Assembly (NCBI GenBank): GCA_965248055.1
Contig: CBDFIJ010000004.1
Span: forward strand, 2,976,001-3,040,000
Direction of reading: 5' to 3'
DNA length: 64,000 nt
Origin: Candidatus Multivoradales bacterium
GTDB taxonomy: Bacteria; Acidobacteriota; Thermoanaerobaculia; Multivoradales; JAHEKO01
Part shown: one piece after another, positions 1-64,000 of the stretch
How the letters are laid out: each line of letters begins with the position of its first letter
Position numbering within the stretch: the stretch's first letter is position 1
The notes under the pieces: model-generated
Databases searched by the model: none
The model's input: the letters and a program-made list of their open reading frames with translations, nothing else
Told to the model about the DNA's origin: nothing
Made by a program: the position numbers and the translations under genes

Positions 1-486
1 ATGCGGACTGTCAACGTCCGCTCTGGATCGGGACTCGGGTTGATCGACCGGCTCGGCACTGGCTAGCGTCACCAAGACATCACTGGTGGAGCGCAGGTGG
101 TCGGCGATCTTTCCGATCGCCACGGGGTCGATCAGGGGTTCGTCGCCCTGAATGTTGATCACCGCGTCGCAATCCCATTGGCCGGCGGCAAAGGCGATGC
201 GGTCGGTTCCGGTGGCGCACGCTTCGGGAGTCATTTCGACCTCACCGCCGAATCCGGTGACCGCGTCGGCGATCCTGGAATCGTCGGTCAGTACCACCAC
301 ACGATCTAAACCCGCCTGGCAAGACCTGCGATACACGTGCTCGATCATCGATCGCCCAGCGATCTTGGCTAGGGGTTTGCCAGGGAAGCGGCTTGAAGCG
401 AAACGGGCTGGAATTGCGCCGAATACGGTGACCGCCCTGGATTGGGTTCTGACTGCCTTGACAGGCGTGATTTCGCTGGAGTGCAC
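1..486 (-). CDS. kdsB: 3-deoxy-manno-octulosonate cytidylyltransferase (CMP-Kdo synthetase), 3' end outside window
   Basis: Manual minus-strand translation (absent from the ORF track because it runs off the window): ...[32 protein letters not shown]...TGTDRIA...[13 protein letters not shown], the KdsB motifs. GTG start at 486 inferred from the promoter. Confidence 0.9.
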
Positions 487-491
487 GATCA

Positions 492-520
492 AATCTACGT
501 GACTGTCGCGGTGGGGTCAA
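492..520 (-). promoter_or_regulatory. sigma70-type promoter of kdsB (TTGACC-N17-TAGATT), leaderless geometry
   Basis: -35 at 515-520 and -10 at 492-497 on the minus strand; GTG 5 nt downstream with no SD. Confidence 0.55.
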
Positions 521-787
521 ATCTGGAAGTTGTCAAGCCAGAGGAAGCTCCCGATAGCCGGTGTAACGAGTTGCCTTGCGTGGCGGACATCTTGCGACCT
601 ACGGTCGTTGTTTGATTGGGATGAGGGGCGCTGGATCGGAACTAGGTCGCTGGTTGACCAGGAAGCACCAATAAGAGAAACCGCCCAACGGTCTTAGCAA
701 GGTCGGTCTCAAGGCGGTGTCGCATGGGCGCGGAGATCGGGTTTTTGGCGCATCTGGAGTGCGGGGAGCGTGCTAGATTGCGTTGCC

Positions 788-1933
788 ATGAGCTCCAGAA
801 GCCGATTCCGTTTGTGGCAATTGCTGGCAGTATGCGGTGTGGCCGTTGTGCTGTTCGCTTTGATTGATTCTTGGCGCCTGCAGTCAGCGAGCGACCATCA
901 GCCGACCGGCAGTGCCGAGTGGATCTGGGGGCGGCGTATGGAAGCTCCCGCGGCCTTCTTTATGGTCCGCGATTTCGAAATTGCAGAGAGCGTTGAACCA
1001 ACTGCCGAGAGTGCCGAGCTACAGATCCTGGCGGACGAGTCCTACACCGCATACCTGAATGGGCAACGTATCGGCTCCAATCGCTATCGTGCCGGTGCTG
1101 CGGTCGACCGTTATTTGGTACACCAGTTCTTGCGCCGGGGAGCCAACCGGATTGCGGTGTTGGTGGATCTCACACGTTTGCGCGGTGGCCTGTTGGCGCG
1201 GGTAGTGCGCGTGGATGCCGATGGTTCGAAGGAGGAATTGGTGGTTACCGACGAAGATTGGTCGGTGTTGCCAGAAAGTGCGGGGCCAAAATTTAGCAAT
1301 CCCAAACATCCTTTGCGACCGCTGCCTACTGTGGTGAGCCTCGGTCGTCCTCCGATTGGTCGTTGGGGTTGGCTGAAGCTTGGTGAACACCTCCGGACAC
1401 TGCTGCCCGATCAACAGCTGCTACGGCCAGACGGCACGGTGGCGTCCGCCGCGCGCCCGGCTAGCTATCGAGATCGTTCTGGGGTTTGGCACAACCTGCC
1501 GGCTCGCGCCCGTCGTCGGCCACTAGGGGATTGGGTCGAGTTTTCCTGGGATCAAGAGCAAACCGGTTTCTTTGGCATCCGACACCAGGCGAGCGAGCCG
1601 CCGGTGGGGTTGGTCTATTTGGGGATAGAACCACCCAACCCGGGAGTCGACGCTGCGGACTTGATCGTGGTCGGCCTCAAGAACCGGCAAACTTGGGAAG
1701 ACTCAGTGGTTCGCCGTTTTCGTTACGCCCTGGTTCTGGGGATTCCGTCGATTGTCGACGCCCGGGTGCATCGAACCAAACCGGAAGTCAGTGAACTCTG
1801 GGAACGGGAGCGAACTGGCGTGTTTTCGGTGGCGCCTCCTGCGGCAGGAGCTCGCTTACGATCGGCGGTGGAGGACGAAGTCTGGCGCCGCCTCGAGGGC
1901 ATTTCGCGCGCTGCTAGCGGGGATCTTGGATAA
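788..1933 (+). CDS. Membrane-anchored hypothetical protein with alpha-L-rhamnosidase N-terminal/galactose-binding-like domain
   Basis: N-terminal TM, AEWIW...F.RDF...AELQILADESYTAYLNGQRIG...LRRGANRIAV...VVTDEDW pattern; no catalytic GH domain evident. ATG 788 preferred over 770. Confidence 0.55.
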   Translation: MSSRSRFRLWQLLAVCGVAVVLFALIDSWRLQSASDHQPTGSAEWIWGRRMEAPAAFFMVRDFEIAESVEPTAESAELQILADESYTAYLNGQRIGSNRYRAGAAVDRYLVHQFLRRGANRIAVLVDLTRLRGGLLARVVRVDADGSKEELVVTDEDWSVLPESAGPKFSNPKHPLRPLPTVVSLGRPPIGRWGWLKLGEHLRTLLPDQQLLRPDGTVASAARPASYRDRSGVWHNLPARARRRPLGDWVEFSWDQEQTGFFGIRHQASEPPVGLVYLGIEPPNPGVDAADLIVVGLKNRQTWEDSVVRRFRYALVLGIPSIVDARVHRTKPEVSELWERERTGVFSVAPPAAGARLRSAVEDEVWRRLEGISRAASGDLG

Positions 1934-2938
1934 CGCTTCGAGTGCATTTTGTCCGTGTTGCTCGGCGATTTGGGTTGCCTGTTCCACGGTTCCTTCTCGG
2001 GCAATAATGTCCAGGACTTGCTCCGCTGGAATTCGGTCAAAGCTACGGTCTTTCATCACCTGGAAAATGCGCTGGCGTTCTTGATCGCTGATTTTTGGCA
2101 GCGACAATAGAACGGGCAAGGTCAGTTTGCCTTCACGGAGATCAGCCAAGGAAGGCTTGCCAAGATCGTCACTGACGGCGGTGAAGTCGAGCAGGTCGTC
2201 TTTGAGCTGGAAGCAAAGGCCCAGCTCCATACCATAGCTACGCAGGGAATCGCCTAGCTCTGACGATTGGCGGGCTGAGTCAGGGTCGATGAGTGTGGGT
2301 ACCTGGCAGGCAGCCGCGAACAGATGTGCAGTCTTGCGGCGGATAATGCGGTAGTACTCATCCAGCGTGAGATCGGGGGCGCCCAGCCGCTCCAACGTGA
2401 GTAACTCACCTTCGGTCATTTTCAGAGTTGCTTCGACCAAAGTGCGAATGACGTCGACGCGATCATGGCGCAGAGCCAGATGCATAGCGGTGGTGTAGAT
2501 CCAGTCGCCGAGCAACACAGTTCGGCTGTTGCCCCATTTTTGATTGGGAGTTGCTTGTCCTCGCCGTAACCCGGAGTGATCAACGACATCGTCGTGTACC
2601 AGGGTGGCGGTGTGGATCAGTTCGACCACGGCGGCATAGGTGACCGCCTCCTCGCCCAGGCGGTCGATAGCCCTGGCAACTAGCAGCAGCAGTGCTGGAC
2701 GCACTCTCTTGCCGCCCCCGGCGGCTATGTAGGTCCCGGCGTCATCGATGAAAGAAACGTCGGACGCCAAGCGGGCGCGGAACAGCTCTTCGACTTGTTC
2801 TAACTCGCTGGCGATCAGTGGCAAAAATGCCGCGGTGCCAGACACGGATGCACTTTGGGAGGGGACCTCACTGGACGTCACAGGACTAGATAACTCCGTC
2901 GCCGATGGCGGAGTTGCGATGGTTGATTCAGAAGCCAT
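1856..2938 (-). CDS. ispB: Polyprenyl (octaprenyl-type) diphosphate synthase
   Basis: GGKRVRP, ELIHTATLVHDDVVD..LRRG (FARM), FQLKDDLLD (SARM), GK...DLREGK.TLP. Confidence 0.9.
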   Translation of the reverse strand: MASESTIATPPSATELSSPVTSSEVPSQSASVSGTAAFLPLIASELEQVEELFRARLASDVSFIDDAGTYIAAGGGKRVRPALLLLVARAIDRLGEEAVTYAAVVELIHTATLVHDDVVDHSGLRRGQATPNQKWGNSRTVLLGDWIYTTAMHLALRHDRVDVIRTLVEATLKMTEGELLTLERLGAPDLTLDEYYRIIRRKTAHLFAAACQVPTLIDPDSARQSSELGDSLRSYGMELGLCFQLKDDLLDFTAVSDDLGKPSLADLREGKLTLPVLLSLPKISDQERQRIFQVMKDRSFDRIPAEQVLDIIAREGTVEQATQIAEQHGQNALEALSKIPASSARNALEAAPDFVLHRRS

Positions 2939-2982
2939 GGTGCTGGGCCGGCTGTTGCCGCCGGATGATCGGATTATACGAG

Positions 2983-3666
2983 TCAGTAGTCACCTTCCAC
3001 CCATTCAATCTCCGGGGGAAGGAATCGAGGGTCTCTCGCTGGCAGTAATTCTCCGGCGGCAAACTCGAACGCAGTCTCACTGCCTTCTTCGTCTTCATAT
3101 TCGAACCGGGTCGGCAACCCGGTCCTCAGATCGACGGTGATCTCGGCTACGGCAAAGCCCGCATTAGCTGATCCGGTTGTCTCAGAGGGGGATATGCGCA
3201 CCGCCGAATAATCGCCGTTGATCGAGACTTTGGTTGCCCGATACTTGTTTCTTAGTTCAGCCATCGGCGCCAACCACAATTCAAAGGCGCCCGACTGCTC
3301 TCCGTCCAGGTGCAAACGCCGCCCGGAATCTTCGCCCTGATTCCACACCATAACCGTTCGATCACACAGCAGGTAACTGCGAGGATCCGGCTGGTGATAG
3401 TCCCAGCGCAGGCAATCGGGCAGATCAAAGGAGACCACTCCGGTTTCCAAATCACCGGAGCTGAATCCCGCCGGGACGAAGGTCTGCTGAAAGGGGACTG
3501 CGCGGGCAGACTGAGCCAAAGCGTTGCGTGTCGCGGTCAGTGCGTTCCAGGCAGTGTCAGCTTCTGTATCGAGACCACCTGCTTGCCCCTGAACCGCCGC
3601 CGCATTCAGACAAAGGGCCAGCAACACGGTTGTTGCAATGGCAAATAGGGGAGTTGACTGGGGCAT
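2983..3666 (-). CDS. lolA: Outer-membrane lipoprotein carrier LolA-family protein
   Basis: Signal peptide; F.QTF...ETG.V.F..P..LRWDY..P....LL.D...MVW pattern. Confidence 0.7.
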   Translation of the reverse strand: MPQSTPLFAIATTVLLALCLNAAAVQGQAGGLDTEADTAWNALTATRNALAQSARAVPFQQTFVPAGFSSGDLETGVVSFDLPDCLRWDYHQPDPRSYLLCDRTVMVWNQGEDSGRRLHLDGEQSGAFELWLAPMAELRNKYRATKVSINGDYSAVRISPSETTGSANAGFAVAEITVDLRTGLPTRFEYEDEEGSETAFEFAAGELLPARDPRFLPPEIEWVEGDY

Positions 3667-3695
3667 GGAGATTTTCTTCGAGTGGAGTGTTAGAA

Positions 3696-5222
3696 CTAGT
3701 GGCGAAAGTGTCGTCGCCCGGTCATCATCATTGCCACCCCGAGTCGATTCGCAGTGGCGATCACTTCGTCATCTCGGCGGCTTCCGCCGGGCTGCACCAC
3801 GGCCGTCACCCCGGCTTGGGCCAAGGTTTCCAAACCGTCGGCGAACGGGAAGAAGGCATCGGAGGCAGCGCAAGTGCCCTGCAAGTCGATCGTCGCTTTG
3901 TCGATGGCGATACGGCAGGAGTCAACCCGGCTCATCTGTCCCGCGCCAATGCCGACGGTTTGCTCGGCGTTGGCCAGGACGATGGCATTGGAACGCACCG
4001 CACCACAGACCGTCCAAGCGAGGCGCATTGCGTCGAGTTCCTCCTGGCTCGGTTGGCGTTCGGTTGCCACCGACCAGGATTCTGCTTTGTCGCTGATGGA
4101 ATCTCGCTGCTGTGTCAGGAGGCCACCGTCGATCGATCGATATTCAACTCCAGTCGCAGGTTCGATCGGGCATTGGATCAAACGCAGATTGGCCTTCTTG
4201 CCGAATAAGGCCAGTGCGTCGGAGGTAAATGTCGGGGCAACGATCACTTCGACAAATAGGCTTTGCAAGGCTGCCGCCAGCGACGGGTCGACAGGCCGAT
4301 TGACTCCAATTACCGATCCAAAGGCACTCACCGGGTCGCAGGCGAGCGCTCGTTGATAGGCATCTTCCAGGTCAGTGGCCAAGCCGACACCACAGGGGTT
4401 GTTGTGCTTGACGATGGCCACGCAGGGTTGTGCAAAGGAGGCAGCCAAAGAGCGTGCAGCGTCTAGGTCCAGGAAGTTGTTGTAGGACAGTTGTTTGCCC
4501 TGAAGCTGCTGATAGCCGCCCAGCAATTCCTGATCCGCAAGGCGGTAGACCGCGGCCAATTGGTGCGGATTCTCTCCGTAGCGGGGCACGAGTTCCCGTC
4601 GCAGGTTGAGAGTCAGCTCGGTCGGTAGCTCGGAGCCATCGGTCGCGGCCATCCAGTCGGCGATTTCCCGGTCATAAGCTGTAGTGTGCTGGAAGGCCTT
4701 GGTCGCCAGTTCGGTTCGCAGAGCATGGGATCGGTGCTGGTCACCCTCTCGCAGCGCATTCAGGATCTGGGAGTAGTCCGCAGGATCGACCACCACCCAA
4801 ACGGTTGCATGATTCTTCGCCGCTGCGCGGATCATGGTCGGACCGCCGATATCGATCATTTCGATGCAAGCGTCACGATCGGCCCCCGAGGCCACGGTTT
4901 GGCGAAACGGATAGAGGTTGACCGCGACCAGATCAATCGGGCTCATTCCTTGGCGGTCGAGTTCCGCTTGATGGGTCTCTTTGCTGCGGTCCGACAAGAT
5001 CCCGGCGTGAATCGCCGGGTGCAGAGTCTTGACCCGACCATCGAGGATCTCGGGAAATCCGGTTACTGCGCTGACTGCAGTAACCGCCACTCCTTGCTCG
5101 GTGAGTTGTCGCGCGGTGCCGCCGGTGGACAAGATTTCAAAGCCCAGTTCTTGCAACCCTTGAGCAAATCCCCTCACCTGCTTTTTGTCAAAAACAGAAA
5201 TCAGCGCGCGTCGGGTCATCAA
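3696..5222 (-). CDS. purH: Bifunctional AICAR transformylase/IMP cyclohydrolase
   Basis: RALISVFDK, STGGTA, GRVKTLHP, IDIGGPTMIRAAAKN, RYGENPHQ, KHNNPCG, ASDAFFPF, RHFRH. Confidence 0.98.
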   Translation of the reverse strand: MMTRRALISVFDKKQVRGFAQGLQELGFEILSTGGTARQLTEQGVAVTAVSAVTGFPEILDGRVKTLHPAIHAGILSDRSKETHQAELDRQGMSPIDLVAVNLYPFRQTVASGADRDACIEMIDIGGPTMIRAAAKNHATVWVVVDPADYSQILNALREGDQHRSHALRTELATKAFQHTTAYDREIADWMAATDGSELPTELTLNLRRELVPRYGENPHQLAAVYRLADQELLGGYQQLQGKQLSYNNFLDLDAARSLAASFAQPCVAIVKHNNPCGVGLATDLEDAYQRALACDPVSAFGSVIGVNRPVDPSLAAALQSLFVEVIVAPTFTSDALALFGKKANLRLIQCPIEPATGVEYRSIDGGLLTQQRDSISDKAESWSVATERQPSQEELDAMRLAWTVCGAVRSNAIVLANAEQTVGIGAGQMSRVDSCRIAIDKATIDLQGTCAASDAFFPFADGLETLAQAGVTAVVQPGGSRRDDEVIATANRLGVAMMMTGRRHFRH

Positions 5223-6070
5223 TCGAGTTTCTCACTGGCCTCGAGGGAGGCACTGGTTTGGGAAATGGTATTGATTTGCGAGAAGGCTGTGGATTGGGAA
5301 GGGGCACTGGTCTGAGCGCTTGCGGTGGGACCGGACTGCGCACCCCTGGCCGGGAGAATGCGCAAGTCGGCACCTCCGGCGTCGATCCAGATATCACGCA
5401 ACGCCAAGCCGACGTCGGTAATCGCGTGACTGAAGGCGAGCGCCGAGACGCCAAAAGCGCTGGAACGGTCATCAAATTTTCGCGCTCCGGGGGGACCGCC
5501 GACGCGCCGATATTCCGTTTCCAGAACTGTTCTGTAGCGTCGACCCCGGGCGCTTGCGCCCTTGACCACAGTTGCCAACCCTGAACCGGACTCGAGTTGT
5601 GGAATCAGTCCGTAGAAGACTGGCCGGAAACGATTGCGGGCACTGTCCACGTAACCCAAGTAGTCGGTGTAATTGGGGGTCCGCCCCCCAGCGTGGTACG
5701 GATTGTTGGCGTAGGCCACCCAGTAAGAGATCTTGCCCATCTGCTCGATGACGTCAGCGAACGGAACATGTTGTTGGATCATCGCCACGGCGCGTTGGGC
5801 TTCTCGCTCGATCAAGGTTCCGACCGAGCCGCTACCCAAGGAAGCCCCTCGCTCGACCCCGGTACGAAACGCTGCCTGGTGCTTTTCAATTTGCCGCGCC
5901 AAGTCCGGCGGGACCACGGCTTTGGCTTGCTCGGCGATTGCCTGTTGTGAGTTCTTAGTCCAAGCGTAGGTACCAGAGCTTGTCCACAGCGCCGAGCACA
6001 ACAGCAGCATCACGACTCGACCAGAACGGAGTCTAATTGTCCGTTCGCCGCTAGTACTCACCAAGATCAT
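5219..6070 (-). CDS. Secreted hypothetical protein, zinc-dependent phospholipase C/S1-P1 nuclease-like fold with degenerate metal ligands
   Basis: Signal peptide followed by mature N-terminal W (YA/WTKNSQQAIA); MGKISYWVAYANNPYH aligns by eye to the LG..HY..D...PLH motif. Confidence 0.5.
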   Translation of the reverse strand: MILVSTSGERTIRLRSGRVVMLLLCSALWTSSGTYAWTKNSQQAIAEQAKAVVPPDLARQIEKHQAAFRTGVERGASLGSGSVGTLIEREAQRAVAMIQQHVPFADVIEQMGKISYWVAYANNPYHAGGRTPNYTDYLGYVDSARNRFRPVFYGLIPQLESGSGLATVVKGASARGRRYRTVLETEYRRVGGPPGARKFDDRSSAFGVSALAFSHAITDVGLALRDIWIDAGGADLRILPARGAQSGPTASAQTSAPSQSTAFSQINTISQTSASLEASEKLD

Positions 6071-6149
6071 CGGGCACTCACCAACATCATTGGGAGATTG
6101 TATCGATGGATGGGGAGGCTGTTGAAAGGCCAGCTACTAATAACAGGGG

Positions 6150-6226
<77 letters not shown>

Positions 6227-6254
6227 CAGATTTCACGATGTGAAACCCAAGCGG

Positions 6255-6283
6255 TTTTTAGCAGCCGTCTGGGGTTCCGTCAA
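6255..6283 (-). promoter_or_regulatory. Probable tRNA-Phe promoter (TTGACG-N17-TAAAAA with extended TG)
   Basis: -35 at 6278-6283, TGC then TAAAAA at 6255-6260, about 30 nt upstream of the tRNA. Confidence 0.55.
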
Positions 6284-6288
6284 GTGTT

Positions 6289-7540
6289 TGTCCTAGATCA
6301 GTACCTTTGAGACAGTCGGCGGGAGCACGACCCCTGGGTCGAGCTTTAGAAGGTACCTTGCCGGGGGTTTTCTTTTCAAGCTCTTGTGCGGCCTGTAGGT
6401 GTTGTAAAGGTCCTGGAATCTCTGGATGTAAGGTCTCAAAGCCGAGACAGTATCGGGTAGCTCTTACATTTCATAAAACTCTCCTCTCCAGGTTTCCTGC
6501 ATTCGTTCGACGGTGCGGTTGAGCTTCGGACTCTTTGGCGGCAGCACATAGAGGGTGATGCCTCTATCTCGGCAGGCTTTCTCAAATTCATCCATAAATT
6601 CACTACCACCGTCCACTTGGATCGAGGTGATGTCAAACGGACACTCGGCAATGACTTTGTCTAGAAAGCGTGCTGCACAGCGAGAAGTGGCACGTTGATA
6701 GATCTCTCCCACTGTCCACCGGCTGACCGGACAGGAGGCTGAAAAGTGTTTGAGCCACTTGCCTGGAGCAGGGACCAGATGCAGCGTGTCGATCTGCAGT
6801 CGCTCGCCAGGGCGCGTTGGTCGGGGACACCATTTCGGCAGTCGCTGAGCGTGGAGCCGGCGCATACGCCGGGAGTTTTTGTACTTCTGGCGCCGGTAGC
6901 GTACCCGGTGGATTACCCCTCGATCCATTAGTTTGCGCAAGATACGCCCGACGGTGGCTTCTGATACCTCAAAGCCCTCGCCCTGGATCAGCGGCGCTAG
7001 GGTTTCCTTGCCCCAGGCAGGAAAGTCTCGACGGAGACTTTCGACTCTCTGTACCAATTCAGGTGACCAGTCAGCCTTACGCACCCGCTTGGGTCGGCTT
7101 GAGATCGGTTCTAGATGTCGGGGGCCACGCTCAAGGCGTTTGCGCCAGCGGTAAAGGGTAGCTCGACTCTTGCCCAAGATCTGAGCTGCTTCTTCACCCG
7201 AGATCCCCTTGTCGCGTAGTTGCTCGAAGCTCGCAACCAAGCGCAGCCGATCACGAGCCTGAGAGCTTAAGACAACGATGTCTTCACGGTAGTACTTGTA
7301 GAAACTTGGATCGAGTGCGACGATTTGCATCTGGGGGCCTCCCTTCGTTTTGGGTTATTCGATAGACCCGAAGGATCTTGGCCCCCTTTTTACTTGTCAA
7401 GGCTGTGGATGATGATGGGCTGGTGCAAAGCCAGCTACGCTTGCCTTCCCACAGCCCTTGGAAATCTCTCACGAGATTCCCACATCCCCCACAGCCTCGG
7501 CGACTAACGGCGCTGTCTCACAGGTGTTTGATCTAGGTCA
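6289..7540 (-). mobile_element. IS481-family insertion sequence, copy 1 (1252 bp)
   Basis: Near-identical to 23120-24371. Imperfect terminal IRs TGTCCTAGATCAGTACCTTTGAGACA / TGACCTAGATCAAACACCTGTGAGACA; single HTH+DDE transposase; flanked by GTT on both sides. Confidence 0.9.
6293..7330 (-). pseudogene. IS481-family transposase with premature stop (288 aa versus 345 aa in copy 2)
   Basis: TAT(Tyr)->TAA at 6464-6466 relative to copy 2; the DDE residues (QIDT, QVDGGSEF, VERMQ) are retained. Confidence 0.85.
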
Positions 7541-7623
7541 GTTTTGCGGTTCGACTGCAATCTTGGGTGACGCAAGCGGTCGAAAATGGAGAAAGTAGGG
7601 TATCTGATTGCAACAGCGGATCA

Positions 7624-7890
7624 TCAATTCGGAAATTCCGGTCCCGAATCACCGAGAACCTTGCCGTCGGGCAACACACGTACTTGGAGCCGAATTTCTT
7701 TTTCCAAGATCAAGGTCGCGGAGGTAGATCGTTCTGGGGGCGAATCCATCTCTAAGGTGCCTTCGATTTTGTAACGGCCACCCAAGCCGCCGAGAAATTG
7801 TTCCCAAACGTCCAGTTTGTAGGTGATCGGCTGCTCGGGCAAGGTGGCTGAATCGGTGAGTAGGCCACTCCCAGAGTACCGCTCTACCAT
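7624..7890 (-). CDS. Small hypothetical protein (88 aa)
   Basis: ATG at 7890 preceded by AGGAGG SD; plausible beta-rich globular sequence. Confidence 0.55.
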   Translation of the reverse strand: MVERYSGSGLLTDSATLPEQPITYKLDVWEQFLGGLGGRYKIEGTLEMDSPPERSTSATLILEKEIRLQVRVLPDGKVLGDSGPEFPN

Positions 7891-8003
7891 ACGCCAGCCT
7901 CCTAAGCGTCTTTGCAATCGCACCGATAGAGCCTAGCAGGCTGGGTCACCCGTCAGATTAGCGAGTTAATAAGTAGAGCTTCTATGACGGCAGACGGCTC
8001 TGG

Positions 8004-9032
8004 TCACGGAGAGTGGTCGAACGTTTTCAGCTGAGCCAAGCTTTGATTCGCTAATTGGTCCAGCCAACGACCAAATCCCGGCTCGATACGGCGGAACTGA
8101 CCCTCGAATGCACGCACCAGCTCGGGTCGATTCCGGGTCGCGAGTTCTCTCAGCAGAGCACGAAATTCGCGCTGGGTGTCGCCATCTACTCCATCGAAGA
8201 GATAGCGAACCAGCAGACCAGCTTGCGGATAGAGCAACTCCAGGTCACCGTGCTTGTCGGACCAGTCTCCGAGCAGAGAGCCTAGCGGGGGCCAGCTTTG
8301 AGGTTGTTCGGAGTACTTCAGTAGCGCAGCCATCGGGCCCTCCAACTCGATCCGATGGGTGGTGGTACGCCTGCCGCCGGGGCCATTCTTGTGGCTTACC
8401 GAGGTGCTGGAAGTGGAGGAGATGGTTCCGAGGATGAGATGACCGTTGGCGTCGACGCGGTTGTACGACAGTGAGGTGGCCAAGCCTTCGTCGAGCCAAG
8501 AGGGCAATCGATCCTCAAAGGTGGCTCGGTTCAATAGGTGAACCGTTTCATGAATCACCAGCGAACGAAGATGATCCGGCGAGTGTCCGCTGACGAACGT
8601 CGCAGCCAGTTTCCCAGAGGCATGACCCTCGGCTTGGCGCGGCAGCCCCTGGCCAAATTGACGGCGAAATCGTCGATATTGCTTCTCGTCGGCGAACAAG
8701 ATGAACCAAGAGTCAGGAGGCGTGGATTGCACTCGAACCCGCGCCTGATAGGAATCACGAAGTGCATTCGCGATTGCCTGCAGCTCGCCCCGTGTCTCGG
8801 TCGCTAAGCGGGATTCCGCGAGCAGTTGACCACTCCCGAAGGGATACTCGAAGGGTCGTTGGAGTATGGTTTTGGCGAACTCGACTTGTTGACCAGTGGT
8901 CTCCGTGATTAGGCCGTGGTTGACTCTTGTCGCGTCGTTTTGCGCCGGCAGTTCTGAACAGCCTAGGTACAGGAGACAGGCCAAAACGGTGCGCAGCGAC
9001 GCAGTCGAGCGCTTGGTGACGGTTGCGCTCAT
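8004..9032 (-). CDS. Exported gluzincin-type metallopeptidase-like protein (DUF1570/peptidase MA-like)
   Basis: N-terminal signal/lipobox-like segment, VIHETVHLL and LPSWLDEGLA zinc motifs. Confidence 0.7.
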   Translation of the reverse strand: MSATVTKRSTASLRTVLACLLYLGCSELPAQNDATRVNHGLITETTGQQVEFAKTILQRPFEYPFGSGQLLAESRLATETRGELQAIANALRDSYQARVRVQSTPPDSWFILFADEKQYRRFRRQFGQGLPRQAEGHASGKLAATFVSGHSPDHLRSLVIHETVHLLNRATFEDRLPSWLDEGLATSLSYNRVDANGHLILGTISSTSSTSVSHKNGPGGRRTTTHRIELEGPMAALLKYSEQPQSWPPLGSLLGDWSDKHGDLELLYPQAGLLVRYLFDGVDGDTQREFRALLRELATRNRPELVRAFEGQFRRIEPGFGRWLDQLANQSLAQLKTFDHSP

Positions 9033-10771
9033 GGAGCAGGATTATCAGAAATCCCCGCGGCTTCCCGCTGCTGTTGTCGCAGACGATTTGCGGCCTCGGT
9101 CCACGGAGCGTGGGTCAAGATGTCATCGATTCCGGCAACCGCACTCGCTGCGTTGCCGATTCGCTGGTAGAGGAGGACCTCGGCGAGGCGGCTTTGGGCA
9201 AGCACCTCTAAGCGATCCCTGACGAGACTGATCATGGTGCCGGTGGGAGCGCACTTGAGGTAGGCCGCTCCAGTCTCCAGGTCGTGGAATGACTTCGCTT
9301 TAGCGGCCAGGGTTTCTCTGGCAAGATCGGCTGCGGCCGAGTCGGCTTGTTGGGTGCGTAGTAGTTCCAGCGCACACAAGTCATCGACGGCCTTGACCAA
9401 TACCGCAAGCGCACGTCTGGCGCCAGCGGCTTGCTCGGACTCCGGCTCGGCTTCGATCACCAACAGGTACTGGGCAACCGCCTCGGGTTGACGCTCCAAA
9501 CGAGCATAGCGGTCAGCCAGTTGCAGTCGTGCCGCGGCTCGGTCGTCGAAATCCGGAAAGTTAGCCAGCAGTGCTTCCAGGGTTTCTGTCTGCATCACAC
9601 CAGCTTGGTAGATGTCGAAGAAGTCCTGACGCGCTTCGGCGCTTGATCCTTCAATCTCTTTGACTTCTTGTCTCAGAGTCTCGGGCAGGGTGCTCTCTGG
9701 GTCGTCCTGCAACACTTCCTGAGCGGCGTTCTGGTAGGTGGTGACCAACGCCGTGTAGTTGCGCGATAACGGGTCCTGTTCCATCAGAGCTTCTCTTTTG
9801 GAGTGCAAGCGGGCCAAGAGAATTCCGTCGACCGCCACTCCTTTGGGCCACGCGTTGACCGCAGAATCCTCAAGGAATTTCCTCAGTTCTGGAGTTTCAA
9901 TTTGGTCCACCGCCCCCAGCAATTGGCGTTGGGTTTCCCGGCGCAGTTCGCTGGGGTCTTGGCTGGGCTGAGCCTTGAGCTGGTTGGCTCTGGCCTCGGC
10001 GTTGCGCACCCGCAGATCGTTAAACGGGTGAGTGCGCCAGTAGCCGTAGGTTTGATCTTGGGGGATTGCCGCACCCAATTTGGCCATCATCAGTCTTGCC
10101 CCAGCCGGGTCAAATCCGGCTCCGGCTGCCCAGCGTTGTCCCTCTAGGTCCGATTCATCCTCGAAGCCGCGGCTGTAGTCGCGAACCAGGAGTTCGGTGA
10201 CTGCAGCTCCAGCCATCGCGGTCCCTTGAATCAGGTCGCCTGAGTTGTTGCCACCGTAGATCTCTCCCGGATGACGTTGCTCTGAATCGTTTCGCCCCGC
10301 CGTGGCAGCCACTCCGACCAGTGCCGCCATCGACAGTCCGCTCAAGAGTGCTGCTCTGCGCTGCATTCGAGTACCGTGCTTGAGAGCTACGTGGGCAATT
10401 TCGTGCCCCAGCAGTGCCGCCAACTCATCGTCGGTCAGGTCTAACGCCAGCATCCCGCGGGTAATGAAAATTTGCCCTCCGGGCAGGGCGAAGGCGTTGG
10501 GTTCTGGCATGTCAATCAGGTGAAAGGTCAGCGGATATTCTTGGTATTTCGAAGCCGTTGCAACCAAATAGCCGATGTCTTGAACCCGGCGGTTGGTCTG
10601 GGGATCGTCGATCCGACCAAAACGCTCGAGCGAATGGCTGGCAGCGGCCAGACTCTTCTTAAAGGTCTCGTCGATCTCAGCCGCTGCCGGGCTGGCAGCA
10701 AGCAAGTTGAAAGTGAGCAATAAGGCAAAGACTTGAGATGTAGCTCTGCTCTTATGGGGCAATCCGATCAT
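9029..10771 (-). CDS. M48 family zinc metalloprotease with C-terminal TPR-like region
   Basis: PNAFALPGGQIFITRGML, LGHEIAHV, YSRGFEDESD, THP. Start at ATG 10771 more plausible than 10852, which overlaps the divergent gene's promoter. Confidence 0.88.
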   Translation of the reverse strand: MIGLPHKSRATSQVFALLLTFNLLAASPAAAEIDETFKKSLAAASHSLERFGRIDDPQTNRRVQDIGYLVATASKYQEYPLTFHLIDMPEPNAFALPGGQIFITRGMLALDLTDDELAALLGHEIAHVALKHGTRMQRRAALLSGLSMAALVGVAATAGRNDSEQRHPGEIYGGNNSGDLIQGTAMAGAAVTELLVRDYSRGFEDESDLEGQRWAAGAGFDPAGARLMMAKLGAAIPQDQTYGYWRTHPFNDLRVRNAEARANQLKAQPSQDPSELRRETQRQLLGAVDQIETPELRKFLEDSAVNAWPKGVAVDGILLARLHSKREALMEQDPLSRNYTALVTTYQNAAQEVLQDDPESTLPETLRQEVKEIEGSSAEARQDFFDIYQAGVMQTETLEALLANFPDFDDRAAARLQLADRYARLERQPEAVAQYLLVIEAEPESEQAAGARRALAVLVKAVDDLCALELLRTQQADSAAADLARETLAAKAKSFHDLETGAAYLKCAPTGTMISLVRDRLEVLAQSRLAEVLLYQRIGNAASAVAGIDDILTHAPWTEAANRLRQQQREAAGISDNPAP

Positions 10772-10852
10772 TCGATCTGAACGTAGCAAGATCGAGGCCC
10801 GGCCACGCTGGGGGGACTGATTGTGGTCCCGAGCGCGTGGTATGTTTTCCAA

Positions 10853-11188
10853 GTGAGTGATTGGCGAATCGAGGTGCCGACTGAATTCCAGTCGATGGCG
10901 GAAGCGCGGTCAGCGCTGGAGCAGGCGTTTATCGTTTCTGAAGTAGCGATCGAGCACAGCTGGGTCGGCGAAGAACTGCACTTGCGGGGTCCTGGCGCGC
11001 ATGGCCAAGTTTCCTGGCAAGCCGGCGCCTTGATCGGCAGGGCGACTTTACGGCCTCCAGCAAGTTTCTTCGCCGCTGTGATTCAGAACGAATTTGAGAA
11101 GGTGCTAAGGCGGGCAGCGGAAGTTAACGCCGAGCTGTCTGACTCGAATACCACCAAGGCAAATATCGACAGTCCCGAACCAGCCTAA
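10853..11188 (+). CDS. Small protein resembling the putative polyhydroxyalkanoate-system (PHA_gran_rgn-like) family
   Basis: About 111 aa, W.G..L...G.GA.G.V pattern; GTG start preceded by TATGTT-N6; directly upstream of the thiolase. Confidence 0.45.
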   Translation: MSDWRIEVPTEFQSMAEARSALEQAFIVSEVAIEHSWVGEELHLRGPGAHGQVSWQAGALIGRATLRPPASFFAAVIQNEFEKVLRRAAEVNAELSDSNTTKANIDSPEPA

Positions 11189-11199
11189 GGAAACCGACA

Positions 11200-12630
11200 A
11201 TGACTCCAACCTCAGCAGCCTTTGCCCTTCCCAGCCCGAATACCGCCGGGGCTCAAGAAGAGGTTCAGCGACGCGCGGACAGTGTTTGGACCCATGGTCG
11301 GGCCAAATCGAGACCGGTTGCCGGGCAGACTCAGGAACTCAAGGGGCCACACGGGCGGGTTGCCGTGGTGGCTGGCTGTCGAACGCCATTCGTCAAGGCG
11401 CAGACTTCGTTTCAGGATATGGATGTGGTCGATCTCTCAGGTCTAGTCGCGGCGGAGTTGGTGGCGCGGGTGGGGGTCGACCCGGAGCAGATCGATTTAT
11501 CGATTTTTGGCACCGTGGTGCCCGCCTTGCACGCACCGAATCTGGGTCGGGAAGTAGTCTTTCGTGCCGGATTGCCCGGAACCATTCCTGGCAATGCGGT
11601 CAATTTGGCCTGTGCGTCCTCCAATCGCGCGATCGCCCAGGGTGCAGAGTCGATCTTGACCGGAATGACAGACGTGGTTCTTGCCGGTGGTGCGGAATCT
11701 CTGTCAACCGTACCGATTCAATTCCGCCGCTCAGCAGCTAAGAAACTGATGCGTCTCAACAAGGCGCGAACGCTGGGGCAAAAACTGGGTGTTGTTTCAG
11801 ACTTGCGCCCAGCTGACCTGACTCCGGTTCCTCCGGCGATCGCCGAATACACCACCGGTCTGTCGATGGGCCAGTCGTGCGAGAAGATGGCACGGGAAAA
11901 CGACATCTCACGCCGCGCTCAGGATGAGATCGCCTTGTTATCGCATCAACGCGCGAGTGTGGCGATTAAGGAGGGGCGTTTTGATCCCTATGTAGTACCG
12001 GTGTTCCCCCAACCGAAGTACGCACAGGCGGTGAGTCACGACTCCGGTGTTCGCAGCGACTCGTCGATGGAGGCCCTCGGGGGCCTGCGCCCGGTTTTTG
12101 ACAAGCGCTACGGGTCCTTGACCGCTGGCAATTCGAGTCCGATTACCGATGGCGCGGCGGCGGTGATGTTGATGTCTGAAGACCGAGCCAAGGAACTGGA
12201 GATCGAACCCCTGGGATACATTCGTTCCTATGCTTGGGCGGCGCTCGATCCAACTACCCAGTTACTGCAAGGTCCAGCTTACGCAGCTCCGGTGGCCCTG
12301 GATCGCGCCGGATTGACGCTCGAAGACTTGGACCTGATTGAAATGCACGAAGCGTTTGCGGCGCAGATATTGTCGAACATGAAGGCCTTTGCCTCGCCCA
12401 AATTCGCTCGTGACGAACTGGGCCGCTCTGCGCCCTTGGGTCCGGTGGATTTCGATCGTTTCAATGTCAACGGTGGATCGATTTCGATTGGCCACCCATT
12501 TGGCGCCACTGGCGCCCGGGTAACCATGCAGTTGCTCTACGAACTCCAACGTCGTGATCTCAACTTGGGGCTTCTGACCGTTTGTGCTGCCGGAGGAGTT
12601 GGCTTTGCGATGGTGGTGGAACGGGGCTAA
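11200..12630 (+). CDS. fadI: Acetyl-CoA C-acyltransferase (FadI-type thiolase)
   Basis: RTPFVKA, NLACASS (catalytic Cys), TAGNSSPITDGA, EMHEAFAAQ, GHPFGATG, CAAGG. Confidence 0.9.
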   Translation: MTPTSAAFALPSPNTAGAQEEVQRRADSVWTHGRAKSRPVAGQTQELKGPHGRVAVVAGCRTPFVKAQTSFQDMDVVDLSGLVAAELVARVGVDPEQIDLSIFGTVVPALHAPNLGREVVFRAGLPGTIPGNAVNLACASSNRAIAQGAESILTGMTDVVLAGGAESLSTVPIQFRRSAAKKLMRLNKARTLGQKLGVVSDLRPADLTPVPPAIAEYTTGLSMGQSCEKMARENDISRRAQDEIALLSHQRASVAIKEGRFDPYVVPVFPQPKYAQAVSHDSGVRSDSSMEALGGLRPVFDKRYGSLTAGNSSPITDGAAAVMLMSEDRAKELEIEPLGYIRSYAWAALDPTTQLLQGPAYAAPVALDRAGLTLEDLDLIEMHEAFAAQILSNMKAFASPKFARDELGRSAPLGPVDFDRFNVNGGSISIGHPFGATGARVTMQLLYELQRRDLNLGLLTVCAAGGVGFAMVVERG

Positions 12631-12642
12631 CGACCGCTGTCT

Positions 12643-13560
12643 GTGAAATTGTTTCTCCGTCGTTCCACAGTCCTTAGCAGTACCTTGCTACTGCTGGTCG
12701 GAACTGGATGTTCCCTGCAGAAGCTGGCCAGCGGTGCTCTATCGTCCAGTTTGGCGCAAGGAGCGGCGGTCTTTGCCGCCGACGAAGATCCTGAGTTCGT
12801 TCGGGACGCCTTGCCGTTCGCCCTCAAGACCTACGAAATGTTGCTGCAGGTCACTCCCGATGACCCCGAGCTATTGTTAGCCACTTGTTCCGGGTTTACC
12901 CAGTACGCCAAAGCATTCCTTGAAGAGGACGCGTTCTACGCTGCCGCAAAAGACTACGCCCAAGGAGAGAGGCTCAAGGGCCGGGCGCTGCGGATGTACC
13001 TGCGCGCACGTGGCTACTGCCTGCGAGCCTTAGAGATCCAAACACAGGTCGACCTTAAGGCTTTGACCTCGGACTCGGTCGCTGCTCTGGCAGCCGTTTC
13101 GGCGGATACCGTGCCGACCCTCTATTGGACCGGCGCCGCCTGGGGGTCAGCGATCGGCGTTGGCTTAGACCGCCCCGAATTGGTGGTCGACTTGCCGGTG
13201 GTGCGCGAGATTTTTAGACGCTGTAGCGAGTTGGACCCCGGCTACGATCGAGCGGGAATCGAAGAGGCGCTGATGGCGTTGGAGTCGGTGCCTGAGATTC
13301 TCGGCGGCTCTGTGGAGCGGGCCAAAGTGCATTTTGACAACGTGATTTCCGCGAGTAACGGGACCACCTTGTCGCCCTACGTCGCCTGGGCGGTGTCGGT
13401 GTCGATCCCGAATCAAGATCGCACCGAGTTTACCCAGATGCTGACCTCGGCATTGGCGATCGACGTCCGGCAAAACGCCGCCAGTCGCCTGTCCAACGAA
13501 TTGATGCGCCGACGGGCTCAGTACCTCTTGGACCACCAGGAGGAATACTTCATTGAGTGA
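12643..13560 (+). CDS. TRAP transporter TatT component (TPR lipoprotein of TPAT systems)
   Basis: Lipobox LVGTGC; DPEFVRDALPFALKTYE, CSGFTQYA, YLRARGY; upstream of DctP and DctQM. Confidence 0.8.
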   Translation: MKLFLRRSTVLSSTLLLLVGTGCSLQKLASGALSSSLAQGAAVFAADEDPEFVRDALPFALKTYEMLLQVTPDDPELLLATCSGFTQYAKAFLEEDAFYAAAKDYAQGERLKGRALRMYLRARGYCLRALEIQTQVDLKALTSDSVAALAAVSADTVPTLYWTGAAWGSAIGVGLDRPELVVDLPVVREIFRRCSELDPGYDRAGIEEALMALESVPEILGGSVERAKVHFDNVISASNGTTLSPYVAWAVSVSIPNQDRTEFTQMLTSALAIDVRQNAASRLSNELMRRRAQYLLDHQEEYFIE

Positions 13561-13605
13561 GCCGCGTTAACCTTAGGTAGAGTCTTGGGAGGGCGAGGTC
13601 TGATG

Positions 13606-14622
13606 ATGCATCGAATCAAGGTATACCGACGGACAACGGCTGCTCTGGCAGGGTTGTTATTTGCAGCGGTTGGGTCGCTGTCGGCGCAAACCATCAAACT
13701 GGCGACCTTGGCCCCTGATGGCTCCGCCTGGGATCAGGCGTTGAGCGAAATGGGGTCGGAGTGGAAGAGCTCCAGCGGTGGCACGGTGAACTTGCGGATC
13801 TATCCCGGCGGGGTTGCCGGGGACGAATCCGACATCGTGCGCAAGATGCGGATTGGACAGCTCCATGCTGCCGGCCTGTCAGTCGCCGGGCTAGCTGAGA
13901 TCGATGATTCGTTTGAGGCTTTTGGGATTCCTCTCTTTTTTGAGGACTATCAGGAGCTGGTCGCTGTCTTGGACGCCACAGAGGCCTATTTTGCCGCTCG
14001 GTTGGAGGAGCAGGGATTCGTATTCCTCAACTGGACACCGGGTGGTTGGGCGCGACTGTTTTCCTCCAAGAAGGCGAGTAGCTTGGAGGAGATAAAGCGG
14101 CTGAAGCTGTTCGTGGTCGCCGGAGATGACGCTCGGGTGCAGTGGTGGAAATCGAATGGCTTTCGCCCGGTTCCTTTGGCCATGACGGACATTGCCACTG
14201 GACTGCAGACTGGCATGATCGACGCCTTAGCGTCGACTCCGTTGATCGCCCTTAGTTTTCAGTGGTTTCGTCAGACTCCGTTTATGCACGAGATGAAGCT
14301 GGCACCGGTGGTCGGTGCCACGGTGATCTCGAAACTCATGTGGCAGCGGATTCCTGAAGCACAGCGTCGGCAGTTGCTCGACGCCGCTGAAGTTATGGAA
14401 CAGCAGATCTTCGTCGCGGTGCAGGACCAGGACGAACGCGCGGTGGTGGCGATGTCCGAGAGAGGGCTCACGGTGGTTTCCGCTGACGATGAAGGCGCTT
14501 TGGCACAACAAGCCCTGACCTTTGCCGAGTCGATGACAGGATCGATCGTCCCTGAAGCTCCTTTGCAAGTGCTGACCGAGGCGCGGGATGCCTACCGCGC
14601 ACAACTCGGAGACGGGTCCTGA
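13606..14622 (+). CDS. dctP: TRAP transporter substrate-binding protein DctP (TatP)
   Basis: IKLATLAPDGSAW, IYPGGVAGDE...VRKMRIGQL, LQTGMIDA. Confidence 0.9.
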   Translation: MHRIKVYRRTTAALAGLLFAAVGSLSAQTIKLATLAPDGSAWDQALSEMGSEWKSSSGGTVNLRIYPGGVAGDESDIVRKMRIGQLHAAGLSVAGLAEIDDSFEAFGIPLFFEDYQELVAVLDATEAYFAARLEEQGFVFLNWTPGGWARLFSSKKASSLEEIKRLKLFVVAGDDARVQWWKSNGFRPVPLAMTDIATGLQTGMIDALASTPLIALSFQWFRQTPFMHEMKLAPVVGATVISKLMWQRIPEAQRRQLLDAAEVMEQQIFVAVQDQDERAVVAMSERGLTVVSADDEGALAQQALTFAESMTGSIVPEAPLQVLTEARDAYRAQLGDGS

Positions 14623-16424
14623 CCGCAGCTACACCGCTTAGCTGGCTTCATCGCATTGAAGGACACTTTGCGTCTGCCTGCTTGGCGGCGATGGTGGCGT
14701 TGCCTCTGTTGGAGGCGTCGCTTCGATATCTATTTGAGACCGGAATTCCCGGCGCACTACCGTTCGTCCAGCACTTGAGCTTGTGGGTGGGTTTCTTGGG
14801 AGCGGCGATCGCAGCGCGCAAAGGTCGCTTGCTGCGTTTGGCCACCGGTGAGCTGATCGAGAACCGATTCGGCGGGCGGGCGCGACCTTGGCTGGAGTCA
14901 ATTACTGGGGTGATTGGAGCGGCAGTTTCGGCGCTGCTGGCGCAGGCCAGTTGGGTGATGGTGCAAATCGATCGCGACGCGGGGGGGGAGATCGCTGCCG
15001 GGGTCCCGGTTTGGGTTGGCGAATTGGTGTTGCCGATCGCCTTCGGCCTGATCGCCGTGCGCCTAGCGTGGCGCACCGGCACCATTCCGGGGCGTATTCT
15101 GGGGTTGGTTGCGGTGGTGGGTGGTTTGGCCATAGGACTGCACCCAGAATGGGCTGAAGGAGTGCCGACCTCGCCCGGGCTTTTGATCTTGGTTCTGGCA
15201 GGTCTTTTGGGCGCGCCGATCTTCGTCGTATTGGGTGGCGTTGCCTTGCTCTATTTCCTGGCCGACTTCGTGCCCCCTGCGGCGGTCCCCGCAGAGCTCT
15301 ACCGAATGGCTAGGTCCCCGACCTTGCCGGCGATTCCTTTATTTACTTTGGCGGGATTTCTGCTCTCTGAAGGGAACGCTTCGCAGCGATTGTTGGCGGT
15401 TTTTCGCGCTGCGGTGGGTTGGCTTCCGGGCGGTACCGCTATGGTTTGCGCCCTGCTTTGTGCTTTTTTCACCGCCTTTACCGGCGGCTCGGGGATCACC
15501 ATCTTGGCGTTGGGGGGCCTGTTGTTTGTCGCCCTGAAAGAGGACGGATACCGGGAACAATTTTCGTTAGGACTGCTGACCTCTTCGGGATCTTTGGGGC
15601 TGCTATTTCCACCCGCGCTGCCGGTGATTTTGTACGCGGTGGTTGCTCAAATACCAATTTTTGATCTGTTCCGTGGTGGCCTGATTCCCGGCGTGCTCTT
15701 GGTCGCTATGGTCGCGGGCTGGGGAATCTGGGAAGGAGTTCGACGGAAAATTCCTCGCTCGAAGTTTGGCTGGAAGCCGTTGGCGCAAGCGATCTGGAAA
15801 GCCAAGTGGGAAATGGCGATGCCGGTGGTGGTCGGGGTGGCGATCTTTGGTGGGTTTACCACCACCATTCAAGCTTCGGCGCTCGCCGCCGCCTACGCAT
15901 TGGTCACCCAAGTCTGGGTGCATCGAGACATCAAGACCTTCCAGCGGCTAGTGGAAGTTTTCGAGGAGTGTTTAGTCTTGGTCGGCGGAGTGATCATTAT
16001 TCTTGGGGTTGCTCTGGGCCTGACCAACTACCTAGTTGACGCGCAAGTGCCGGCCAGGCTGCTGGAGTGGGTCTCGACCAATATTGACTCACCGCTGGTT
16101 TTCTTGATCTATCTCAATGTATTTCTGCTCGTCGTCGGGTGTTTGATGGACATCTTTTCCGCCACCGTGGTGGTAGTGCCGTTGATCTTGCCGCTGGGCG
16201 TCGCCTTCGGTATCGATCCGATTCACTTGGGGATCATTTTTATCGCTAATCTCGAATTGGGCTATCTGACGCCGCCGGTGGGGCTCAACCTGTTTCTCGC
16301 GTCATATCGATTCGATCGCCCCTTGCTACAGATATGGCGCTCGGCGTTGGTGCCGCTGGTCTTGCTGGCGATCGGCGTGTTGCTGATTACCTACGTTCCA
16401 TTCCTTACCACCTGGGGTCGTTAG
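14619..16424 (+). CDS. TRAP transporter fused small/large permease DctQM
   Basis: Highly hydrophobic; AIPLFTLAG, FTAFTGGSG.TILALGGLL, GSLGLLFPP, ELGYLTPPVGLNLF. The frame stays open back to CTG 14619 (track start 14682). Confidence 0.88.
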   Translation: MTAATPLSWLHRIEGHFASACLAAMVALPLLEASLRYLFETGIPGALPFVQHLSLWVGFLGAAIAARKGRLLRLATGELIENRFGGRARPWLESITGVIGAAVSALLAQASWVMVQIDRDAGGEIAAGVPVWVGELVLPIAFGLIAVRLAWRTGTIPGRILGLVAVVGGLAIGLHPEWAEGVPTSPGLLILVLAGLLGAPIFVVLGGVALLYFLADFVPPAAVPAELYRMARSPTLPAIPLFTLAGFLLSEGNASQRLLAVFRAAVGWLPGGTAMVCALLCAFFTAFTGGSGITILALGGLLFVALKEDGYREQFSLGLLTSSGSLGLLFPPALPVILYAVVAQIPIFDLFRGGLIPGVLLVAMVAGWGIWEGVRRKIPRSKFGWKPLAQAIWKAKWEMAMPVVVGVAIFGGFTTTIQASALAAAYALVTQVWVHRDIKTFQRLVEVFEECLVLVGGVIIILGVALGLTNYLVDAQVPARLLEWVSTNIDSPLVFLIYLNVFLLVVGCLMDIFSATVVVVPLILPLGVAFGIDPIHLGIIFIANLELGYLTPPVGLNLFLASYRFDRPLLQIWRSALVPLVLLAIGVLLITYVPFLTTWGR

Positions 16425-16490
16425 TTTGGTGGGGGCCCGCTCATCGGTCGTCCCGGCGGGATATGGTGGGTGGGGGGCCGGGATTTAGCC

Positions 16491-16560
16491 GCAGTGCCAT
16501 CGAAGCAGTGGCATCGAAGCAGCGCCATAGAAGCAATGGCATAGAAGCAGCGCCGTAAAA
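16491..16560. repeat. Five degenerate tandem 14-bp repeats (GCAGTGCCATCGAA-like)
   Basis: gcagtgccatcgaa/gcagtggcatcgaa/gcagcgccatagaa/gcaatggcatagaa/gcagcgccgtaaaa. Confidence 0.85.
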
Positions 16561-16583
16561 GAGAGTGGTTTCTTAGAAAAGTA

Positions 16584-16619
16584 GATTCCCGCCCCACCTC
16601 CCGCCTCCGCGGGAATGAC
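16584..16619. repeat. REP-like palindrome (GATTCCCGC...GCGGGAATGAC)
   Basis: ATTCCCGC/GCGGGAAT inverted repeat, resembling the widespread GATTCCCGCCTNCGCGGGAATGAC REP-type element. Confidence 0.55.
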
Positions 16620-16783
16620 GGGAAAAAATATTCGTGCGAATGCACAACGAAAAGAGTAATTGCTGGAGTGGCAGAAATCGCTATGGAGTTATGGGAACGA
16701 CAGATGCGGGAACGAGCCAGGGAGAGCACCAAAGATAGGAAGCGACGTGACCGCGATGCGATAACGGAAAGATGAGCCAGAGG

Positions 16784-17128
16784 TTACCCTCCGCGCTCAA
16801 GGGTCCTGGATTCCCAGCGCTCGGCCTTCAAGCCATGAACCAGTTTGGCGACCACCGCCTCACTATCAAATGGAGCGCAGTGGAATAGGTCGGCGGCAAA
16901 CGCCCCCCGCTCGGGCCAAGTGTGGATCGCCAAGTGGGACTCGGCCAGCGTCGCGACCACGGTGACCCCTTGGGGTGAGAAATGATGCACGCTGAGTTCT
17001 AGAAGATGCCCGCCACAGGCCTCAATCGCAGCCAAGACGGTAGCCTCGACTTGAGCAACATCGTCGAGCACCGAAAACGGCGAACAATCGCCCTCGACCA
17101 ACAGATGAACGCCTAAGTGATCCTTCAT
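16784..17128 (-). CDS. speD: Pyruvoyl-dependent S-adenosylmethionine decarboxylase proenzyme (SpeD class 1b family)
   Basis: G.HLL.E, HHFSPQGVT, LAESHLAIHTWPE (E|S autocleavage site), DLFHC. ATG 17128 overlaps the TGA of the upstream gene (ATGA). Confidence 0.85.
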   Translation of the reverse strand: MKDHLGVHLLVEGDCSPFSVLDDVAQVEATVLAAIEACGGHLLELSVHHFSPQGVTVVATLAESHLAIHTWPERGAFAADLFHCAPFDSEAVVAKLVHGLKAERWESRTLERGG

Positions 17129-19296
17129 GGTTGCGATTTCGGGCGGGCGATGGCGGCGATCAGATATCCGTGCGATCGCAGCCATGGCAACCGGTCGTAG
17201 GCGGCAGAGAAAGGTATCAGTAGCCAGCGGACAAGGCTAGGCAAAGCTGGGATCTTGACCTTTTCGGTGTGCAATGCGAGATCCATCATTCGTAACCAAC
17301 CAGGTTGCAACAGGATACCGTTTCGCGCTTCAACTTGCAGCCCAGCGGCTTGGCAGATTCGTCCTAACTCGCTGTGGCTGTACGACTTCTCATCTCCATA
17401 GTGGTAAAGACCGAAAGCCTGAAGAGCGCCGACCAGGACCGGGCGCAAGAACGGGTCGCGGGCATTCGGCACTCCAAGAACCACCTTGCCGTTGGAGTCG
17501 GTGACCCGGCCGATCTCTCGCACCGCCTTTTGGGTTTCGGGGAAGTGTTCGACAGTGCCCATCGAATAGACGCCATCAAAGCAGCGATCTCGATAGGGAA
17601 TAGCTCGGACATCGGCGACCAGCAAGTTTGCCTTGACCCCGAGTCGGCGAAATTCATTCCTGGCCATGATCACGGTGGGCAAGGAGATGTCAATTCCATG
17701 TACGGTGGCTCCCTGCCCTGCGAGCCACTGCAAGATACGGGTGTTGCGCGCTTCGTCCCATAAGTCGGTTTTCAGGATCGTCAGTCCCTTGGGGCTAGGG
17801 AAAAACTCGCCTAGCAGCCTCTGCTCGTCACGGCGGTAGATCTGGGTGCTGGCTGCTTGACCAAGATCCGGGAACCATTCGCCGACTTGAATCCATTGGT
17901 CGAGATAGTCGGTGGTTGATTGCCTACGACGTAGACCCCAGGCAAGCAGCGTTGGCAATGCGATGCCGATGGTGCGCAATACCAGCGGATGCAGGACGAA
18001 TCCATCGGTAGCCAGATTGCCCAACAGAATCCGTAGACCGAGACCGGTTGCTACTAGGCCGACGCTAGCAACCGCGGTGGTGATCAAGCTCCGCCCACCG
18101 ACAACCAGTGTCAGGGCGACCAACAATCCAACCATGTAAGCTGGCAGAAAACTCAGTACTCCCTGCGGGTCGCCGATCGCCAGGTCGCTAGAGGTTCCAA
18201 TTCTGCCCCGATCCCATATTTGAATCAGGGTGCCGAGGCTAGCGCTGATCGTGATCGCCCAACCGGGACCGAGGTAAGTCGCAGCACCTCGTTGGCGGCG
18301 CACACGATTAATGGCGAACACCACCAGGACAGCCAGGATAATCTGGTAAAAGGCGTGCAGTGCGGTGTAGTGCTGCGTCCCCATCAGCCCAGTCGGCAGG
18401 GCCAAAACCAGAAGCCGGCTGGCGCCCAGGGCGGAAAACAACAGAAACGCGGCGAGGGTAGCGAAAATCTTGTTTAGGTTAGATTTTACCAGCGCCCAGA
18501 CCAGCCCCAGGTAGGCCGGGATCAAGGGGGTCAGCACGCACTCCTGGGTGACCAACCAGCGGCCGTGCGGGGTGGTCAGCAAGTTGCCGTTGATCCGTGC
18601 CTCGACACCCAACCAATTCATCACTTGAGCAGAGGCCGCAGTGATCCAAAACGCCCACTGGAGAATCAGGTCACTGGAGTAGAGGGTTGGCGCCAGGGCG
18701 AAGTAGACGATCGTAGCGCTGACTACCCAGGCCATCGGACCGGCGACTTCGCGCGCGATCGGCTTGCTGCTGATCGACGCCGCGGGTTTGCGAATCCAAT
18801 ATAGAACGAAGGTTGTTGCCGCCAAAACCAGCAACAAGGGAAACAATCGCAGGTGGAGAAGGTCGAAAAGGTCGCGATTGCTGGCCACCCAGGACAAAGA
18901 TCCGATGCGCGCGGTATTCAGCCCAATCAAGAGCGCCAAAGCGAGGCCGGCGCCGGTCCAGCGTCGTTTCCAAGCCAAAGGAAAAGACAGTAGCGCTCCC
19001 AACGTCACCGCCATGACGTCGGCTCCGGTGCAGCTCAGGTCGACCACCAACGCGTCGCGCGGAGCCCCAGTCAGAGAGCAGGCAGCACCGTGTTGCAACC
19101 GAGCAAATGGAATCAATAGATGGTCCTGCACCCAGGGAATACGTACCAAGGCAAAGAGGCCGACAATCCAGGCCAGTGAGCGTGCCAGGAATAGCACCAA
19201 TCCAGGTCGCTGTGGGTGGCGAACTGGTTGCGTTGGGGTAGTGATCTCTGTCGTGCTAGCCATCTGATGCGTAGGCCTCGGCTGAGAAGGTTGCAT
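17125..19296 (-). CDS. Fusion protein: exosortase domain + second divergent exosortase domain + TM linker + class I SAM-dependent transferase domain
   Basis: Domain 1 VDLSCTG...NTARI...LLH; domain 2 VTQEC...GASRL...ALH; C-terminal GIDIS, ADVRAIPYRDRCFDGVYSMGTVEHF, EIGRV...G...LGVPN. Confidence 0.75.
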   Translation of the reverse strand: MQPSQPRPTHQMASTTEITTPTQPVRHPQRPGLVLFLARSLAWIVGLFALVRIPWVQDHLLIPFARLQHGAACSLTGAPRDALVVDLSCTGADVMAVTLGALLSFPLAWKRRWTGAGLALALLIGLNTARIGSLSWVASNRDLFDLLHLRLFPLLLVLAATTFVLYWIRKPAASISSKPIAREVAGPMAWVVSATIVYFALAPTLYSSDLILQWAFWITAASAQVMNWLGVEARINGNLLTTPHGRWLVTQECVLTPLIPAYLGLVWALVKSNLNKIFATLAAFLLFSALGASRLLVLALPTGLMGTQHYTALHAFYQIILAVLVVFAINRVRRQRGAATYLGPGWAITISASLGTLIQIWDRGRIGTSSDLAIGDPQGVLSFLPAYMVGLLVALTLVVGGRSLITTAVASVGLVATGLGLRILLGNLATDGFVLHPLVLRTIGIALPTLLAWGLRRRQSTTDYLDQWIQVGEWFPDLGQAASTQIYRRDEQRLLGEFFPSPKGLTILKTDLWDEARNTRILQWLAGQGATVHGIDISLPTVIMARNEFRRLGVKANLLVADVRAIPYRDRCFDGVYSMGTVEHFPETQKAVREIGRVTDSNGKVVLGVPNARDPFLRPVLVGALQAFGLYHYGDEKSYSHSELGRICQAAGLQVEARNGILLQPGWLRMMDLALHTEKVKIPALPSLVRWLLIPFSAAYDRLPWLRSHGYLIAAIARPKSQP

Positions 19297-19318
19297 CGTC
19301 GTCGTTTAGACTGCGTCG

Positions 19319-21268
19319 GTGCTCTCAGTTGTCGTTTCTCGAAGTCTACTGCGCCAATCCCTGATGGTTGCGATCGGTTCTGTGATCTTGACCTTGGCGA
19401 TGGCCTGGCCGGTGGTGCAGCAGCCCAACGATTTGTTGTTTGGCACAGAGATCGTTGGACGGCACGCTGACGCCTATACGGTCATTCGAGGATTCGCCGA
19501 ACGTCAGCCGCTGGGCGGGTCGACCCAGCCGGTGGTCGACTGGCTTGGGGTCGGGCTGGCGTCACTCATCGGGGCTGTTGCCGCCTACAACCTACTGATC
19601 TTGATCTCGTTTCCGCTGGCTGCACTGGCGGTATTCTGGCTCGCTCGTTACCTGAAACTGGGGAAGTGGCCCGCGGCGTGGGCGGCGTTCTTGTTTGCTT
19701 TTTCCCCTCTGCACATCGCCCACGTTGCCTACCATCCGCATGTGGCCCAGGTTCAGTGGATTCCATTGGTGATTTTGGCGGTGATCGCTGCAGTCGACCG
19801 GTGGTCCCTACTGCGAGCAACCATGATGCTGGCAGTTGTGGCTTTGGCCTGCCTGTCCAATTTTTATACCGGGTTGATTCTCTTGGTGGTCCTGCCGGTG
19901 GTTGTGTGGGTTCTCAAACGATATCCAGTTGGCAGTGGAGAAGGATGGCGAAAAACCGTGTGGACCCTATGGCTGATCGCCTTGGTGGGCTCGCTTTACG
20001 TCGGGTTTTTCCACGGCACGGTGTTTCGTGATCCGGCTGCATTGGCTTTTCCAACGGCAGACGGCCAAAAGTACGCTGCCCAGCCCTGGTCCTACCTAGT
20101 GCCACCGGTGGACCATGCAGTGTTAGGCAAGATCGGCCAGACGTTTTGGCAGCGGACCACCGAGCCCGAAACCTTGGACGATGCGTTGCTGGAGCAACAG
20201 GTCTACTTGGGTTGGGTGGCGCTCACTCTGGCGGTTCTGGGGGCGTGGATCTGGCGTAAGCAACCTGGAGCATCAGCGATGCGCGCGGCGCCAGTTTTGA
20301 TCGCTATGGGTGTGATCGCGTTCTTGTTCTCGTTGGCGCCGGTGTGGTCGGTTTGGGTGCTGCAACTGCCGGGTCCGTCGTGGTTGCTGCGCGCCATGGC
20401 GCCGATGTTTCGTGCCTATGCGCGGTTTGGGTTCGTGGTTCAACTGGCGATATTTCTTCTGGCGGGACTCACCTGGACCCGATGGCGACTCCAAGGGGGG
20501 CGATGGGCCAAAGTCCCGGCGATCGTCCTTGTCTGCATCAGCGTCTTGGAGTACCTGCCGTTGCCGCCGTTGCGCTCCCATCCCTTGCGGCCCCATGCAG
20601 GCTACCGATTGTTGGCCGAAGCAGAGCCCGGATGGTCGGTCTTGGATTGCATTCTCCGGCCGCAGCTGCGCAGCTCGGTGGCACCGGTAGTCGATGGGAC
20701 TATGTATGTTGCCGACGGCGACACTTTGGATTGTGGTGAACCTGGACTGGCATCGAAGCTGGCTAGCATGGGTGTTGGATACGTAGTGGAGAACCTCGAA
20801 CGTCGCTTGGAGGATCGACCGGAGTTTCGCCTGCTCAATGAGGCGGATGGGGTTGGGATTTATGGCGTAGAGGCGGAACCGGTGCCCATCCACATTCGAC
20901 GTTGGGCCGGGTTTTCTTGGCGGGAGGGCGCGGGAGAATCTTCCATCCGCTGGGCTGGAGGCCAAGCCTCGTGGTGGCTTTCCAACCCGCGGTGGATCCC
21001 CGGGCCGGTGGAGATCGAGGTTGAGTTGGTCGCTTTTCCTGACCCGAGGGAGCTTACCGTTAAGCTCAATGGCGAAGTAATCGAGACCTTTCTCATCTCC
21101 AACCAGCGTTCCTGGTTCGTCTTGCGATTTACACCACATAGGGCGCGCAACCATCTAAATTTCATTGCCAGCGGAGATGCGATCGTGGCGGATCAGATCT
21201 TGGGCAACAGCGATCGCCGCCGGTTGGCGTTTGGGGTAGGAGGGGTTCGCTACCGTTCCGCCGACTAG
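19319..21268 (+). CDS. Polytopic membrane protein, GT-C/YfhO-like (probable lipid-linked-sugar glycosyltransferase) with extracytoplasmic C-terminal domain
   Basis: About 12 TMs; AYNLLIL.SF, AFLFAFSP.H, YLGW, FRAYARF pattern; C-terminal GFSWRE...IRW...D.RRLAF beta domain. Confidence 0.6.
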   Translation: MLSVVVSRSLLRQSLMVAIGSVILTLAMAWPVVQQPNDLLFGTEIVGRHADAYTVIRGFAERQPLGGSTQPVVDWLGVGLASLIGAVAAYNLLILISFPLAALAVFWLARYLKLGKWPAAWAAFLFAFSPLHIAHVAYHPHVAQVQWIPLVILAVIAAVDRWSLLRATMMLAVVALACLSNFYTGLILLVVLPVVVWVLKRYPVGSGEGWRKTVWTLWLIALVGSLYVGFFHGTVFRDPAALAFPTADGQKYAAQPWSYLVPPVDHAVLGKIGQTFWQRTTEPETLDDALLEQQVYLGWVALTLAVLGAWIWRKQPGASAMRAAPVLIAMGVIAFLFSLAPVWSVWVLQLPGPSWLLRAMAPMFRAYARFGFVVQLAIFLLAGLTWTRWRLQGGRWAKVPAIVLVCISVLEYLPLPPLRSHPLRPHAGYRLLAEAEPGWSVLDCILRPQLRSSVAPVVDGTMYVADGDTLDCGEPGLASKLASMGVGYVVENLERRLEDRPEFRLLNEADGVGIYGVEAEPVPIHIRRWAGFSWREGAGESSIRWAGGQASWWLSNPRWIPGPVEIEVELVAFPDPRELTVKLNGEVIETFLISNQRSWFVLRFTPHRARNHLNFIASGDAIVADQILGNSDRRRLAFGVGGVRYRSAD

Positions 21269-21417
21269 TGCAGAGAGCCAGCCGCTGCAGATGGCGGTAA
21301 GAGAATCGCCAGACACTCGGAGCCCTAGCAAAGAACCCCGTCCACTCCCGCAGACGGGATTGGATAACCGAACCGGTCGACCTGACGAAGCCAGAGTCGC
21401 CCCGGAGAGGGACAGGG

Positions 21418-22986
21418 TTAGTTGTCGAACAATTGCTGCTTGCGTAGCTGTAGCGCTGTGACGGTGAGCAAGGCCAGAACCAACAGGATCATCGCCCATT
21501 CCGGTACCGTCGGGGCAACCGGGGTTGGCTGGCAGGTGGCTTCGCAGCCATCGCCGTTGATCAGGTTGCCGTCGTCGCAAACTTCACCGAGACCAGTTTG
21601 CAAGACCCCGTCACCGCAGACTTCGGGGTCACAAACACTGTTGCAGCCATCGCCGTTGTCCAGGTTGCCATCGTCGCAGGTATCTCCAGCATCTAGGGTG
21701 CCATTGCCGCATGCCTCACTCTGACAGTCAGCGTTGCAACCATCCCCTTGGGTCTGGTTACCGTCGTCGCACTGTTCATCAAGGCCAGCCTGCGTGGTGC
21801 CATCGCCGCAGGATTCCGGAACACACATATCGGAGCATCCGTCTTCGGAGACCATGTTGCCGTCATCGCATTGCTCGCCGACATCAACCGTTCCATTGCC
21901 GCACACTTCGTTCATACAGGCAGCGTTGCAGCCATCCCCGTTGGTGCTGTTTCCGTCGTCGCACTCCTCGGGGTCTTGAACTACATTGTCGCCACAAGTT
22001 TCGCTAAGGCAAAGTGCGGTACAGCCGTCGCCATCAACGTTGTTGCCGTCATCGCAAGTTTCACCGAGTCCGAGTTGGACGATGTTGTCGCCGCAGAATT
22101 CGTCAATACACTCGAAGGTGCAACCGTCACCGGAGGTGGTGTTGCCGTCATCGCATTCCTCAGCGCCGCCGTCGTTGGTGGTGCCGTCGCCGCAGAATTC
22201 GTCTACGCACATGTCGGTGCAACCGTCACCGGAGGTGGTGTTGCCGTCATCGCATTCTTCGCCTGGGTCGATGTTGCCGTCGCCGCACTGGGGTTCATCC
22301 ATGCAGAATTCGTCGCAGCCGTCGCCGGATGTGTTATTACCGTCGTCGCATTGTTCGCTAGCGTCTAGGTTGCCGTCGCCGCAGACATCAACTTCCACAG
22401 TCATAGCAGTTAGGGCGTTGCATTTCGAGCCGGTTCCAGAGGTAACCGTTGGCGCTGTGCATGCCGGAATTGTTGCTCCGTTTTGCGCCCAGGAACTGAC
22501 GATACCGAGGCTCTGACCATCCCAGTCGCAAGAAACAGTGAACGTTTGTGTTGTGGTTACCGTGGCACTACCGGTACCGTCAACGTCATCACAAGAATCG
22601 CCATCGATTTGGTCGCCATCAGGATTGATCAAGTTGCCGAAGCACTGATCTGCGGCGCTCAAATTTGTGACGTCCGAGGTCGAACTGAAGGGCATCCACA
22701 GACCGGCGTCAAATTTTTGCCCGTTGCCTGCTGGGTCAAGATTCACCGTTACCTCCAAATCGAAGGTATCAGTCGGGTTTGCACAGGTGTCTGAAGTTGT
22801 AACTGAAATGACCGCCATACTGAGGTCGTTGGCTGAGCACGAGTTGAACTCGTTTGGACACGATTGTTGCTGCGCGTAGGCAGCCGCTGGCAGTAGCCAA
22901 CTCGCGGCTACGAAACTGGCTACAAACGCCAATGTTGGTATTGGAGCCAATGCGCGACGCTTAACCGACAAACTGAAGTGGATCAC
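21418..22986 (-). CDS. Secreted Cys-rich repeat surface protein (nine Myxococcus-type CGDG...CDDGN...GDGC repeats) with IPTL-CTERM-like sorting signal
   Basis: GTG 22986 after GGAGG; signal peptide ending AAAYA; nine repeats; tail [27 protein letters not shown] (motif, TM helix, basic residues). Confidence 0.85.
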
Positions 22987-23086
22987 TGGTGTGCCCTCCG
23001 GCCTTTGCCATTTTTGGGACCGTCTCTGAAACAAGAACTCCTCGGTCTCAAATGTCACCGAGGCGCAGAGAAAACTTATTGAGTGA

Positions 23087-23114
23087 TTTATATCACACCT
23101 TGACCGAATGTCAA
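23087..23114 (-). promoter_or_regulatory. sigma70 promoter of the Cys-rich protein gene (TTGACA-N16-TATAAA, extended TG)
   Basis: -35 at 23109-23114 and -10 at 23087-23092 in a locally AT-rich stretch. Confidence 0.65.
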
Positions 23115-23119
23115 GATTG

Positions 23120-24371
23120 TGTCCTAGATCAGTACCTTTGAGACAGTCGGCGGGAGCACGACCCCTGGGTCGAGCTTTAGAAGGTACCTTGCCGGGGGTT
23201 TTCTTTTCAAGCTCTTGTGCGGCCTGTAGGTGTTGTAGAGGTCCTGGAATCTCTGGATGTAAGGTCTCAAAGCCGAGACAGTATCGGGTAGCTCATACAT
23301 TTCATAAAACTCTCCTCTCCAGGTTTCCTGCATTCGTTCGACGGTGCCGTTGAGCTTCGGACTCTTTGGCGGCAGCACATAGAGGGTGATGCCTCTATCT
23401 CGGCAGGCTTTCTCAAATTCATCCATAAATTCACTACCACCGTCCACTTGGATCGAGGTGATGTCAAACGGACACTCGGCAATGACTTTGTCTAGAAAGC
23501 GTGCTGCACAGCGAGAAGTGGCACGTTGATAGATCTCTCCCACTGTCCACCGGCTGACCGGACAGGAGGCTGAAAAGTGTTTGAGCCACTTGCCTGGAGC
23601 AGGGACCAGATGCAGCGTGTCGATCTGCAGTCGCTCGCCAGGGCGCGTTGGTCGGGGACACCATTTCGGCAGTCGCTGAGCGTGGAGCCGGCGCATACGC
23701 CGGGAGTTTTTGTACTTCTGGCGCCGGTAGCGTACCCGGTGGATTACCCCTCGATCCATCAATTTGCGCAAGATACGCCCGACAGTGGCTTCTGATACCT
23801 CAAAGCCCTCGCCCTGGATCAGCGGCGCTAGGGTTTCCTTGCCCCAGGCAGGAAAGTCTCGACGGAGACTTTCGACTCTCTGTACCAATTCAGGTGACCA
23901 GTCAGCCTTACGCACCCGCTTGGGTCGGCTTGATATCGGTTCTAGATGTCGGGGGCCACGCTCAAGGCGTTTGCGCCAGCGGTAAAGGGTAGCTCGACTC
24001 TTGCCCAAGATCTGAGCTGCTTCTTCACCCGAGATCCCCTTGTCGCGTAGTTGCTCGAAGCTCGCAACCAAGCGCAGCCGATCACGAGCCTGAGAGCTTA
24101 AGACAACGATGTCTTCACGGTAGTACTTGTAGATACTGCGATCGAGTGCGACGATTTGCATCTGGGGGCCTCCCTTCGTTTTGGGTTATTCGATAGACCC
24201 GAAGGATCTTGGCCCCCTTTTTACTTGTCAAGGCTGTGGATGATGATGGGCTGGTGCAAAGCCAGCTACGCTTGCCTTCCCACAGCCCTTGGAAATCTCT
24301 CACGAGATTCCCACATCCCCCACAGCCTCGGCGACTAACGGCGCTGTCTCACAGGTGTTTGATCTAGGTCA
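23120..24371 (-). mobile_element. IS481-family insertion sequence, copy 2 (1252 bp, intact)
   Basis: Same IRs and length as copy 1, with few SNPs. Confidence 0.92.
23124..24161 (-). CDS. IS481-family transposase (HTH + rve DDE)
   Basis: AAQILGKSRATLYRWRKR HTH, WGKETL, PGERLQIDT, IQVDGGSEF, SPKLNGTVER, YNTYRPHKSL. Confidence 0.92.
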   Translation of the reverse strand: MQIVALDRSIYKYYREDIVVLSSQARDRLRLVASFEQLRDKGISGEEAAQILGKSRATLYRWRKRLERGPRHLEPISSRPKRVRKADWSPELVQRVESLRRDFPAWGKETLAPLIQGEGFEVSEATVGRILRKLMDRGVIHRVRYRRQKYKNSRRMRRLHAQRLPKWCPRPTRPGERLQIDTLHLVPAPGKWLKHFSASCPVSRWTVGEIYQRATSRCAARFLDKVIAECPFDITSIQVDGGSEFMDEFEKACRDRGITLYVLPPKSPKLNGTVERMQETWRGEFYEMYELPDTVSALRPYIQRFQDLYNTYRPHKSLKRKPPARYLLKLDPGVVLPPTVSKVLI

Positions 24372-24530
24372 GTTCGTGTATGCGTCCATGACATTTGGCA
24401 CTGATCGGTATGTTCAGCTACGTATTGTAGCGGTGGTTTTTGTCCGTGGCTCCAGTGTGGCGAGCGAAGGTCGCGCTAGCTGTATTGCAGTAGTGAGGCC
24501 GAATCTTTGTAATTGTTGTAAAAACTAGGG

Positions 24531-26051
24531 TTATATCCTAGGAATCCAACGCATGGTGGTCATGATTTGACTGGCCCAAGAGGCGATTTTTGGCGATTTG
24601 AGTTGGCCCAAAATGGCGTCGTAGCCACCTCGTTTGGCGAAGCTGGTGGCGATGGTCTTCTGCTGGGTGAAGCGGGTGAGGCCGTATTCGCCGTGCCGGC
24701 GACCAAAGCCGCTGTCTTTGATTCCGCCCATCGGGGCGTCGACACAGTTGTAGACCATCAGCGTTGAATTGACTCCTACGCTTCCGGCGTTGACTTTCTC
24801 TGCCACCGCGTGCGCCGCCGATTGTGGCCCCCAAACCGAGGCGTTGAGTCCGTAGGCGGTGTCATTGGCTTGCTCTACCGCGTGCTCTAGATCGTGGTAC
24901 GGATAGACCGAGACTACCGGTCCGAAGGTCTCCTCGCGCGCCAAGACTGCTTTTTGCGGCACGTCGGTCAAGATTGTTGGTGCGAAGAAGGTCGGGCCCT
25001 GGTCTTCTAGCCTTCGCCCTCCGGTGAGGACTTGAGCTCCCTGCACGATGGCGTTGTTGACCTGTGATTCGACTTTTTGCAGATGGTCTTGGCTGATCAA
25101 GCTCCCCATGTCCGGGCGAAAGCTCTTTTCGTAGGCTACTGAAAGCTTCTCGGTGCGGGTCTTAGCTGCGTCGAGAAATTCATCGAAACGCTGGCGAGGT
25201 ATATATAGCCGTTCGATGTTGATGCAAGTCTGCCCAGAATTAAAAAAGGCACCTGGAAGAAGTCCTTCGATGGTGTTTTCGAGGTCTGCGTCCTCCAGCA
25301 CGATCGCCGGGTTCTTACCGCCGAGTTCCAGAGAACAAGGAATCAGGCGTCTGCCAGCAGCGGCAGCAACTTTGCGCCCAGTGGCGGCGCTTCCAGTAAA
25401 GGCGATGGCGTCCACTTCCTCGATCAAGGCGGCCCCCACCGGGCCCGGTCCGTGAACCACCCGAACGACCTCACTTGGGATTCCAGCTTCACGCAGGATC
25501 TCAATTGCCAGGTCGGCGCAGTGGGGGGTCAGTTCTGAGGGCTTGATCACCGCCGTGTTGCCCGCCAGCAGAGCCGGGATCGCGTCATCGACGGCCAGCA
25601 AGAAGGGGTAATTCCACGGAGTAATGAAACCGACCACCCCTAGAGGGTGGAAGGTCACCTGCGCCGAGGTCAACGTCGGCAGCGCTCCCGACCTATGTTG
25701 CGGTCGCAACATCCGGCGACCGTTCTTAAGGTAGTAGCGGCAGGTGGTCACCAAGGCTAGGAGCTCACCCAAAGCATCGCGACGTGCTTTCCCGGTCTCG
25801 TCCTGGATGCGATCCAGGATGTGGTTACGATGCGCGTGGAGTAGATCGTGGAAGCGTCGAATAACCGCGGCGCGCTGGCGAAACCCTGCTGCGTACCAAT
25901 CCTTGTGAGCCGCGCGAGCATCACCGACGGATGCCGCAACTTGTTCCTGGGTGGCGATCGATATCTTGCCGACAAACTCCCCGGTGGCTGGGTTGTAGAT
26001 TTCTAGGAAGTCGTCAGAAACGGTGGGTGCAGCCTCAACGAGAGTGGTCAT
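24531..26051 (-). CDS. NAD(P)-dependent aldehyde dehydrogenase (succinic semialdehyde dehydrogenase-like)
   Basis: ITPWNYP, KPSELTP, FTGSAATG, LELGGKNP, NSGQTC, EETFGPV. Confidence 0.92.
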   Translation of the reverse strand: MTTLVEAAPTVSDDFLEIYNPATGEFVGKISIATQEQVAASVGDARAAHKDWYAAGFRQRAAVIRRFHDLLHAHRNHILDRIQDETGKARRDALGELLALVTTCRYYLKNGRRMLRPQHRSGALPTLTSAQVTFHPLGVVGFITPWNYPFLLAVDDAIPALLAGNTAVIKPSELTPHCADLAIEILREAGIPSEVVRVVHGPGPVGAALIEEVDAIAFTGSAATGRKVAAAAGRRLIPCSLELGGKNPAIVLEDADLENTIEGLLPGAFFNSGQTCINIERLYIPRQRFDEFLDAAKTRTEKLSVAYEKSFRPDMGSLISQDHLQKVESQVNNAIVQGAQVLTGGRRLEDQGPTFFAPTILTDVPQKAVLAREETFGPVVSVYPYHDLEHAVEQANDTAYGLNASVWGPQSAAHAVAEKVNAGSVGVNSTLMVYNCVDAPMGGIKDSGFGRRHGEYGLTRFTQQKTIATSFAKRGGYDAILGQLKSPKIASWASQIMTTMRWIPRI

Positions 26052-26089
26052 CGGGCCATTCTATGCCGCAGTGCGTCGTAAGTGTTTTT

Positions 26090-26231
26090 GCACCCGCCGC
26101 CCTGAAGACGGCAAGTGCTTTACCGACTCCAAGAGATGGCGCTCGCCTCGGCCCCGCCGCGCGCCGGATCCCTTGATGTCTTTGGTCGCCTTGCCGTGCG
26201 CTTGCGGGGACGCTTCGGGGCCGGCGGGTGC
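26090..26231. repeat. Long imperfect palindrome/structured intergenic element (about 140 bp)
   Basis: GCACCCGCCGCCCTGAAG (26090-26107) pairs with CTTCGGGGCCGGCGGGTGC (26213-26231); ACGGCAAG pairs with CTTGCCGT; further nested stems. Confidence 0.65.
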
Positions 26232-26417
26232 GGGATGGCGTCCTTCCGAGATAGGAAAGCAGAGATGTCAGAGCGATGCCTGCCGTTGTCTTAGCAGGTG
26301 AAGGCGATCCAGGCGTCGGTGGTGTGGGATGGCGATCTCCCGAGGAATAGGAGCCAAGCCTTGGTTTCCCCTGGGCGGTGAACCCTCGTCGGGCCAACAA
26401 GGGCGTAAACTTCGCCG

Positions 26418-27683
26418 ATGGGCGACATGATCAACTACATCGCTATTGCGATTCCGGTGTTTTTTGTCCTGATTGGTGTGGAGCTGTTGGTGGCGCGCCA
26501 TGAGCGCCAAGAAGTGGCCCGGCTGAATGACGCGATCGCCGATTTGTCAACCGGGGTGCTGCAGCAACTCAGCGGGTTGTTGACCAAGACGTTGACCTTC
26601 GCCGGGTATGCCGCGATCTATCAGTGGGGTCGGTTGTTTGAGATCAACGGCCAAGCCTGGCCGACCTGGGTACTGGGATTTTTGGCGGTCGATTTTTGCT
26701 ACTACTGGTTCCATCGGTTTAGCCACGAGTCGAACTTCGCTTGGGGTGCCCACGTGGTGCACCACCAAAGCGAGGAGTACAACCTGTCGGTGGCGCTACG
26801 CCAGGGTGCCTTGCAACCGTTTGTCTCGATGGTGTTTTACTGGCCATTGGCGTTGGTGGGCTTGCCGCCAGTGACGTTCCTGGCGTTGTCTTCGTTCAAC
26901 ACTCTGTACCAGTTTTGGATTCATACTAAGACCATGGGTCGACTGGGGTTCTTGGAGTGGTTTATGAACACTCCGTCGCATCACCGCGTGCATCACGGCT
27001 GTAACGCGCAGTACATAGACCGCAACCACGCCGGTACCTTGATCATCTGGGACCGGATGTTTGGCACCTTCGAGCCCGAGGGGGAAGAGGTGATCTACGG
27101 CGTTACGCGACCGCTCAAATCGTGGAACCCGATCGAGGCCAACCTGCACTACTTCCGTTATCTCTGGCGCTTAGCGGGTAGGGCGGGGAGCTGGAGAGAT
27201 AAATTCCTTGTTTGGGTGATGCCACCGGGTTGGCTACCAGCCGGGGTCGAGGAGGAAAAACCCAAGGACTCTCCACTCTATGGAGTCAAATACGACGCCA
27301 AAGCGCCACCGGGGCTGAATCGCTATGTGCTGGCGCACTTCGCCATCACCCTGCTGGTGACCTTTTGGATGCTGTGGAGTTACCGGTCTTGGCCCACGGT
27401 GCTGGCGCTGGCCGTCGGGCTCTGGGTGGTGTGGTCGTTGGTCAACTTTAGTGGTGTCTTTGAGGGAAACCGATGGCTGCCGGGCTCTGAAATCGCCCGT
27501 TTGGCTGCATTGATTCTTCTGGTCGCTATTGGCTGGGGCCAAGTGATGGCCGGAGTGGGCGTTGCTCTGGTGCTGGCGATGTTCTTAGCAGCAGTATCGG
27601 TCATCTGGCTCGGACGGTACCGAAGGCATTTTTCTGGGCTAAGCGGAGTGGGTCGGGTCGTACCGACCAGAAGGGGAGGATGA
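26418..27683 (+). CDS. Fatty acid hydroxylase/sterol desaturase family, alkylglycerol monooxygenase-like
   Basis: YYWFHRFSH, HVVHHQSEEYNLSVALRQ, QFWIHT, TPSHHRVHHG, IIWDRMFGTF, plus a C-terminal TM extension. Confidence 0.85.
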   Translation: MGDMINYIAIAIPVFFVLIGVELLVARHERQEVARLNDAIADLSTGVLQQLSGLLTKTLTFAGYAAIYQWGRLFEINGQAWPTWVLGFLAVDFCYYWFHRFSHESNFAWGAHVVHHQSEEYNLSVALRQGALQPFVSMVFYWPLALVGLPPVTFLALSSFNTLYQFWIHTKTMGRLGFLEWFMNTPSHHRVHHGCNAQYIDRNHAGTLIIWDRMFGTFEPEGEEVIYGVTRPLKSWNPIEANLHYFRYLWRLAGRAGSWRDKFLVWVMPPGWLPAGVEEEKPKDSPLYGVKYDAKAPPGLNRYVLAHFAITLLVTFWMLWSYRSWPTVLALAVGLWVVWSLVNFSGVFEGNRWLPGSEIARLAALILLVAIGWGQVMAGVGVALVLAMFLAAVSVIWLGRYRRHFSGLSGVGRVVPTRRGG

Positions 27684-28342
27684 GGGACTTGATGTTAGCC
27701 ACCATACAGAAGATGTCAGGAATGTACCGTTTGGTTGGACTGCTTGCTGGGACGCTGGTTCTCGCCGGATGTGTGGCGGTTTGTCCGGATCAGAGAATTC
27801 AAGAACTTGTCTTGCTCGATGAAAGGTTGTGGAGGAGTTTGGACGCGATTGCGAAGTCAGGAGAAACCGAATCGAACGGAGATAAATCGCAAATAGCGCA
27901 GAGAAATCTCAGTGCTCTGACCGAAACCTGGGGTCGCTATGAGGAGGGGTTTCGACGTGAGTCCGAGGAATTCGCTGACGAAGTAGGTGCGAGAGTCGCG
28001 TTTTTGCATGTAGCCGTAGGAGGCAACTGGGTATATTTGCCGAGGCCCGGCGAGGAGATGCGGTTTCCTTCGGGAACAATGTCAGAGATGGAATTGGAAG
28101 AAGCGTTTGCATTGGTTCCTGCTGATTATTGGGATCACTTGAGGCGAGTCGTGGAGAGGGAGAATCCACCACCTGGCGAGGGGTCGCCTAGCAGTGACCT
28201 CTTGTTTCGCGACTTCCTTTACGGGTATGTCGCACATGGTGGCGGAATTCCGTGGTGGGGTCGCGCTCAGCGAATCACGTTGGAAGAGTTGAAGGGGATT
28301 TTGGAGTCTCGCTGTCAGCCGGCCTGGGCTTCATTTTTCTGA
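27680..28342 (+). CDS. Hypothetical lipoprotein
   Basis: Lipobox LVLAGC; ATGA overlap with the upstream gene; no recognisable domain. Confidence 0.55.
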   Translation: MRDLMLATIQKMSGMYRLVGLLAGTLVLAGCVAVCPDQRIQELVLLDERLWRSLDAIAKSGETESNGDKSQIAQRNLSALTETWGRYEEGFRRESEEFADEVGARVAFLHVAVGGNWVYLPRPGEEMRFPSGTMSEMELEEAFALVPADYWDHLRRVVERENPPPGEGSPSSDLLFRDFLYGYVAHGGGIPWWGRAQRITLEELKGILESRCQPAWASFF

Positions 28343-28397
28343 GAAGCGTACAGGGAACTGAATTCAGCCCAAAAAACCGAAGATCGGCGCGTGCTCC

Positions 28398-31300
28398 TCA
28401 GCCGAACAACTTCAGCACCGCCAAAAACACGCTGACTCCATCATCAGGGCCAGCGACGGCTTTGCCGAGATCCAGGCGGATGATGGTGTTCCAAGGGCCG
28501 ACGAAGTTGCCTTGAATCCCGACGCCGCCCAGCAGTTCGTTGTCGAGGCCGGAGGCTTGGTCGGTAGCCCAAGCCGCATCTCCGCGCAGTTGCAGTTGGA
28601 TGATCTCTGCCAAGTCGAAGCCGTAGCCAAAGTGGATAGCGCTGGCCTCTTCAGCGCGCACTAGGCCGCTACGGTAGCCACGCACCCGAATATCGCTGAA
28701 GTAGCCGAAGTTGTATTTGGAGAAGCGATCGAGATCGGAGCCTCCGACATACTGCAGCTCGGAGTAGAACTTTTGGAATTTCGGCAAATGGAACGTCTTG
28801 CCAACCGTGAACTCGTAGGTCAAAAAACTGTCGGTATTGGCGTCGAAGGCGGCAACCTGATCGGCTGTGCCCCAAGCTTGCCAATCGGTTCGGTTATGGG
28901 CCGCTATACCGCTACTGAGGCGAAAGCCAGAGCGGTCGTAACGGGTGCGCAGCGCCAGTTGGTGCTCCAGATGGTCGGCGGGAAGGGTGAAGTCTGCTCC
29001 GGTGGCGTCTGCTCGGTCGAATCCCCGATTGGCAATACGGTAGTCCAGGACCGCGCGTCCTCGCTGGCCAAGGTCGTGCCCCAGTTCCAAAGACAAGCTG
29101 CCGGTCTGAGTGCGGATCTCTTCGCCGGGGATTTCGAGTCCGTTGCGGTAGAGCTCGTCGGATCCTTTGATGCCGAGCACAAAGAGGTCCGCGGCGGCAG
29201 TAAATTCGCTGCCCAGAAACGAGGGGTCCGACCAGTTCGCCAGGGCCAGAACTCCGGCGAAGAAGACGTTGACCTGTTGTCCGGAATCCCGGAAGTCGAA
29301 GTCGATCCAGTTGACTCCGCCCAGCGGCACCGGAAAGTCTAGACTCTCGTCATAGAACACTCCGCCGAGTGCGAAGAGGCGACTAGTATCAAACTCCTCC
29401 TGGACCACCCGTTCGCCGGTTTCTTCGTCCGGGATCAAGTAACGCATGCCTTGCTCAGTGTCGCGAACCATAGTGGCGTCGGAGGCCAAGGTGGTGGCAT
29501 AGCGTTGCTCAAACTCGACGCCGTTGATCGACAACTCAGAGAGTAGGGTTTCTTTTTCCACCAGTGTGTTGGCGTTGAGATAGTTGAAGACCTGCTGGGC
29601 GACGGTGCGCGTCGGCATGACAAAGGCCGCGTTGCCCCAGTCGGCGGGCGAACCTTGTGCGCTCAAAGGTGCAAAGAAGGCGGTCTCTTCATTGGAGATG
29701 ACATCACCCGAGAGCCCTAGTTGCAGTGCGCGGCTTTTCACCCGAAAAAAATTTTCCCGGTCGATCCAAACCGTACCGCGGTAGGGATTTTCGGTGTCAT
29801 CGACCACCCAAGGTTCGAACTCGACGACCCAACAATCCCGTCCCTGAACCTGTTCGGTGCCGCGTAGTCGATACTCGTATTCCTTGGTGAAATTGATCTC
29901 CAATGGCAGTGCAGCGGCTTTTTCTGGCTCCACCAAGGGGATTTCTGGGATCTTCTTGGAGCGCCAGCGCACACCGTTGATCAAGAACTCCTGCCATGCC
30001 CAGTCCCAGCCGTGCTCGCGACGAAAAAAGAAGTCGCCGGCGAATGTGGCCTCCAAAGATTCGTCGCCACCACCAAAGCGTAGATGGGTGGTATTGCGGG
30101 CACTGTAGTGATTGAGATTACGGCGTTGAGCGTCATCAAAAGCTTGCAGCCGCCGGAGGATTTCTGACACCGGTATCAGCCTTTCGGTGGTCACGGTCAG
30201 GGACTCTTCCAAACCTTCCAACCCTTCAGCTTCGGAAGCGGTGAGACGATCTAAGCGCAGTACCCATGGTTCGTTTGGACGTTCAATCGAAACCTCCAGG
30301 ACACGATCCGCATCGCGAGTGCCGAAGATCGATTGCACTTGGTCTGAGTCCGCTGAGATCCGCTGTGGGTCACGAACCATTGGGTCGGCGAAACGAAGAG
30401 TGAGTGGATCTGGGTGGCTGGCATCGGAGCCTGCGATTACCCTCAGAGACAAATCTTCGCCGCGGACAAAAGTCCACGCGGTCTCGTTTCCTAACGGCGT
30501 TGAGTAGGGGTCGAGAGAAATATCGCCGCCGAACTCGCGGGCCAAGAGTGCCAGGGGGGCAATCGAAGCGGTCTCTGCGGAGTCGGCGGAAAACATCGTC
30601 ACCGCCGCTCCGAGGGCGGCATCGCTGGCTGCGTGCGCCAACGCACTGGGCTGCTGATTGCTGCCGACCGTGGGATCTAGCTCTCTACTGTCGATGACCA
30701 CCGGAGTTCCAGGCATCAATGTGTTCAGGGCCTCAAGCGTCGCTGCCAAATTCGACGTAGGAACCACTGTAAGGCCGTCGATGTAGGGACCGGGGTCTTC
30801 GGCAAAAAACGCGGTGAGAAAACTTGTGGTGGATTCCAACGGACCCACGATCACCCGGACGTTCGAGTTGGCTCCGGTGATCGCTGCTGAAGCACGCTTG
30901 ATCAAGAACGCCAATTCGACCGGACTCACTAGGCCTGAAGACGGTATCCACGATACCTGGACATGACCGCGGTCGCCGAGACTGCCGCTCAGCGCAGCGA
31001 CTTTTTCGAGTGCAGCGTCGAGTTGGTTGACGTTGGCGGTGATTGGCGAGGGCGTGCGCAGGATCGCCTGTGGCCAGGCGACCGCCTGAGCGTTGCCCAG
31101 TTGTGACACTAGATCAGAGACATTCAGAGCTGTTTCGTCGATCGCGTCGACGTCAACCGGCCAAGAGACGTACAAGGTGCCCGATTCCGGGATTGGAGGT
31201 AATTGGGATAACGCGGTTGCGACGGAGTATGGATCTGCCGTTCGTACTCCGGCACAGGGACGGCATGGCGGAGACTGGGCACTCAGCGGACTGGCAGTTG

Positions 31301-31457
31301 AGACCAAAGCCAATGCCAATGCCAACGCCAGTGTTAGAGCCAGTGCCAAGGCCAGCGTGAACCCACCGGCCGTCGAGCGGCCCAGGGCAAGAGACTGGAT
31401 GAAGTAAGAGTAGGGGTTTAGGTTCGGACGCAGAGTGGTTCTTAAAGTGGGGCGCAT
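28398..31457 (-). CDS. Large exported protein with LolA/MucB-like central domain and probable C-terminal outer-membrane beta-barrel
   Basis: Signal peptide; YRLRGTEQVQGRDCWVVEFEP...GTVWIDRENF pattern; aromatic alternating beta strands in the C-terminal third. Confidence 0.55.
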   Translation of the reverse strand: MRPTLRTTLRPNLNPYSYFIQSLALGRSTAGGFTLALALALTLALALALALVSTASPLSAQSPPCRPCAGVRTADPYSVATALSQLPPIPESGTLYVSWPVDVDAIDETALNVSDLVSQLGNAQAVAWPQAILRTPSPITANVNQLDAALEKVAALSGSLGDRGHVQVSWIPSSGLVSPVELAFLIKRASAAITGANSNVRVIVGPLESTTSFLTAFFAEDPGPYIDGLTVVPTSNLAATLEALNTLMPGTPVVIDSRELDPTVGSNQQPSALAHAASDAALGAAVTMFSADSAETASIAPLALLAREFGGDISLDPYSTPLGNETAWTFVRGEDLSLRVIAGSDASHPDPLTLRFADPMVRDPQRISADSDQVQSIFGTRDADRVLEVSIERPNEPWVLRLDRLTASEAEGLEGLEESLTVTTERLIPVSEILRRLQAFDDAQRRNLNHYSARNTTHLRFGGGDESLEATFAGDFFFRREHGWDWAWQEFLINGVRWRSKKIPEIPLVEPEKAAALPLEINFTKEYEYRLRGTEQVQGRDCWVVEFEPWVVDDTENPYRGTVWIDRENFFRVKSRALQLGLSGDVISNEETAFFAPLSAQGSPADWGNAAFVMPTRTVAQQVFNYLNANTLVEKETLLSELSINGVEFEQRYATTLASDATMVRDTEQGMRYLIPDEETGERVVQEEFDTSRLFALGGVFYDESLDFPVPLGGVNWIDFDFRDSGQQVNVFFAGVLALANWSDPSFLGSEFTAAADLFVLGIKGSDELYRNGLEIPGEEIRTQTGSLSLELGHDLGQRGRAVLDYRIANRGFDRADATGADFTLPADHLEHQLALRTRYDRSGFRLSSGIAAHNRTDWQAWGTADQVAAFDANTDSFLTYEFTVGKTFHLPKFQKFYSELQYVGGSDLDRFSKYNFGYFSDIRVRGYRSGLVRAEEASAIHFGYGFDLAEIIQLQLRGDAAWATDQASGLDNELLGGVGIQGNFVGPWNTIIRLDLGKAVAGPDDGVSVFLAVLKLFG

Positions 31458-31531
31458 ATTGAGTCAGCAGGCTCCTGCAAGAGTTTCTAGTGAGGCGAGA
31501 CAGTTCTAGGGCTAGGCGTCGCCGCCGATGC

Positions 31532-33475
31532 TTAGGACTCGACGAGTCGGCCACGAAAACGGATGACAAGCACAATCACTGCCAAGCTGATCGCCAACAA
31601 GATCCAAGGTGGAACTCCGTACGAGGCTGGCAAGATACCGCCAAAAACTGCCAGCATGCCGACGCCTAGAGCGTAGGGAAGCTGGGTTCTGACATGGGCA
31701 ATGTGATCGCTACCTGTAGCCATGCTGGAGAGAATCGTGGTGTCGGAAATCGGCGAACAATGATCTCCCCAAACACTGCCTGCAAGGACCGACGCTACCG
31801 TGATCACCATGATCTGCGTGTGCTCAGCGGAACCGACCGCGAATCCAGCGGGAACTGCGAGTCCGTGCGCAAGGGGAACCGACAGCGGGGTCAAGATCGA
31901 CATCACTCCCCACGAAGTCCCGGTGGCAAATGCGACCACTGCGGCGAGGGCGAAAACCACGGTTGGCAGCAGGCGTGGTGAGAGCACGCCCTCGGTCAAG
32001 CCAATCAGGAAATCGGCGGTATGAAGGTCCTCACTGACCGCCCCGATCGACCAAGCTAAGGTCAATACGGTGAATGCCATCACCATCGAACGGAATCCTT
32101 CCACGGTGGTGTCTGCGGCTTCGCGTAGGCTCAGGATGCGCTGGCTCAGGGCCAAGATGATCGCTGCCAGCAACCCTGCCAAGCTGGCCCACAACAAGGT
32201 GTTAAAAGGGTCAGACTGGGCGAATACTTCGCGTAGCCATGCGGTCAAAGTCCCGGTCCTGGGGCCAACCGCGGCACTACCAGTAATCAGTAAACCCACT
32301 AGGGTGGCGACGATCACCACCAGGATCGGAATCAGGGCATTGGATGCACGATGTGGCTTGCCCTCAGGCGGGGTCAAAACCGAGTCGCTCAGGTTGGACA
32401 ACGGTGCTGCGTCGTCGGCCAACACTTTGCCCTCTTTGCGTGCGCGCCGCTCGGCGTGCCACATGGCGCCAAAATCCCGCCCACTGACCGCGATCGCCAA
32501 CCCAAATGCCAGAGCCAGCAGGGGATAGAACCGATAGGGGATGGACGATAGGAAAGTGGTATATGGGTTCATCGCCAACTCAGAATCCCGCAGAGCGTCG
32601 CCGATCAGTCCCACTTCGAACCCGACCCAAGTAGAGATCGGAAAGATCGCGACTACCGGGGCAGCGGTGGAGTCGACAATGTAGGCAAGTTTCTCTCGGC
32701 TGATTTTCAACCGGTCGGTGACCGGACGCATAGTCGAGCCGACGATCAGGGTGTTGGCGTAGTCATCGAAGAACACCAAAATACCCATCAACCAGGTTGC
32801 CACTTGCCCACGTCGAGCGTCGGTGGCGTAGGGCGCCAAGCGATCGATGATTCCTTGGGTGCCGCCGCTGCGGCTGACCATCGCCACCATCGCTCCAAGC
32901 AGCATCGAAAAGACAATGATGGTTGCGTGGCTGGAGTCGGTGATGGCGTTGATCACATAGCGATCGATGGTGCGGGCAAAGGCCTGCCAGAAACTGCCAA
33001 AAACCAGCCAAGCGCCGACGAAGACGCCGGCGAACAGCGCTGGCAGAACATTGCGAAATAGCAGCGCCAGCCCGATCGCGACCAACGGTGGGATGATCGA
33101 AACCCAGCCGGGCAGGATGCGCATCTCGGTAGTTGCGCGAGTACCTGCGGAACTGGCTTCAACGCGGTGCGAACCGAGCGTCAATCCTGAGGCAGGCTGT
33201 CTCGAGTTGAGAGTGACCTGGTGCGTTCCCTCGCCAAGTCTAAAGCTGCCAGCGGGCTGTCCGTCGATGGTGAAATCAATCGCTTGAGCAACTTCAACGT
33301 CGGACACCTGAAGCTCGACGGTGGTCGGAGAACCTCGGTGAATGATCTCGGCGGAGAGTTCCAGTTCGACGGCGGTTGCCGGAGTGGAGAGACCCAAAAG
33401 GAGAATAAGAAAAGCCACTACGGTGCTCGGCGAGACCAACTGAAAACCCCTCATCGATGACACTACGACACTCAA
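31532..33475 (-). CDS. Na+/H+ antiporter NhaC family protein with N-terminal extracytoplasmic domain
   Basis: FFDDYANTLIVG, SREKLAYIVDSTAAP, FATGTSWG, GDHCSPISDTTILSS, HVRTQLPYA. Confidence 0.9.
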   Translation of the reverse strand: MSVVVSSMRGFQLVSPSTVVAFLILLLGLSTPATAVELELSAEIIHRGSPTTVELQVSDVEVAQAIDFTIDGQPAGSFRLGEGTHQVTLNSRQPASGLTLGSHRVEASSAGTRATTEMRILPGWVSIIPPLVAIGLALLFRNVLPALFAGVFVGAWLVFGSFWQAFARTIDRYVINAITDSSHATIIVFSMLLGAMVAMVSRSGGTQGIIDRLAPYATDARRGQVATWLMGILVFFDDYANTLIVGSTMRPVTDRLKISREKLAYIVDSTAAPVVAIFPISTWVGFEVGLIGDALRDSELAMNPYTTFLSSIPYRFYPLLALAFGLAIAVSGRDFGAMWHAERRARKEGKVLADDAAPLSNLSDSVLTPPEGKPHRASNALIPILVVIVATLVGLLITGSAAVGPRTGTLTAWLREVFAQSDPFNTLLWASLAGLLAAIILALSQRILSLREAADTTVEGFRSMVMAFTVLTLAWSIGAVSEDLHTADFLIGLTEGVLSPRLLPTVVFALAAVVAFATGTSWGVMSILTPLSVPLAHGLAVPAGFAVGSAEHTQIMVITVASVLAGSVWGDHCSPISDTTILSSMATGSDHIAHVRTQLPYALGVGMLAVFGGILPASYGVPPWILLAISLAVIVLVIRFRGRLVES

Positions 33476-33495
33476 CTAGCTGCTCCTCAACTGGC

Positions 33496-34554
33496 TCAAG
33501 CGTCGGAATCTGCGTTGTCTGCGGCTCCCTCTGCTTGTGATGCCACCGGGGTGACTGGTGCTGGTAGCCCCATAGCCTCGCGCAGTCTAGTCTCGATCTC
33601 CAGGCCCAGGTCCGGATTGTCGCGCAGAAAGGCCTTAGACTTCTCGCGCCCCTGTCCCAGCCGAACGTCACCGTAGCTGAACCAGGAGCCACTCTTGGTA
33701 ACAATGTTGTTGTCGACTCCGAGGTCGACCAATTCTCCGCTGTAGGAGATTCCTTCGCTGTAGCTGATTTCAAACTCGGCCATACGGAACGGTGCCGCGA
33801 CCTTGTTTTTGACCACCTTGACCCGTGCCCGACTACCGACCACTTCTTCCCCGTCCTTGACTGCGGCGATACGCCGAATATCCAGTCGAACCGAAGAATA
33901 AAACTTGAGCGCTCGGCCGCCAGTGGTGGTTTCGGGGCTGCCGAACATGACGCCGATTTTTTCGCGAATCTGATTGATGAAGATCAGCGAGGTCTTGGAC
34001 TTGGCGACGATCGCGGTCAGTTTGCGCAAAGCCTGTGACATCAGTCGGGCATGCAGACCGACATGGGAATCTCCCATTTCTCCTTCAAGTTCGGCTCGGG
34101 GAACCAGAGCGGCCACCGAGTCCAAGACCACCACGTCGATCGAGTTCGAACGCACCAGCATTTCGACGATTTCCAGCGCCTGCTCTCCGTTGTCCGGTTG
34201 AGAGACCAGGATTTCGTCGATGTCGACTCCGATTTTGGTTGCGTACTCAGCGTCCAGCGCGTGTTCGGCGTCGATAAAGGCGGCGGTGCCCCCTGCTTTC
34301 TGTGCTTGCGCTACCACCGACAACGCCAGTGTGGTTTTTCCCGACGATTCGGGTCCATAGATCTCGATCACTCTTCCCCGGGGGAGACCTCCCACTCCAA
34401 TCGCCTGATCGAGCGCCAGGGATCCAGTTGAAACTGACTCAATCGCGAGACCTTCTTGTTGACCGAGGCGCATGATCGCACCCTTGCCAAATTGCCGTTC
34501 AATGTTTGCTAGCGCGCTATTGACTGCCTTAAGTCGCTCTTTGGTGTTACTCAT
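33496..34554 (-). CDS. recA: Recombinase RecA
   Basis: [63 protein letters not shown]. Confidence 0.99.
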
Positions 34555-34646
34555 GGGGGTCTCCTGGTACATTTGCGCTCATCTCACGCCTTTGTTGTCG
34601 CGGCTATACTAGCCCGGAAATCAGGACGCTGTCGGAGGATGATGAA

Positions 34647-34661
34647 GTTCTCAAGCAGTTC
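34647..34661. promoter_or_regulatory. Putative LexA box GTTC-N7-GTTC
   Basis: GTTCtcaagcaGTTC in the recA/murB divergent intergenic region. Confidence 0.55.
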
Positions 34662-34770
34662 CCCGATCAAGACGAGTAACCTCGTTTTCCAACACTAAAC
34701 CGCGCGAATCAATACTAAGGACTTCGCCCTAGTCAACCGATAGAGACGTAAGTCAGCCCGGCCATCGCTC

Positions 34771-35736
34771 ATGACCACTCGCATCCGGAATCCAAAGCAA
34801 TGGCGACGCGAACTTGAGGCGATCGCTGCCGGGCTGGTGTTGTCCTGGGACGAGCCCTTGGCGCCACGTACCACCTTGCGCATCGGCGGCAACGCCGAGT
34901 GCTTTGCTGAAATTGGCACGGTGGCCGCTCTCCGCAGCCTGTTGCACACAGTTTCTTTGCACCAAGTTCCGTTTTTTCTACTCGGCCAAGGGTCCAACGT
35001 GTTGGTTCCGGATCAGGGACTACCAGGCGTGGTGGTTCGTCTAGGTGGCTATTTCCGCCGCACCAGGATCGTCGGGGACCGGGTGGCCTCTGGAGGCGCC
35101 GTGTCCCTGGCGCGTTTGGCTAGGCAGACCGCCAAGCGTGGTCTGCGGGGCTTGGAGGCTCTGTCGGGGTTTCCGTCGACGGTGGGCGGCGCGGTGTTTA
35201 TGAACGCTGGTTGTTACGGGTCCGAAATCAAAGATGTTCTGATCCGAGCCACGGTGGTTGATCGGCAAGGTGGGCGTCGTTTGATCACACCGTCGGATCT
35301 TGGAGCGGGCTACCGATCTACCATCCTGCGCGACACCGGCGAGATCGTGGTGCGCGCCAGCTTTCAGTTGAGCGCAGGCGATGCGCAGGCGGCCTTAGAG
35401 CGGATTCAGGAACTGAATCAGCGGCGTTGGGACAGTTTGCCTTCGGGAAACCCGAATGCGGGGTCGATTTTCCGCAATCCGACCGACGACTACGCCGGAC
35501 GGATGATCGAGGCGGCAGGGCTTAAGGGCGAGGCGCTGGGAGCTGCTCTGATCAGTGAGCGGCACGCCAACGTGATTGTCAATGACGGAGACGCGCGGGC
35601 GGTGGACGTATTGGCTTTGATGCAGAAGGCACGCGAGCGGGTGAGGGATCAATTTGGTGTCGACCTGGAGCCGGAATTGGTGCTTGCCGGTTCTTTGCGT
35701 CAGGCGTGGGATGAAGCAGAGTCCTCTGAGGACTGA
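34771..35736 (+). CDS. murB: UDP-N-acetylenolpyruvoylglucosamine reductase
   Basis: TTLRIGG, LGQGSNVLV, TVGGAVFMNAG, YRST, NAGSIFRNP, HANVIVN, LEPE. Confidence 0.96.
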   Translation: MTTRIRNPKQWRRELEAIAAGLVLSWDEPLAPRTTLRIGGNAECFAEIGTVAALRSLLHTVSLHQVPFFLLGQGSNVLVPDQGLPGVVVRLGGYFRRTRIVGDRVASGGAVSLARLARQTAKRGLRGLEALSGFPSTVGGAVFMNAGCYGSEIKDVLIRATVVDRQGGRRLITPSDLGAGYRSTILRDTGEIVVRASFQLSAGDAQAALERIQELNQRRWDSLPSGNPNAGSIFRNPTDDYAGRMIEAAGLKGEALGAALISERHANVIVNDGDARAVDVLALMQKARERVRDQFGVDLEPELVLAGSLRQAWDEAESSED

Positions 35737-35887
35737 CGAGCTGGTGTGATGGAAGGTCAGAAATCGAATAGACGCTGCGTGATAGCCTGATTCTTAGGCC
35801 GGATTTGGCGTTACGGTACGTGTTTGTCGCAAAAAAATAGGCCAGGCCAAGTCGAACCAGTCCCACTAATAACTTGAGGAGAGATAG

Positions 35888-36427
35888 ATGAGCAGACTCG
35901 GGCGTTACCCCATTATCGCGGTCGTATCGGCGGCATTGTTACTCTTGCTGTCGGCCACCGCCTGCAAGCAGTTAACTCCAGAGGAAGAAATTATCCAAGC
36001 GCGTTCCAAGTACGAAGCGACGCTGAACAGCTTCATCGTTATGCAGGTTCCTTTGCTGGTCGAGGCCGAGGACTTGACTGGAGCTGACGAAGGGGACCAA
36101 ACCACCGAGCCAGCGGCCACGGAAGAAGTTGAGGATGTGCCGCTACGCCAGGATATCTTGGTAGACCTGACGATTCGCCACGAGAGTGACCTCAAAATGG
36201 ACGGCATCACGGTTGATCTTTTTATGGCCGATGCCGATGAAAACGAAGTTGCCAATTGGAAAGTTTGGTTCGATACCTCAGAGGTGGCCGGAGACACCCC
36301 AGGGGTACAGTTTGCCCACACTCTGGAAGACGTTGACTACCAGCCGGGGTATGGATTTTCTGCGGATATGCGCTCTTCGGTATCGGCAGCAGACCAGGCG
36401 GATTATCAGGAGTTCGCTGGTCTTTGA
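35888..36427 (+). CDS. Acidic hypothetical lipoprotein
   Basis: GAGGAG SD, lipobox SATAC. Confidence 0.65.
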   Translation: MSRLGRYPIIAVVSAALLLLLSATACKQLTPEEEIIQARSKYEATLNSFIVMQVPLLVEAEDLTGADEGDQTTEPAATEEVEDVPLRQDILVDLTIRHESDLKMDGITVDLFMADADENEVANWKVWFDTSEVAGDTPGVQFAHTLEDVDYQPGYGFSADMRSSVSAADQADYQEFAGL

Positions 36428-36512
36428 TCGGGGCGTCGTAGATGACGTCAGTAACCGCGTTGGTTGTGTTTTGGAAAAACCAAGCTCGGCGAGAACCGTA
36501 GCTACGGTGGAC

Positions 36513-37475
36513 ATGATGGCTCAAGAGAAAGCGACCGCAGCGGTATTTTCGGATAAGCCTGAGTTACAAGTGCATCGCTTGGAGTTGGCGATATCTGGTG
36601 CTCTACAAGGCAAACCCGAAGCGGTGCGACTGGCAGTGGTGACCCTACTTGCTGGTGGTCATGTACTGGTTGAGGACGTTCCTGGCGTTGGCAAGACGAC
36701 ACTCGGCCAAGCGATCGCCAGGGCCTTGGACCTGAGTTTCCAACGCATTCAGTGCACCAGTGATCTATTGCCTGCGGATATTCTGGGGGTCTCGATCTAC
36801 CGCCAGGCTACCGAAGAATTCGAATTTGTCCCCGGCCCGATCTTCGCCGGCGTGGTCTTGGCGGACGAAATCAATCGTTCGAGTCCCAAGACCCAGTCGG
36901 CGTTACTGGAGGCAATGAGCGAGCGTCAGGTGACTGTTGAGCGTGAGCGTCATCGACTACCACGGCCGTTTTTCTTGATTGCCACCCAGAACCCGCATGA
37001 GTTCACCGGTACTTTTCCGTTGCCGGAGTCGCAGTTAGATCGCTTCATGATGACGATTGAGATTGGCTATCCTTCGTTGGAGAGCGAACGGGACTTGTTG
37101 TCGTTGAATGCGGAAGATCTGCTGGCCTCGGTTGAACCGGTGGTAGACGGCGAGGGGCTAGAGGAGTTGCAGCGGAGGGCACGGGCGATCGTGGTCGCGG
37201 AGAAGCTCAGCAACTACATTCTTCGCATTGTCGGCGCCACCCGAGGCGGCGGCGAATTCGCTCTTGGGGTATCAACTCGTGGCGCCCAAGACCTGTATCG
37301 CGCCGTCCAAGCGTGGGCGTTTTGCGAGGGTCGAAGTTTCGCGATCCCGGACGACGTCCAGACTCTGGCGCCGGCGGTGTTTGGCCACCGGGTTGCGGTA
37401 CGCGGCGAGGTCGGGGTGGCCGCCGGTAGGGCGGCGGTCGAGCGCGTTTTGCGTCGCCTTCCAGTGCCCATCTAG
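36513..37475 (+). CDS. MoxR family AAA+ ATPase
   Basis: EDVPGVGKT, RIQCTSDLLPADILG, LADEINRSSPKTQSALLEAM, ATQNP, LPESQLDRF; start moved to ATG 36513. Confidence 0.93.
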   Translation: MMAQEKATAAVFSDKPELQVHRLELAISGALQGKPEAVRLAVVTLLAGGHVLVEDVPGVGKTTLGQAIARALDLSFQRIQCTSDLLPADILGVSIYRQATEEFEFVPGPIFAGVVLADEINRSSPKTQSALLEAMSERQVTVERERHRLPRPFFLIATQNPHEFTGTFPLPESQLDRFMMTIEIGYPSLESERDLLSLNAEDLLASVEPVVDGEGLEELQRRARAIVVAEKLSNYILRIVGATRGGGEFALGVSTRGAQDLYRAVQAWAFCEGRSFAIPDDVQTLAPAVFGHRVAVRGEVGVAAGRAAVERVLRRLPVPI

Positions 37476-37549
37476 CGTCGTGGCGCTCTTGTAGCAGGGC
37501 TCCCGGTTCGTAGCGTGCCAACCTGGAAAATCTACGCCTCCCAACCGTC

Positions 37550-38752
37550 ATGGCAACCTTGAAAGGCATTTCAGGGCGACTGAGCAGCGGGTTGTCCTGG
37601 CCTAGTTCGGCTGCATCGCGTTCTACCCCTTCGGTGGGCCGCAACCCGGCGAGCCCACACGGCATTCGCATCACCAAGTTGGGCGCGGTCTTTGTCGGAC
37701 TGGTGGTTCTGGTTGCTCTGGCGGCGATCAATACTGGCAACAACGCTCTGTTTCTATTGTTTGGCCAGATGCTGACTCTACTTGCGGTCTCCGGATGGTT
37801 GTCGCGAACCAATCTGACTAAGGTCTCGACTCACTTAGAGGTGCCTCAGGAGATCTACGCTAAGGGTCCAATGTGGGGCGCGATTGAAGTGGAAAATTTC
37901 GGCCGCCGATGGTCGCGTCGATGGCTGCGGTTCAAGGTTGATGACGCCAGTGATGTCGCCTACTGCGATCAACTAGAACCGGGCGCCAGACGAAAGTTGG
38001 ACTTGCGCATGATTTTTCGCCATCGCGGCCACCACGACGTGGATTCGGTACTGGTGTCTAGCTTGTTTCCGTTTGGCTTCTTCCGAAAAGGGATGCGCCT
38101 GCAGTTGCAGCAGCCGATCTTGATCTATCCGGAGCTGTTTCCCGAGGGCGGGAGCATTCATCCAGAGAGTGGGCGCTTTGGCGACCTCAGCCAGTCCCGG
38201 CTGGGGCATGGTCCCGAGTTGCACTCCTTGAGGCCCTATCGGCCGGGTGACGATCCGCGGCGTATTCATTGGAAGAAATCTGCGCACTCCGGCGAGGTCG
38301 TGGTGTGGGAGCGCGAAGCGGAAGGAGGCCGAAGATTTACCGTGTTGTTTGACAACGGGTTCGGGGATTTGGTTCGTGCCGCCGATCGGGCGCGATTCGA
38401 GTCTTTGGTCAGTGAGGCGGCAACTGCTGTTCACAATTACCTGAAGGGTGGATTCGAGGTCGAGTTGATCACCCGCGATCAGAGATTCGCGGCTTCCGAA
38501 GGCCAGCGTCACTATGAAATGTTGTTAACCCACCTAGCTTTGGTTCAGCCGGTGGGGCTGGCTGAAGGCGCGGCTCCGCTGACGGCTCCGCTGGGAGGGT
38601 GTTTGGCCGACTCTCAGATTCTGCGGTTGGCGATGGCTCCGGCCTCGAGAAGAGGACCCGGGGCTGAGGCGCAAGCTGCCGCGCCTGAATTTGGACCGGC
38701 CAATGACACTGCTTCAAACGCAGTGGTGGATCCGCAGCAAGGCTTATCGTGA
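37550..38752 (+). CDS. DUF58 domain protein
   Basis: AAINTGNN, FPFGFF, LRPYRPGDDPRRIHWKKSA; downstream of MoxR. Confidence 0.9.
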   Translation: MATLKGISGRLSSGLSWPSSAASRSTPSVGRNPASPHGIRITKLGAVFVGLVVLVALAAINTGNNALFLLFGQMLTLLAVSGWLSRTNLTKVSTHLEVPQEIYAKGPMWGAIEVENFGRRWSRRWLRFKVDDASDVAYCDQLEPGARRKLDLRMIFRHRGHHDVDSVLVSSLFPFGFFRKGMRLQLQQPILIYPELFPEGGSIHPESGRFGDLSQSRLGHGPELHSLRPYRPGDDPRRIHWKKSAHSGEVVVWEREAEGGRRFTVLFDNGFGDLVRAADRARFESLVSEAATAVHNYLKGGFEVELITRDQRFAASEGQRHYEMLLTHLALVQPVGLAEGAAPLTAPLGGCLADSQILRLAMAPASRRGPGAEAQAAAPEFGPANDTASNAVVDPQQGLS

Positions 38753-40818
38753 GTTGGCGAGAAAGAAAACGTTGGGTGGGGTTGCTGGCGTTTCTCGCGC
38801 CGCTGCCGCTGCCTTTCAACGAAATGGCATCCTGGTTTGCCACCGTGGCTTTTCTCTGTGTAGTCGCGGGGTTCTTGGTAGGCCTGCAGCGCGGAGCGAC
38901 CCTGTTGCTGGCCCCTTGGGTCTTGAACCTAGCCGGTGCTTTGTATTTTCCAGCTCTGTTTCTGGATCTGGCTTCGGCGCAGAGCGGTCAGATACTGCGT
39001 CCCCTGGTTCACGTCGCAATGTTCGCCACCGCGGCGAAATTGTTCGCTCTTAGAACCGAGCGCGACAAGTGGCACGCGATCCTAGGAGCGTTCTTTCTGT
39101 TCGTTGCGGGCATGGGGTCGAGCGTGCATCCGGCTTTGATCGTCCATCTGTTGGTGTTCTCTTCGGTGACGGTAGCCGGTCTGGTGCATTTTGCCGAGGC
39201 GCATAGCCAGCGCTCCTTTCCGCAGGCCCAACCGATTGCCGGCAAGGCAAGGCTGACCTCGGCGGTGATTGCTTCAACCATCGTCGGCGGTGCGGTGATG
39301 TTCCCGTTTCTGCCACGCATCAATCAGCCGTATGTCGCCGGTGGTGGCGCCATGGACTTGGGCGGAGCGGGGGGAGTTTCTGCCTTTGTTGATGATCTGA
39401 CGCTCGATTCTATTGGTCGAATTCGCACCGATCGAGGGGTCGCTTTGCGGCTGGTGTTTGACGGCCCTGTACCCGATGAGATCCGGCTCAAAGGATCCAG
39501 CTACGACGTCTATCGAGACAATCGCTGGATCCGCACCCAAGGTCGCAAGTTTGTTCGCTCCCAGAGTGGACAAGTGGTGCTTTCCGACCAAGTCCCTTTG
39601 GGTGAGGTCGAGGTGCTAAGTCGGATGACCGGCACGCGGATGATGCCGACCTTGGCGGAAGTGGTGACAGTGGAGGTCGAAGCGCCGGGATTGGGGGTGG
39701 CTCCTGGCGGCGACCTGAGGCCCTCGCGTTGGCGAGGATCTCCCTTGCGCTACCGGATGGCCTATGGCCGTGAGCCGGCCCGCTTGGCGACCGATCCACC
39801 CAACCCGGAGACCCTAGATGAGAGCGGAATCACCCCGAGGATCGCCGAATACGCCCAACCGTTCTTTGCCGGTTCGAGGTCAACGATCAAGCAGATTTTG
39901 GCGCTCGAGGAGCACTTTCAACAACAGTTTTCTTACACCTTAGACCTGGATTTGGATCCTGCTCATCCGGTAGAAGATTTTCTCTTCAACCAGCGTGCCG
40001 GGCACTGCGAGTACTTCGCGTCTAGCATGGTGTTGTTACTCAGGTCGCAGGGGATTCCAGCGCGCGTGGTGAGTGGATTCTTGGGCGCCGATGGCAACCC
40101 GCTGGAGTCGTTTTTCGTAGTGCGAAACTCCAATGCCCATGCTTGGGTGGAAGCCTATGTCGAGGGAAATGGTTGGATCACGGTTGACCCAACTCCTGCG
40201 ATTGGTCGGCCTCAAATCGGGCGCTCTGGGTCGAGTTGGATGGGTCAAATTGGTGATGTCTATGACTGGCTGATCTACCGCTGGGATCGTTACGTGCTGA
40301 CCTTTGGTTCCCAGGATCAAAGCGGTATTTTCGCTTCGATCGGCGCTTGGTTCAAGGAACTTTGGGCGAGCTGGCGAGAGGACGCCGAGGAGCAGTCCAC
40401 CGAGCTTGTTCTCGCTGCCAACGCAGACGAGATCTCCGTCACCGACGTGTCACACGATCCGCTCGAGGAATCTCTGCCAAGCGTCTGGTTGGTGGTGGCC
40501 GCGGTGTTGTTGGCGATCGCCTTGGGGCTGTTTCTTTGGTGGCGCCACGAGCGACAGAGTTTCAATGCCACAGATCTTTATCTGCGGCTTCGCGCGGCGG
40601 CACCTGCCGCGGGGCTGGAGGTGAACCCAACCAGCGCTCCCGTACAGTTGGTCGACGCGTGGATCAATCTGACTCCCGACGCTCAACGCGAGTTACGGGC
40701 GATCTTTGGCGCCTACCTAGAAGAGAGTTTTGGTGGCCGCGAGCTGGAGCGACCGGAGTTGTTGGAACTCGAACAAGATTTCCAGGTTGTCGTTCGCAGT
40801 TACCCTCGGGTTGCCTAG
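38749..40818 (+). CDS. Membrane transglutaminase-like protein (TgpA/DUF3488 type)
   Basis: N-terminal TMs; GHCEYFASSMVLLLRSQGIPARVVSGF, HAWVEAY, DPTP triad. Confidence 0.9.
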   Translation: MSWRERKRWVGLLAFLAPLPLPFNEMASWFATVAFLCVVAGFLVGLQRGATLLLAPWVLNLAGALYFPALFLDLASAQSGQILRPLVHVAMFATAAKLFALRTERDKWHAILGAFFLFVAGMGSSVHPALIVHLLVFSSVTVAGLVHFAEAHSQRSFPQAQPIAGKARLTSAVIASTIVGGAVMFPFLPRINQPYVAGGGAMDLGGAGGVSAFVDDLTLDSIGRIRTDRGVALRLVFDGPVPDEIRLKGSSYDVYRDNRWIRTQGRKFVRSQSGQVVLSDQVPLGEVEVLSRMTGTRMMPTLAEVVTVEVEAPGLGVAPGGDLRPSRWRGSPLRYRMAYGREPARLATDPPNPETLDESGITPRIAEYAQPFFAGSRSTIKQILALEEHFQQQFSYTLDLDLDPAHPVEDFLFNQRAGHCEYFASSMVLLLRSQGIPARVVSGFLGADGNPLESFFVVRNSNAHAWVEAYVEGNGWITVDPTPAIGRPQIGRSGSSWMGQIGDVYDWLIYRWDRYVLTFGSQDQSGIFASIGAWFKELWASWREDAEEQSTELVLAANADEISVTDVSHDPLEESLPSVWLVVAAVLLAIALGLFLWWRHERQSFNATDLYLRLRAAAPAAGLEVNPTSAPVQLVDAWINLTPDAQRELRAIFGAYLEESFGGRELERPELLELEQDFQVVVRSYPRVA

Positions 40819-40958
40819 CTTCACCCGCCGTTACCAACCAGGGAAAGACTCCATTGGCGGTGGTGGATAGAGGGGTGGTGTGCTCTTCGCGCGCGGTCAG
40901 ATAGCCATTGCGATGGCCGAGTGTTGCCGTGAGCGAATGCCGTCTTGTGAGGTTCGCC

Positions 40959-42407
40959 CTAGTAAGCGTTGGTGCGCATTTCGCGCAAGGTCATCCAGAG
41001 GATTTTCAGATCCAGCTTGAGCGACCAATTTTCGATGTAGTAAATGTCGTACTGGATGCGCTTGTTGATCGAGGTGTTGCCCCGCCAGCCGTGTACTTGC
41101 GCCCAGCCGGTAAGTCCGGCCTTGACTCGATGGCGCAGCATGTACTGAGGGATACGATGCTTGAACTGCTCGACGAAATCCGGGCGTTCGGGGCGCGGGC
41201 CGATCAGAGACATTTCCCCACGAAAGATGTTCCACAGCTGGGGCAGTTCGTCGATTGACCAGCGACGCATCCAGGCGCCGACCCGGGTGCGACGAGGGTC
41301 ATCTTCAACCGCCCAAACTGGACCGGTGGTCAGCTCTGCGTTGCTTCTCATCGAGCGAAATTTGTGGATGGTGAATTTTTTGCCATCCAGGCCCATCCGT
41401 TCCTGGTGATAAAAAATCGGTCCACGATCTTCTAACCAGATCGCCAGTGCCAGCGCGGGCAGGATCAAGGTCACGGTTCCGGCGAGTAACGCGGTACCGG
41501 CGACCGATATGTCCATCGCTCGTTTGCCCAGGCTCTTCCAGCCTTGCAAGGGCACTTGCGACAGATTGATGACTGGCGTGCCGTCCAAGTCTTCCAAGGT
41601 GGCTTTGAGAGTTGCGTACTGCAAAATGTCGGGGACCAAGCGGACTTCGACGCACTCGCGGCCTAAGATGTCGACAATATTCACCACTTTCCGATGAGCG
41701 TCGAGCGGCAGAGCGATAAAAGCTAGGTCGATTTCATGGTCTTGCAGAATGGCCTGCAGTTGGTCGAGTCGACCGAGCACTTGAGCGTCGTGGTATTCGT
41801 TCCCTTGCTTGGCCGAATCGTCATCTAGGTAACCGGCGAGGTGGAAACCAAGATCCGCGTGCCCCGCGATCTTGCTGGCGATATCTTGTCCCAGGGCACC
41901 AGCGCCAAGGACCAAAATATTGCGTCGGTAGGCACCGGAAAGTCGGGCCCGCCGTAGATAGCCGCGAATTAACATCCGCCCAGTGGAGACCGTGACCACG
42001 TTGCAGGCTGCAAACATCACCAAAAACAGGCGGCTGTAGGTGAAGATCTCGCGTGATCCGTCGGGGCGCAGAGCCCCTTCGGGGCGATACCAGGCGGTAA
42101 ATACCGAGAGCAGCAGAATCGCTAGCAGCACGGATAGAGCTACGGTCAGTACTTCTTCGATGCGGCTACGCCCACGTCGCACCAAGTAGAGGCCGTGGAA
42201 ATAAAAAGCGATCGGCCACACCACGACGATGAAGGGCAACAGAACTACGTAACGCCGAACGAAGTCGGGGACTTCCTCGACCGCAAACTCGGGGCCGATC
42301 CCAAGCTCGAATCGCAGTAGCCAGGCAATGCCAAAGGCCGCCAGCGTAAACACCAAATCGCTGACTAAATAACTGAACGCTGTGGTTCTAAGTTTTTGCT
42401 GGATCAA
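40959..42407 (-). CDS. Undecaprenyl-phosphate glucose phosphotransferase (WcaJ-type priming transferase)
   Basis: KRAMDI, KFRSM, DDPRRTRVG, SIDELPQLWN, GEMSLIGPRPERP, GLTGWAQV. Confidence 0.93.
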   Translation of the reverse strand: MIQQKLRTTAFSYLVSDLVFTLAAFGIAWLLRFELGIGPEFAVEEVPDFVRRYVVLLPFIVVVWPIAFYFHGLYLVRRGRSRIEEVLTVALSVLLAILLLSVFTAWYRPEGALRPDGSREIFTYSRLFLVMFAACNVVTVSTGRMLIRGYLRRARLSGAYRRNILVLGAGALGQDIASKIAGHADLGFHLAGYLDDDSAKQGNEYHDAQVLGRLDQLQAILQDHEIDLAFIALPLDAHRKVVNIVDILGRECVEVRLVPDILQYATLKATLEDLDGTPVINLSQVPLQGWKSLGKRAMDISVAGTALLAGTVTLILPALALAIWLEDRGPIFYHQERMGLDGKKFTIHKFRSMRSNAELTTGPVWAVEDDPRRTRVGAWMRRWSIDELPQLWNIFRGEMSLIGPRPERPDFVEQFKHRIPQYMLRHRVKAGLTGWAQVHGWRGNTSINKRIQYDIYYIENWSLKLDLKILWMTLREMRTNAY

Positions 42408-43554
42408 GACGGTTGCATTCCCTTAATCGGCTACTAGTTGGACGACGCCGCAGAATATCTTCGATCCTCGCACGAAAGCGAGCCGGAGAAAACTGCTCGA
42501 CTCGCGCCATGCGATCCAAATAATTGGATCGCATTTGCAGCGCGCTGTCAATTGCCGCGACCCAAGCACTCAAGTCTTGGCTATCAACCAAGACCCCATC
42601 GACATCCGGTCGAACGATGTCGCACACGCCGCCTTCGCCAAAGGCAACCACCGGAGTGCCCGCTGCCAGGGCTTCCACACTGCTGATGCCGAAGTCCTCA
42701 ATGCCTGGTTGGAGGAAAGCTGATGCATGGCGCAGCAGCTCGACCAGTCTGTTTCTTGGTACGCGCCCCTCGAAGTGCACCGGGGCGGAAGACTGTGCTG
42801 CCTGTTGTTCGAGCCGTTGTCGTTCGGGACCATCGCCGATGATGCGCAGCGGTCGACCCGCGGCCTCAGCGATGTCAATGGCCAGGTCGAGTCGTTTGTA
42901 GGGAACCAGAGCCGCGACCGCCACCAAGTAGCCGCGGTCCAGCGCCTGCTCCAGCGAGCGGAGGTCTTGGCTGTGGACCGGGGGATGCACAACTTCCGAG
43001 TCAACCCCGTAGGCGTGGGCGATGCGTTTGGCGACAAAACATGAATTGGCAAGGTACATATCGACCCGTCCCGCAGTGGCGACGTCCCACGCTTGCAATC
43101 GGTCGAGGATCGCCTCGCGAGCACGGCCACGAAAACCACTCGAATTTGGGAAATAGACGCGGCGTTGATCCCACACGTAGCGCATCGGGGAGTTGCAGTA
43201 GCAAAGATGGTAGGTGTCTGCGGGGGTGCGGACGCCGCTGGCAACACTGTGACTTACCGAGATCACCAGGTCGTAGTCGCTGGTATCAAAACGACCGACA
43301 GCCCACGGGAACAAGGGCAGGTAATAGCGGTAGTGTTTCTCTAGTCCGGGCAGGCGTTGAATGGCAGAGCGAAAAATCGGACGTGATTCGATGGTCTCGC
43401 TGACCGAACCTGGGAAGTGGAACAGGGTGGCAATCGGCGCCTCGGGATAGACCTCAAGCAGTTGTTCTAGGACTTGCTCGCCGCCGCGCATCCCGGTCAA
43501 CCAGTCGTGGACCAAGAGTGTTCGCGCAGGGGTTCGGGGGGCGGAACCTGACAT
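42388..43554 (-). CDS. Glycosyltransferase family 4
   Basis: HDWLTGMRGGE, YKRLDLAI, EDFGISSVEALAAGTPV. Confidence 0.92.
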   Translation of the reverse strand: MSGSAPRTPARTLLVHDWLTGMRGGEQVLEQLLEVYPEAPIATLFHFPGSVSETIESRPIFRSAIQRLPGLEKHYRYYLPLFPWAVGRFDTSDYDLVISVSHSVASGVRTPADTYHLCYCNSPMRYVWDQRRVYFPNSSGFRGRAREAILDRLQAWDVATAGRVDMYLANSCFVAKRIAHAYGVDSEVVHPPVHSQDLRSLEQALDRGYLVAVAALVPYKRLDLAIDIAEAAGRPLRIIGDGPERQRLEQQAAQSSAPVHFEGRVPRNRLVELLRHASAFLQPGIEDFGISSVEALAAGTPVVAFGEGGVCDIVRPDVDGVLVDSQDLSAWVAAIDSALQMRSNYLDRMARVEQFSPARFRARIEDILRRRPTSSRLRECNRLDPAKT

Positions 43555-43591
43555 GGTATTGAGTCTCGAAGGTGAGGGATTGAGGGAGTTG

Positions 43592-44728
43592 TTATGTCCC
43601 TGGAAAATAACCGTCTTCCAAGGTGGCTCGGTAGACCTCGAGTACCCGGTCTGCGGTTTGGTCCCAAGAGTATGACTGTGCTCTCTGTTTGCCCGCTTGC
43701 CGCAATCGTTCGCGTAAATCTTGATCGGTCAAGCAGCGGGTGATTTCTCTAGTCATCTGTTGCACGTTGAGAGGGTCGACCAAGCGCGCAGCCCCTTGAC
43801 CGATTTCCTTGAGCGCCGAAGTATTGGATGTGATTACTGGGATGCCGGAGGCCATGGCCTCGACCACTGGCAAGCCAAACCCTTCGTACAAGGTGGGGTA
43901 GAGAAATACTTCGGCGCCTTGGTAGAGAGCTGGCAGATCGTCATCCTCCACATAGCCAATGGTCTTGAAGCGGTCCTCAATACCCAGGCGCACGGCGGTG
44001 TGGCGGTTGTGTTCGTGCTGCTCGGAGTGGCCGCCTGCACAAACTAAATCGATATCGAGCTGCCCTTTTCCAACCGCTTCGGCAAACGCGGTCAGAATGT
44101 TAGGAAGGTTCTTGTGCGGTTTGGGGTTGCCGACAAACAGGGCGTAGGGTCGATCCAAGGAAAAACGCTGCTTCACCCGCGCGATCTCGGAAGGCTCTAC
44201 CGATTGATGGAAACGCTGCTCAATACCCGGATACACGACCTCGATTTTGGTCAGGTCGGTGTCGAAATGGGTGACCAGATCGGTGCGGGTCGAGACCGAG
44301 TCCGTGAGCACTCGATCGCTGCGATCCAGTGCGCGCGCAATCATCCGCTGGGCATAGAAAAAGGCGAAGCGGTTGGGCAGAAACTCCGGATACAGCAGAT
44401 GGATGATGTCGTGGATCGTGACCACCGACTTGCGCGGCACCCAGATAGGAAGGACGTAGTGGGTTGCGTGGTAGAGGTCGATGCGATGCCGCAGCAACTG
44501 CCAAGTGAGGGCGAACAGTTCGCGCGCCGAATAACCCGGGGAGCGCTCGATGACTGGATGGAAGTTATCCGGCAAATCGAAAAGCGCCGCCGCCCCCTCT
44601 TCGCCAACAAATAGAAAGTACTCATTCTCGCGATCTCTAGCAGCGAGCCCTCGGATCAAATGCTGAATATAGGTACCGATCCCGTAGTCGGTGAGTTTGC
44701 GAGCGTCTATGCCGATGCGATATGCCAC
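43592..44728 (-). CDS. Glycosyltransferase family 4 (mannosyltransferase-like)
   Basis: GIGTY, VTIHD, PHKNL, YEGFGLPVVEAMASG. Confidence 0.92.
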   Translation of the reverse strand: MAYRIGIDARKLTDYGIGTYIQHLIRGLAARDRENEYFLFVGEEGAAALFDLPDNFHPVIERSPGYSARELFALTWQLLRHRIDLYHATHYVLPIWVPRKSVVTIHDIIHLLYPEFLPNRFAFFYAQRMIARALDRSDRVLTDSVSTRTDLVTHFDTDLTKIEVVYPGIEQRFHQSVEPSEIARVKQRFSLDRPYALFVGNPKPHKNLPNILTAFAEAVGKGQLDIDLVCAGGHSEQHEHNRHTAVRLGIEDRFKTIGYVEDDDLPALYQGAEVFLYPTLYEGFGLPVVEAMASGIPVITSNTSALKEIGQGAARLVDPLNVQQMTREITRCLTDQDLRERLRQAGKQRAQSYSWDQTADRVLEVYRATLEDGYFPGT

Positions 44729-44766
44729 TTAGGTCTCCGACTTAGCTGTGCCAAGTCGAGCTGATT

Positions 44767-45921
44767 CTAGCTAGTCTCGGCGGCTGTTTCGCGGAATACC
44801 TCAAGGTGCTGGTCGACGCTGCGTGCCCAAGTGAACTTGCGGGACTGTTCCAAGCCTCTCTGTCCTAGGTCTTGGGCCAACGAGTGATTGGTCAAAATAC
44901 GACGAACCGCCGAACCAAGCTCAGTCCGATCCGTGGGGTCCACCAGAATACCGGCGTCAGCCACCACTTCCGGCAGACTCGACCGATTGCTGCTGATCAC
45001 CGGAACCCCACAGGCCATCGCTTCCAGTGCGGGAAAGCCGAATCCTTCATAGAGCGATGGGAAGACCAAGGTGGTCGCCGCTTGAAACGTAGCGACTTGC
45101 TCTGGGCGAGGCAAGGCGCCCAAATAGTGAAGTCCTCGGCCGCGCAGCTCATCCATTCGCTTCACGGTGCTTTGAGATTTCCATCCCACTGGGCCGACGA
45201 TGACCAAGGGAAGAGCTTGTCCTTGCTCAAACAAGGGCTGCCAGACATCGAGCACTGAATCCAAATTCTTCCTTGGCTCGATGGTGCCACCAAACAACAG
45301 ATAGCCATCTTCCAGTCCGAGTTGTTGCCGAGTTGCAGCAATTTGTTCGTCGGATGCTGGTTGAAACGCCGGGTCCACTCCATGAGCGATCACCCGAACC
45401 TTGCGTTTGAGCGCCGGATGGCGATCGATTAGATCACTGGCAGCGTGGGCGGAGGGGGTAATGATTCGCTTGGCAAGCCGTGCTGATCGAGCAAACAGAG
45501 GGCGAATGCTAGCGAGCACTTTAAGTCGATGGGACCCTGGGTAGATCCACGGAGTCATGTCGTGGACGGTAATCACGGATGGTACTCCTGGGTTCCACGG
45601 AAGGGTGAACACCGGGGACCAAAGGGCGTTGCACTGGTGCTTGGCGAGCTGTTGAGACAGCGTCGTTTGCTGCCACCACACCCCGGAAAACGACGACTCC
45701 ACCGACCGAGTGACCGCCAAGTCATCCGGCAGGCCGGACAAGGGGGCATGCGCCATCACCACCGACGTGACGTCGGACTTGTCCGCCAGCCCGCGTAACA
45801 CAGCGTTCAAGTAGACGCCGATGCCGCTCGGCTGGCCGACCACGGCCCGACCGTCGACCGCTAGATTGAGAGCAGTTGTCACGTGGGGATCATATGTCAG
45901 CCCACCGGCTTGCTTAGTCAC
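44767..45921 (-). CDS. Glycosyltransferase family 4
   Basis: SGIGVY, GTIEPRKN, YEGFGFPALEAMACG. Confidence 0.92.
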   Translation of the reverse strand: MTKQAGGLTYDPHVTTALNLAVDGRAVVGQPSGIGVYLNAVLRGLADKSDVTSVVMAHAPLSGLPDDLAVTRSVESSFSGVWWQQTTLSQQLAKHQCNALWSPVFTLPWNPGVPSVITVHDMTPWIYPGSHRLKVLASIRPLFARSARLAKRIITPSAHAASDLIDRHPALKRKVRVIAHGVDPAFQPASDEQIAATRQQLGLEDGYLLFGGTIEPRKNLDSVLDVWQPLFEQGQALPLVIVGPVGWKSQSTVKRMDELRGRGLHYLGALPRPEQVATFQAATTLVFPSLYEGFGFPALEAMACGVPVISSNRSSLPEVVADAGILVDPTDRTELGSAVRRILTNHSLAQDLGQRGLEQSRKFTWARSVDQHLEVFRETAAETS

Positions 45922-45982
45922 TAGCTGGTGCTAGAGTCGCTTTTGTTTACGGGCACAATGGCCCATCCTTCACGAGGTGGAA

Positions 45983-46393
45983 ATGTCTGAGAATCCGCAA
46001 CAGCCATCGCTCAACGAGGAAAAGCGTGTTGCTGAAGCCATTGAGCGGATTCAAGCGGCAGCGCGTCAGCGAACGGCGGAGCTGTCTACGCTCGCTGATC
46101 GAGGCGAACACCGGAACTTGCGTCTCGTCGAGTTGCGTAATGCGGAATTTCTGCAGGAGCCCTTTCCGGTTTCTCCCCGCCCCGGGTTGGGTCGTTTGAT
46201 TGTGTTTGCGCGCAAGGCGATGTACCACCTGTTTATGAAGTGGCACACCCGGCCGGTGCTGATTCAACAGAATCGGTTTAATCGAGCGGCGACGGCGATG
46301 ATCGAGGATCTACTGCGCGATCAGAAACAGTTGGATACAGAACTGCGGGACTTACGCCGCATTCTGGCTGACCGCGATCGAAATCCTGAGTGA
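45983..46393 (+). CDS. Small coiled-coil hypothetical protein of the glycan cluster
   Basis: GAGGTGG SD; S.RP.LG.LIVF.RK...W...P...QQNRFN motif; coupled to a GT4 gene. Confidence 0.65.
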   Translation: MSENPQQPSLNEEKRVAEAIERIQAAARQRTAELSTLADRGEHRNLRLVELRNAEFLQEPFPVSPRPGLGRLIVFARKAMYHLFMKWHTRPVLIQQNRFNRAATAMIEDLLRDQKQLDTELRDLRRILADRDRNPE

Positions 46394-47436
46394 GTGCCCG
46401 AATCGCCATTGCTGCCAGCCAAGTCCCTTTTTCCCGGGGTGGTGCCGAGCTTCTCGTTAGTTCTCTCGAAGAACGACTCAAGCAACGTGGGTTTGAAGTT
46501 GACGTACTCAGCGTTCCATTCGCCTGGCATACCCGGGAGCAGATCCTCACCAGTGCATTAACTTGGCGGCTGTTGGACCTTTCTGAGAGTGACGGTCGTC
46601 CCATTGACTTGGTGATCGGCACCAAGTTTCCTTCCTACATGGTCAAGCACCCCAACAAAGTGGTGTGGCTGGTCCACCAATTTCGACAGGCCTATGAACT
46701 GTTGGGTACTCGGTTTAGTGACTTTGGTGCGCTCGCTGAAGATCCAGAAGTGATCGAACGGATCCGTGAGATGGATCGTAGAGCGCTGGGTGAAGCGCGC
46801 CGCGTGTTCACCATCTCGCTAAACACGGCTGGACGCCTGGAACGATTTCTCGGCCTGCAGGGGGAGCCGTTGTATCCACCGCCAGCGATCGCGGATCTTC
46901 TCAAGCCCGGACCGCTGGGTGACTACGTTCTTTCGGTGGGGCGCCTCAACCCGATGAAGCGAACCGGTTTGTTGATCGAGGCGATCGCTGCGAGCCGTAG
47001 TGGTGCGAAGTGCGTAATCGTTGGCAGTGGGCCGCAAGAACAAGAACTGCGCAACAAGATCGATCAACTGCAGGTCGGTGATCGGGTCGATCTTCGTGGC
47101 GACGCGAGTGATGACGAGTTGGCGGAGCTTTACGCCAATGCCATGGCGGTGTATTACGCGCCTTATGATGAGGATTACGGCTACGTGACCATCGAGGCGA
47201 TGCTGAGCGGCAAGCCGGTCGTGACGATGGAAGATGCCGGCGGCGTATTGGAGTTTGTCGAGGATGGGGTCAATGGAGCGGTGGTGGCTGCCAACAACCA
47301 CCGTGCGATCGCACGCCAGATCGATGCTTGGCTCAACACCCCAGACGTGGTCGCTGAGCTGGGTGAGAACGGGCGCAGAACAGCAGAGAAGGTGACTTGG
47401 GACCGCGTCTTGGATCGACTGACTGAAACTCTCTAG
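46390..47436 (+). CDS. Glycosyltransferase family 4
   Basis: GGAE, GRLNPMKR, EDYGYVTIEAMLSGKPV. Confidence 0.9.
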   Translation: MSARIAIAASQVPFSRGGAELLVSSLEERLKQRGFEVDVLSVPFAWHTREQILTSALTWRLLDLSESDGRPIDLVIGTKFPSYMVKHPNKVVWLVHQFRQAYELLGTRFSDFGALAEDPEVIERIREMDRRALGEARRVFTISLNTAGRLERFLGLQGEPLYPPPAIADLLKPGPLGDYVLSVGRLNPMKRTGLLIEAIAASRSGAKCVIVGSGPQEQELRNKIDQLQVGDRVDLRGDASDDELAELYANAMAVYYAPYDEDYGYVTIEAMLSGKPVVTMEDAGGVLEFVEDGVNGAVVAANNHRAIARQIDAWLNTPDVVAELGENGRRTAEKVTWDRVLDRLTETL

Positions 47437-47487
47437 ACTGATGAGAATGGCTCCACAGGTTCCAGTTCGGTAAGCAGGAACGGAAAG

Positions 47488-48852
47488 ATGAGCCGCTTAC
47501 GCCTAGCCTACCTGTCTCCGTTGCCGCCCCAGACAACCGGAATAGCCGACTACAGCTTGGAATTGCTGCCGCATCTGGCTGAGCATGTTGATGTGGAGGC
47601 CTTTGCGCCTTCCCCAGCAGACCCGATTGAGGATCTACCCTTGCATCGCCTGCGCGATTTCAAACCGGACATCTGTGATTTGGTGGTCTATCAAATCGGC
47701 AATAGCGAAGAACACCACGGAGCGATCTTTGATCTGTCGCTGCAACACCCCGGGGTCGTGGTGATGCACGAGTACATGCTTCACCACTTGATGCGCGGCC
47801 TCACCCTAGGCAAAGGGAAAACCGCAGCCTTCGGCGAAGAAATGCGCTATGCCTATGGCGAAACGGGGAGGCGAGCGGTGGAGCAGTTTGTCGATACCGG
47901 GGTGCCCGTCGATCCGTGGCCGTTCCCGCTGTTCGAGAGATTGGTCGATCATAGCCTCGGAGTGATCACACACAGCGACACGGTTCGCCAACGTATTTTG
48001 GCCTCTCGCCCTACAGCGGAGGTGTCGGTTGTACCTCACCATCTGTCGATTGAAGGCCTGGAGAGTCCCGATCAAGCGCGAAGTTGGTACGCCCAACACG
48101 ACATTCCCCGCGACGCCCAAGTCATTGGCGTGTTCGGTTTCGTGACGCCGCAAAAACGCATTGATGTGGTCATTGAAGCGTTCCGCGAAATTCGAGATCG
48201 TTATCCCAAAGCCTACCTAGTGGTCGTGGGAGCGATCTCCGGGTTCTATGACATTGACGATCTGCGCGCCGATGCTCCTGCGCGGGTGGTTTGGACCGGA
48301 AGGGTAGAAAAGGTTGATTTGCTGCGGGCGATGGCTGGGTGTGACTTGGCGGTTAATTTGCGTTTTCCCACTGGAGGCGAGACTTCGGGGACCGCGATTC
48401 GTTTGCTGGGTCTTGGAAAGCCTTTGATCGCCAGCGATATCGGTTGGTTCTCAGAAGTGCCCGATGGCTGCATCGCCCGCGTTCCCGTGGGGCGCGGTGA
48501 GTCGGAGTCCCTAGTCGCGACCCTGGTGGCATTGTTGGAAGACCGACAATTGGCCCAAGATATGGGAGACAACGCAAAAGCAAGAGTGGAGTTAGAGAAC
48601 TCCCTCACGGCTTCAGCTCGGGGTTACGCAGACATGCTGGAGCGCGTGTACACCAATGGCAAAGAGGCCTATCGACCTGTGCCCCCCTTAGCGTTAGGAG
48701 GCACTCAACAAGTGGGTCCGGGACATTTGGACTTGATGGCGAGGGCGGCATCTGACCTAGGTTGGCCGGAGGACGAGCCAGCGATGCGTTACTTGGCCGA
48801 GGTTGGTGTCGACTTGGGGCTCGATGCTGAGGTTACTCTCGGTTCTCGATGA
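47488..48852 (+). CDS. Glycosyltransferase family 4
   Basis: SPLPPQTTGIADY, YQIGNS..H, KRID, NLRFPTGGETSG. Confidence 0.88.
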   Translation: MSRLRLAYLSPLPPQTTGIADYSLELLPHLAEHVDVEAFAPSPADPIEDLPLHRLRDFKPDICDLVVYQIGNSEEHHGAIFDLSLQHPGVVVMHEYMLHHLMRGLTLGKGKTAAFGEEMRYAYGETGRRAVEQFVDTGVPVDPWPFPLFERLVDHSLGVITHSDTVRQRILASRPTAEVSVVPHHLSIEGLESPDQARSWYAQHDIPRDAQVIGVFGFVTPQKRIDVVIEAFREIRDRYPKAYLVVVGAISGFYDIDDLRADAPARVVWTGRVEKVDLLRAMAGCDLAVNLRFPTGGETSGTAIRLLGLGKPLIASDIGWFSEVPDGCIARVPVGRGESESLVATLVALLEDRQLAQDMGDNAKARVELENSLTASARGYADMLERVYTNGKEAYRPVPPLALGGTQQVGPGHLDLMARAASDLGWPEDEPAMRYLAEVGVDLGLDAEVTLGSR

Positions 48853-50129
48853 GCGCAGGCGCCCAGTTAGATCGCCGGTCAGATCGTCAGACAGAGCGTC
48901 GACGGTGGGTGCGGACGCTGGTGGTTCTGACGGTCTTGACTCTGGCCGCTGCCGGGCACCTTTGGTTTCACTACTGGCCACGACCTCGGGCGTTGCAACC
49001 GAGTCAAGAGATGATGCGGTTGTGGTCGACACAAGAAGCCGAGCAAGCCCTTTGGCTGGCCTATCCGCACCAAAATTTGGGGGCGTTGGAAAAACTTGTC
49101 GGTAATCTGGAGACTTATCTGTCTGACCTGGGCGTGGCACTGGGCGGCGACACCTTGCCACTTCCCCGTTTCGGCCCTTTTCGATTCCCTCCGGCTAAGG
49201 AAATCGTCGTTGCGGAGGTGGATGGGTTGCCACGATGGCGTGGCGTGGCCGAGATCTACCCGATGGTGGCGATCGCGGCTCGTGGGGCAGGGAAACTGAC
49301 GGGGAATCCATGGCTGGGTGGCGGATCTATTGATGAAAATACCGAGGTTTCGTGGCAAGGCAATACATGGCGCTTCGGCACACTGAATGTTGGGCAGGTT
49401 GCTTCGGAGAGCAGTCGGGAAGTCATAGGCCGCTTGCGGCTGCAGCAAGACCTAGGGCGCTGGCCCCGCGGTGACTTCGACCTTTTGATCCAAGATCTCT
49501 TAATCCAAGACCTGCCGAATCAAAGTCGCCAAGACGACGCTCAAGAAGGTCGGTCAAACCGCGATCTCTGGCTGATCGCCCATGACGCGACTCCCACCCC
49601 AACCTTCGCCGCAATGGATTCGGCGAACTCTGACCTTGCGTTGCTGCCGTTGGTGGTTCGGGAAAACCAAGTTTCTGGGCAAAGGGCGCTGGCTTTTCTG
49701 AACGAAGGAGAGGGGGGGATTCCGGGCGTGGTTTCGTGCGCGCGCGGGTTGCAGCGTTGGCCGCTTCCCGGCGAGCGATTACTCTCGCGTTTGGGTTTGG
49801 AAATCGCTGAAGAGACGGTGGGCGACTGGTCGATCGCAGCCTACTTGCAAGAGGACCTGGTGCAGGCCCGTCGGCGTTTGACCGAAATCGTCGGAGATCC
49901 CGCTACCGCGTTGCCATCTGCCTCCAGCTTCTCGGCTCGCATCCAGGCTGGCCCGGTATCGCGAATCGCCGGGGGCCTAGCCCGTAACTTGGAGCAAATC
50001 CCGATTATTGGCAAACGCAAGGCTGAGTACTGGTGGAGCTTGTCTCGCTCCTTGGCACCGCTGGGCGAGAACGGTTTTCTAGAAGCGACCACCGGACCGG
50101 TTCCGATGCTGCGCATCCACTCCGACTGA
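48849..50129 (+). CDS. Membrane-anchored hypothetical protein
   Basis: N-terminal TM (HLWFHYWPR); ATGA overlap with the upstream GT gene. Confidence 0.6.
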   Translation: MSAGAQLDRRSDRQTERRRWVRTLVVLTVLTLAAAGHLWFHYWPRPRALQPSQEMMRLWSTQEAEQALWLAYPHQNLGALEKLVGNLETYLSDLGVALGGDTLPLPRFGPFRFPPAKEIVVAEVDGLPRWRGVAEIYPMVAIAARGAGKLTGNPWLGGGSIDENTEVSWQGNTWRFGTLNVGQVASESSREVIGRLRLQQDLGRWPRGDFDLLIQDLLIQDLPNQSRQDDAQEGRSNRDLWLIAHDATPTPTFAAMDSANSDLALLPLVVRENQVSGQRALAFLNEGEGGIPGVVSCARGLQRWPLPGERLLSRLGLEIAEETVGDWSIAAYLQEDLVQARRRLTEIVGDPATALPSASSFSARIQAGPVSRIAGGLARNLEQIPIIGKRKAEYWWSLSRSLAPLGENGFLEATTGPVPMLRIHSD

Positions 50130-50297
50130 CAGGGACACAAACTCGTGTTGTATTTGTAGGCGATTTGGTCGAGCTCTCCGGCCTTGCTAGATTTCCGTTT
50201 ATCCCAACTGGAGATGAGTATTGTGTCCCTACGGCATTGACACTAACGGCTAGCTCCCGTAGCCTTTTCTTTCGTTCTTTGGTGGGGGGCTCCACGT

Positions 50298-50807
50298 ATG
50301 AGGATCCAGCTAGAGCAGATCCAAGACCGGCCGTTCCACTGGCAAGAAGCGATTGAGTTGACTCCGGAAGCCTTAGAGCTCACCGAGGTTGTGGTTCCGA
50401 TAGTGGTGGATGTGGACGGTCAAGTGGCTCCCATTGACGGTGGTTTCCTGGTAACGATGGCGTTGGACGCCAGCTTGTTACTGCGTTGTGACCGTTGCTT
50501 GGACGATTTTTCGCGTCCCTTCAACAGTCGCTTTGAGTCGTTGATGGTGGTTGAACAAGACCAGCCGATTCCGGGCGAGTTTGAGTTGGAGGAGCAAGAT
50601 CTTGGAATGGTTCATCTGGAGGTTCCAGAGTTCGATTCCGGAACGTTGGTGTTTGATCAAGTGCAGTTGGCGATTCCCATGAGTCCTCGCTGCCGAGACG
50701 ATTGTGCAGGCCTCTGTGCCCAGTGCGGGAGTAATCAGAATCGAAAGCGGTGCGATTGCCAACCGCCGATGGATCCGCGCTGGCAGGCCTTGGCAGGAAA
50801 GTTTTAG
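50298..50807 (+). CDS. yceD: YceD/DUF177 family protein
   Basis: CDRCL, C.DDCAGLCAQCG.N, DPRW..L; precedes rpmF. Confidence 0.9.
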   Translation: MRIQLEQIQDRPFHWQEAIELTPEALELTEVVVPIVVDVDGQVAPIDGGFLVTMALDASLLLRCDRCLDDFSRPFNSRFESLMVVEQDQPIPGEFELEEQDLGMVHLEVPEFDSGTLVFDQVQLAIPMSPRCRDDCAGLCAQCGSNQNRKRCDCQPPMDPRWQALAGKF

Positions 50808-50850
50808 AGTTCCTGCCTAAATTGATTGATAGAAACTAGGAGATTCTCCG

Positions 50851-51036
50851 ATGGCTAATCCGAAGCGTAGACATTCCTCGGCCCGACGGGATCGTCGTCG
50901 TACTCACGACGCGATCTCTAAGCCCGCAAGATCGACCTGTTCGCAATGTGGTGAGGTCAAGATGCCTCATCGTGCCTGTCCGTCCTGTGGCTACTACCGC
51001 GACCGCGAAGTCTTCGAACCCAAAGACAACGCATAG
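50851..51036 (+). CDS. rpmF: 50S ribosomal protein L32 (zinc-ribbon form)
   Basis: MANPKRRHS..RRD.RR, CSQC, PHRACPSCGYY. Confidence 0.97.
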   Translation: MANPKRRHSSARRDRRRTHDAISKPARSTCSQCGEVKMPHRACPSCGYYRDREVFEPKDNA

Positions 51037-51070
51037 AGCCTTTTTCTAGTTTCTCCGGTACCCCTCGGCG

Positions 51071-52165
51071 ATGAATCAGTCCGATTCAGAGTCTTCTGCT
51101 GTCCTTGCTGTCGAGTCGCCTCGGCAGGACGACGCCAAAGTTGTCTCGATCGCGGTCGACGCGATGGGCGGTGACTATGGCCCTGAAGTGATGGTGGCGG
51201 GAGCCCTACAGGCAGCGCGCAGCCAACCGATGAAGCTTAAGTTGGTGGGTCGAATCGACGATATTAACCGTTACCTCAAGACCAAGACCGACACGCAGAT
51301 CGAAGTAGTGGAGGCCACTGAAGTGGTGGGGATGGACGAACCGGCTGTGACCCCGGTGCGCCGCAAACCGGAATCTTCGGTGCGGGTGGCAGCAGAGTTG
51401 GTGCGCGCGGGAAAGGCCGACGGATTGGTCACCGCGGGGCATACCGGGGCGGCAATGATCAGCGCCAAGGTGGTGATCGGGATGGTTCCCGGAGTCGAGC
51501 GTCCGGCGTTGGCAACCGTGTTTCCGAACCGAGCTCACGGACGCACGGTGTTGTTGGACGTTGGCGCCAACGTCGACGTCAAACCGGCACAATTGCGCGA
51601 ATTTGCCATTATGGGGCACGTCTATGCACAGGAACTCTTGGGTTTGGCTGATCCCCGCGTGGGCTTATTGGCGATCGGCGAAGAAGAGAGCAAAGGCAAC
51701 GACCGCCATCGGCAGGGTTTTGAAGTGCTGCAGAACACCGGTTTGAACTTTGCTGGCAATGTTGAGGGGCATGCGGTGTTTGACGGTTCGGTAGACGTGG
51801 TGGTGTGTGATGGCTTCGTCGGTAACGCTATTTTGAAGGCCGCAGAGTCGATTGCTGAGACCATCGGTGGCATGTTGCGCGAAGAGTTCGAGTCCGGTTG
51901 GCGTACTAAGGCCGGCTTTGCCATGGCTCGCCCTGCGGTGCGTCGCCTGCGTGAGCGGTTGGACTATCGCGGCTACGGCGGTGCCCCCTTTCTCGGGGTT
52001 CGAGGCGCTTGCTTTGTCGCCCACGGGCGCTCCAATGCAACCGCGGTGAAAAACACCATTCTGCAGGCTGCGGAATTCTGTCGCGGCGACATTGCCGCGC
52101 GCATGGAGCGTGGGATCGCCGAACTGCATCGCCAAGAAGACCGATTGGCCGAGCAGGTTGGCTGA
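51071..52165 (+). CDS. plsX: Phosphate acyltransferase
   Basis: IAVDAMGGD, AGHTGA, LDVGAN, GEEESKG, VCDGFVGN, HGRS. Confidence 0.96.
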   Translation: MNQSDSESSAVLAVESPRQDDAKVVSIAVDAMGGDYGPEVMVAGALQAARSQPMKLKLVGRIDDINRYLKTKTDTQIEVVEATEVVGMDEPAVTPVRRKPESSVRVAAELVRAGKADGLVTAGHTGAAMISAKVVIGMVPGVERPALATVFPNRAHGRTVLLDVGANVDVKPAQLREFAIMGHVYAQELLGLADPRVGLLAIGEEESKGNDRHRQGFEVLQNTGLNFAGNVEGHAVFDGSVDVVVCDGFVGNAILKAAESIAETIGGMLREEFESGWRTKAGFAMARPAVRRLRERLDYRGYGGAPFLGVRGACFVAHGRSNATAVKNTILQAAEFCRGDIAARMERGIAELHRQEDRLAEQVG

Positions 52166-52251
52166 GAGAGGGTCGTTGAAAGAGATCAACTGAAGAGAGT
52201 GTTTGAAAGAATACAAACGGTTTGCAGCGTCAAGCCCAGGAGGATTGCTGA

Positions 52252-53238
52252 ATGAGAGCGCGAATTGTAGGGACGGGTCACGCGGTTCCCGATCAGGTGA
52301 TGACCAACGCGGATCTGGCGACCATGGTCGATACCACCGACGAGTGGATCACTGTGCGTACAGGAATCAAAGAGCGGCGTATCGCATTGGATAGCGAAGC
52401 ACTCTCGGATTTCGCGGTGCCCGCAGCAGAGCGAGCTTTGGAAATGGCCGGGATCGAGGGCTCAGAGATCGATATGGTGTTGCTGGCGACGGTCACGGCA
52501 GACCGTTCGTTTCCCGCGACTTCAACCGAGATCCAACACCGAATCGGGGCTAAAGGCGCTCTGGCCTTTGATCTTTCGGCAGCTTGCACCGGGTTTCTCT
52601 ATGGTCTCGGGATTGGCGAAGGGTTCATTTCCTCGGGCGCGGCGCGCAACGTGCTGGTGGTGGGTGGCGAGGTGCTGTCCAAAATTACCGACTGGACCGA
52701 CCGTGGAACCTGCGTATTATTCGGCGATGGTGCAGGCGCCATTGTGATGACCGCCGAAGACGATGCCACCAAAACCCGTGGAGTGCTGGCCACCAAGCTG
52801 CACGCTGACGGTGCCCTGGGAAACCTGATCGAACGCCCGGCAGGAGGCAGTCGTCGGCCTTCTACCCGGGAAACAGTGGACAGCGGTGAAATTTATCTGG
52901 CGATGCGGGGAAACGAGACCTTCAAAGTGGCGGTGCGCGCCCTGGCAGAAGTGTCTCAGGAGGTGTTGGCCGAGTGTGGTCTGGAGATCTCGGACGTGGA
53001 TTGGTTCATTCCACACCAAGCGAATCGGCGGATCATTGATGCTGTGGGTCAGCGACTCAAGGTTCCCGAAGGCCGTACCGTGATCAACGTCGAGCGATTC
53101 GGTAACACCTCTGCGGCGAGCGTTCCGATCGCCCTGGATGAGATCAACCGCGAAGGCAAGATCTCTGAGGGCGACGTGGTGTTGATGGCGGCGTTTGGTT
53201 CCGGGCTCACCTGGGGAGCTTCGGTGGTGCGATGGTGA
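52252..53238 (+). CDS. fabH: Beta-ketoacyl-ACP synthase III
   Basis: AACTGF, LFGDGAGA, PHQAN, GNTSAAS. Confidence 0.97.
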   Translation: MRARIVGTGHAVPDQVMTNADLATMVDTTDEWITVRTGIKERRIALDSEALSDFAVPAAERALEMAGIEGSEIDMVLLATVTADRSFPATSTEIQHRIGAKGALAFDLSAACTGFLYGLGIGEGFISSGAARNVLVVGGEVLSKITDWTDRGTCVLFGDGAGAIVMTAEDDATKTRGVLATKLHADGALGNLIERPAGGSRRPSTRETVDSGEIYLAMRGNETFKVAVRALAEVSQEVLAECGLEISDVDWFIPHQANRRIIDAVGQRLKVPEGRTVINVERFGNTSAASVPIALDEINREGKISEGDVVLMAAFGSGLTWGASVVRW

Positions 53239-54203
53239 CCAATCCGAGCGTAAGCGGCTCGAGGGTGAAGGTAGCCTTTGTTTTTCCCGGTCAGGGGTCG
53301 CAGGCGGTGGGGATGGGCTATGAATGGGCTCAGCACTATCCGTTGGCTGCGGAAATCTTTCAACGAGCGGATCAAGCTCTCGAGTTCTCGCTCAGCGAAT
53401 TGTGTTGGCAGGGTCCTGAAGAGGATCTTCAACTCACCGAGAATACGCAACCAGCGATCTTGACTGCCTCGGTGGCAATGCATGCAGTCTTGGAATCTGC
53501 GGGAATTCGCCCGATCGCCGTCGCTGGGCACAGTCTGGGCGAGTATTCGGCGCTGGTTGCTGCCGGTAGCTTGGCATTTGAAGACGCAGTGCGTTTGGTG
53601 CGCGAGCGCGGTCGGTTGATGCAACAAGCGGTGCCGGTGGGGGAAGGGGCGATGGCTGCCGTCTTGGGCTTGGAGCAGTCGTTGCTCGATCAAGCGATCG
53701 AAGAAGCAGCGGAGATCGGCGTCTGCTCGATTGCCAACATAAACTCTCCCCAGCAACTGGTGATCGCGGGAGAGGTCGAAGCAGTGCGCAAGGCGATGGC
53801 GGCGGCTACTGCTGCGGGCGCTCGCCGGGTGGTGGAACTGCCGGTTTCGGCTCCTTTTCATTGTGCCCTGATGGCGCCAGCTCGCGAAGGGCTGACTCCA
53901 CTTCTAAACGCCACCGAGATCGCCGATGCAACGGTGCCAGTGATACCCAATGTTGACCCCAAACCGACCCAGTCTGGTGAACGACTGTGCAATTGTCTGA
54001 TTCGCCAGGTCGATGGAACGGTGCGTTGGGTGGAGGGGATCGAAACCATGATCGACGCCGGGGTCACCACTTTTGTCGAGGTCGGGCCGGGCAGTGTGTT
54101 GACCGGATTGTTGCGACGAATCTCGCGCGAAGTGGACGGATTTGCACTGCCAGGGCCAGAATCGGTCGCGGCACTGATCGAGAAACTAGAAGGCAGTAGC
54201 TAG
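53232..54203 (+). CDS. fabD: Malonyl-CoA:ACP transacylase
   Basis: FPGQGSQ, TQPAIL, GHSLGEY, VSAPFH. Confidence 0.97.
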   Translation: MVTNPSVSGSRVKVAFVFPGQGSQAVGMGYEWAQHYPLAAEIFQRADQALEFSLSELCWQGPEEDLQLTENTQPAILTASVAMHAVLESAGIRPIAVAGHSLGEYSALVAAGSLAFEDAVRLVRERGRLMQQAVPVGEGAMAAVLGLEQSLLDQAIEEAAEIGVCSIANINSPQQLVIAGEVEAVRKAMAAATAAGARRVVELPVSAPFHCALMAPAREGLTPLLNATEIADATVPVIPNVDPKPTQSGERLCNCLIRQVDGTVRWVEGIETMIDAGVTTFVEVGPGSVLTGLLRRISREVDGFALPGPESVAALIEKLEGSS

Positions 54204-54216
54204 GAGCGAGGTACTC

Positions 54217-54960
54217 ATGTTCAGACTCAATGATCGAGTTGCCCTGATCACCGGAGCTTCCCGCGGCATCGGAGCCGAGACTGCACGCCAACTGGCGGCC
54301 CAGGGCGCCGCGGTAGTGCTTGCTGCGCGTTCGGTCGATTCCTTGGAGGCAGTCGCCGAAGAAATTCGCGATGCCGGGGGCCGAGCTTGGCCTTTGGAAC
54401 TAGACCTCGACCAGCCGGAGTCGGTGTCAGAAGTCCTGGCAACACTTCCAGAAGACTTCAAGGCCATCGACGTACTGGTGAGTAATGCTGGGATCACTGA
54501 CGACAATCTGCTCGCCAGGATGACATTGGAGCAGTGGGACCGTGTCCTACGCGTCAACTTGACCGCCAGTTACGCCCTCAGCAAGGCGCTACTGCGAGGC
54601 ATGCTGAGACGCAGGCGGGGTCGCATCGTGTTGGTTTCGTCGGTGGTCGGCTTGATGGGTAACGCCGGACAGACCAACTACGCGGCGTCCAAAGCCGGTT
54701 TGGTTGGTTTCGCCAAGTCTCTGGCTCGAGAGGTCGGCAGCCGTGGCATCACCGTCAACGTGGTGGCCCCGGGCTACGTCTCGACCGCCATGACCGAAGA
54801 CCTACCCGAAGCGGCAAGAGCGCAACTGGAGCAGTCGATTGTCTTGGGGCGTCTGGGAGACCCTGCTGATATTGCAACCGCGGTGGGTTATCTCGTCAGC
54901 GACGAAGCGGGGTACGTGACAGGTCAGGTTTTGAATGTTTCTGGTGGTCTCTACATCTAA
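54217..54960 (+). CDS. fabG: 3-oxoacyl-ACP reductase
   Basis: TGASRGIG, NAGIT.D, GNAGQTNYAASKAG. Confidence 0.96.
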   Translation: MFRLNDRVALITGASRGIGAETARQLAAQGAAVVLAARSVDSLEAVAEEIRDAGGRAWPLELDLDQPESVSEVLATLPEDFKAIDVLVSNAGITDDNLLARMTLEQWDRVLRVNLTASYALSKALLRGMLRRRRGRIVLVSSVVGLMGNAGQTNYAASKAGLVGFAKSLAREVGSRGITVNVVAPGYVSTAMTEDLPEAARAQLEQSIVLGRLGDPADIATAVGYLVSDEAGYVTGQVLNVSGGLYI

Positions 54961-55144
54961 CCAAGGGAGGTCAGCGGTGGCGCTCGGGCGGTCTTTGTAG
55001 GGTCTGTAATCAGAATTTTGTCGACGAAATGGAAACAATCCCGGATAGAATATACACACGTACTGCGCTCTGGAACGGAGCGCTCGAACGGGCGCTCGAA
55101 CAGTAGATGTCGAGTGCTGAGTGCGTTTCAAAGGAGAACAACAT

Positions 55145-55375
55145 ATGTCTGTCGAAGACAAGGTAAAAGAAATCATTGTCGACCAGTTGAGCGTCGACCA
55201 AGGTCAGGTAACCCCTGAGGCTAGTTTCACCGATGACCTAGGTGCGGACTCGCTGGACATTGTCGAGTTGGTGATGGCGCTAGAGGAAGAGTTTGGAGTT
55301 GAGATTCCGGACGAGGACTCTGAGAAAATTGGGACCGTGCAAGACGCGGTCAAATACATTCAAGATAACGCTTAA
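55145..55375 (+). CDS. acpP: Acyl carrier protein
   Basis: [20 protein letters not shown]; AAGGAG SD. Confidence 0.98.
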
Positions 55376-55413
55376 GACGACGGCCGCTGTGAGCGGCGTT
55401 GGGGAGTGATTTG

Positions 55414-56664
55414 ATGAGCGGTGCACGCAGACGAGTCGCGATCACCGGTGTGGGATTGGTGTCTCCATTGGGCGTGGGGACGGATGCCACCTGGCAAGGC
55501 CTCATGGATGGGATCAGCGGGGTCGGACCGATTACCCGCTTCGACGCGTCCGACTATCCCTGCCGAATCGCAGCCGAAGTCACCGATTTTGATCCCGAGG
55601 CGTACCTCAGCCGCAAGGATGTCAAGAAGACGGATGCGTTCATCCACTATGCGGTGGCTGCGGCGCAGTTCGCTATCGAAGATTCCGGTTTCGTTATCGA
55701 CGAATCGAATGCCGAACGCGTTGGAGTGATAATTGGTTCAGGGATCGGCGGCTTGCCGTTGATCGAGCGAACCTACGAGACCTTGATCGAGCGTGGACCC
55801 TCAAGGGTTTCGCCGTTCTTCATTCCCGGGCTGATCGTCAATATGCCGTCTGGACAGGTGTCGATCATGCACGGGGCTAAGGGGCCGAACTCGGCGACTT
55901 GCACCGCCTGCACCACCGGTTTGCACGCGATCGGCGACGCCTCCCGACTGATCCAGCATGGCTACGCCGATGCCATGATCTCGGGCGGTACCGAGGGCGT
56001 GATCTCTCGGTTAGCGGTCGGAGGATTCTCTGCCATGCGCGCACTGTCCACCCGCAATGACGACCCGCAACAGGCCTCCAGACCCTGGGATCAGGACCGC
56101 GACGGATTCGTCATCGGCGAGGGGTCGGGAATTCTCTTGATCGAGGAATACGAGTCTGCAGTAGCACGGGGCGCCCACATCTATGCCGAGATCGTTGGCT
56201 ATGGAATGAGTGGCGATGCACACCACATCTCAGCGCCTCATCCGGAGGGAGACGGGGCGGCGCGGGTGATGATTGCGGCAATGGGAGATGCTGGGTTGGA
56301 TCGCGCAGAGATTGAATACATCAACGCACATGGGACTTCCACGGGGTTGGGTGACGCGGCCGAAGTGAAGGCAGTACGTAGAGTCTTTGGCGAGCACGCA
56401 GATCGCTTATCGATGTCTTCCACCAAGTCCTCGACCGGGCATCTTCTGGGTGCGTCGGGCGGCTTGGAGACCGGAATCTTGGCGTTGGCGATCGACCGTG
56501 GCATTCTCCCGGCGACCTACAACCACGATAGTCCCGGCGAGGGTTGCGATCTGGACTTCATTGCCAACCAGCCGCGGCAACAGCAAATTGAAGTTGGATT
56601 GACCAATTCGTTTGGCTTTGGCGGTACCAACGGCTGTTTGGTGCTGCGCCGTCCCTCCAGCTAG
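55414..56664 (+). CDS. fabF: Beta-ketoacyl-ACP synthase II
   Basis: RVAITG.G, TACTTG, INAHGTST, KSSTGHLLGA, NSFGFGG. Confidence 0.97.
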   Translation: MSGARRRVAITGVGLVSPLGVGTDATWQGLMDGISGVGPITRFDASDYPCRIAAEVTDFDPEAYLSRKDVKKTDAFIHYAVAAAQFAIEDSGFVIDESNAERVGVIIGSGIGGLPLIERTYETLIERGPSRVSPFFIPGLIVNMPSGQVSIMHGAKGPNSATCTACTTGLHAIGDASRLIQHGYADAMISGGTEGVISRLAVGGFSAMRALSTRNDDPQQASRPWDQDRDGFVIGEGSGILLIEEYESAVARGAHIYAEIVGYGMSGDAHHISAPHPEGDGAARVMIAAMGDAGLDRAEIEYINAHGTSTGLGDAAEVKAVRRVFGEHADRLSMSSTKSSTGHLLGASGGLETGILALAIDRGILPATYNHDSPGEGCDLDFIANQPRQQQIEVGLTNSFGFGGTNGCLVLRRPSS

Positions 56665-56720
56665 AGATCTATCTTGGTGGTCGCGCGGTCCTGGGAAACC
56701 GGATATCGTTGGAACTGCTG

Positions 56721-58394
56721 ATGCACATTCTGGCGATCAAATCGGGGCCCAAAGGCGAACTCCAACGAATTCAACTCACTGAAAACGCCTATACCTTGGG
56801 AAGGTCGCGCCTGTGCGATATCCCGATTCCTCATCAATATCTGTCGCGGCAGCACTCAAAGCTAGAGAAGCGTCAAGAAGATTGGTGGTTGATGGATCTA
56901 GGTTCCAAGAACGGAACCTTTGTCAACGATCAGCGGATTGAGCGACCGACCCAGCTCACGGTGGGCGACCGCGTCAAAGTCGCCGATGTCGAAGGAGTCC
57001 TTGAGCGAGAAGAGCCGAGTCATTCGGTAACTTCGATGTCGGATTTCAGTTCCCTGGGCAATTCGGTGATTCTGGATGCCCGGCGTTTTCTCGATCAGTT
57101 GCAGTCTGGCAGTTCCTCGACCGATGCGACGCCGAACGAACGACGTCTTCATTTGCTCAACGAGGTTCACAGTACGGTGGTTGGCATTCGCGATCTGCGG
57201 GGCCTAGGCCGCTTGATGACCGACAAGTTGGTGGCGTTGTTCGATCCCGATGAAGCGGTGGTGGCGACCATGGAAGACGGTGTTCTGGTGCCCTTGGCTT
57301 CCTATCCCGGCGGTCGTTCCACGTTGTCCTTGTCTGAGAGTCTGGTACAGCAGGTATGTGAGGAGCGTCAGGCGGTCTTGCATCAAGAGGTTCTGGGGGG
57401 CGACGCGGTATCCGGAGGGTTCGATGCTGGGCAGAGTTTGATCTTGGCCGGCGTCTGGAGTTTGGTGGCTACACCGATCTTGGATGGCGAACGGGTCCTG
57501 GGGATGATCGCCTTGGCCCGTTCGCGGCAAGGATTTCAGGCATTTCTGGAGGAAGATCTGGAGTTGCTTACCTCTCTCTCTTCGGTCGCCGCTTTGCGGA
57601 TTCAGAATCTTGATTACCTCAATGCCGCGGAAGAGCAGCGGAAACTGGAACAGGAAATCTCGATTGCGCGGGGGGTGCAGCGGAGCTTGCTCCCCGACAT
57701 CTTGCCGGAGATCCCTGGATACGATCTGGTGGCGCAGAACATGCCGTCGCGGGGGGTTTCGGGAGACATTTACCAGGTCTACGATCAACAACAGACGGTG
57801 TCGCTCCTGCTGGTTGACGTTTCGGGTAAAGGAGTCCCGGCGGCAATGCTGACAGCGACCGTCGAGGCCTTAGTCGCTGGTTTGATGGAGATCGAGCAAA
57901 GTCCAGTGGAAATTGCTGATCGGCTGGGTCGTCAGCTCTATGCGCGGACCCCCATAGAACGGTATGCCACGGGTGTTTTGACCCGGGTGGATGTCGCCAG
58001 TGGTGCCCTTGAAATTGTTAGCGCTGGGCACAACACCTCGTTGCTGATTCGGGCTGGCGGCGAGATCGAACAGTTGGACTCGACCGGAGTTCCCTGGGGT
58101 CTGATGCCGGAGGCCAATTACAGCAGCCGCAGGGCGGAGATGGCGCACGGTGACATTCTGATTTTTTACTCAGACGGTATTACCGAGGCAGAGAACAAAG
58201 CAGGTGAAGAATATGGCCTCGATCGGCTGATTGCGGTGTGCAAAGAAAGCCGCCTGGGGAGTCTGGGCGAACTGGTTGCTGCGGTCGGTCGAGACTTGGA
58301 TGAGTTTAGCGAGGGAGTTCACTACCATGACGATCGCACTCTGCTGGCGTTTCGCCGGGTGTCTTTGGATCAGTTGGAAACGGTTAGCGACTGA
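56721..58394 (+). CDS. FHA-GAF-SpoIIE (PP2C-type) protein phosphatase
   Basis: LGRS..CD....LSRQH...DLGSKNGTFVN (FHA); GAF; SGDIY, DVSGKG, SAGH, YSDGITEA, DDRT. Confidence 0.9.
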   Translation: MHILAIKSGPKGELQRIQLTENAYTLGRSRLCDIPIPHQYLSRQHSKLEKRQEDWWLMDLGSKNGTFVNDQRIERPTQLTVGDRVKVADVEGVLEREEPSHSVTSMSDFSSLGNSVILDARRFLDQLQSGSSSTDATPNERRLHLLNEVHSTVVGIRDLRGLGRLMTDKLVALFDPDEAVVATMEDGVLVPLASYPGGRSTLSLSESLVQQVCEERQAVLHQEVLGGDAVSGGFDAGQSLILAGVWSLVATPILDGERVLGMIALARSRQGFQAFLEEDLELLTSLSSVAALRIQNLDYLNAAEEQRKLEQEISIARGVQRSLLPDILPEIPGYDLVAQNMPSRGVSGDIYQVYDQQQTVSLLLVDVSGKGVPAAMLTATVEALVAGLMEIEQSPVEIADRLGRQLYARTPIERYATGVLTRVDVASGALEIVSAGHNTSLLIRAGGEIEQLDSTGVPWGLMPEANYSSRRAEMAHGDILIFYSDGITEAENKAGEEYGLDRLIAVCKESRLGSLGELVAAVGRDLDEFSEGVHYHDDRTLLAFRRVSLDQLETVSD

Positions 58395-58463
58395 TCAGAA
58401 TCGGGCGTACGGTCAATCCGAGACCGCGAATTACCTAGCCAGAACTCCAGAAGACTATCCAAA

Positions 58464-58504
58464 CTAGAGATAGCCCAACTACAGACAACCCCTACAGATA
58501 GCCC
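58464..58504. repeat. Three degenerate 13-bp copies of the sulfatase-gene 3' end
   Basis: ctagagatagccc / ctacagacaaccc / ctacagatagccc. Confidence 0.6.
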
Positions 58505-60339
58505 AGCGCTCGCAACTCGGCCTGGTGCTCGGGGTCGAGGTTCTCGTCAGCGGTCGAGTCTGATTCCACGCGACCTGCGGCGATGGTCTCCATGAGTTGG
58601 AGCAAACGGTCCGCGACATCAGGGATGTCTTCGGCAATGTTGCGCATCTCCATCGGGTCCGCTTCTAGGTCAAAGAGTTGTATCTGGGGCTCGGTTTCAG
58701 GTTGTTCGGGGTCATAGCGCCAAGTCAGTTTGTACTTGCCGTCGCGGATAGCCCGACCATGGTCGGGCGTATGGAACAACCCTTCGCTGTAAATCGGGAC
58801 TTTCGGCATCACGTTGCCTCGTAGCAACGGCAGCAGCGATCGGCCTTGGATTTTGTGCTGCAATGGGATGTCGAAGAGATCCAACAAAGTTGGGTATAGG
58901 TCGACGATGCGGACCGGGGTCGAGACCATCGCGGAGGGCTGTTTGATTTCCGCGCGGTTTATCATCGACGGTGGAAAATGAACCATCAGGGGTACCGTCG
59001 TGACCGCTCGGTAGAAACTCTTGCCGTGAAACCAGATGCTGTGCTCCCAGAATTCTTCTCCGTGGTCGCTGGTGACGACGATGATCGAATTGTCGAGCAG
59101 GCCGAGCTCTCGAAAGCCGTCCAGAACGACTCCCACCTGTTGATCTAGGAAGCGGATATCTGCGTCGTACAACTGACTCACCCGCCGGTGTTCTTCTTTG
59201 GACATCACCCCGAGCCGCCGATGCAGGTGGTGGCCAAACCGGTCGGTGACTCGGCTGTCTGCGGCTGGAGCGGGCCCTCGCACGAGCTCCGGGTGGTCGT
59301 AGGGGTCGTGGGTCTCGTAGCTGTGGAGAAAAAGAAAAAGCGGTCGGCCCCGCATCTCCGAGAGCTGATCTAGAAGATCCTGTGGTTGCCTCACCCAGTC
59401 ACGGACTTGGAAAGATTCAAACCCTTGATGAAATCCGAACTTAGGATGGAGTTGGACTCCCGCGGTCCAGGCCTCAGTGCGATAACCCGTGTCAAGAAAT
59501 TGCTGCGCCAAGGGCTGGTGTTTGAATCCTGCATAGGACTCCGGGTACAGGCCGCTGAGCATCGACCAGTGCGAGGGCCGAGTCCAGGTGGATTGAGCGG
59601 TGACGTCGGAAAAAACATGGGCGGATTCAGCGAATCGATCCAAGTTGGGACTCGTGGCTTGATCATAGCCATAAACCCCCAATCGGTCTGCGCGCAGAGT
59701 GTCGAGGCTGATCAGGATCAAGTTCGGTTTTTCAGACGTTGTACTGGCGACGATCTCCGGATTCGCCCAGGCGCTATAAGTGCTTCCTTCGGCGGTGGAT
59801 GAGAACATCAGTTCGACTTGTTCTCCCCTCCATCGACTTAGATCCACCGTCGTGTCTTGCCAGGTTCCGTGGTAGATGCCCTCGCGAGTTTCTTCCAGTA
59901 GGGGATACTGCTGACCACTTTCTCTAAGGGTCAACCGGTAACTCACAGGTGGAATGGGTTCTCCGTTTTTCAGCCGGGCGCGCTGTTTAGCCTGCGACTC
60001 GCGCAGGTCCAGCACCCAGCCCAGGGCGAACTTGAGGCGCGAGTACGGGTCATCGGGAATCTGGACCTTCAGTATTTCCTCTGCACCGGACTGCAGAACC
60101 ACCGCGGTTCGGACATCAAGTCCGCCCTCTGGCGTGCGCATGGACACCGAACCGATGTTCTGGTTGCTGGCGTGCTCGATCGCCTCGAAGGTCGTGACCG
60201 TGGCGTCGGGCACGGCGACTTGGGATGTCCATTGCTTGTCCAGGTCGGTCAGGAGAATGCTCGCCGGCTCGTTGGACCGACTGCAGGCGGCGAGCAGACC
60301 GCAGGCAAAGAGGTAGCGGGCCAGTGAGAGGGAAGTCAC
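58492..60339 (-). CDS. Sulfatase-like/alkaline phosphatase superfamily lipoprotein (Thr-type active-site motif)
   Basis: Lipobox LAAC; NLILISLDTLRAD, WTRPSHWSMLSG, HDPY, SDHGEEF.EH, LFDLEADP.E, LRALGYL. Confidence 0.85.
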   Translation of the reverse strand: MTSLSLARYLFACGLLAACSRSNEPASILLTDLDKQWTSQVAVPDATVTTFEAIEHASNQNIGSVSMRTPEGGLDVRTAVVLQSGAEEILKVQIPDDPYSRLKFALGWVLDLRESQAKQRARLKNGEPIPPVSYRLTLRESGQQYPLLEETREGIYHGTWQDTTVDLSRWRGEQVELMFSSTAEGSTYSAWANPEIVASTTSEKPNLILISLDTLRADRLGVYGYDQATSPNLDRFAESAHVFSDVTAQSTWTRPSHWSMLSGLYPESYAGFKHQPLAQQFLDTGYRTEAWTAGVQLHPKFGFHQGFESFQVRDWVRQPQDLLDQLSEMRGRPLFLFLHSYETHDPYDHPELVRGPAPAADSRVTDRFGHHLHRRLGVMSKEEHRRVSQLYDADIRFLDQQVGVVLDGFRELGLLDNSIIVVTSDHGEEFWEHSIWFHGKSFYRAVTTVPLMVHFPPSMINRAEIKQPSAMVSTPVRIVDLYPTLLDLFDIPLQHKIQGRSLLPLLRGNVMPKVPIYSEGLFHTPDHGRAIRDGKYKLTWRYDPEQPETEPQIQLFDLEADPMEMRNIAEDIPDVADRLLQLMETIAAGRVESDSTADENLDPEHQAELRALGYL

Positions 60340-60348
60340 CTTGTGGTC

Positions 60349-62019
60349 CTACATGCGACCGTAGTTGGGCCCCCCCCCGCCCTCTGGAGGTATCCAGTCG
60401 ATGATCTGGTAGGGGTCCATAATGTCGCACGTTTTGCAATGCACGCAGTTAGACGCATTGATTTGCAGACGGGTTCCGGTCGGAGATGCTGCTTCGTCGA
60501 CCATTTCGTAGACCGCGGCGGGACAGAAATGGCGGCACGGATTGCCGTATTCCACGGTGCATTGGTGGATGCAGATATCGGTATCAGCGACCACCAAGTG
60601 GCAGGGCTGGTTTTCCTCGTGCCCAGTCCCGGAGTTGTAGACATCGGCGAGTTTGTCGAAGGTCAAGACGCCGTCGTATTCGATTTCGGTCGGTTCACTC
60701 GCGGCCTGATCGAGGCGTTGCATGTGCTGATGCCCCGGCTTGGTTGCCAAGCGATCGAAAATGCCAAACCCGCGCCCGCGGGTGAACATCCCCAACCCGG
60801 CTTGCAACATGCCAGCGAAGATGCCGTGGTCGAACGCCTGATGAAAGTTGCGCACCTCCCACATTTCCTCGTGGATCCAAGAGTCGTGCACTCGGCGTTC
60901 AAACGAAGTCAGTTGGGAAGCCGATGAGTCTCCAGATTTCAGAGTATCGAAGACACTCTCGGCGGCCAACATGCCGCTTTTGATCGCCAAGTGAATGCCC
61001 TTCAACCTTTGGCTGTTGAGAAAACCGCCCGAGTCGCCGATGATCAGGAATCCGTCGCCGTAGCATCGGGGACGTGCCCACCAACCGCCTTCGGGGATCG
61101 CTTTGGCGCCGTAGAAGGCCATGCTGCCATCCTCCAGCAGTGAGGCGATTTTGGGATGGGTCTTGAAACGCTGAAATTCGGTGTGCGGATCCAAGTGGGG
61201 GTTGCGATAGTCGAGGCCGATCACCAAGCCGACAATCAACTGGTCGCCGCCCATGCCGTAGAGAAACCCGCCGCCAAAGGTATGCCGATCCAGCGGCCAA
61301 CCCATGGTGTGGATGACCTCGCCGGCTGCGATCTTGCCAGGAGCCACGTCCCACACTTCCTTGACCCCGATGGCGTAAACCTGAGGATTGACGCCAGCCA
61401 GCTCCAGGGCTTCCTCAAGCTGCTTAGTGATCGTCCCTCGTGGACCTTCGCCGAGAACCGTGACCGCCGCATGAACGTCGACCCCCGGTTCGTAGTTGTT
61501 CTTAGGATTACCTTGATGGTCGAGTCCTTGATCACCGGTGCGCACGCCGACCACCCGGTCGTCTTCGAGCAGCGGTGAAACTGCAGGGAAACCGTTGAAA
61601 ATTTCGACTCCTGCGGCCTCCGCTTTGCCGCCCATCCATTTGACCAGGCGACCCAAGGAGGCGACATATTTGCCCTCATTTTCGAGCATTGGGGGAACCG
61701 GGATTGACCAAGATCGCTTGCCGGTCATCCATAGCAGTTGCTCTTGTTCGACCTTGCCCTCGAACGGGATTTCTTGCCAATCGTGGGGGAACAACTCACG
61801 CAATGATCGCGGATCGAGGACCGCTCCGGATAGCGCATGGGCACCGAGTTCGGCCCCTTTTTCCAAAACAGCGACCAGGGGTTCCAATTGGTCGCTAGGC
61901 GCCGCTTCTTGATTGTGTTGCTCGACTAACTGTTGAAGCCGGATGGCCCCGGCCAGGGACGCCGGGCCAGCACCGACAAATAAGACGTCGACTTCAAGGA
62001 TCTCTCGTTCGGTGGACAT
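60349..62019 (-). CDS. Electron transfer flavoprotein-ubiquinone oxidoreductase
   Basis: VGAGPA, LSGAVLDP, KGIHLAIKSG, C-terminal C...CPAAVYE...NCVHCKTCDI.DP...PEGGGGPNY. Confidence 0.94.
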   Translation of the reverse strand: MSTEREILEVDVLFVGAGPASLAGAIRLQQLVEQHNQEAAPSDQLEPLVAVLEKGAELGAHALSGAVLDPRSLRELFPHDWQEIPFEGKVEQEQLLWMTGKRSWSIPVPPMLENEGKYVASLGRLVKWMGGKAEAAGVEIFNGFPAVSPLLEDDRVVGVRTGDQGLDHQGNPKNNYEPGVDVHAAVTVLGEGPRGTITKQLEEALELAGVNPQVYAIGVKEVWDVAPGKIAAGEVIHTMGWPLDRHTFGGGFLYGMGGDQLIVGLVIGLDYRNPHLDPHTEFQRFKTHPKIASLLEDGSMAFYGAKAIPEGGWWARPRCYGDGFLIIGDSGGFLNSQRLKGIHLAIKSGMLAAESVFDTLKSGDSSASQLTSFERRVHDSWIHEEMWEVRNFHQAFDHGIFAGMLQAGLGMFTRGRGFGIFDRLATKPGHQHMQRLDQAASEPTEIEYDGVLTFDKLADVYNSGTGHEENQPCHLVVADTDICIHQCTVEYGNPCRHFCPAAVYEMVDEAASPTGTRLQINASNCVHCKTCDIMDPYQIIDWIPPEGGGGPNYGRM

Positions 62020-62246
62020 ATGAACTCGGCTACCCTCCGTAGAATCAATAGAACTGTGAAATCCAAAAAACTTAGTTCCGACCGAGGCAAGAATATCACC
62101 GTCGAGAAGCCCAACCTGGTTGCTAGAATCTCACCAATGACTGCTGAACAACGGGGCGAAACCGTAGCTACCAGAGTAGCCGTCGAAAGAATCGAAAAAA
62201 ACTTCAGGTCGCTCTACAAAGACCGGTGGGAAACCGATCCGGCGCC

Positions 62247-63800
62247 ATGACCACGACCGTGGCATCGTTGGCGGAAATGCCCTCCTCGAGGACTTCGGAG
62301 TTGGTCGACCAACGCGCCGATTGGATTGAAGTGCGCGCGGACCTGTTGGACGCAGGTGCAGTTGGAGAGTTGGTCGAGCGTTTTGCTCGTCGGGTGATCT
62401 ACACCTTGCGCAGTCACGCTGAAGGCGGGTCTTGGCAGGGCTGTGAAGAAGAACGGTTCGCGAGATTGGCAAAGTTTGCTGCGCAGGGGTGCTTGGTGGA
62501 CCTAGAGATCGAGCGCGACACCGACTCACGGCTGTTGGCACAAGTGCCGGTCGAACAGAGGCTATGGTCGTGGCATGGCGCGTTTGCTGGCGTGCCCGCT
62601 CTGCAAAACCAACTGCAGAAGATGTCTACTGTTGGTGGGCGCATCTACAAGCTGGTGCCAGAGACCTGCTGCCAACAGGATTCAATGGCGGTGTTTTCGT
62701 GGCTGGCTCAGCAGGACCAATCGGTGGCAGCATTTGCCACCGGGGCCGCGGCCACTTGGACAAGGGTATTGGCTTCCCGGTGGGGCAGCGGTTGGATCTA
62801 TTTGAGCGTCGGCAGGCCGACCGCGGTGGGGCAGATTTCGCTCGATCGCTGGTTCAGCGATGGCTACCATCTGACCACCCAACGGCCGACGCAGATTTTC
62901 GGGATTGTCGGCTCGCCAGTGGCACACAGCTTGTCGCCACGCATCCACAACACTGCTTACCGGGAACTGAATCTTGATCTTCTTTATCTGCCGTTTGAGG
63001 TGCCGGACTTTGCAGAGTTTTGGTTGGAAGTGGTGGAGTCCGAACACTGGCAAGAGTTGGGCTGTGACCTAGTCGGATTTTCGGTGACTGCGCCTCACAA
63101 GAGTGTGGCGCTGGCGGTAGCCGGTGCCACCAGCCCGTTGGCACAGTACACCGGGTCGGCCAACACCTTGGTCAAGGACCGTGGGGTTTGGGAGGCCGAA
63201 GTCACTGACCCGGACGGTGTTCGTGTGCCGCTGCAGCAACGGGGGATCGAACTTAGGGGAGCTCGATGCGTGGTGGTTGGCGCCGGGGGAGCCGGACGGG
63301 CTGCGGTGGTGGCCTTGCGGCAGGCGGGAGCGGAAGTGACGGTGGTCAACCGCAGTGCTGACCGCGGCCGAAGAGTGGCCGAACGGTTTCAGGTTCCCTT
63401 TGTGCCCATGGACGAATTCAACACCTGGAATGGTCAGGATGTGGTGGTCTTGATCAACACCACTGCGGTGGGTAAGAACGGCGAACCGCCACCATTCGGA
63501 CTGGCGAGCTTGGCTGAGGGTGGTTGTGTGGTCGACATGGTCTATCGAGAGTCGTTGCCGCACGGGTTGCCGGAGTCGGCTGAGCGATCGCCCACAACGC
63601 GAGAAATGGGTGCTCTAGAGACCGAACTCATCCGACAGGCGCGCGAACGAGGATTCCAGGTAATCAATGGGCGAGAAGTCTTGCTGGCGCAAGCGGTTCT
63701 GCAGTTTCGCATGATGACCGGTCACGATCTGCCGATGGACTCGGCTGGTCGGGCATTGGGGCTGGCATCGGGACTGGCATCGAGACTGGCATCGGTGTAG
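62247..63800 (+). CDS. Bifunctional type I 3-dehydroquinate dehydratase/shikimate dehydrogenase (AroD-AroE fusion)
   Basis: [22 protein letters not shown]; then [33 protein letters not shown]. Confidence 0.88.
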
Positions 63801-63802
63801 TC

Positions 63803-64000
63803 ATGTTGCTGCTGATCGACAACTACGATTCATTTACCTTCAACTTAGTGCAGGCTTTTCGCTCCCAGGGGGCCGCTGTTGAAGTGGTGCGCAACGACCA
63901 GATCGAGGTTGCCGAGATCGAGTCGATGAGGCCATCGTCGATCGTCTTGTCTCCCGGGCCAGGAAGACCGGAGGATGCCGGGGTATGCTTGGCTCTAGCG
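63803..64000 (+). CDS. Aminodeoxychorismate/anthranilate synthase component II (glutamine amidotransferase), partial
   Basis: Manual translation [17 protein letters not shown]...VVRND...[14 protein letters not shown]. Confidence 0.93.

Follow-up and report, generated by a model that had tools for sequence, protein, structure and literature searches.

The four clustered genes at positions 16784-23058 of the window, by which we mean the whole 64,000-nucleotide stretch that was analysed, may constitute a dedicated one-substrate exosortase system, related to IPTL-CTERM/XrtH and carrying an attached aminopropylating module that would build the anchor to which the protein becomes amide-linked; we judge the balance for and against this reading to be about even. 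The genes encode a SpeD decarboxylase, an exosortase fusion, a GT-C-fold protein and a Cys-rich protein, and open reading frames together with domain searches placed all four where the first-pass annotation had put them. The recurring gene set may reveal what exosortases attach surface proteins to. We found this four-part composition in neither the curated NCBIfam and Pfam models nor any paper in the literature searched, in agreement with the earlier statement that no such system was known. The features of the locus are as follows.

16784-17128, minus strand: speD-like pyruvoyl decarboxylase (AdoMet_dc and TIGR03330 matches)
17125-19296, minus strand: double-exosortase/transferase fusion of 723 aa (exo_archaeo and Methyltransf_11 matches)
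17128-17913, minus strand: class-I-methyltransferase-fold domain, fusion aa 462-723 (Methyltransf_11)
17917-18261, minus strand: four extra membrane helices, fusion aa 346-460 (AF2 helices and invariant columns)
18262-18714, minus strand: exosortase domain 2, fusion aa 195-345 (hhalign against domain 1; invariant triad)
18763-19209, minus strand: exosortase domain 1, fusion aa 30-178 (TIGR04178)
19319-21268, plus strand: GT-C-fold membrane protein of 649 aa (AF2 fold comparison)
21418-23058, minus strand: substrate candidate, a secreted Cys-rich repeat protein (TIGR02232 and DUF4215)
21421-21525, minus strand: C-terminal sorting tail, substrate aa 512-546 (IPTL_CTERM match)
23120-24371, minus strand: IS element outside the system, marking its right edge (rve, rve_3 and HTH_32 domains)

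The left flank contains a tandem repeat at 16491-16561, as had been proposed for that boundary; the REP-like element also proposed there was rejected, because the intergenic sequence 16425-16783 is single-copy in the genome. On the right, the IS does bound the block: it carries an rve transposase (23124-24161), lies directly upstream of the substrate gene and has at least nine near-full copies in the genome at 98.9-99.8% identity. Synteny of the system block is conserved in another genome of the genus, where the IS is missing from the corresponding site. The host is described as a soil-type bacterium.

Domain 1 of the fusion matched TIGR04178 (exo_archaeo) at aa 84-170 with 40 bits (cut-off 23), and is the only exo_archaeo match in the window genome; among the named subfamilies, XrtH gave the highest score, 45.9 bits, below the cut-off of 86. 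Domain 2 gave a weak ArtE-like match at aa 218-297 (E 0.0019). Profile-profile alignment with hhalign of aa 30-178 against aa 195-345 returned a probability of 85% and an E value of 6e-6, pairing C89 with C253 and R130 with R294; the second domain is real. Sequence alignment reveals that C89, R130 and H148 of domain 1, as well as C253, R294 and H314 of domain 2, are invariant in all 26 aligned homologs. The AF2 model contains four extra membrane helices (aa 344-361, 380-399, 404-429 and 437-454), and the invariant D376, Q378 and G379 lie in a loop among them that our topology, read by the positive-inside rule, would put outside. The same reading would place both Cys-Arg-His triads at the outer membrane face; the transferase domain and SpeD sit on the cytoplasmic side.

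The transferase domain matched Methyltransf_11 at aa 520-606 (2.5e-16), beginning at profile position 9. Its motif I reads KTDLWDEARN in place of GxGxG, with all three glycines replaced by W, E and R/K, and the motif itself is invariant: K509, D511, L512, W513, D514, E515, A516 and N518 are found in 26 of 26 homologs, as are D536 and D562, the ribose/adenine acidic residues, which are kept despite the replacement of the Gly loop. About 90 positions of the domain are invariant across these homologs, which are 36-65% identical overall. In the VIA comparison, CmoM was closest (Z 21.8), and the next matches listed lay flat at Z 18-21 and were all methyltransferases; the nearest solved structures include phosphoethanolamine and phosphatidylethanolamine N-methyltransferases. 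Neither spermidine synthase nor MccD is among the best 50 matches listed for this domain, which also has no Spermine_synth Pfam match. The hhalign result, the invariant triads and the Methyltransf_11 match bear out the double exosortase fused to a SAM-transferase-type domain that had been read from the letters.

SpeD, 114 aa long from its likely start ATG (17128-17126; the longest open reading frame would begin at 17185), overlaps the TGA of the fusion (17127-17125) as ATGA, and it matched AdoMet_dc (8.6e-29) and TIGR03330 (101 bits, cut-off 75.65). The SpeD-like label given earlier was upheld, and the ATGA overlap lies where translational coupling to the fusion had been proposed. Aligned to Thermotoga maritima SpeD 1tlu (1.9e-14), it keeps the equivalents of E11, S63, H68, P71 and C83. 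SpeD neighbours at related loci have Cys at S+20 in 54 of 54 and Pro at S+8 in 53 of 54. According to Li et al. 2023 (PMC10407285), S63, H68 and C83 fail to separate AdoMetDC from homologs turned arginine/ornithine decarboxylases; true AdoMetDC enzymes all keep a Pro that is not fully conserved in the arginine decarboxylase offshoots. We infer that the S+8 Pro is this diagnostic residue. The window genome, which is 97.7% complete, contains no other AdoMet_dc match, neither a Spermine_synth match nor a spermidine synthase (SpeE), and no Orn_Arg_deC_N match.

The substrate candidate has a signal peptide, 44 Cys, nine myxo_disulf_rpt/DUF4215 repeats (TIGR02232 1.9e-76, DUF4215 1.1e-43) and a tail of the PT(V/A)PEW-helix-basic type, namely PTVPEW, a hydrophobic helix and then LRKQQ. 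With IPTL_CTERM, whose cut-off is 20.5, hmmscan gave this tail 18.5 bits and a six-frame genome search 23.1 bits, and the window genome has no other IPTL-CTERM-like tail; the description as a Cys-rich protein with an IPTL-CTERM-like tail stands, with a tail score around the cut-off. The same-genus genome carries two substrate paralogs with PTAPEW tails at the same place, and the tails of relatives read VPTLPEW, two of them at the Pfam IPTL-CTERM threshold.

The GT-C gene is divergent and lies 22 bp from the longest start of the fusion. Its product (P0003) matched no Pfam or NCBIfam family, and the GT-C-like label was upheld by fold comparison: the AF2 model (pLDDT 87.5, pTM 0.82) gave Foldseek matches of which the top 34 were all GT-C enzymes, and VIA Z scores were 24.1 for STT3, 23.6 for AftD, 23.3 for AglB and 20.3 for PglB, followed by Pmt4 (19.4), ArnT (16.9) and PIGU (11.8). 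All 28 homologs keep H49, D51, D74, E292, R365 and R369. The C-terminus is a beta-sandwich resembling a carbohydrate-binding module, and CBM6 and CBM29 are its Foldseek matches.

Linkage of the fusion homologs to speD, GT-C and IPTL-CTERM genes in other genomes, which the first-pass annotation had made the test of the system, was examined and held, with SpeD sometimes fused. By HMMs, 80 related loci collected via the transferase domain contained a double exosortase in 70, SpeD in 61 and GT-C in 41. In the subset of 39 loci of at least 20 kb with full flanks, from Acidobacteriota, these numbers were 37, 36 and 23, and an adjacent IPTL-type tail protein was present in 20. In-frame fusions among the 80 loci were of the types Xrt-MT-SpeD (6) and Xrt-MT (22), further types being MT-SpeD (P0074) and Xrt-SpeD (P0150); PF02675 is carried by 6 of 39 database homologs of the fusion. 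Tail proteins occurred in 41 of the 80 loci and made up 41 of 6231 ORFs there, compared with 2 among the 11005 ORFs of the window genome; for 36 of the 41, a system gene lies no more than 500 bp away. Some are Ice_binding proteins that match Pfam IPTL-CTERM, and the families of the substrates at other loci are unrelated. These neighbourhoods showed no recurrent flippase or polyprenyl-phosphate sugar synthase.

In the mechanism that we propose, SpeD would produce decarboxylated SAM or decarboxylate an aminocarboxypropyl adduct, and the methyltransferase-fold domain, in which acidic residues (DLWDEARN) have replaced the methionine-binding glycine loop, would, at the inner leaflet, move the three-carbon amine arm to a lipid-linked acceptor, the net product being an aminopropylated head group bearing a primary amine. 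The acceptor would then be flipped to the outer face, and the GT-C glycosyltransferase, present at about six in ten loci, could help to build or place it, using polyprenyl-phosphate-linked donors outside the membrane. One exosortase domain would cleave the tail and form a thioester, which the amine would resolve, leaving the protein amide-linked to the anchor. Several findings weigh against this reading: in sequence and fold the transferase domain is nearest to ordinary methyltransferases, SpeD occurs without SpeE, GT-C is missing from 16 of the 39 full-flank loci, flippases and polyprenyl-phosphate sugar synthases do not recur nearby, and two Psd homologs in the window genome probably make phosphatidylethanolamine, a simpler amine, available.

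The main rival to an aminopropyl transfer, which we consider unlikely, is that the C-terminal domain is a true SAM methyltransferase acting on anchor or substrate, while the SpeD homolog is an arginine/ornithine-type or other decarboxylase supplying the amine nucleophile of the exosortase, such as agmatine, putrescine or a decarboxylated lipid head group. The Methyltransf_11 match and the nearest solved structures fit this reading, as does SpeD without SpeE, which PMC10407285 uses as a flag for such changed function; since the genome has no Orn_Arg_deC_N match, it would benefit from a further source of agmatine or putrescine. However, an invariant motif I without any of its three glycines would be unusual where SAM donates a methyl group, the Pro reported as typical of true AdoMetDC (PMC10407285) is kept in nearly all neighbours, and in several proteins SpeD follows the transferase domain immediately in the same chain, an arrangement that suits successive steps on one cofactor. 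A looser linkage, in which SpeD is a general source of decarboxylated SAM for polyamines and the methyltransferase-fold domain a non-catalytic regulator or scaffold, seems quite improbable. The altered motif I could mean lost catalysis, and in five of five related genomes checked the sole AdoMet_dc match falls inside the cluster while long Spermine_synth-domain proteins lie elsewhere, so that SpeD there could also feed polyamine synthesis; yet no Spermine_synth match was obtained in the window genome, several lineages encode SpeD in a single reading frame with the transferase domain or exosortase, and the many invariant transferase-domain positions speak for a working active site.

For the GT-C protein alone, and overlapping the other readings, it is possible, if somewhat doubtful, that the enzyme glycosylates the secreted substrate before or after sorting, in the manner of an oligosaccharyltransferase or mannosyltransferase, with SpeD and the transferase modifying the glycan or lipid carrier. 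The protein-glycosylating enzymes STT3, AglB, PglB and Pmt4 are among its best folds, the substrate has nine N-x-S/T sites, five of them D-G-N-x-S/T within the repeats, and further members of the transferase family carry a fused epimerase/dehydratase of sugar-nucleotide type (P0102, P0120) or a fused acyltransferase of lipid A type (P0076). On the other hand, AftD, a glycolipid/glycan arabinosyltransferase, ties with STT3; no STT3/PMT Pfam match was obtained and no WWDxG-type motif was seen when the sequence was read by eye; and the substrates elsewhere are of unrelated families, with GT-C absent from 16 of the 39 full-flank loci.

Returning to the proposed anchor-building system, one of the closest known systems is XrtH/IPTL-CTERM (TIGR04177, TIGR04174; PF18203), with which it shares the exosortase-family membrane domain, Cys-Arg-His and IPTL-like tails; it differs in its XrtH score below the cut-off, in the tandem duplication, four extra helices and fused transferase domain, and in having SpeD and GT-C as conserved partners. 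Like the SpeD/SpeE polyamine pathway, it has a class 1b-like proenzyme with the ES processing site and His/Pro/Cys positions, but the partner is Methyltransf_11-like rather than Spermine_synth and SpeE is lacking from the window genome. The proposed chemistry resembles that of microcin C, where, as described in PMC10491745, the methyltransferase-like MccD and the decarboxylase MccE carry out aminopropylation in an unsettled order of steps; in contrast, MccE is PLP-dependent while SpeD is a pyruvoyl enzyme, the microcin C acceptor is a peptidyl-nucleotide phosphate with no membrane or sorting context, and MccD is not among the fold matches listed. By analogy only, GPI transamidase also combines a Cys transamidase (PIGK), a GT-C-fold protein (PIGU) and an amine-bearing glycolipid, although the transamidases are not related and P0003 resembles catalytic STT3/AftD (Z about 24) far more than PIGU, and ArnT is likewise a GT-C enzyme, placing an amino sugar on lipid A. 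ArtA of Haloferax and Methanosarcina belongs to the same sortase superfamily and is tied to a decarboxylase-made amine lipid: according to PMC7157517, it requires PssA and PssD, artA-pssA-pssD are syntenic in Methanosarcina, and a primary amine is proposed to resolve a thioester. In the present locus, by comparison, the decarboxylase is SpeD-type rather than Psd-type, the Psd genes lie elsewhere in the genome, a methyltransferase-fold domain stands in the place of PssA, and the enzymes are fused to the sortase.

The four-gene region (16784-23058) lies between a TRAP transporter operon, which ends at 16424, and an IS element, and it is made up of the following genes:

16784-17128, minus strand: P0002, class 1b SpeD-type proenzyme with AdoMet_dc and TIGR03330 matches
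17125-19296, minus strand: P0001, fusion protein of 723 aa with exosortase and Methyltransf_11 matches
19319-21268, plus strand: P0003, protein of 649 aa with a GT-C fold
21418-23058, minus strand: P0004, substrate candidate with nine Cys-rich acidic repeats, 44 Cys and the C-terminal tail PTVPEW

We are highly confident that this region belongs to a conserved exosortase system with SpeD, transferase and GT-C partner enzymes. The fusion P0001 matches the exosortase/archaeosortase superfamily model TIGR04178 at aa 85 to 168 with 40 bits against a cut-off of 23 (43.2 bits in the profile search of the window genome), which places it in the superfamily, while the best named subfamily, XrtH (TIGR04177), reached 45.9 bits, far below its cut-off of 86, so that P0001 falls outside XrtH. 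A weak archaeosortase-like match covers aa 218 to 297. By profile-profile comparison built on 26 homologs, aa 30 to 178 aligned with aa 195 to 345 (probability 85%, E 6e-6), pairing C89 with C253 and R130 with R294; in each half Cys and Arg lie 41 residues apart, and the fusion is thus a tandem exosortase. C89, R130, H148, C253, R294 and H314, which we take to be two sets of the Cys, Arg and His catalytic residues of the superfamily, were unchanged in all 26 homologs (36 to 65% identity to the query). The AlphaFold model (pLDDT 83.9, pTM 0.63) shows ten long membrane helices followed by a globular C-terminal domain; the N-terminal two thirds had no counterpart among the fold matches listed. 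We read the loops between the helices by the positive-inside rule: the N-terminus would be inside, the two Cys-Arg-His sets would lie close to the outer face, and the C-terminal domain is probably cytoplasmic. SAM is available in the cytoplasm only, and the predicted placing of the C-terminal domain agrees with this supply. The complex prediction of P0001 (aa 30 to 460) with P0003 (aa 1 to 520) gave a score of 0.00 against a mark of 0.32, a value that is uninformative in both directions.

The C-terminal domain of P0001 matches Methyltransf_11 at aa 520 to 606 (60.5 bits, cut-off 21.2) and adopts the class I methyltransferase fold, with CmoM as the closest structure (VIA Z 21.8, rmsd 3.2 over 239 residues), followed, among the matches listed, by a flat row of methyltransferases at Z 18 to 21. 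Class I methyltransferases carry the glycine-rich motif I, GxGxG, after strand 1. The loop behind the first strand (506 to 510) of P0001 reads DLWDEARN instead of GxGxG and was constant in 26 of 26 homologs, in which K509, D511, L512, W513, D514, E515, A516 and N518 were all unchanged; the Pfam and PDB sequence alignments of the domain start only past this loop. D536 and D562, at the ends of strands 2 and 3, were likewise unchanged in 26 of 26, and we assume that these acidic residues bind the ribose and the adenine. With both aspartates kept and DLWDEARN in place of the glycine loop, it therefore looks as if the adenosine end of the SAM site is intact and the methionine end has been rebuilt with acidic side chains. 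P0001 gave no match to the aminopropyltransferase family Spermine_synth (PF01564) at E≤0.1, and spermidine synthases and MccD were absent from the 50 structural matches listed for the domain, where an unlisted family may still match.

The decarboxylase P0002 is a member of the NCBIfam equivalog TIGR03330 (101.1 bits, cut-off 75.65) and of AdoMet_dc (PF02675; 8.6e-29, 100.5 bits, cut-off 25), and the likely start ATG shares bases with the stop codon of the gene before it (ATGA). In the alignment to Thermotoga maritima SpeD (1tlu; 1.9e-14), the ES processing site is conserved, as are the residues matching E11, S63, H68, P71 and C83. The window genome, 97.7% complete, contains no PF01564 match that could mark a spermidine synthase partner. 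Li et al. 2023 (PMC10407285) report that SpeD without SpeE flags homologs that have turned into arginine or ornithine decarboxylases, and that one Pro is fully conserved in true AdoMetDC and not in arginine decarboxylases. Among the SpeD proteins of the related clusters, the Cys is kept in 54 of 54 neighbors and a Pro at S+8 in 53 of 54; P0002 has this Pro too, and we infer that it is the diagnostic residue of that study (PMC10407285).

No Pfam or NCBIfam family matched P0003 at E≤0.1, including STT3, PMT_2, YfhO and the other named families. Its model, from an alignment of 28 sequences, was predicted well (pLDDT 87.5, pTM 0.82), Foldseek placed GT-C glycosyltransferases in all of the first 34 ranks, and the β-sandwich at the C-terminus matches CBM6 and CBM29 modules. 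The structural comparisons are as follows.

VIA-align comparison of P0003 with GT-C-fold proteins
STT3 (8agb_A): Z 24.1, rmsd 5.1, 413 aligned
AftD: Z 23.6
AglB: Z 23.3
PglB: Z 20.3
Pmt4: Z 19.4
ArnT: Z 16.9
PIGU (GT-C-fold subunit of GPI transamidase): Z 11.8

H49, D51, D74, E292, R365 and R369 were unchanged in 28 of 28 homologs, and D51 and D74 fall in the first loop on the outer side, which joins helices 8-28 and 86-111 and is presumably the catalytic position, as for the acidic residue of this loop in GT-C enzymes. A search for longer fused forms of P0003 found none, which is weak evidence. A distant paralog lies in the window genome at G000:C4:1452261-1453430 (E 1.8e-13 to the family profile, 691-aa frame), at a site without an exosortase.

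One cognate protein whose C-terminus combines the motif, a helix and a basic tail was found in the window genome, namely P0004, which adjoins the fusion cluster. Its tail scored 18.5 bits (hmmscan) and 23.1 bits (six-frame genome search) against the IPTL-CTERM model TIGR04174, whose cut-off is 20.5, and is the best IPTL_CTERM match of the genome; PF18203 gave no match at E≤0.1. Five weaker IPTL_CTERM matches in the genome were rejected as sorting tails, being internal membrane segments or ends of ordinary membrane proteins. We defined a relaxed tail pattern as [VIAP]P[TVAS][LMV][PSG] ahead of a hydrophobic segment and a C-terminal basic residue. It was found in 41 of 6231 ORFs, spread over 41 of the 80 related loci, and in 2 of 11005 ORFs of the window genome, one of them P0004; 36 of the 41 tail proteins are encoded no more than 500 bp from a system gene, and the median distance is 80 bp. 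The stricter pattern occurred at 31 of 80 loci versus none of the 11005 window-genome ORFs, the PTVPEW of P0004 missing the strict form. By tblastn, homologs of P0004 were found at 0 of 80 related loci, where the substrates come from different families, Ice_binding and DUF11 among them; one substrate family, at 24 loci, combines Ice_binding with an Ig-like domain or DUF7933 and a Pfam IPTL-CTERM match. Two substrates of this family scanned with PF18203 (cut-off 20.8) scored 25.1 (locus L050) and 20.7 (locus L066). Five of the nine Cys-rich repeats of P0004 contain D-G-N-x-S/T (aa 241, 273, 306, 370 and 434), and the neighboring protein P0003 has its best fold matches among oligosaccharyltransferases. 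The P0004 sites fit D/E-x-N-x-S/T, the extended N-glycosylation sequon of bacteria, and might be a side effect of the repeat consensus.

A pattern scan with one genome per species gave 308 stretches, 296 of which encode a relative, and the best 80 loci were kept. Judged by record title, nearly all are from Acidobacteriota (Vicinamibacterales, Thermoanaerobaculia), and the transferase domain is present in all by construction.

Recurrence of the system components at the related loci
Exosortase: tblastn with window proteins, domain 1 69/80 and domain 2 68/80; HMMs, 70/80; loci of at least 20 kb, 37/39
SpeD: tblastn, 58/80; HMMs, 61/80; loci of at least 20 kb, 36/39
GT-C: tblastn, 41/80; HMMs, 41/80; loci of at least 20 kb, 23/39
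Tail-bearing neighbor: loci of at least 20 kb, 20/39

BLAST clustering had placed the GT-C gene in 54 loci; this figure was rejected and the HMM figure of 41/80 used, since the additional members are long ORFs antisense to other genes. No further neighbor family recurs: kinases, a Crp-type regulator, PSD1/PSCyt proteins and an ABC permease come next, at no more than 11 loci each. Exosortase, transferase and SpeD form a single frame at 6 of 80 loci and the exosortase-transferase fusion occurs at 22, while 42 have separate exosortase and transferase genes, often ordered SpeD, exosortase, GT-C, transferase, and 10 have the transferase alone within the DNA examined. Six of 39 database homologs carry AdoMet_dc, and further fusions join transferase to SpeD (P0074) and exosortase to SpeD (P0150). 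Only 162 proteins match at E≤1e-30 among 1.84 billion representatives, and the family is therefore small. Taken together, the comparisons show a predicted sorting enzyme, its cognate tail, two putatively cytoplasmic enzymes and a candidate outer-face glycosyltransferase that travel together and fuse. The transferase domain is also fused to a NAD-dependent, sugar-nucleotide-type epimerase/dehydratase (P0102 and P0120, with the motif DLWNEA) and to a lipid A-type acyltransferase domain (P0076). These fusions hint at a sugar or glycolipid acceptor. A Vicinamibacterales subgroup (L045, L052, L058, L061, L069, L070, L072, L075, L076 and L078) has a SpeD-transferase with the exosortase 1 to 3 kb further on, no GT-C within 10 kb and a distinct SpeD core (HLWPEE...HICDYR), and is perhaps a reduced or rewired form of the system.

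In a same-genus genome the gene order is kept (thiolase, TRAP genes, SpeD, fusion, GT-C, two substrate paralogs, aldehyde dehydrogenase), with identities of 66% for SpeD, 60% for the fusion, 54% for the GT-C protein and about 60% for the substrate paralogs, both of which end in PTAPEW tails. The fusion was matched at E≤1e-10 in 16 of 41 relatives (window genome included; one of the 16, G007, is unpublished, and no further claim depends on it), and the related locus L029 comes from a same-family genome (Candidatus Multivoradales; Acidobacteriota, Thermoanaerobaculia). The window genome (3.41 Mb, 4 contigs, 97.7% complete) has a single exosortase-family match and a single AdoMet_dc match. The sole AdoMet_dc match lay inside the cluster in 5 of 5 related genomes checked, and these five genomes encode long Spermine_synth-domain proteins elsewhere. 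Orn_Arg_deC_N (PF02784), which normally includes diaminopimelate decarboxylase, had no match at E≤0.001 in the 97.7%-complete window genome and was present in 13 of 14 control genomes; for this reason the lysine and polyamine routes of the organism may be unusual, or the first-look filter may have missed the family.

The 3.4-Mb genome has at least 9 near-full copies (98.9 to 99.8% identity) of the 1.25-kb IS (rve/HTH_32 transposase). Two fall in the window, one at 23120-24371, directly upstream of the P0004 gene, and one at 6279-7543. At the site next to the P0004 gene, the same-genus genome lacks the IS and carries a second substrate paralog, so the loss of one substrate copy is possibly linked to the IS. 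The speD gene is followed by a 359-bp spacer that occurs once in the genome, has no Rfam match and contains a tandem repeat at 16491-16561 (period 14/28, 2.5 to 4.6 copies). A hairpin followed by a T-run, at 16647-16632 on the minus strand, is a possible terminator of the operon. Across 16000-24500, Rfam gave no riboswitch and no other family at E≤0.1, and promoter-like sites were not above the shuffled expectation (2 versus a mean of 2.7).

According to the reading that we propose for these enzymes, SpeD and the transferase domain would jointly put a three-carbon amine onto a lipid-linked acceptor, either with dcSAM as the donor or by aminocarboxypropyl transfer first and decarboxylation after. 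The amine-bearing lipid would get to the outer face, where the GT-C protein may build or place it, and the amine would resolve the exosortase thioester. MccD and MccE of microcin C offer a precedent for aminopropyl installation, with the order of steps likewise unsettled (PMC10491745), and for ArtA the proposal is that an amine resolves the thioester, with archaetidylethanolamine from PssA and PssD (PMC7157517). Several observations count against the aminopropyl anchor: the transferase domain resembles ordinary methyltransferases most; the GT-C gene is missing at 16 of the 39 full-flank loci; no flippase or lipid-sugar synthase recurs near the related loci; and phosphatidylethanolamine is probably available in the window organism, because its genome has two Psd homologs. 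We give the predicted aminopropyl-anchor mechanism as a whole about equal chances of being right or wrong. A fuller version remains tentative and is rather unlikely in our judgment: exosortases of this clade would make a bacterial counterpart of the GPI anchor, in which a non-canonical aminopropyl transferase of methyltransferase fold, fed by the dedicated SpeD, would attach a C3 primary amine to a lipid phosphate or glycolipid, the GT-C protein would help to build or place this lipid, and the tandem exosortase would amide-link the new C-terminus of the protein to it.

To our knowledge, no acceptor has been established so far for the substrates of exosortases. If the GPI-anchor-like reading is true, an exosortase acceptor would be defined for the first time, and it would be the first case of dcSAM serving cell-envelope assembly outside polyamine synthesis. 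In many genomes the sorting enzyme is fused to enzymes of narrow, assayable chemistry, a pyruvoyl decarboxylase and a SAM-fold transferase, and the window's lineage has one substrate per genome; therefore, the exosortase-acceptor question can be reduced to four genes and a substrate, with a mass-spectrometry readout. In addition, the DLW(D/N)EA loop marks a candidate new class of SAM-fold transferase, and P0003 represents an unnamed GT-C family.

No model of NCBIfam (release 20.0) or Pfam names the fusion above cut-off or recognizes P0003. In a literature search covering papers outside subscription, we found nothing on exosortase with SAM decarboxylase; the same coverage, judged by title, gave nothing relevant on exosortase with methyltransferase and GT-C or on XrtH or exosortase H, and for IPTL-CTERM it gave work on an S-layer protein. 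Because it is an exosortase system, the locus is of a known kind; its novelty lies in the doubled catalytic domain, in the fusion to a SAM-fold domain whose cofactor loop is rebuilt, in a SpeD dedicated to the system and in a GT-C protein of an unnamed family. Similar to ArtA with PssA and PssD, it has a sortase of the superfamily in a genetic tie with an amine-generating decarboxylase, and it is the second such case after ArtA.
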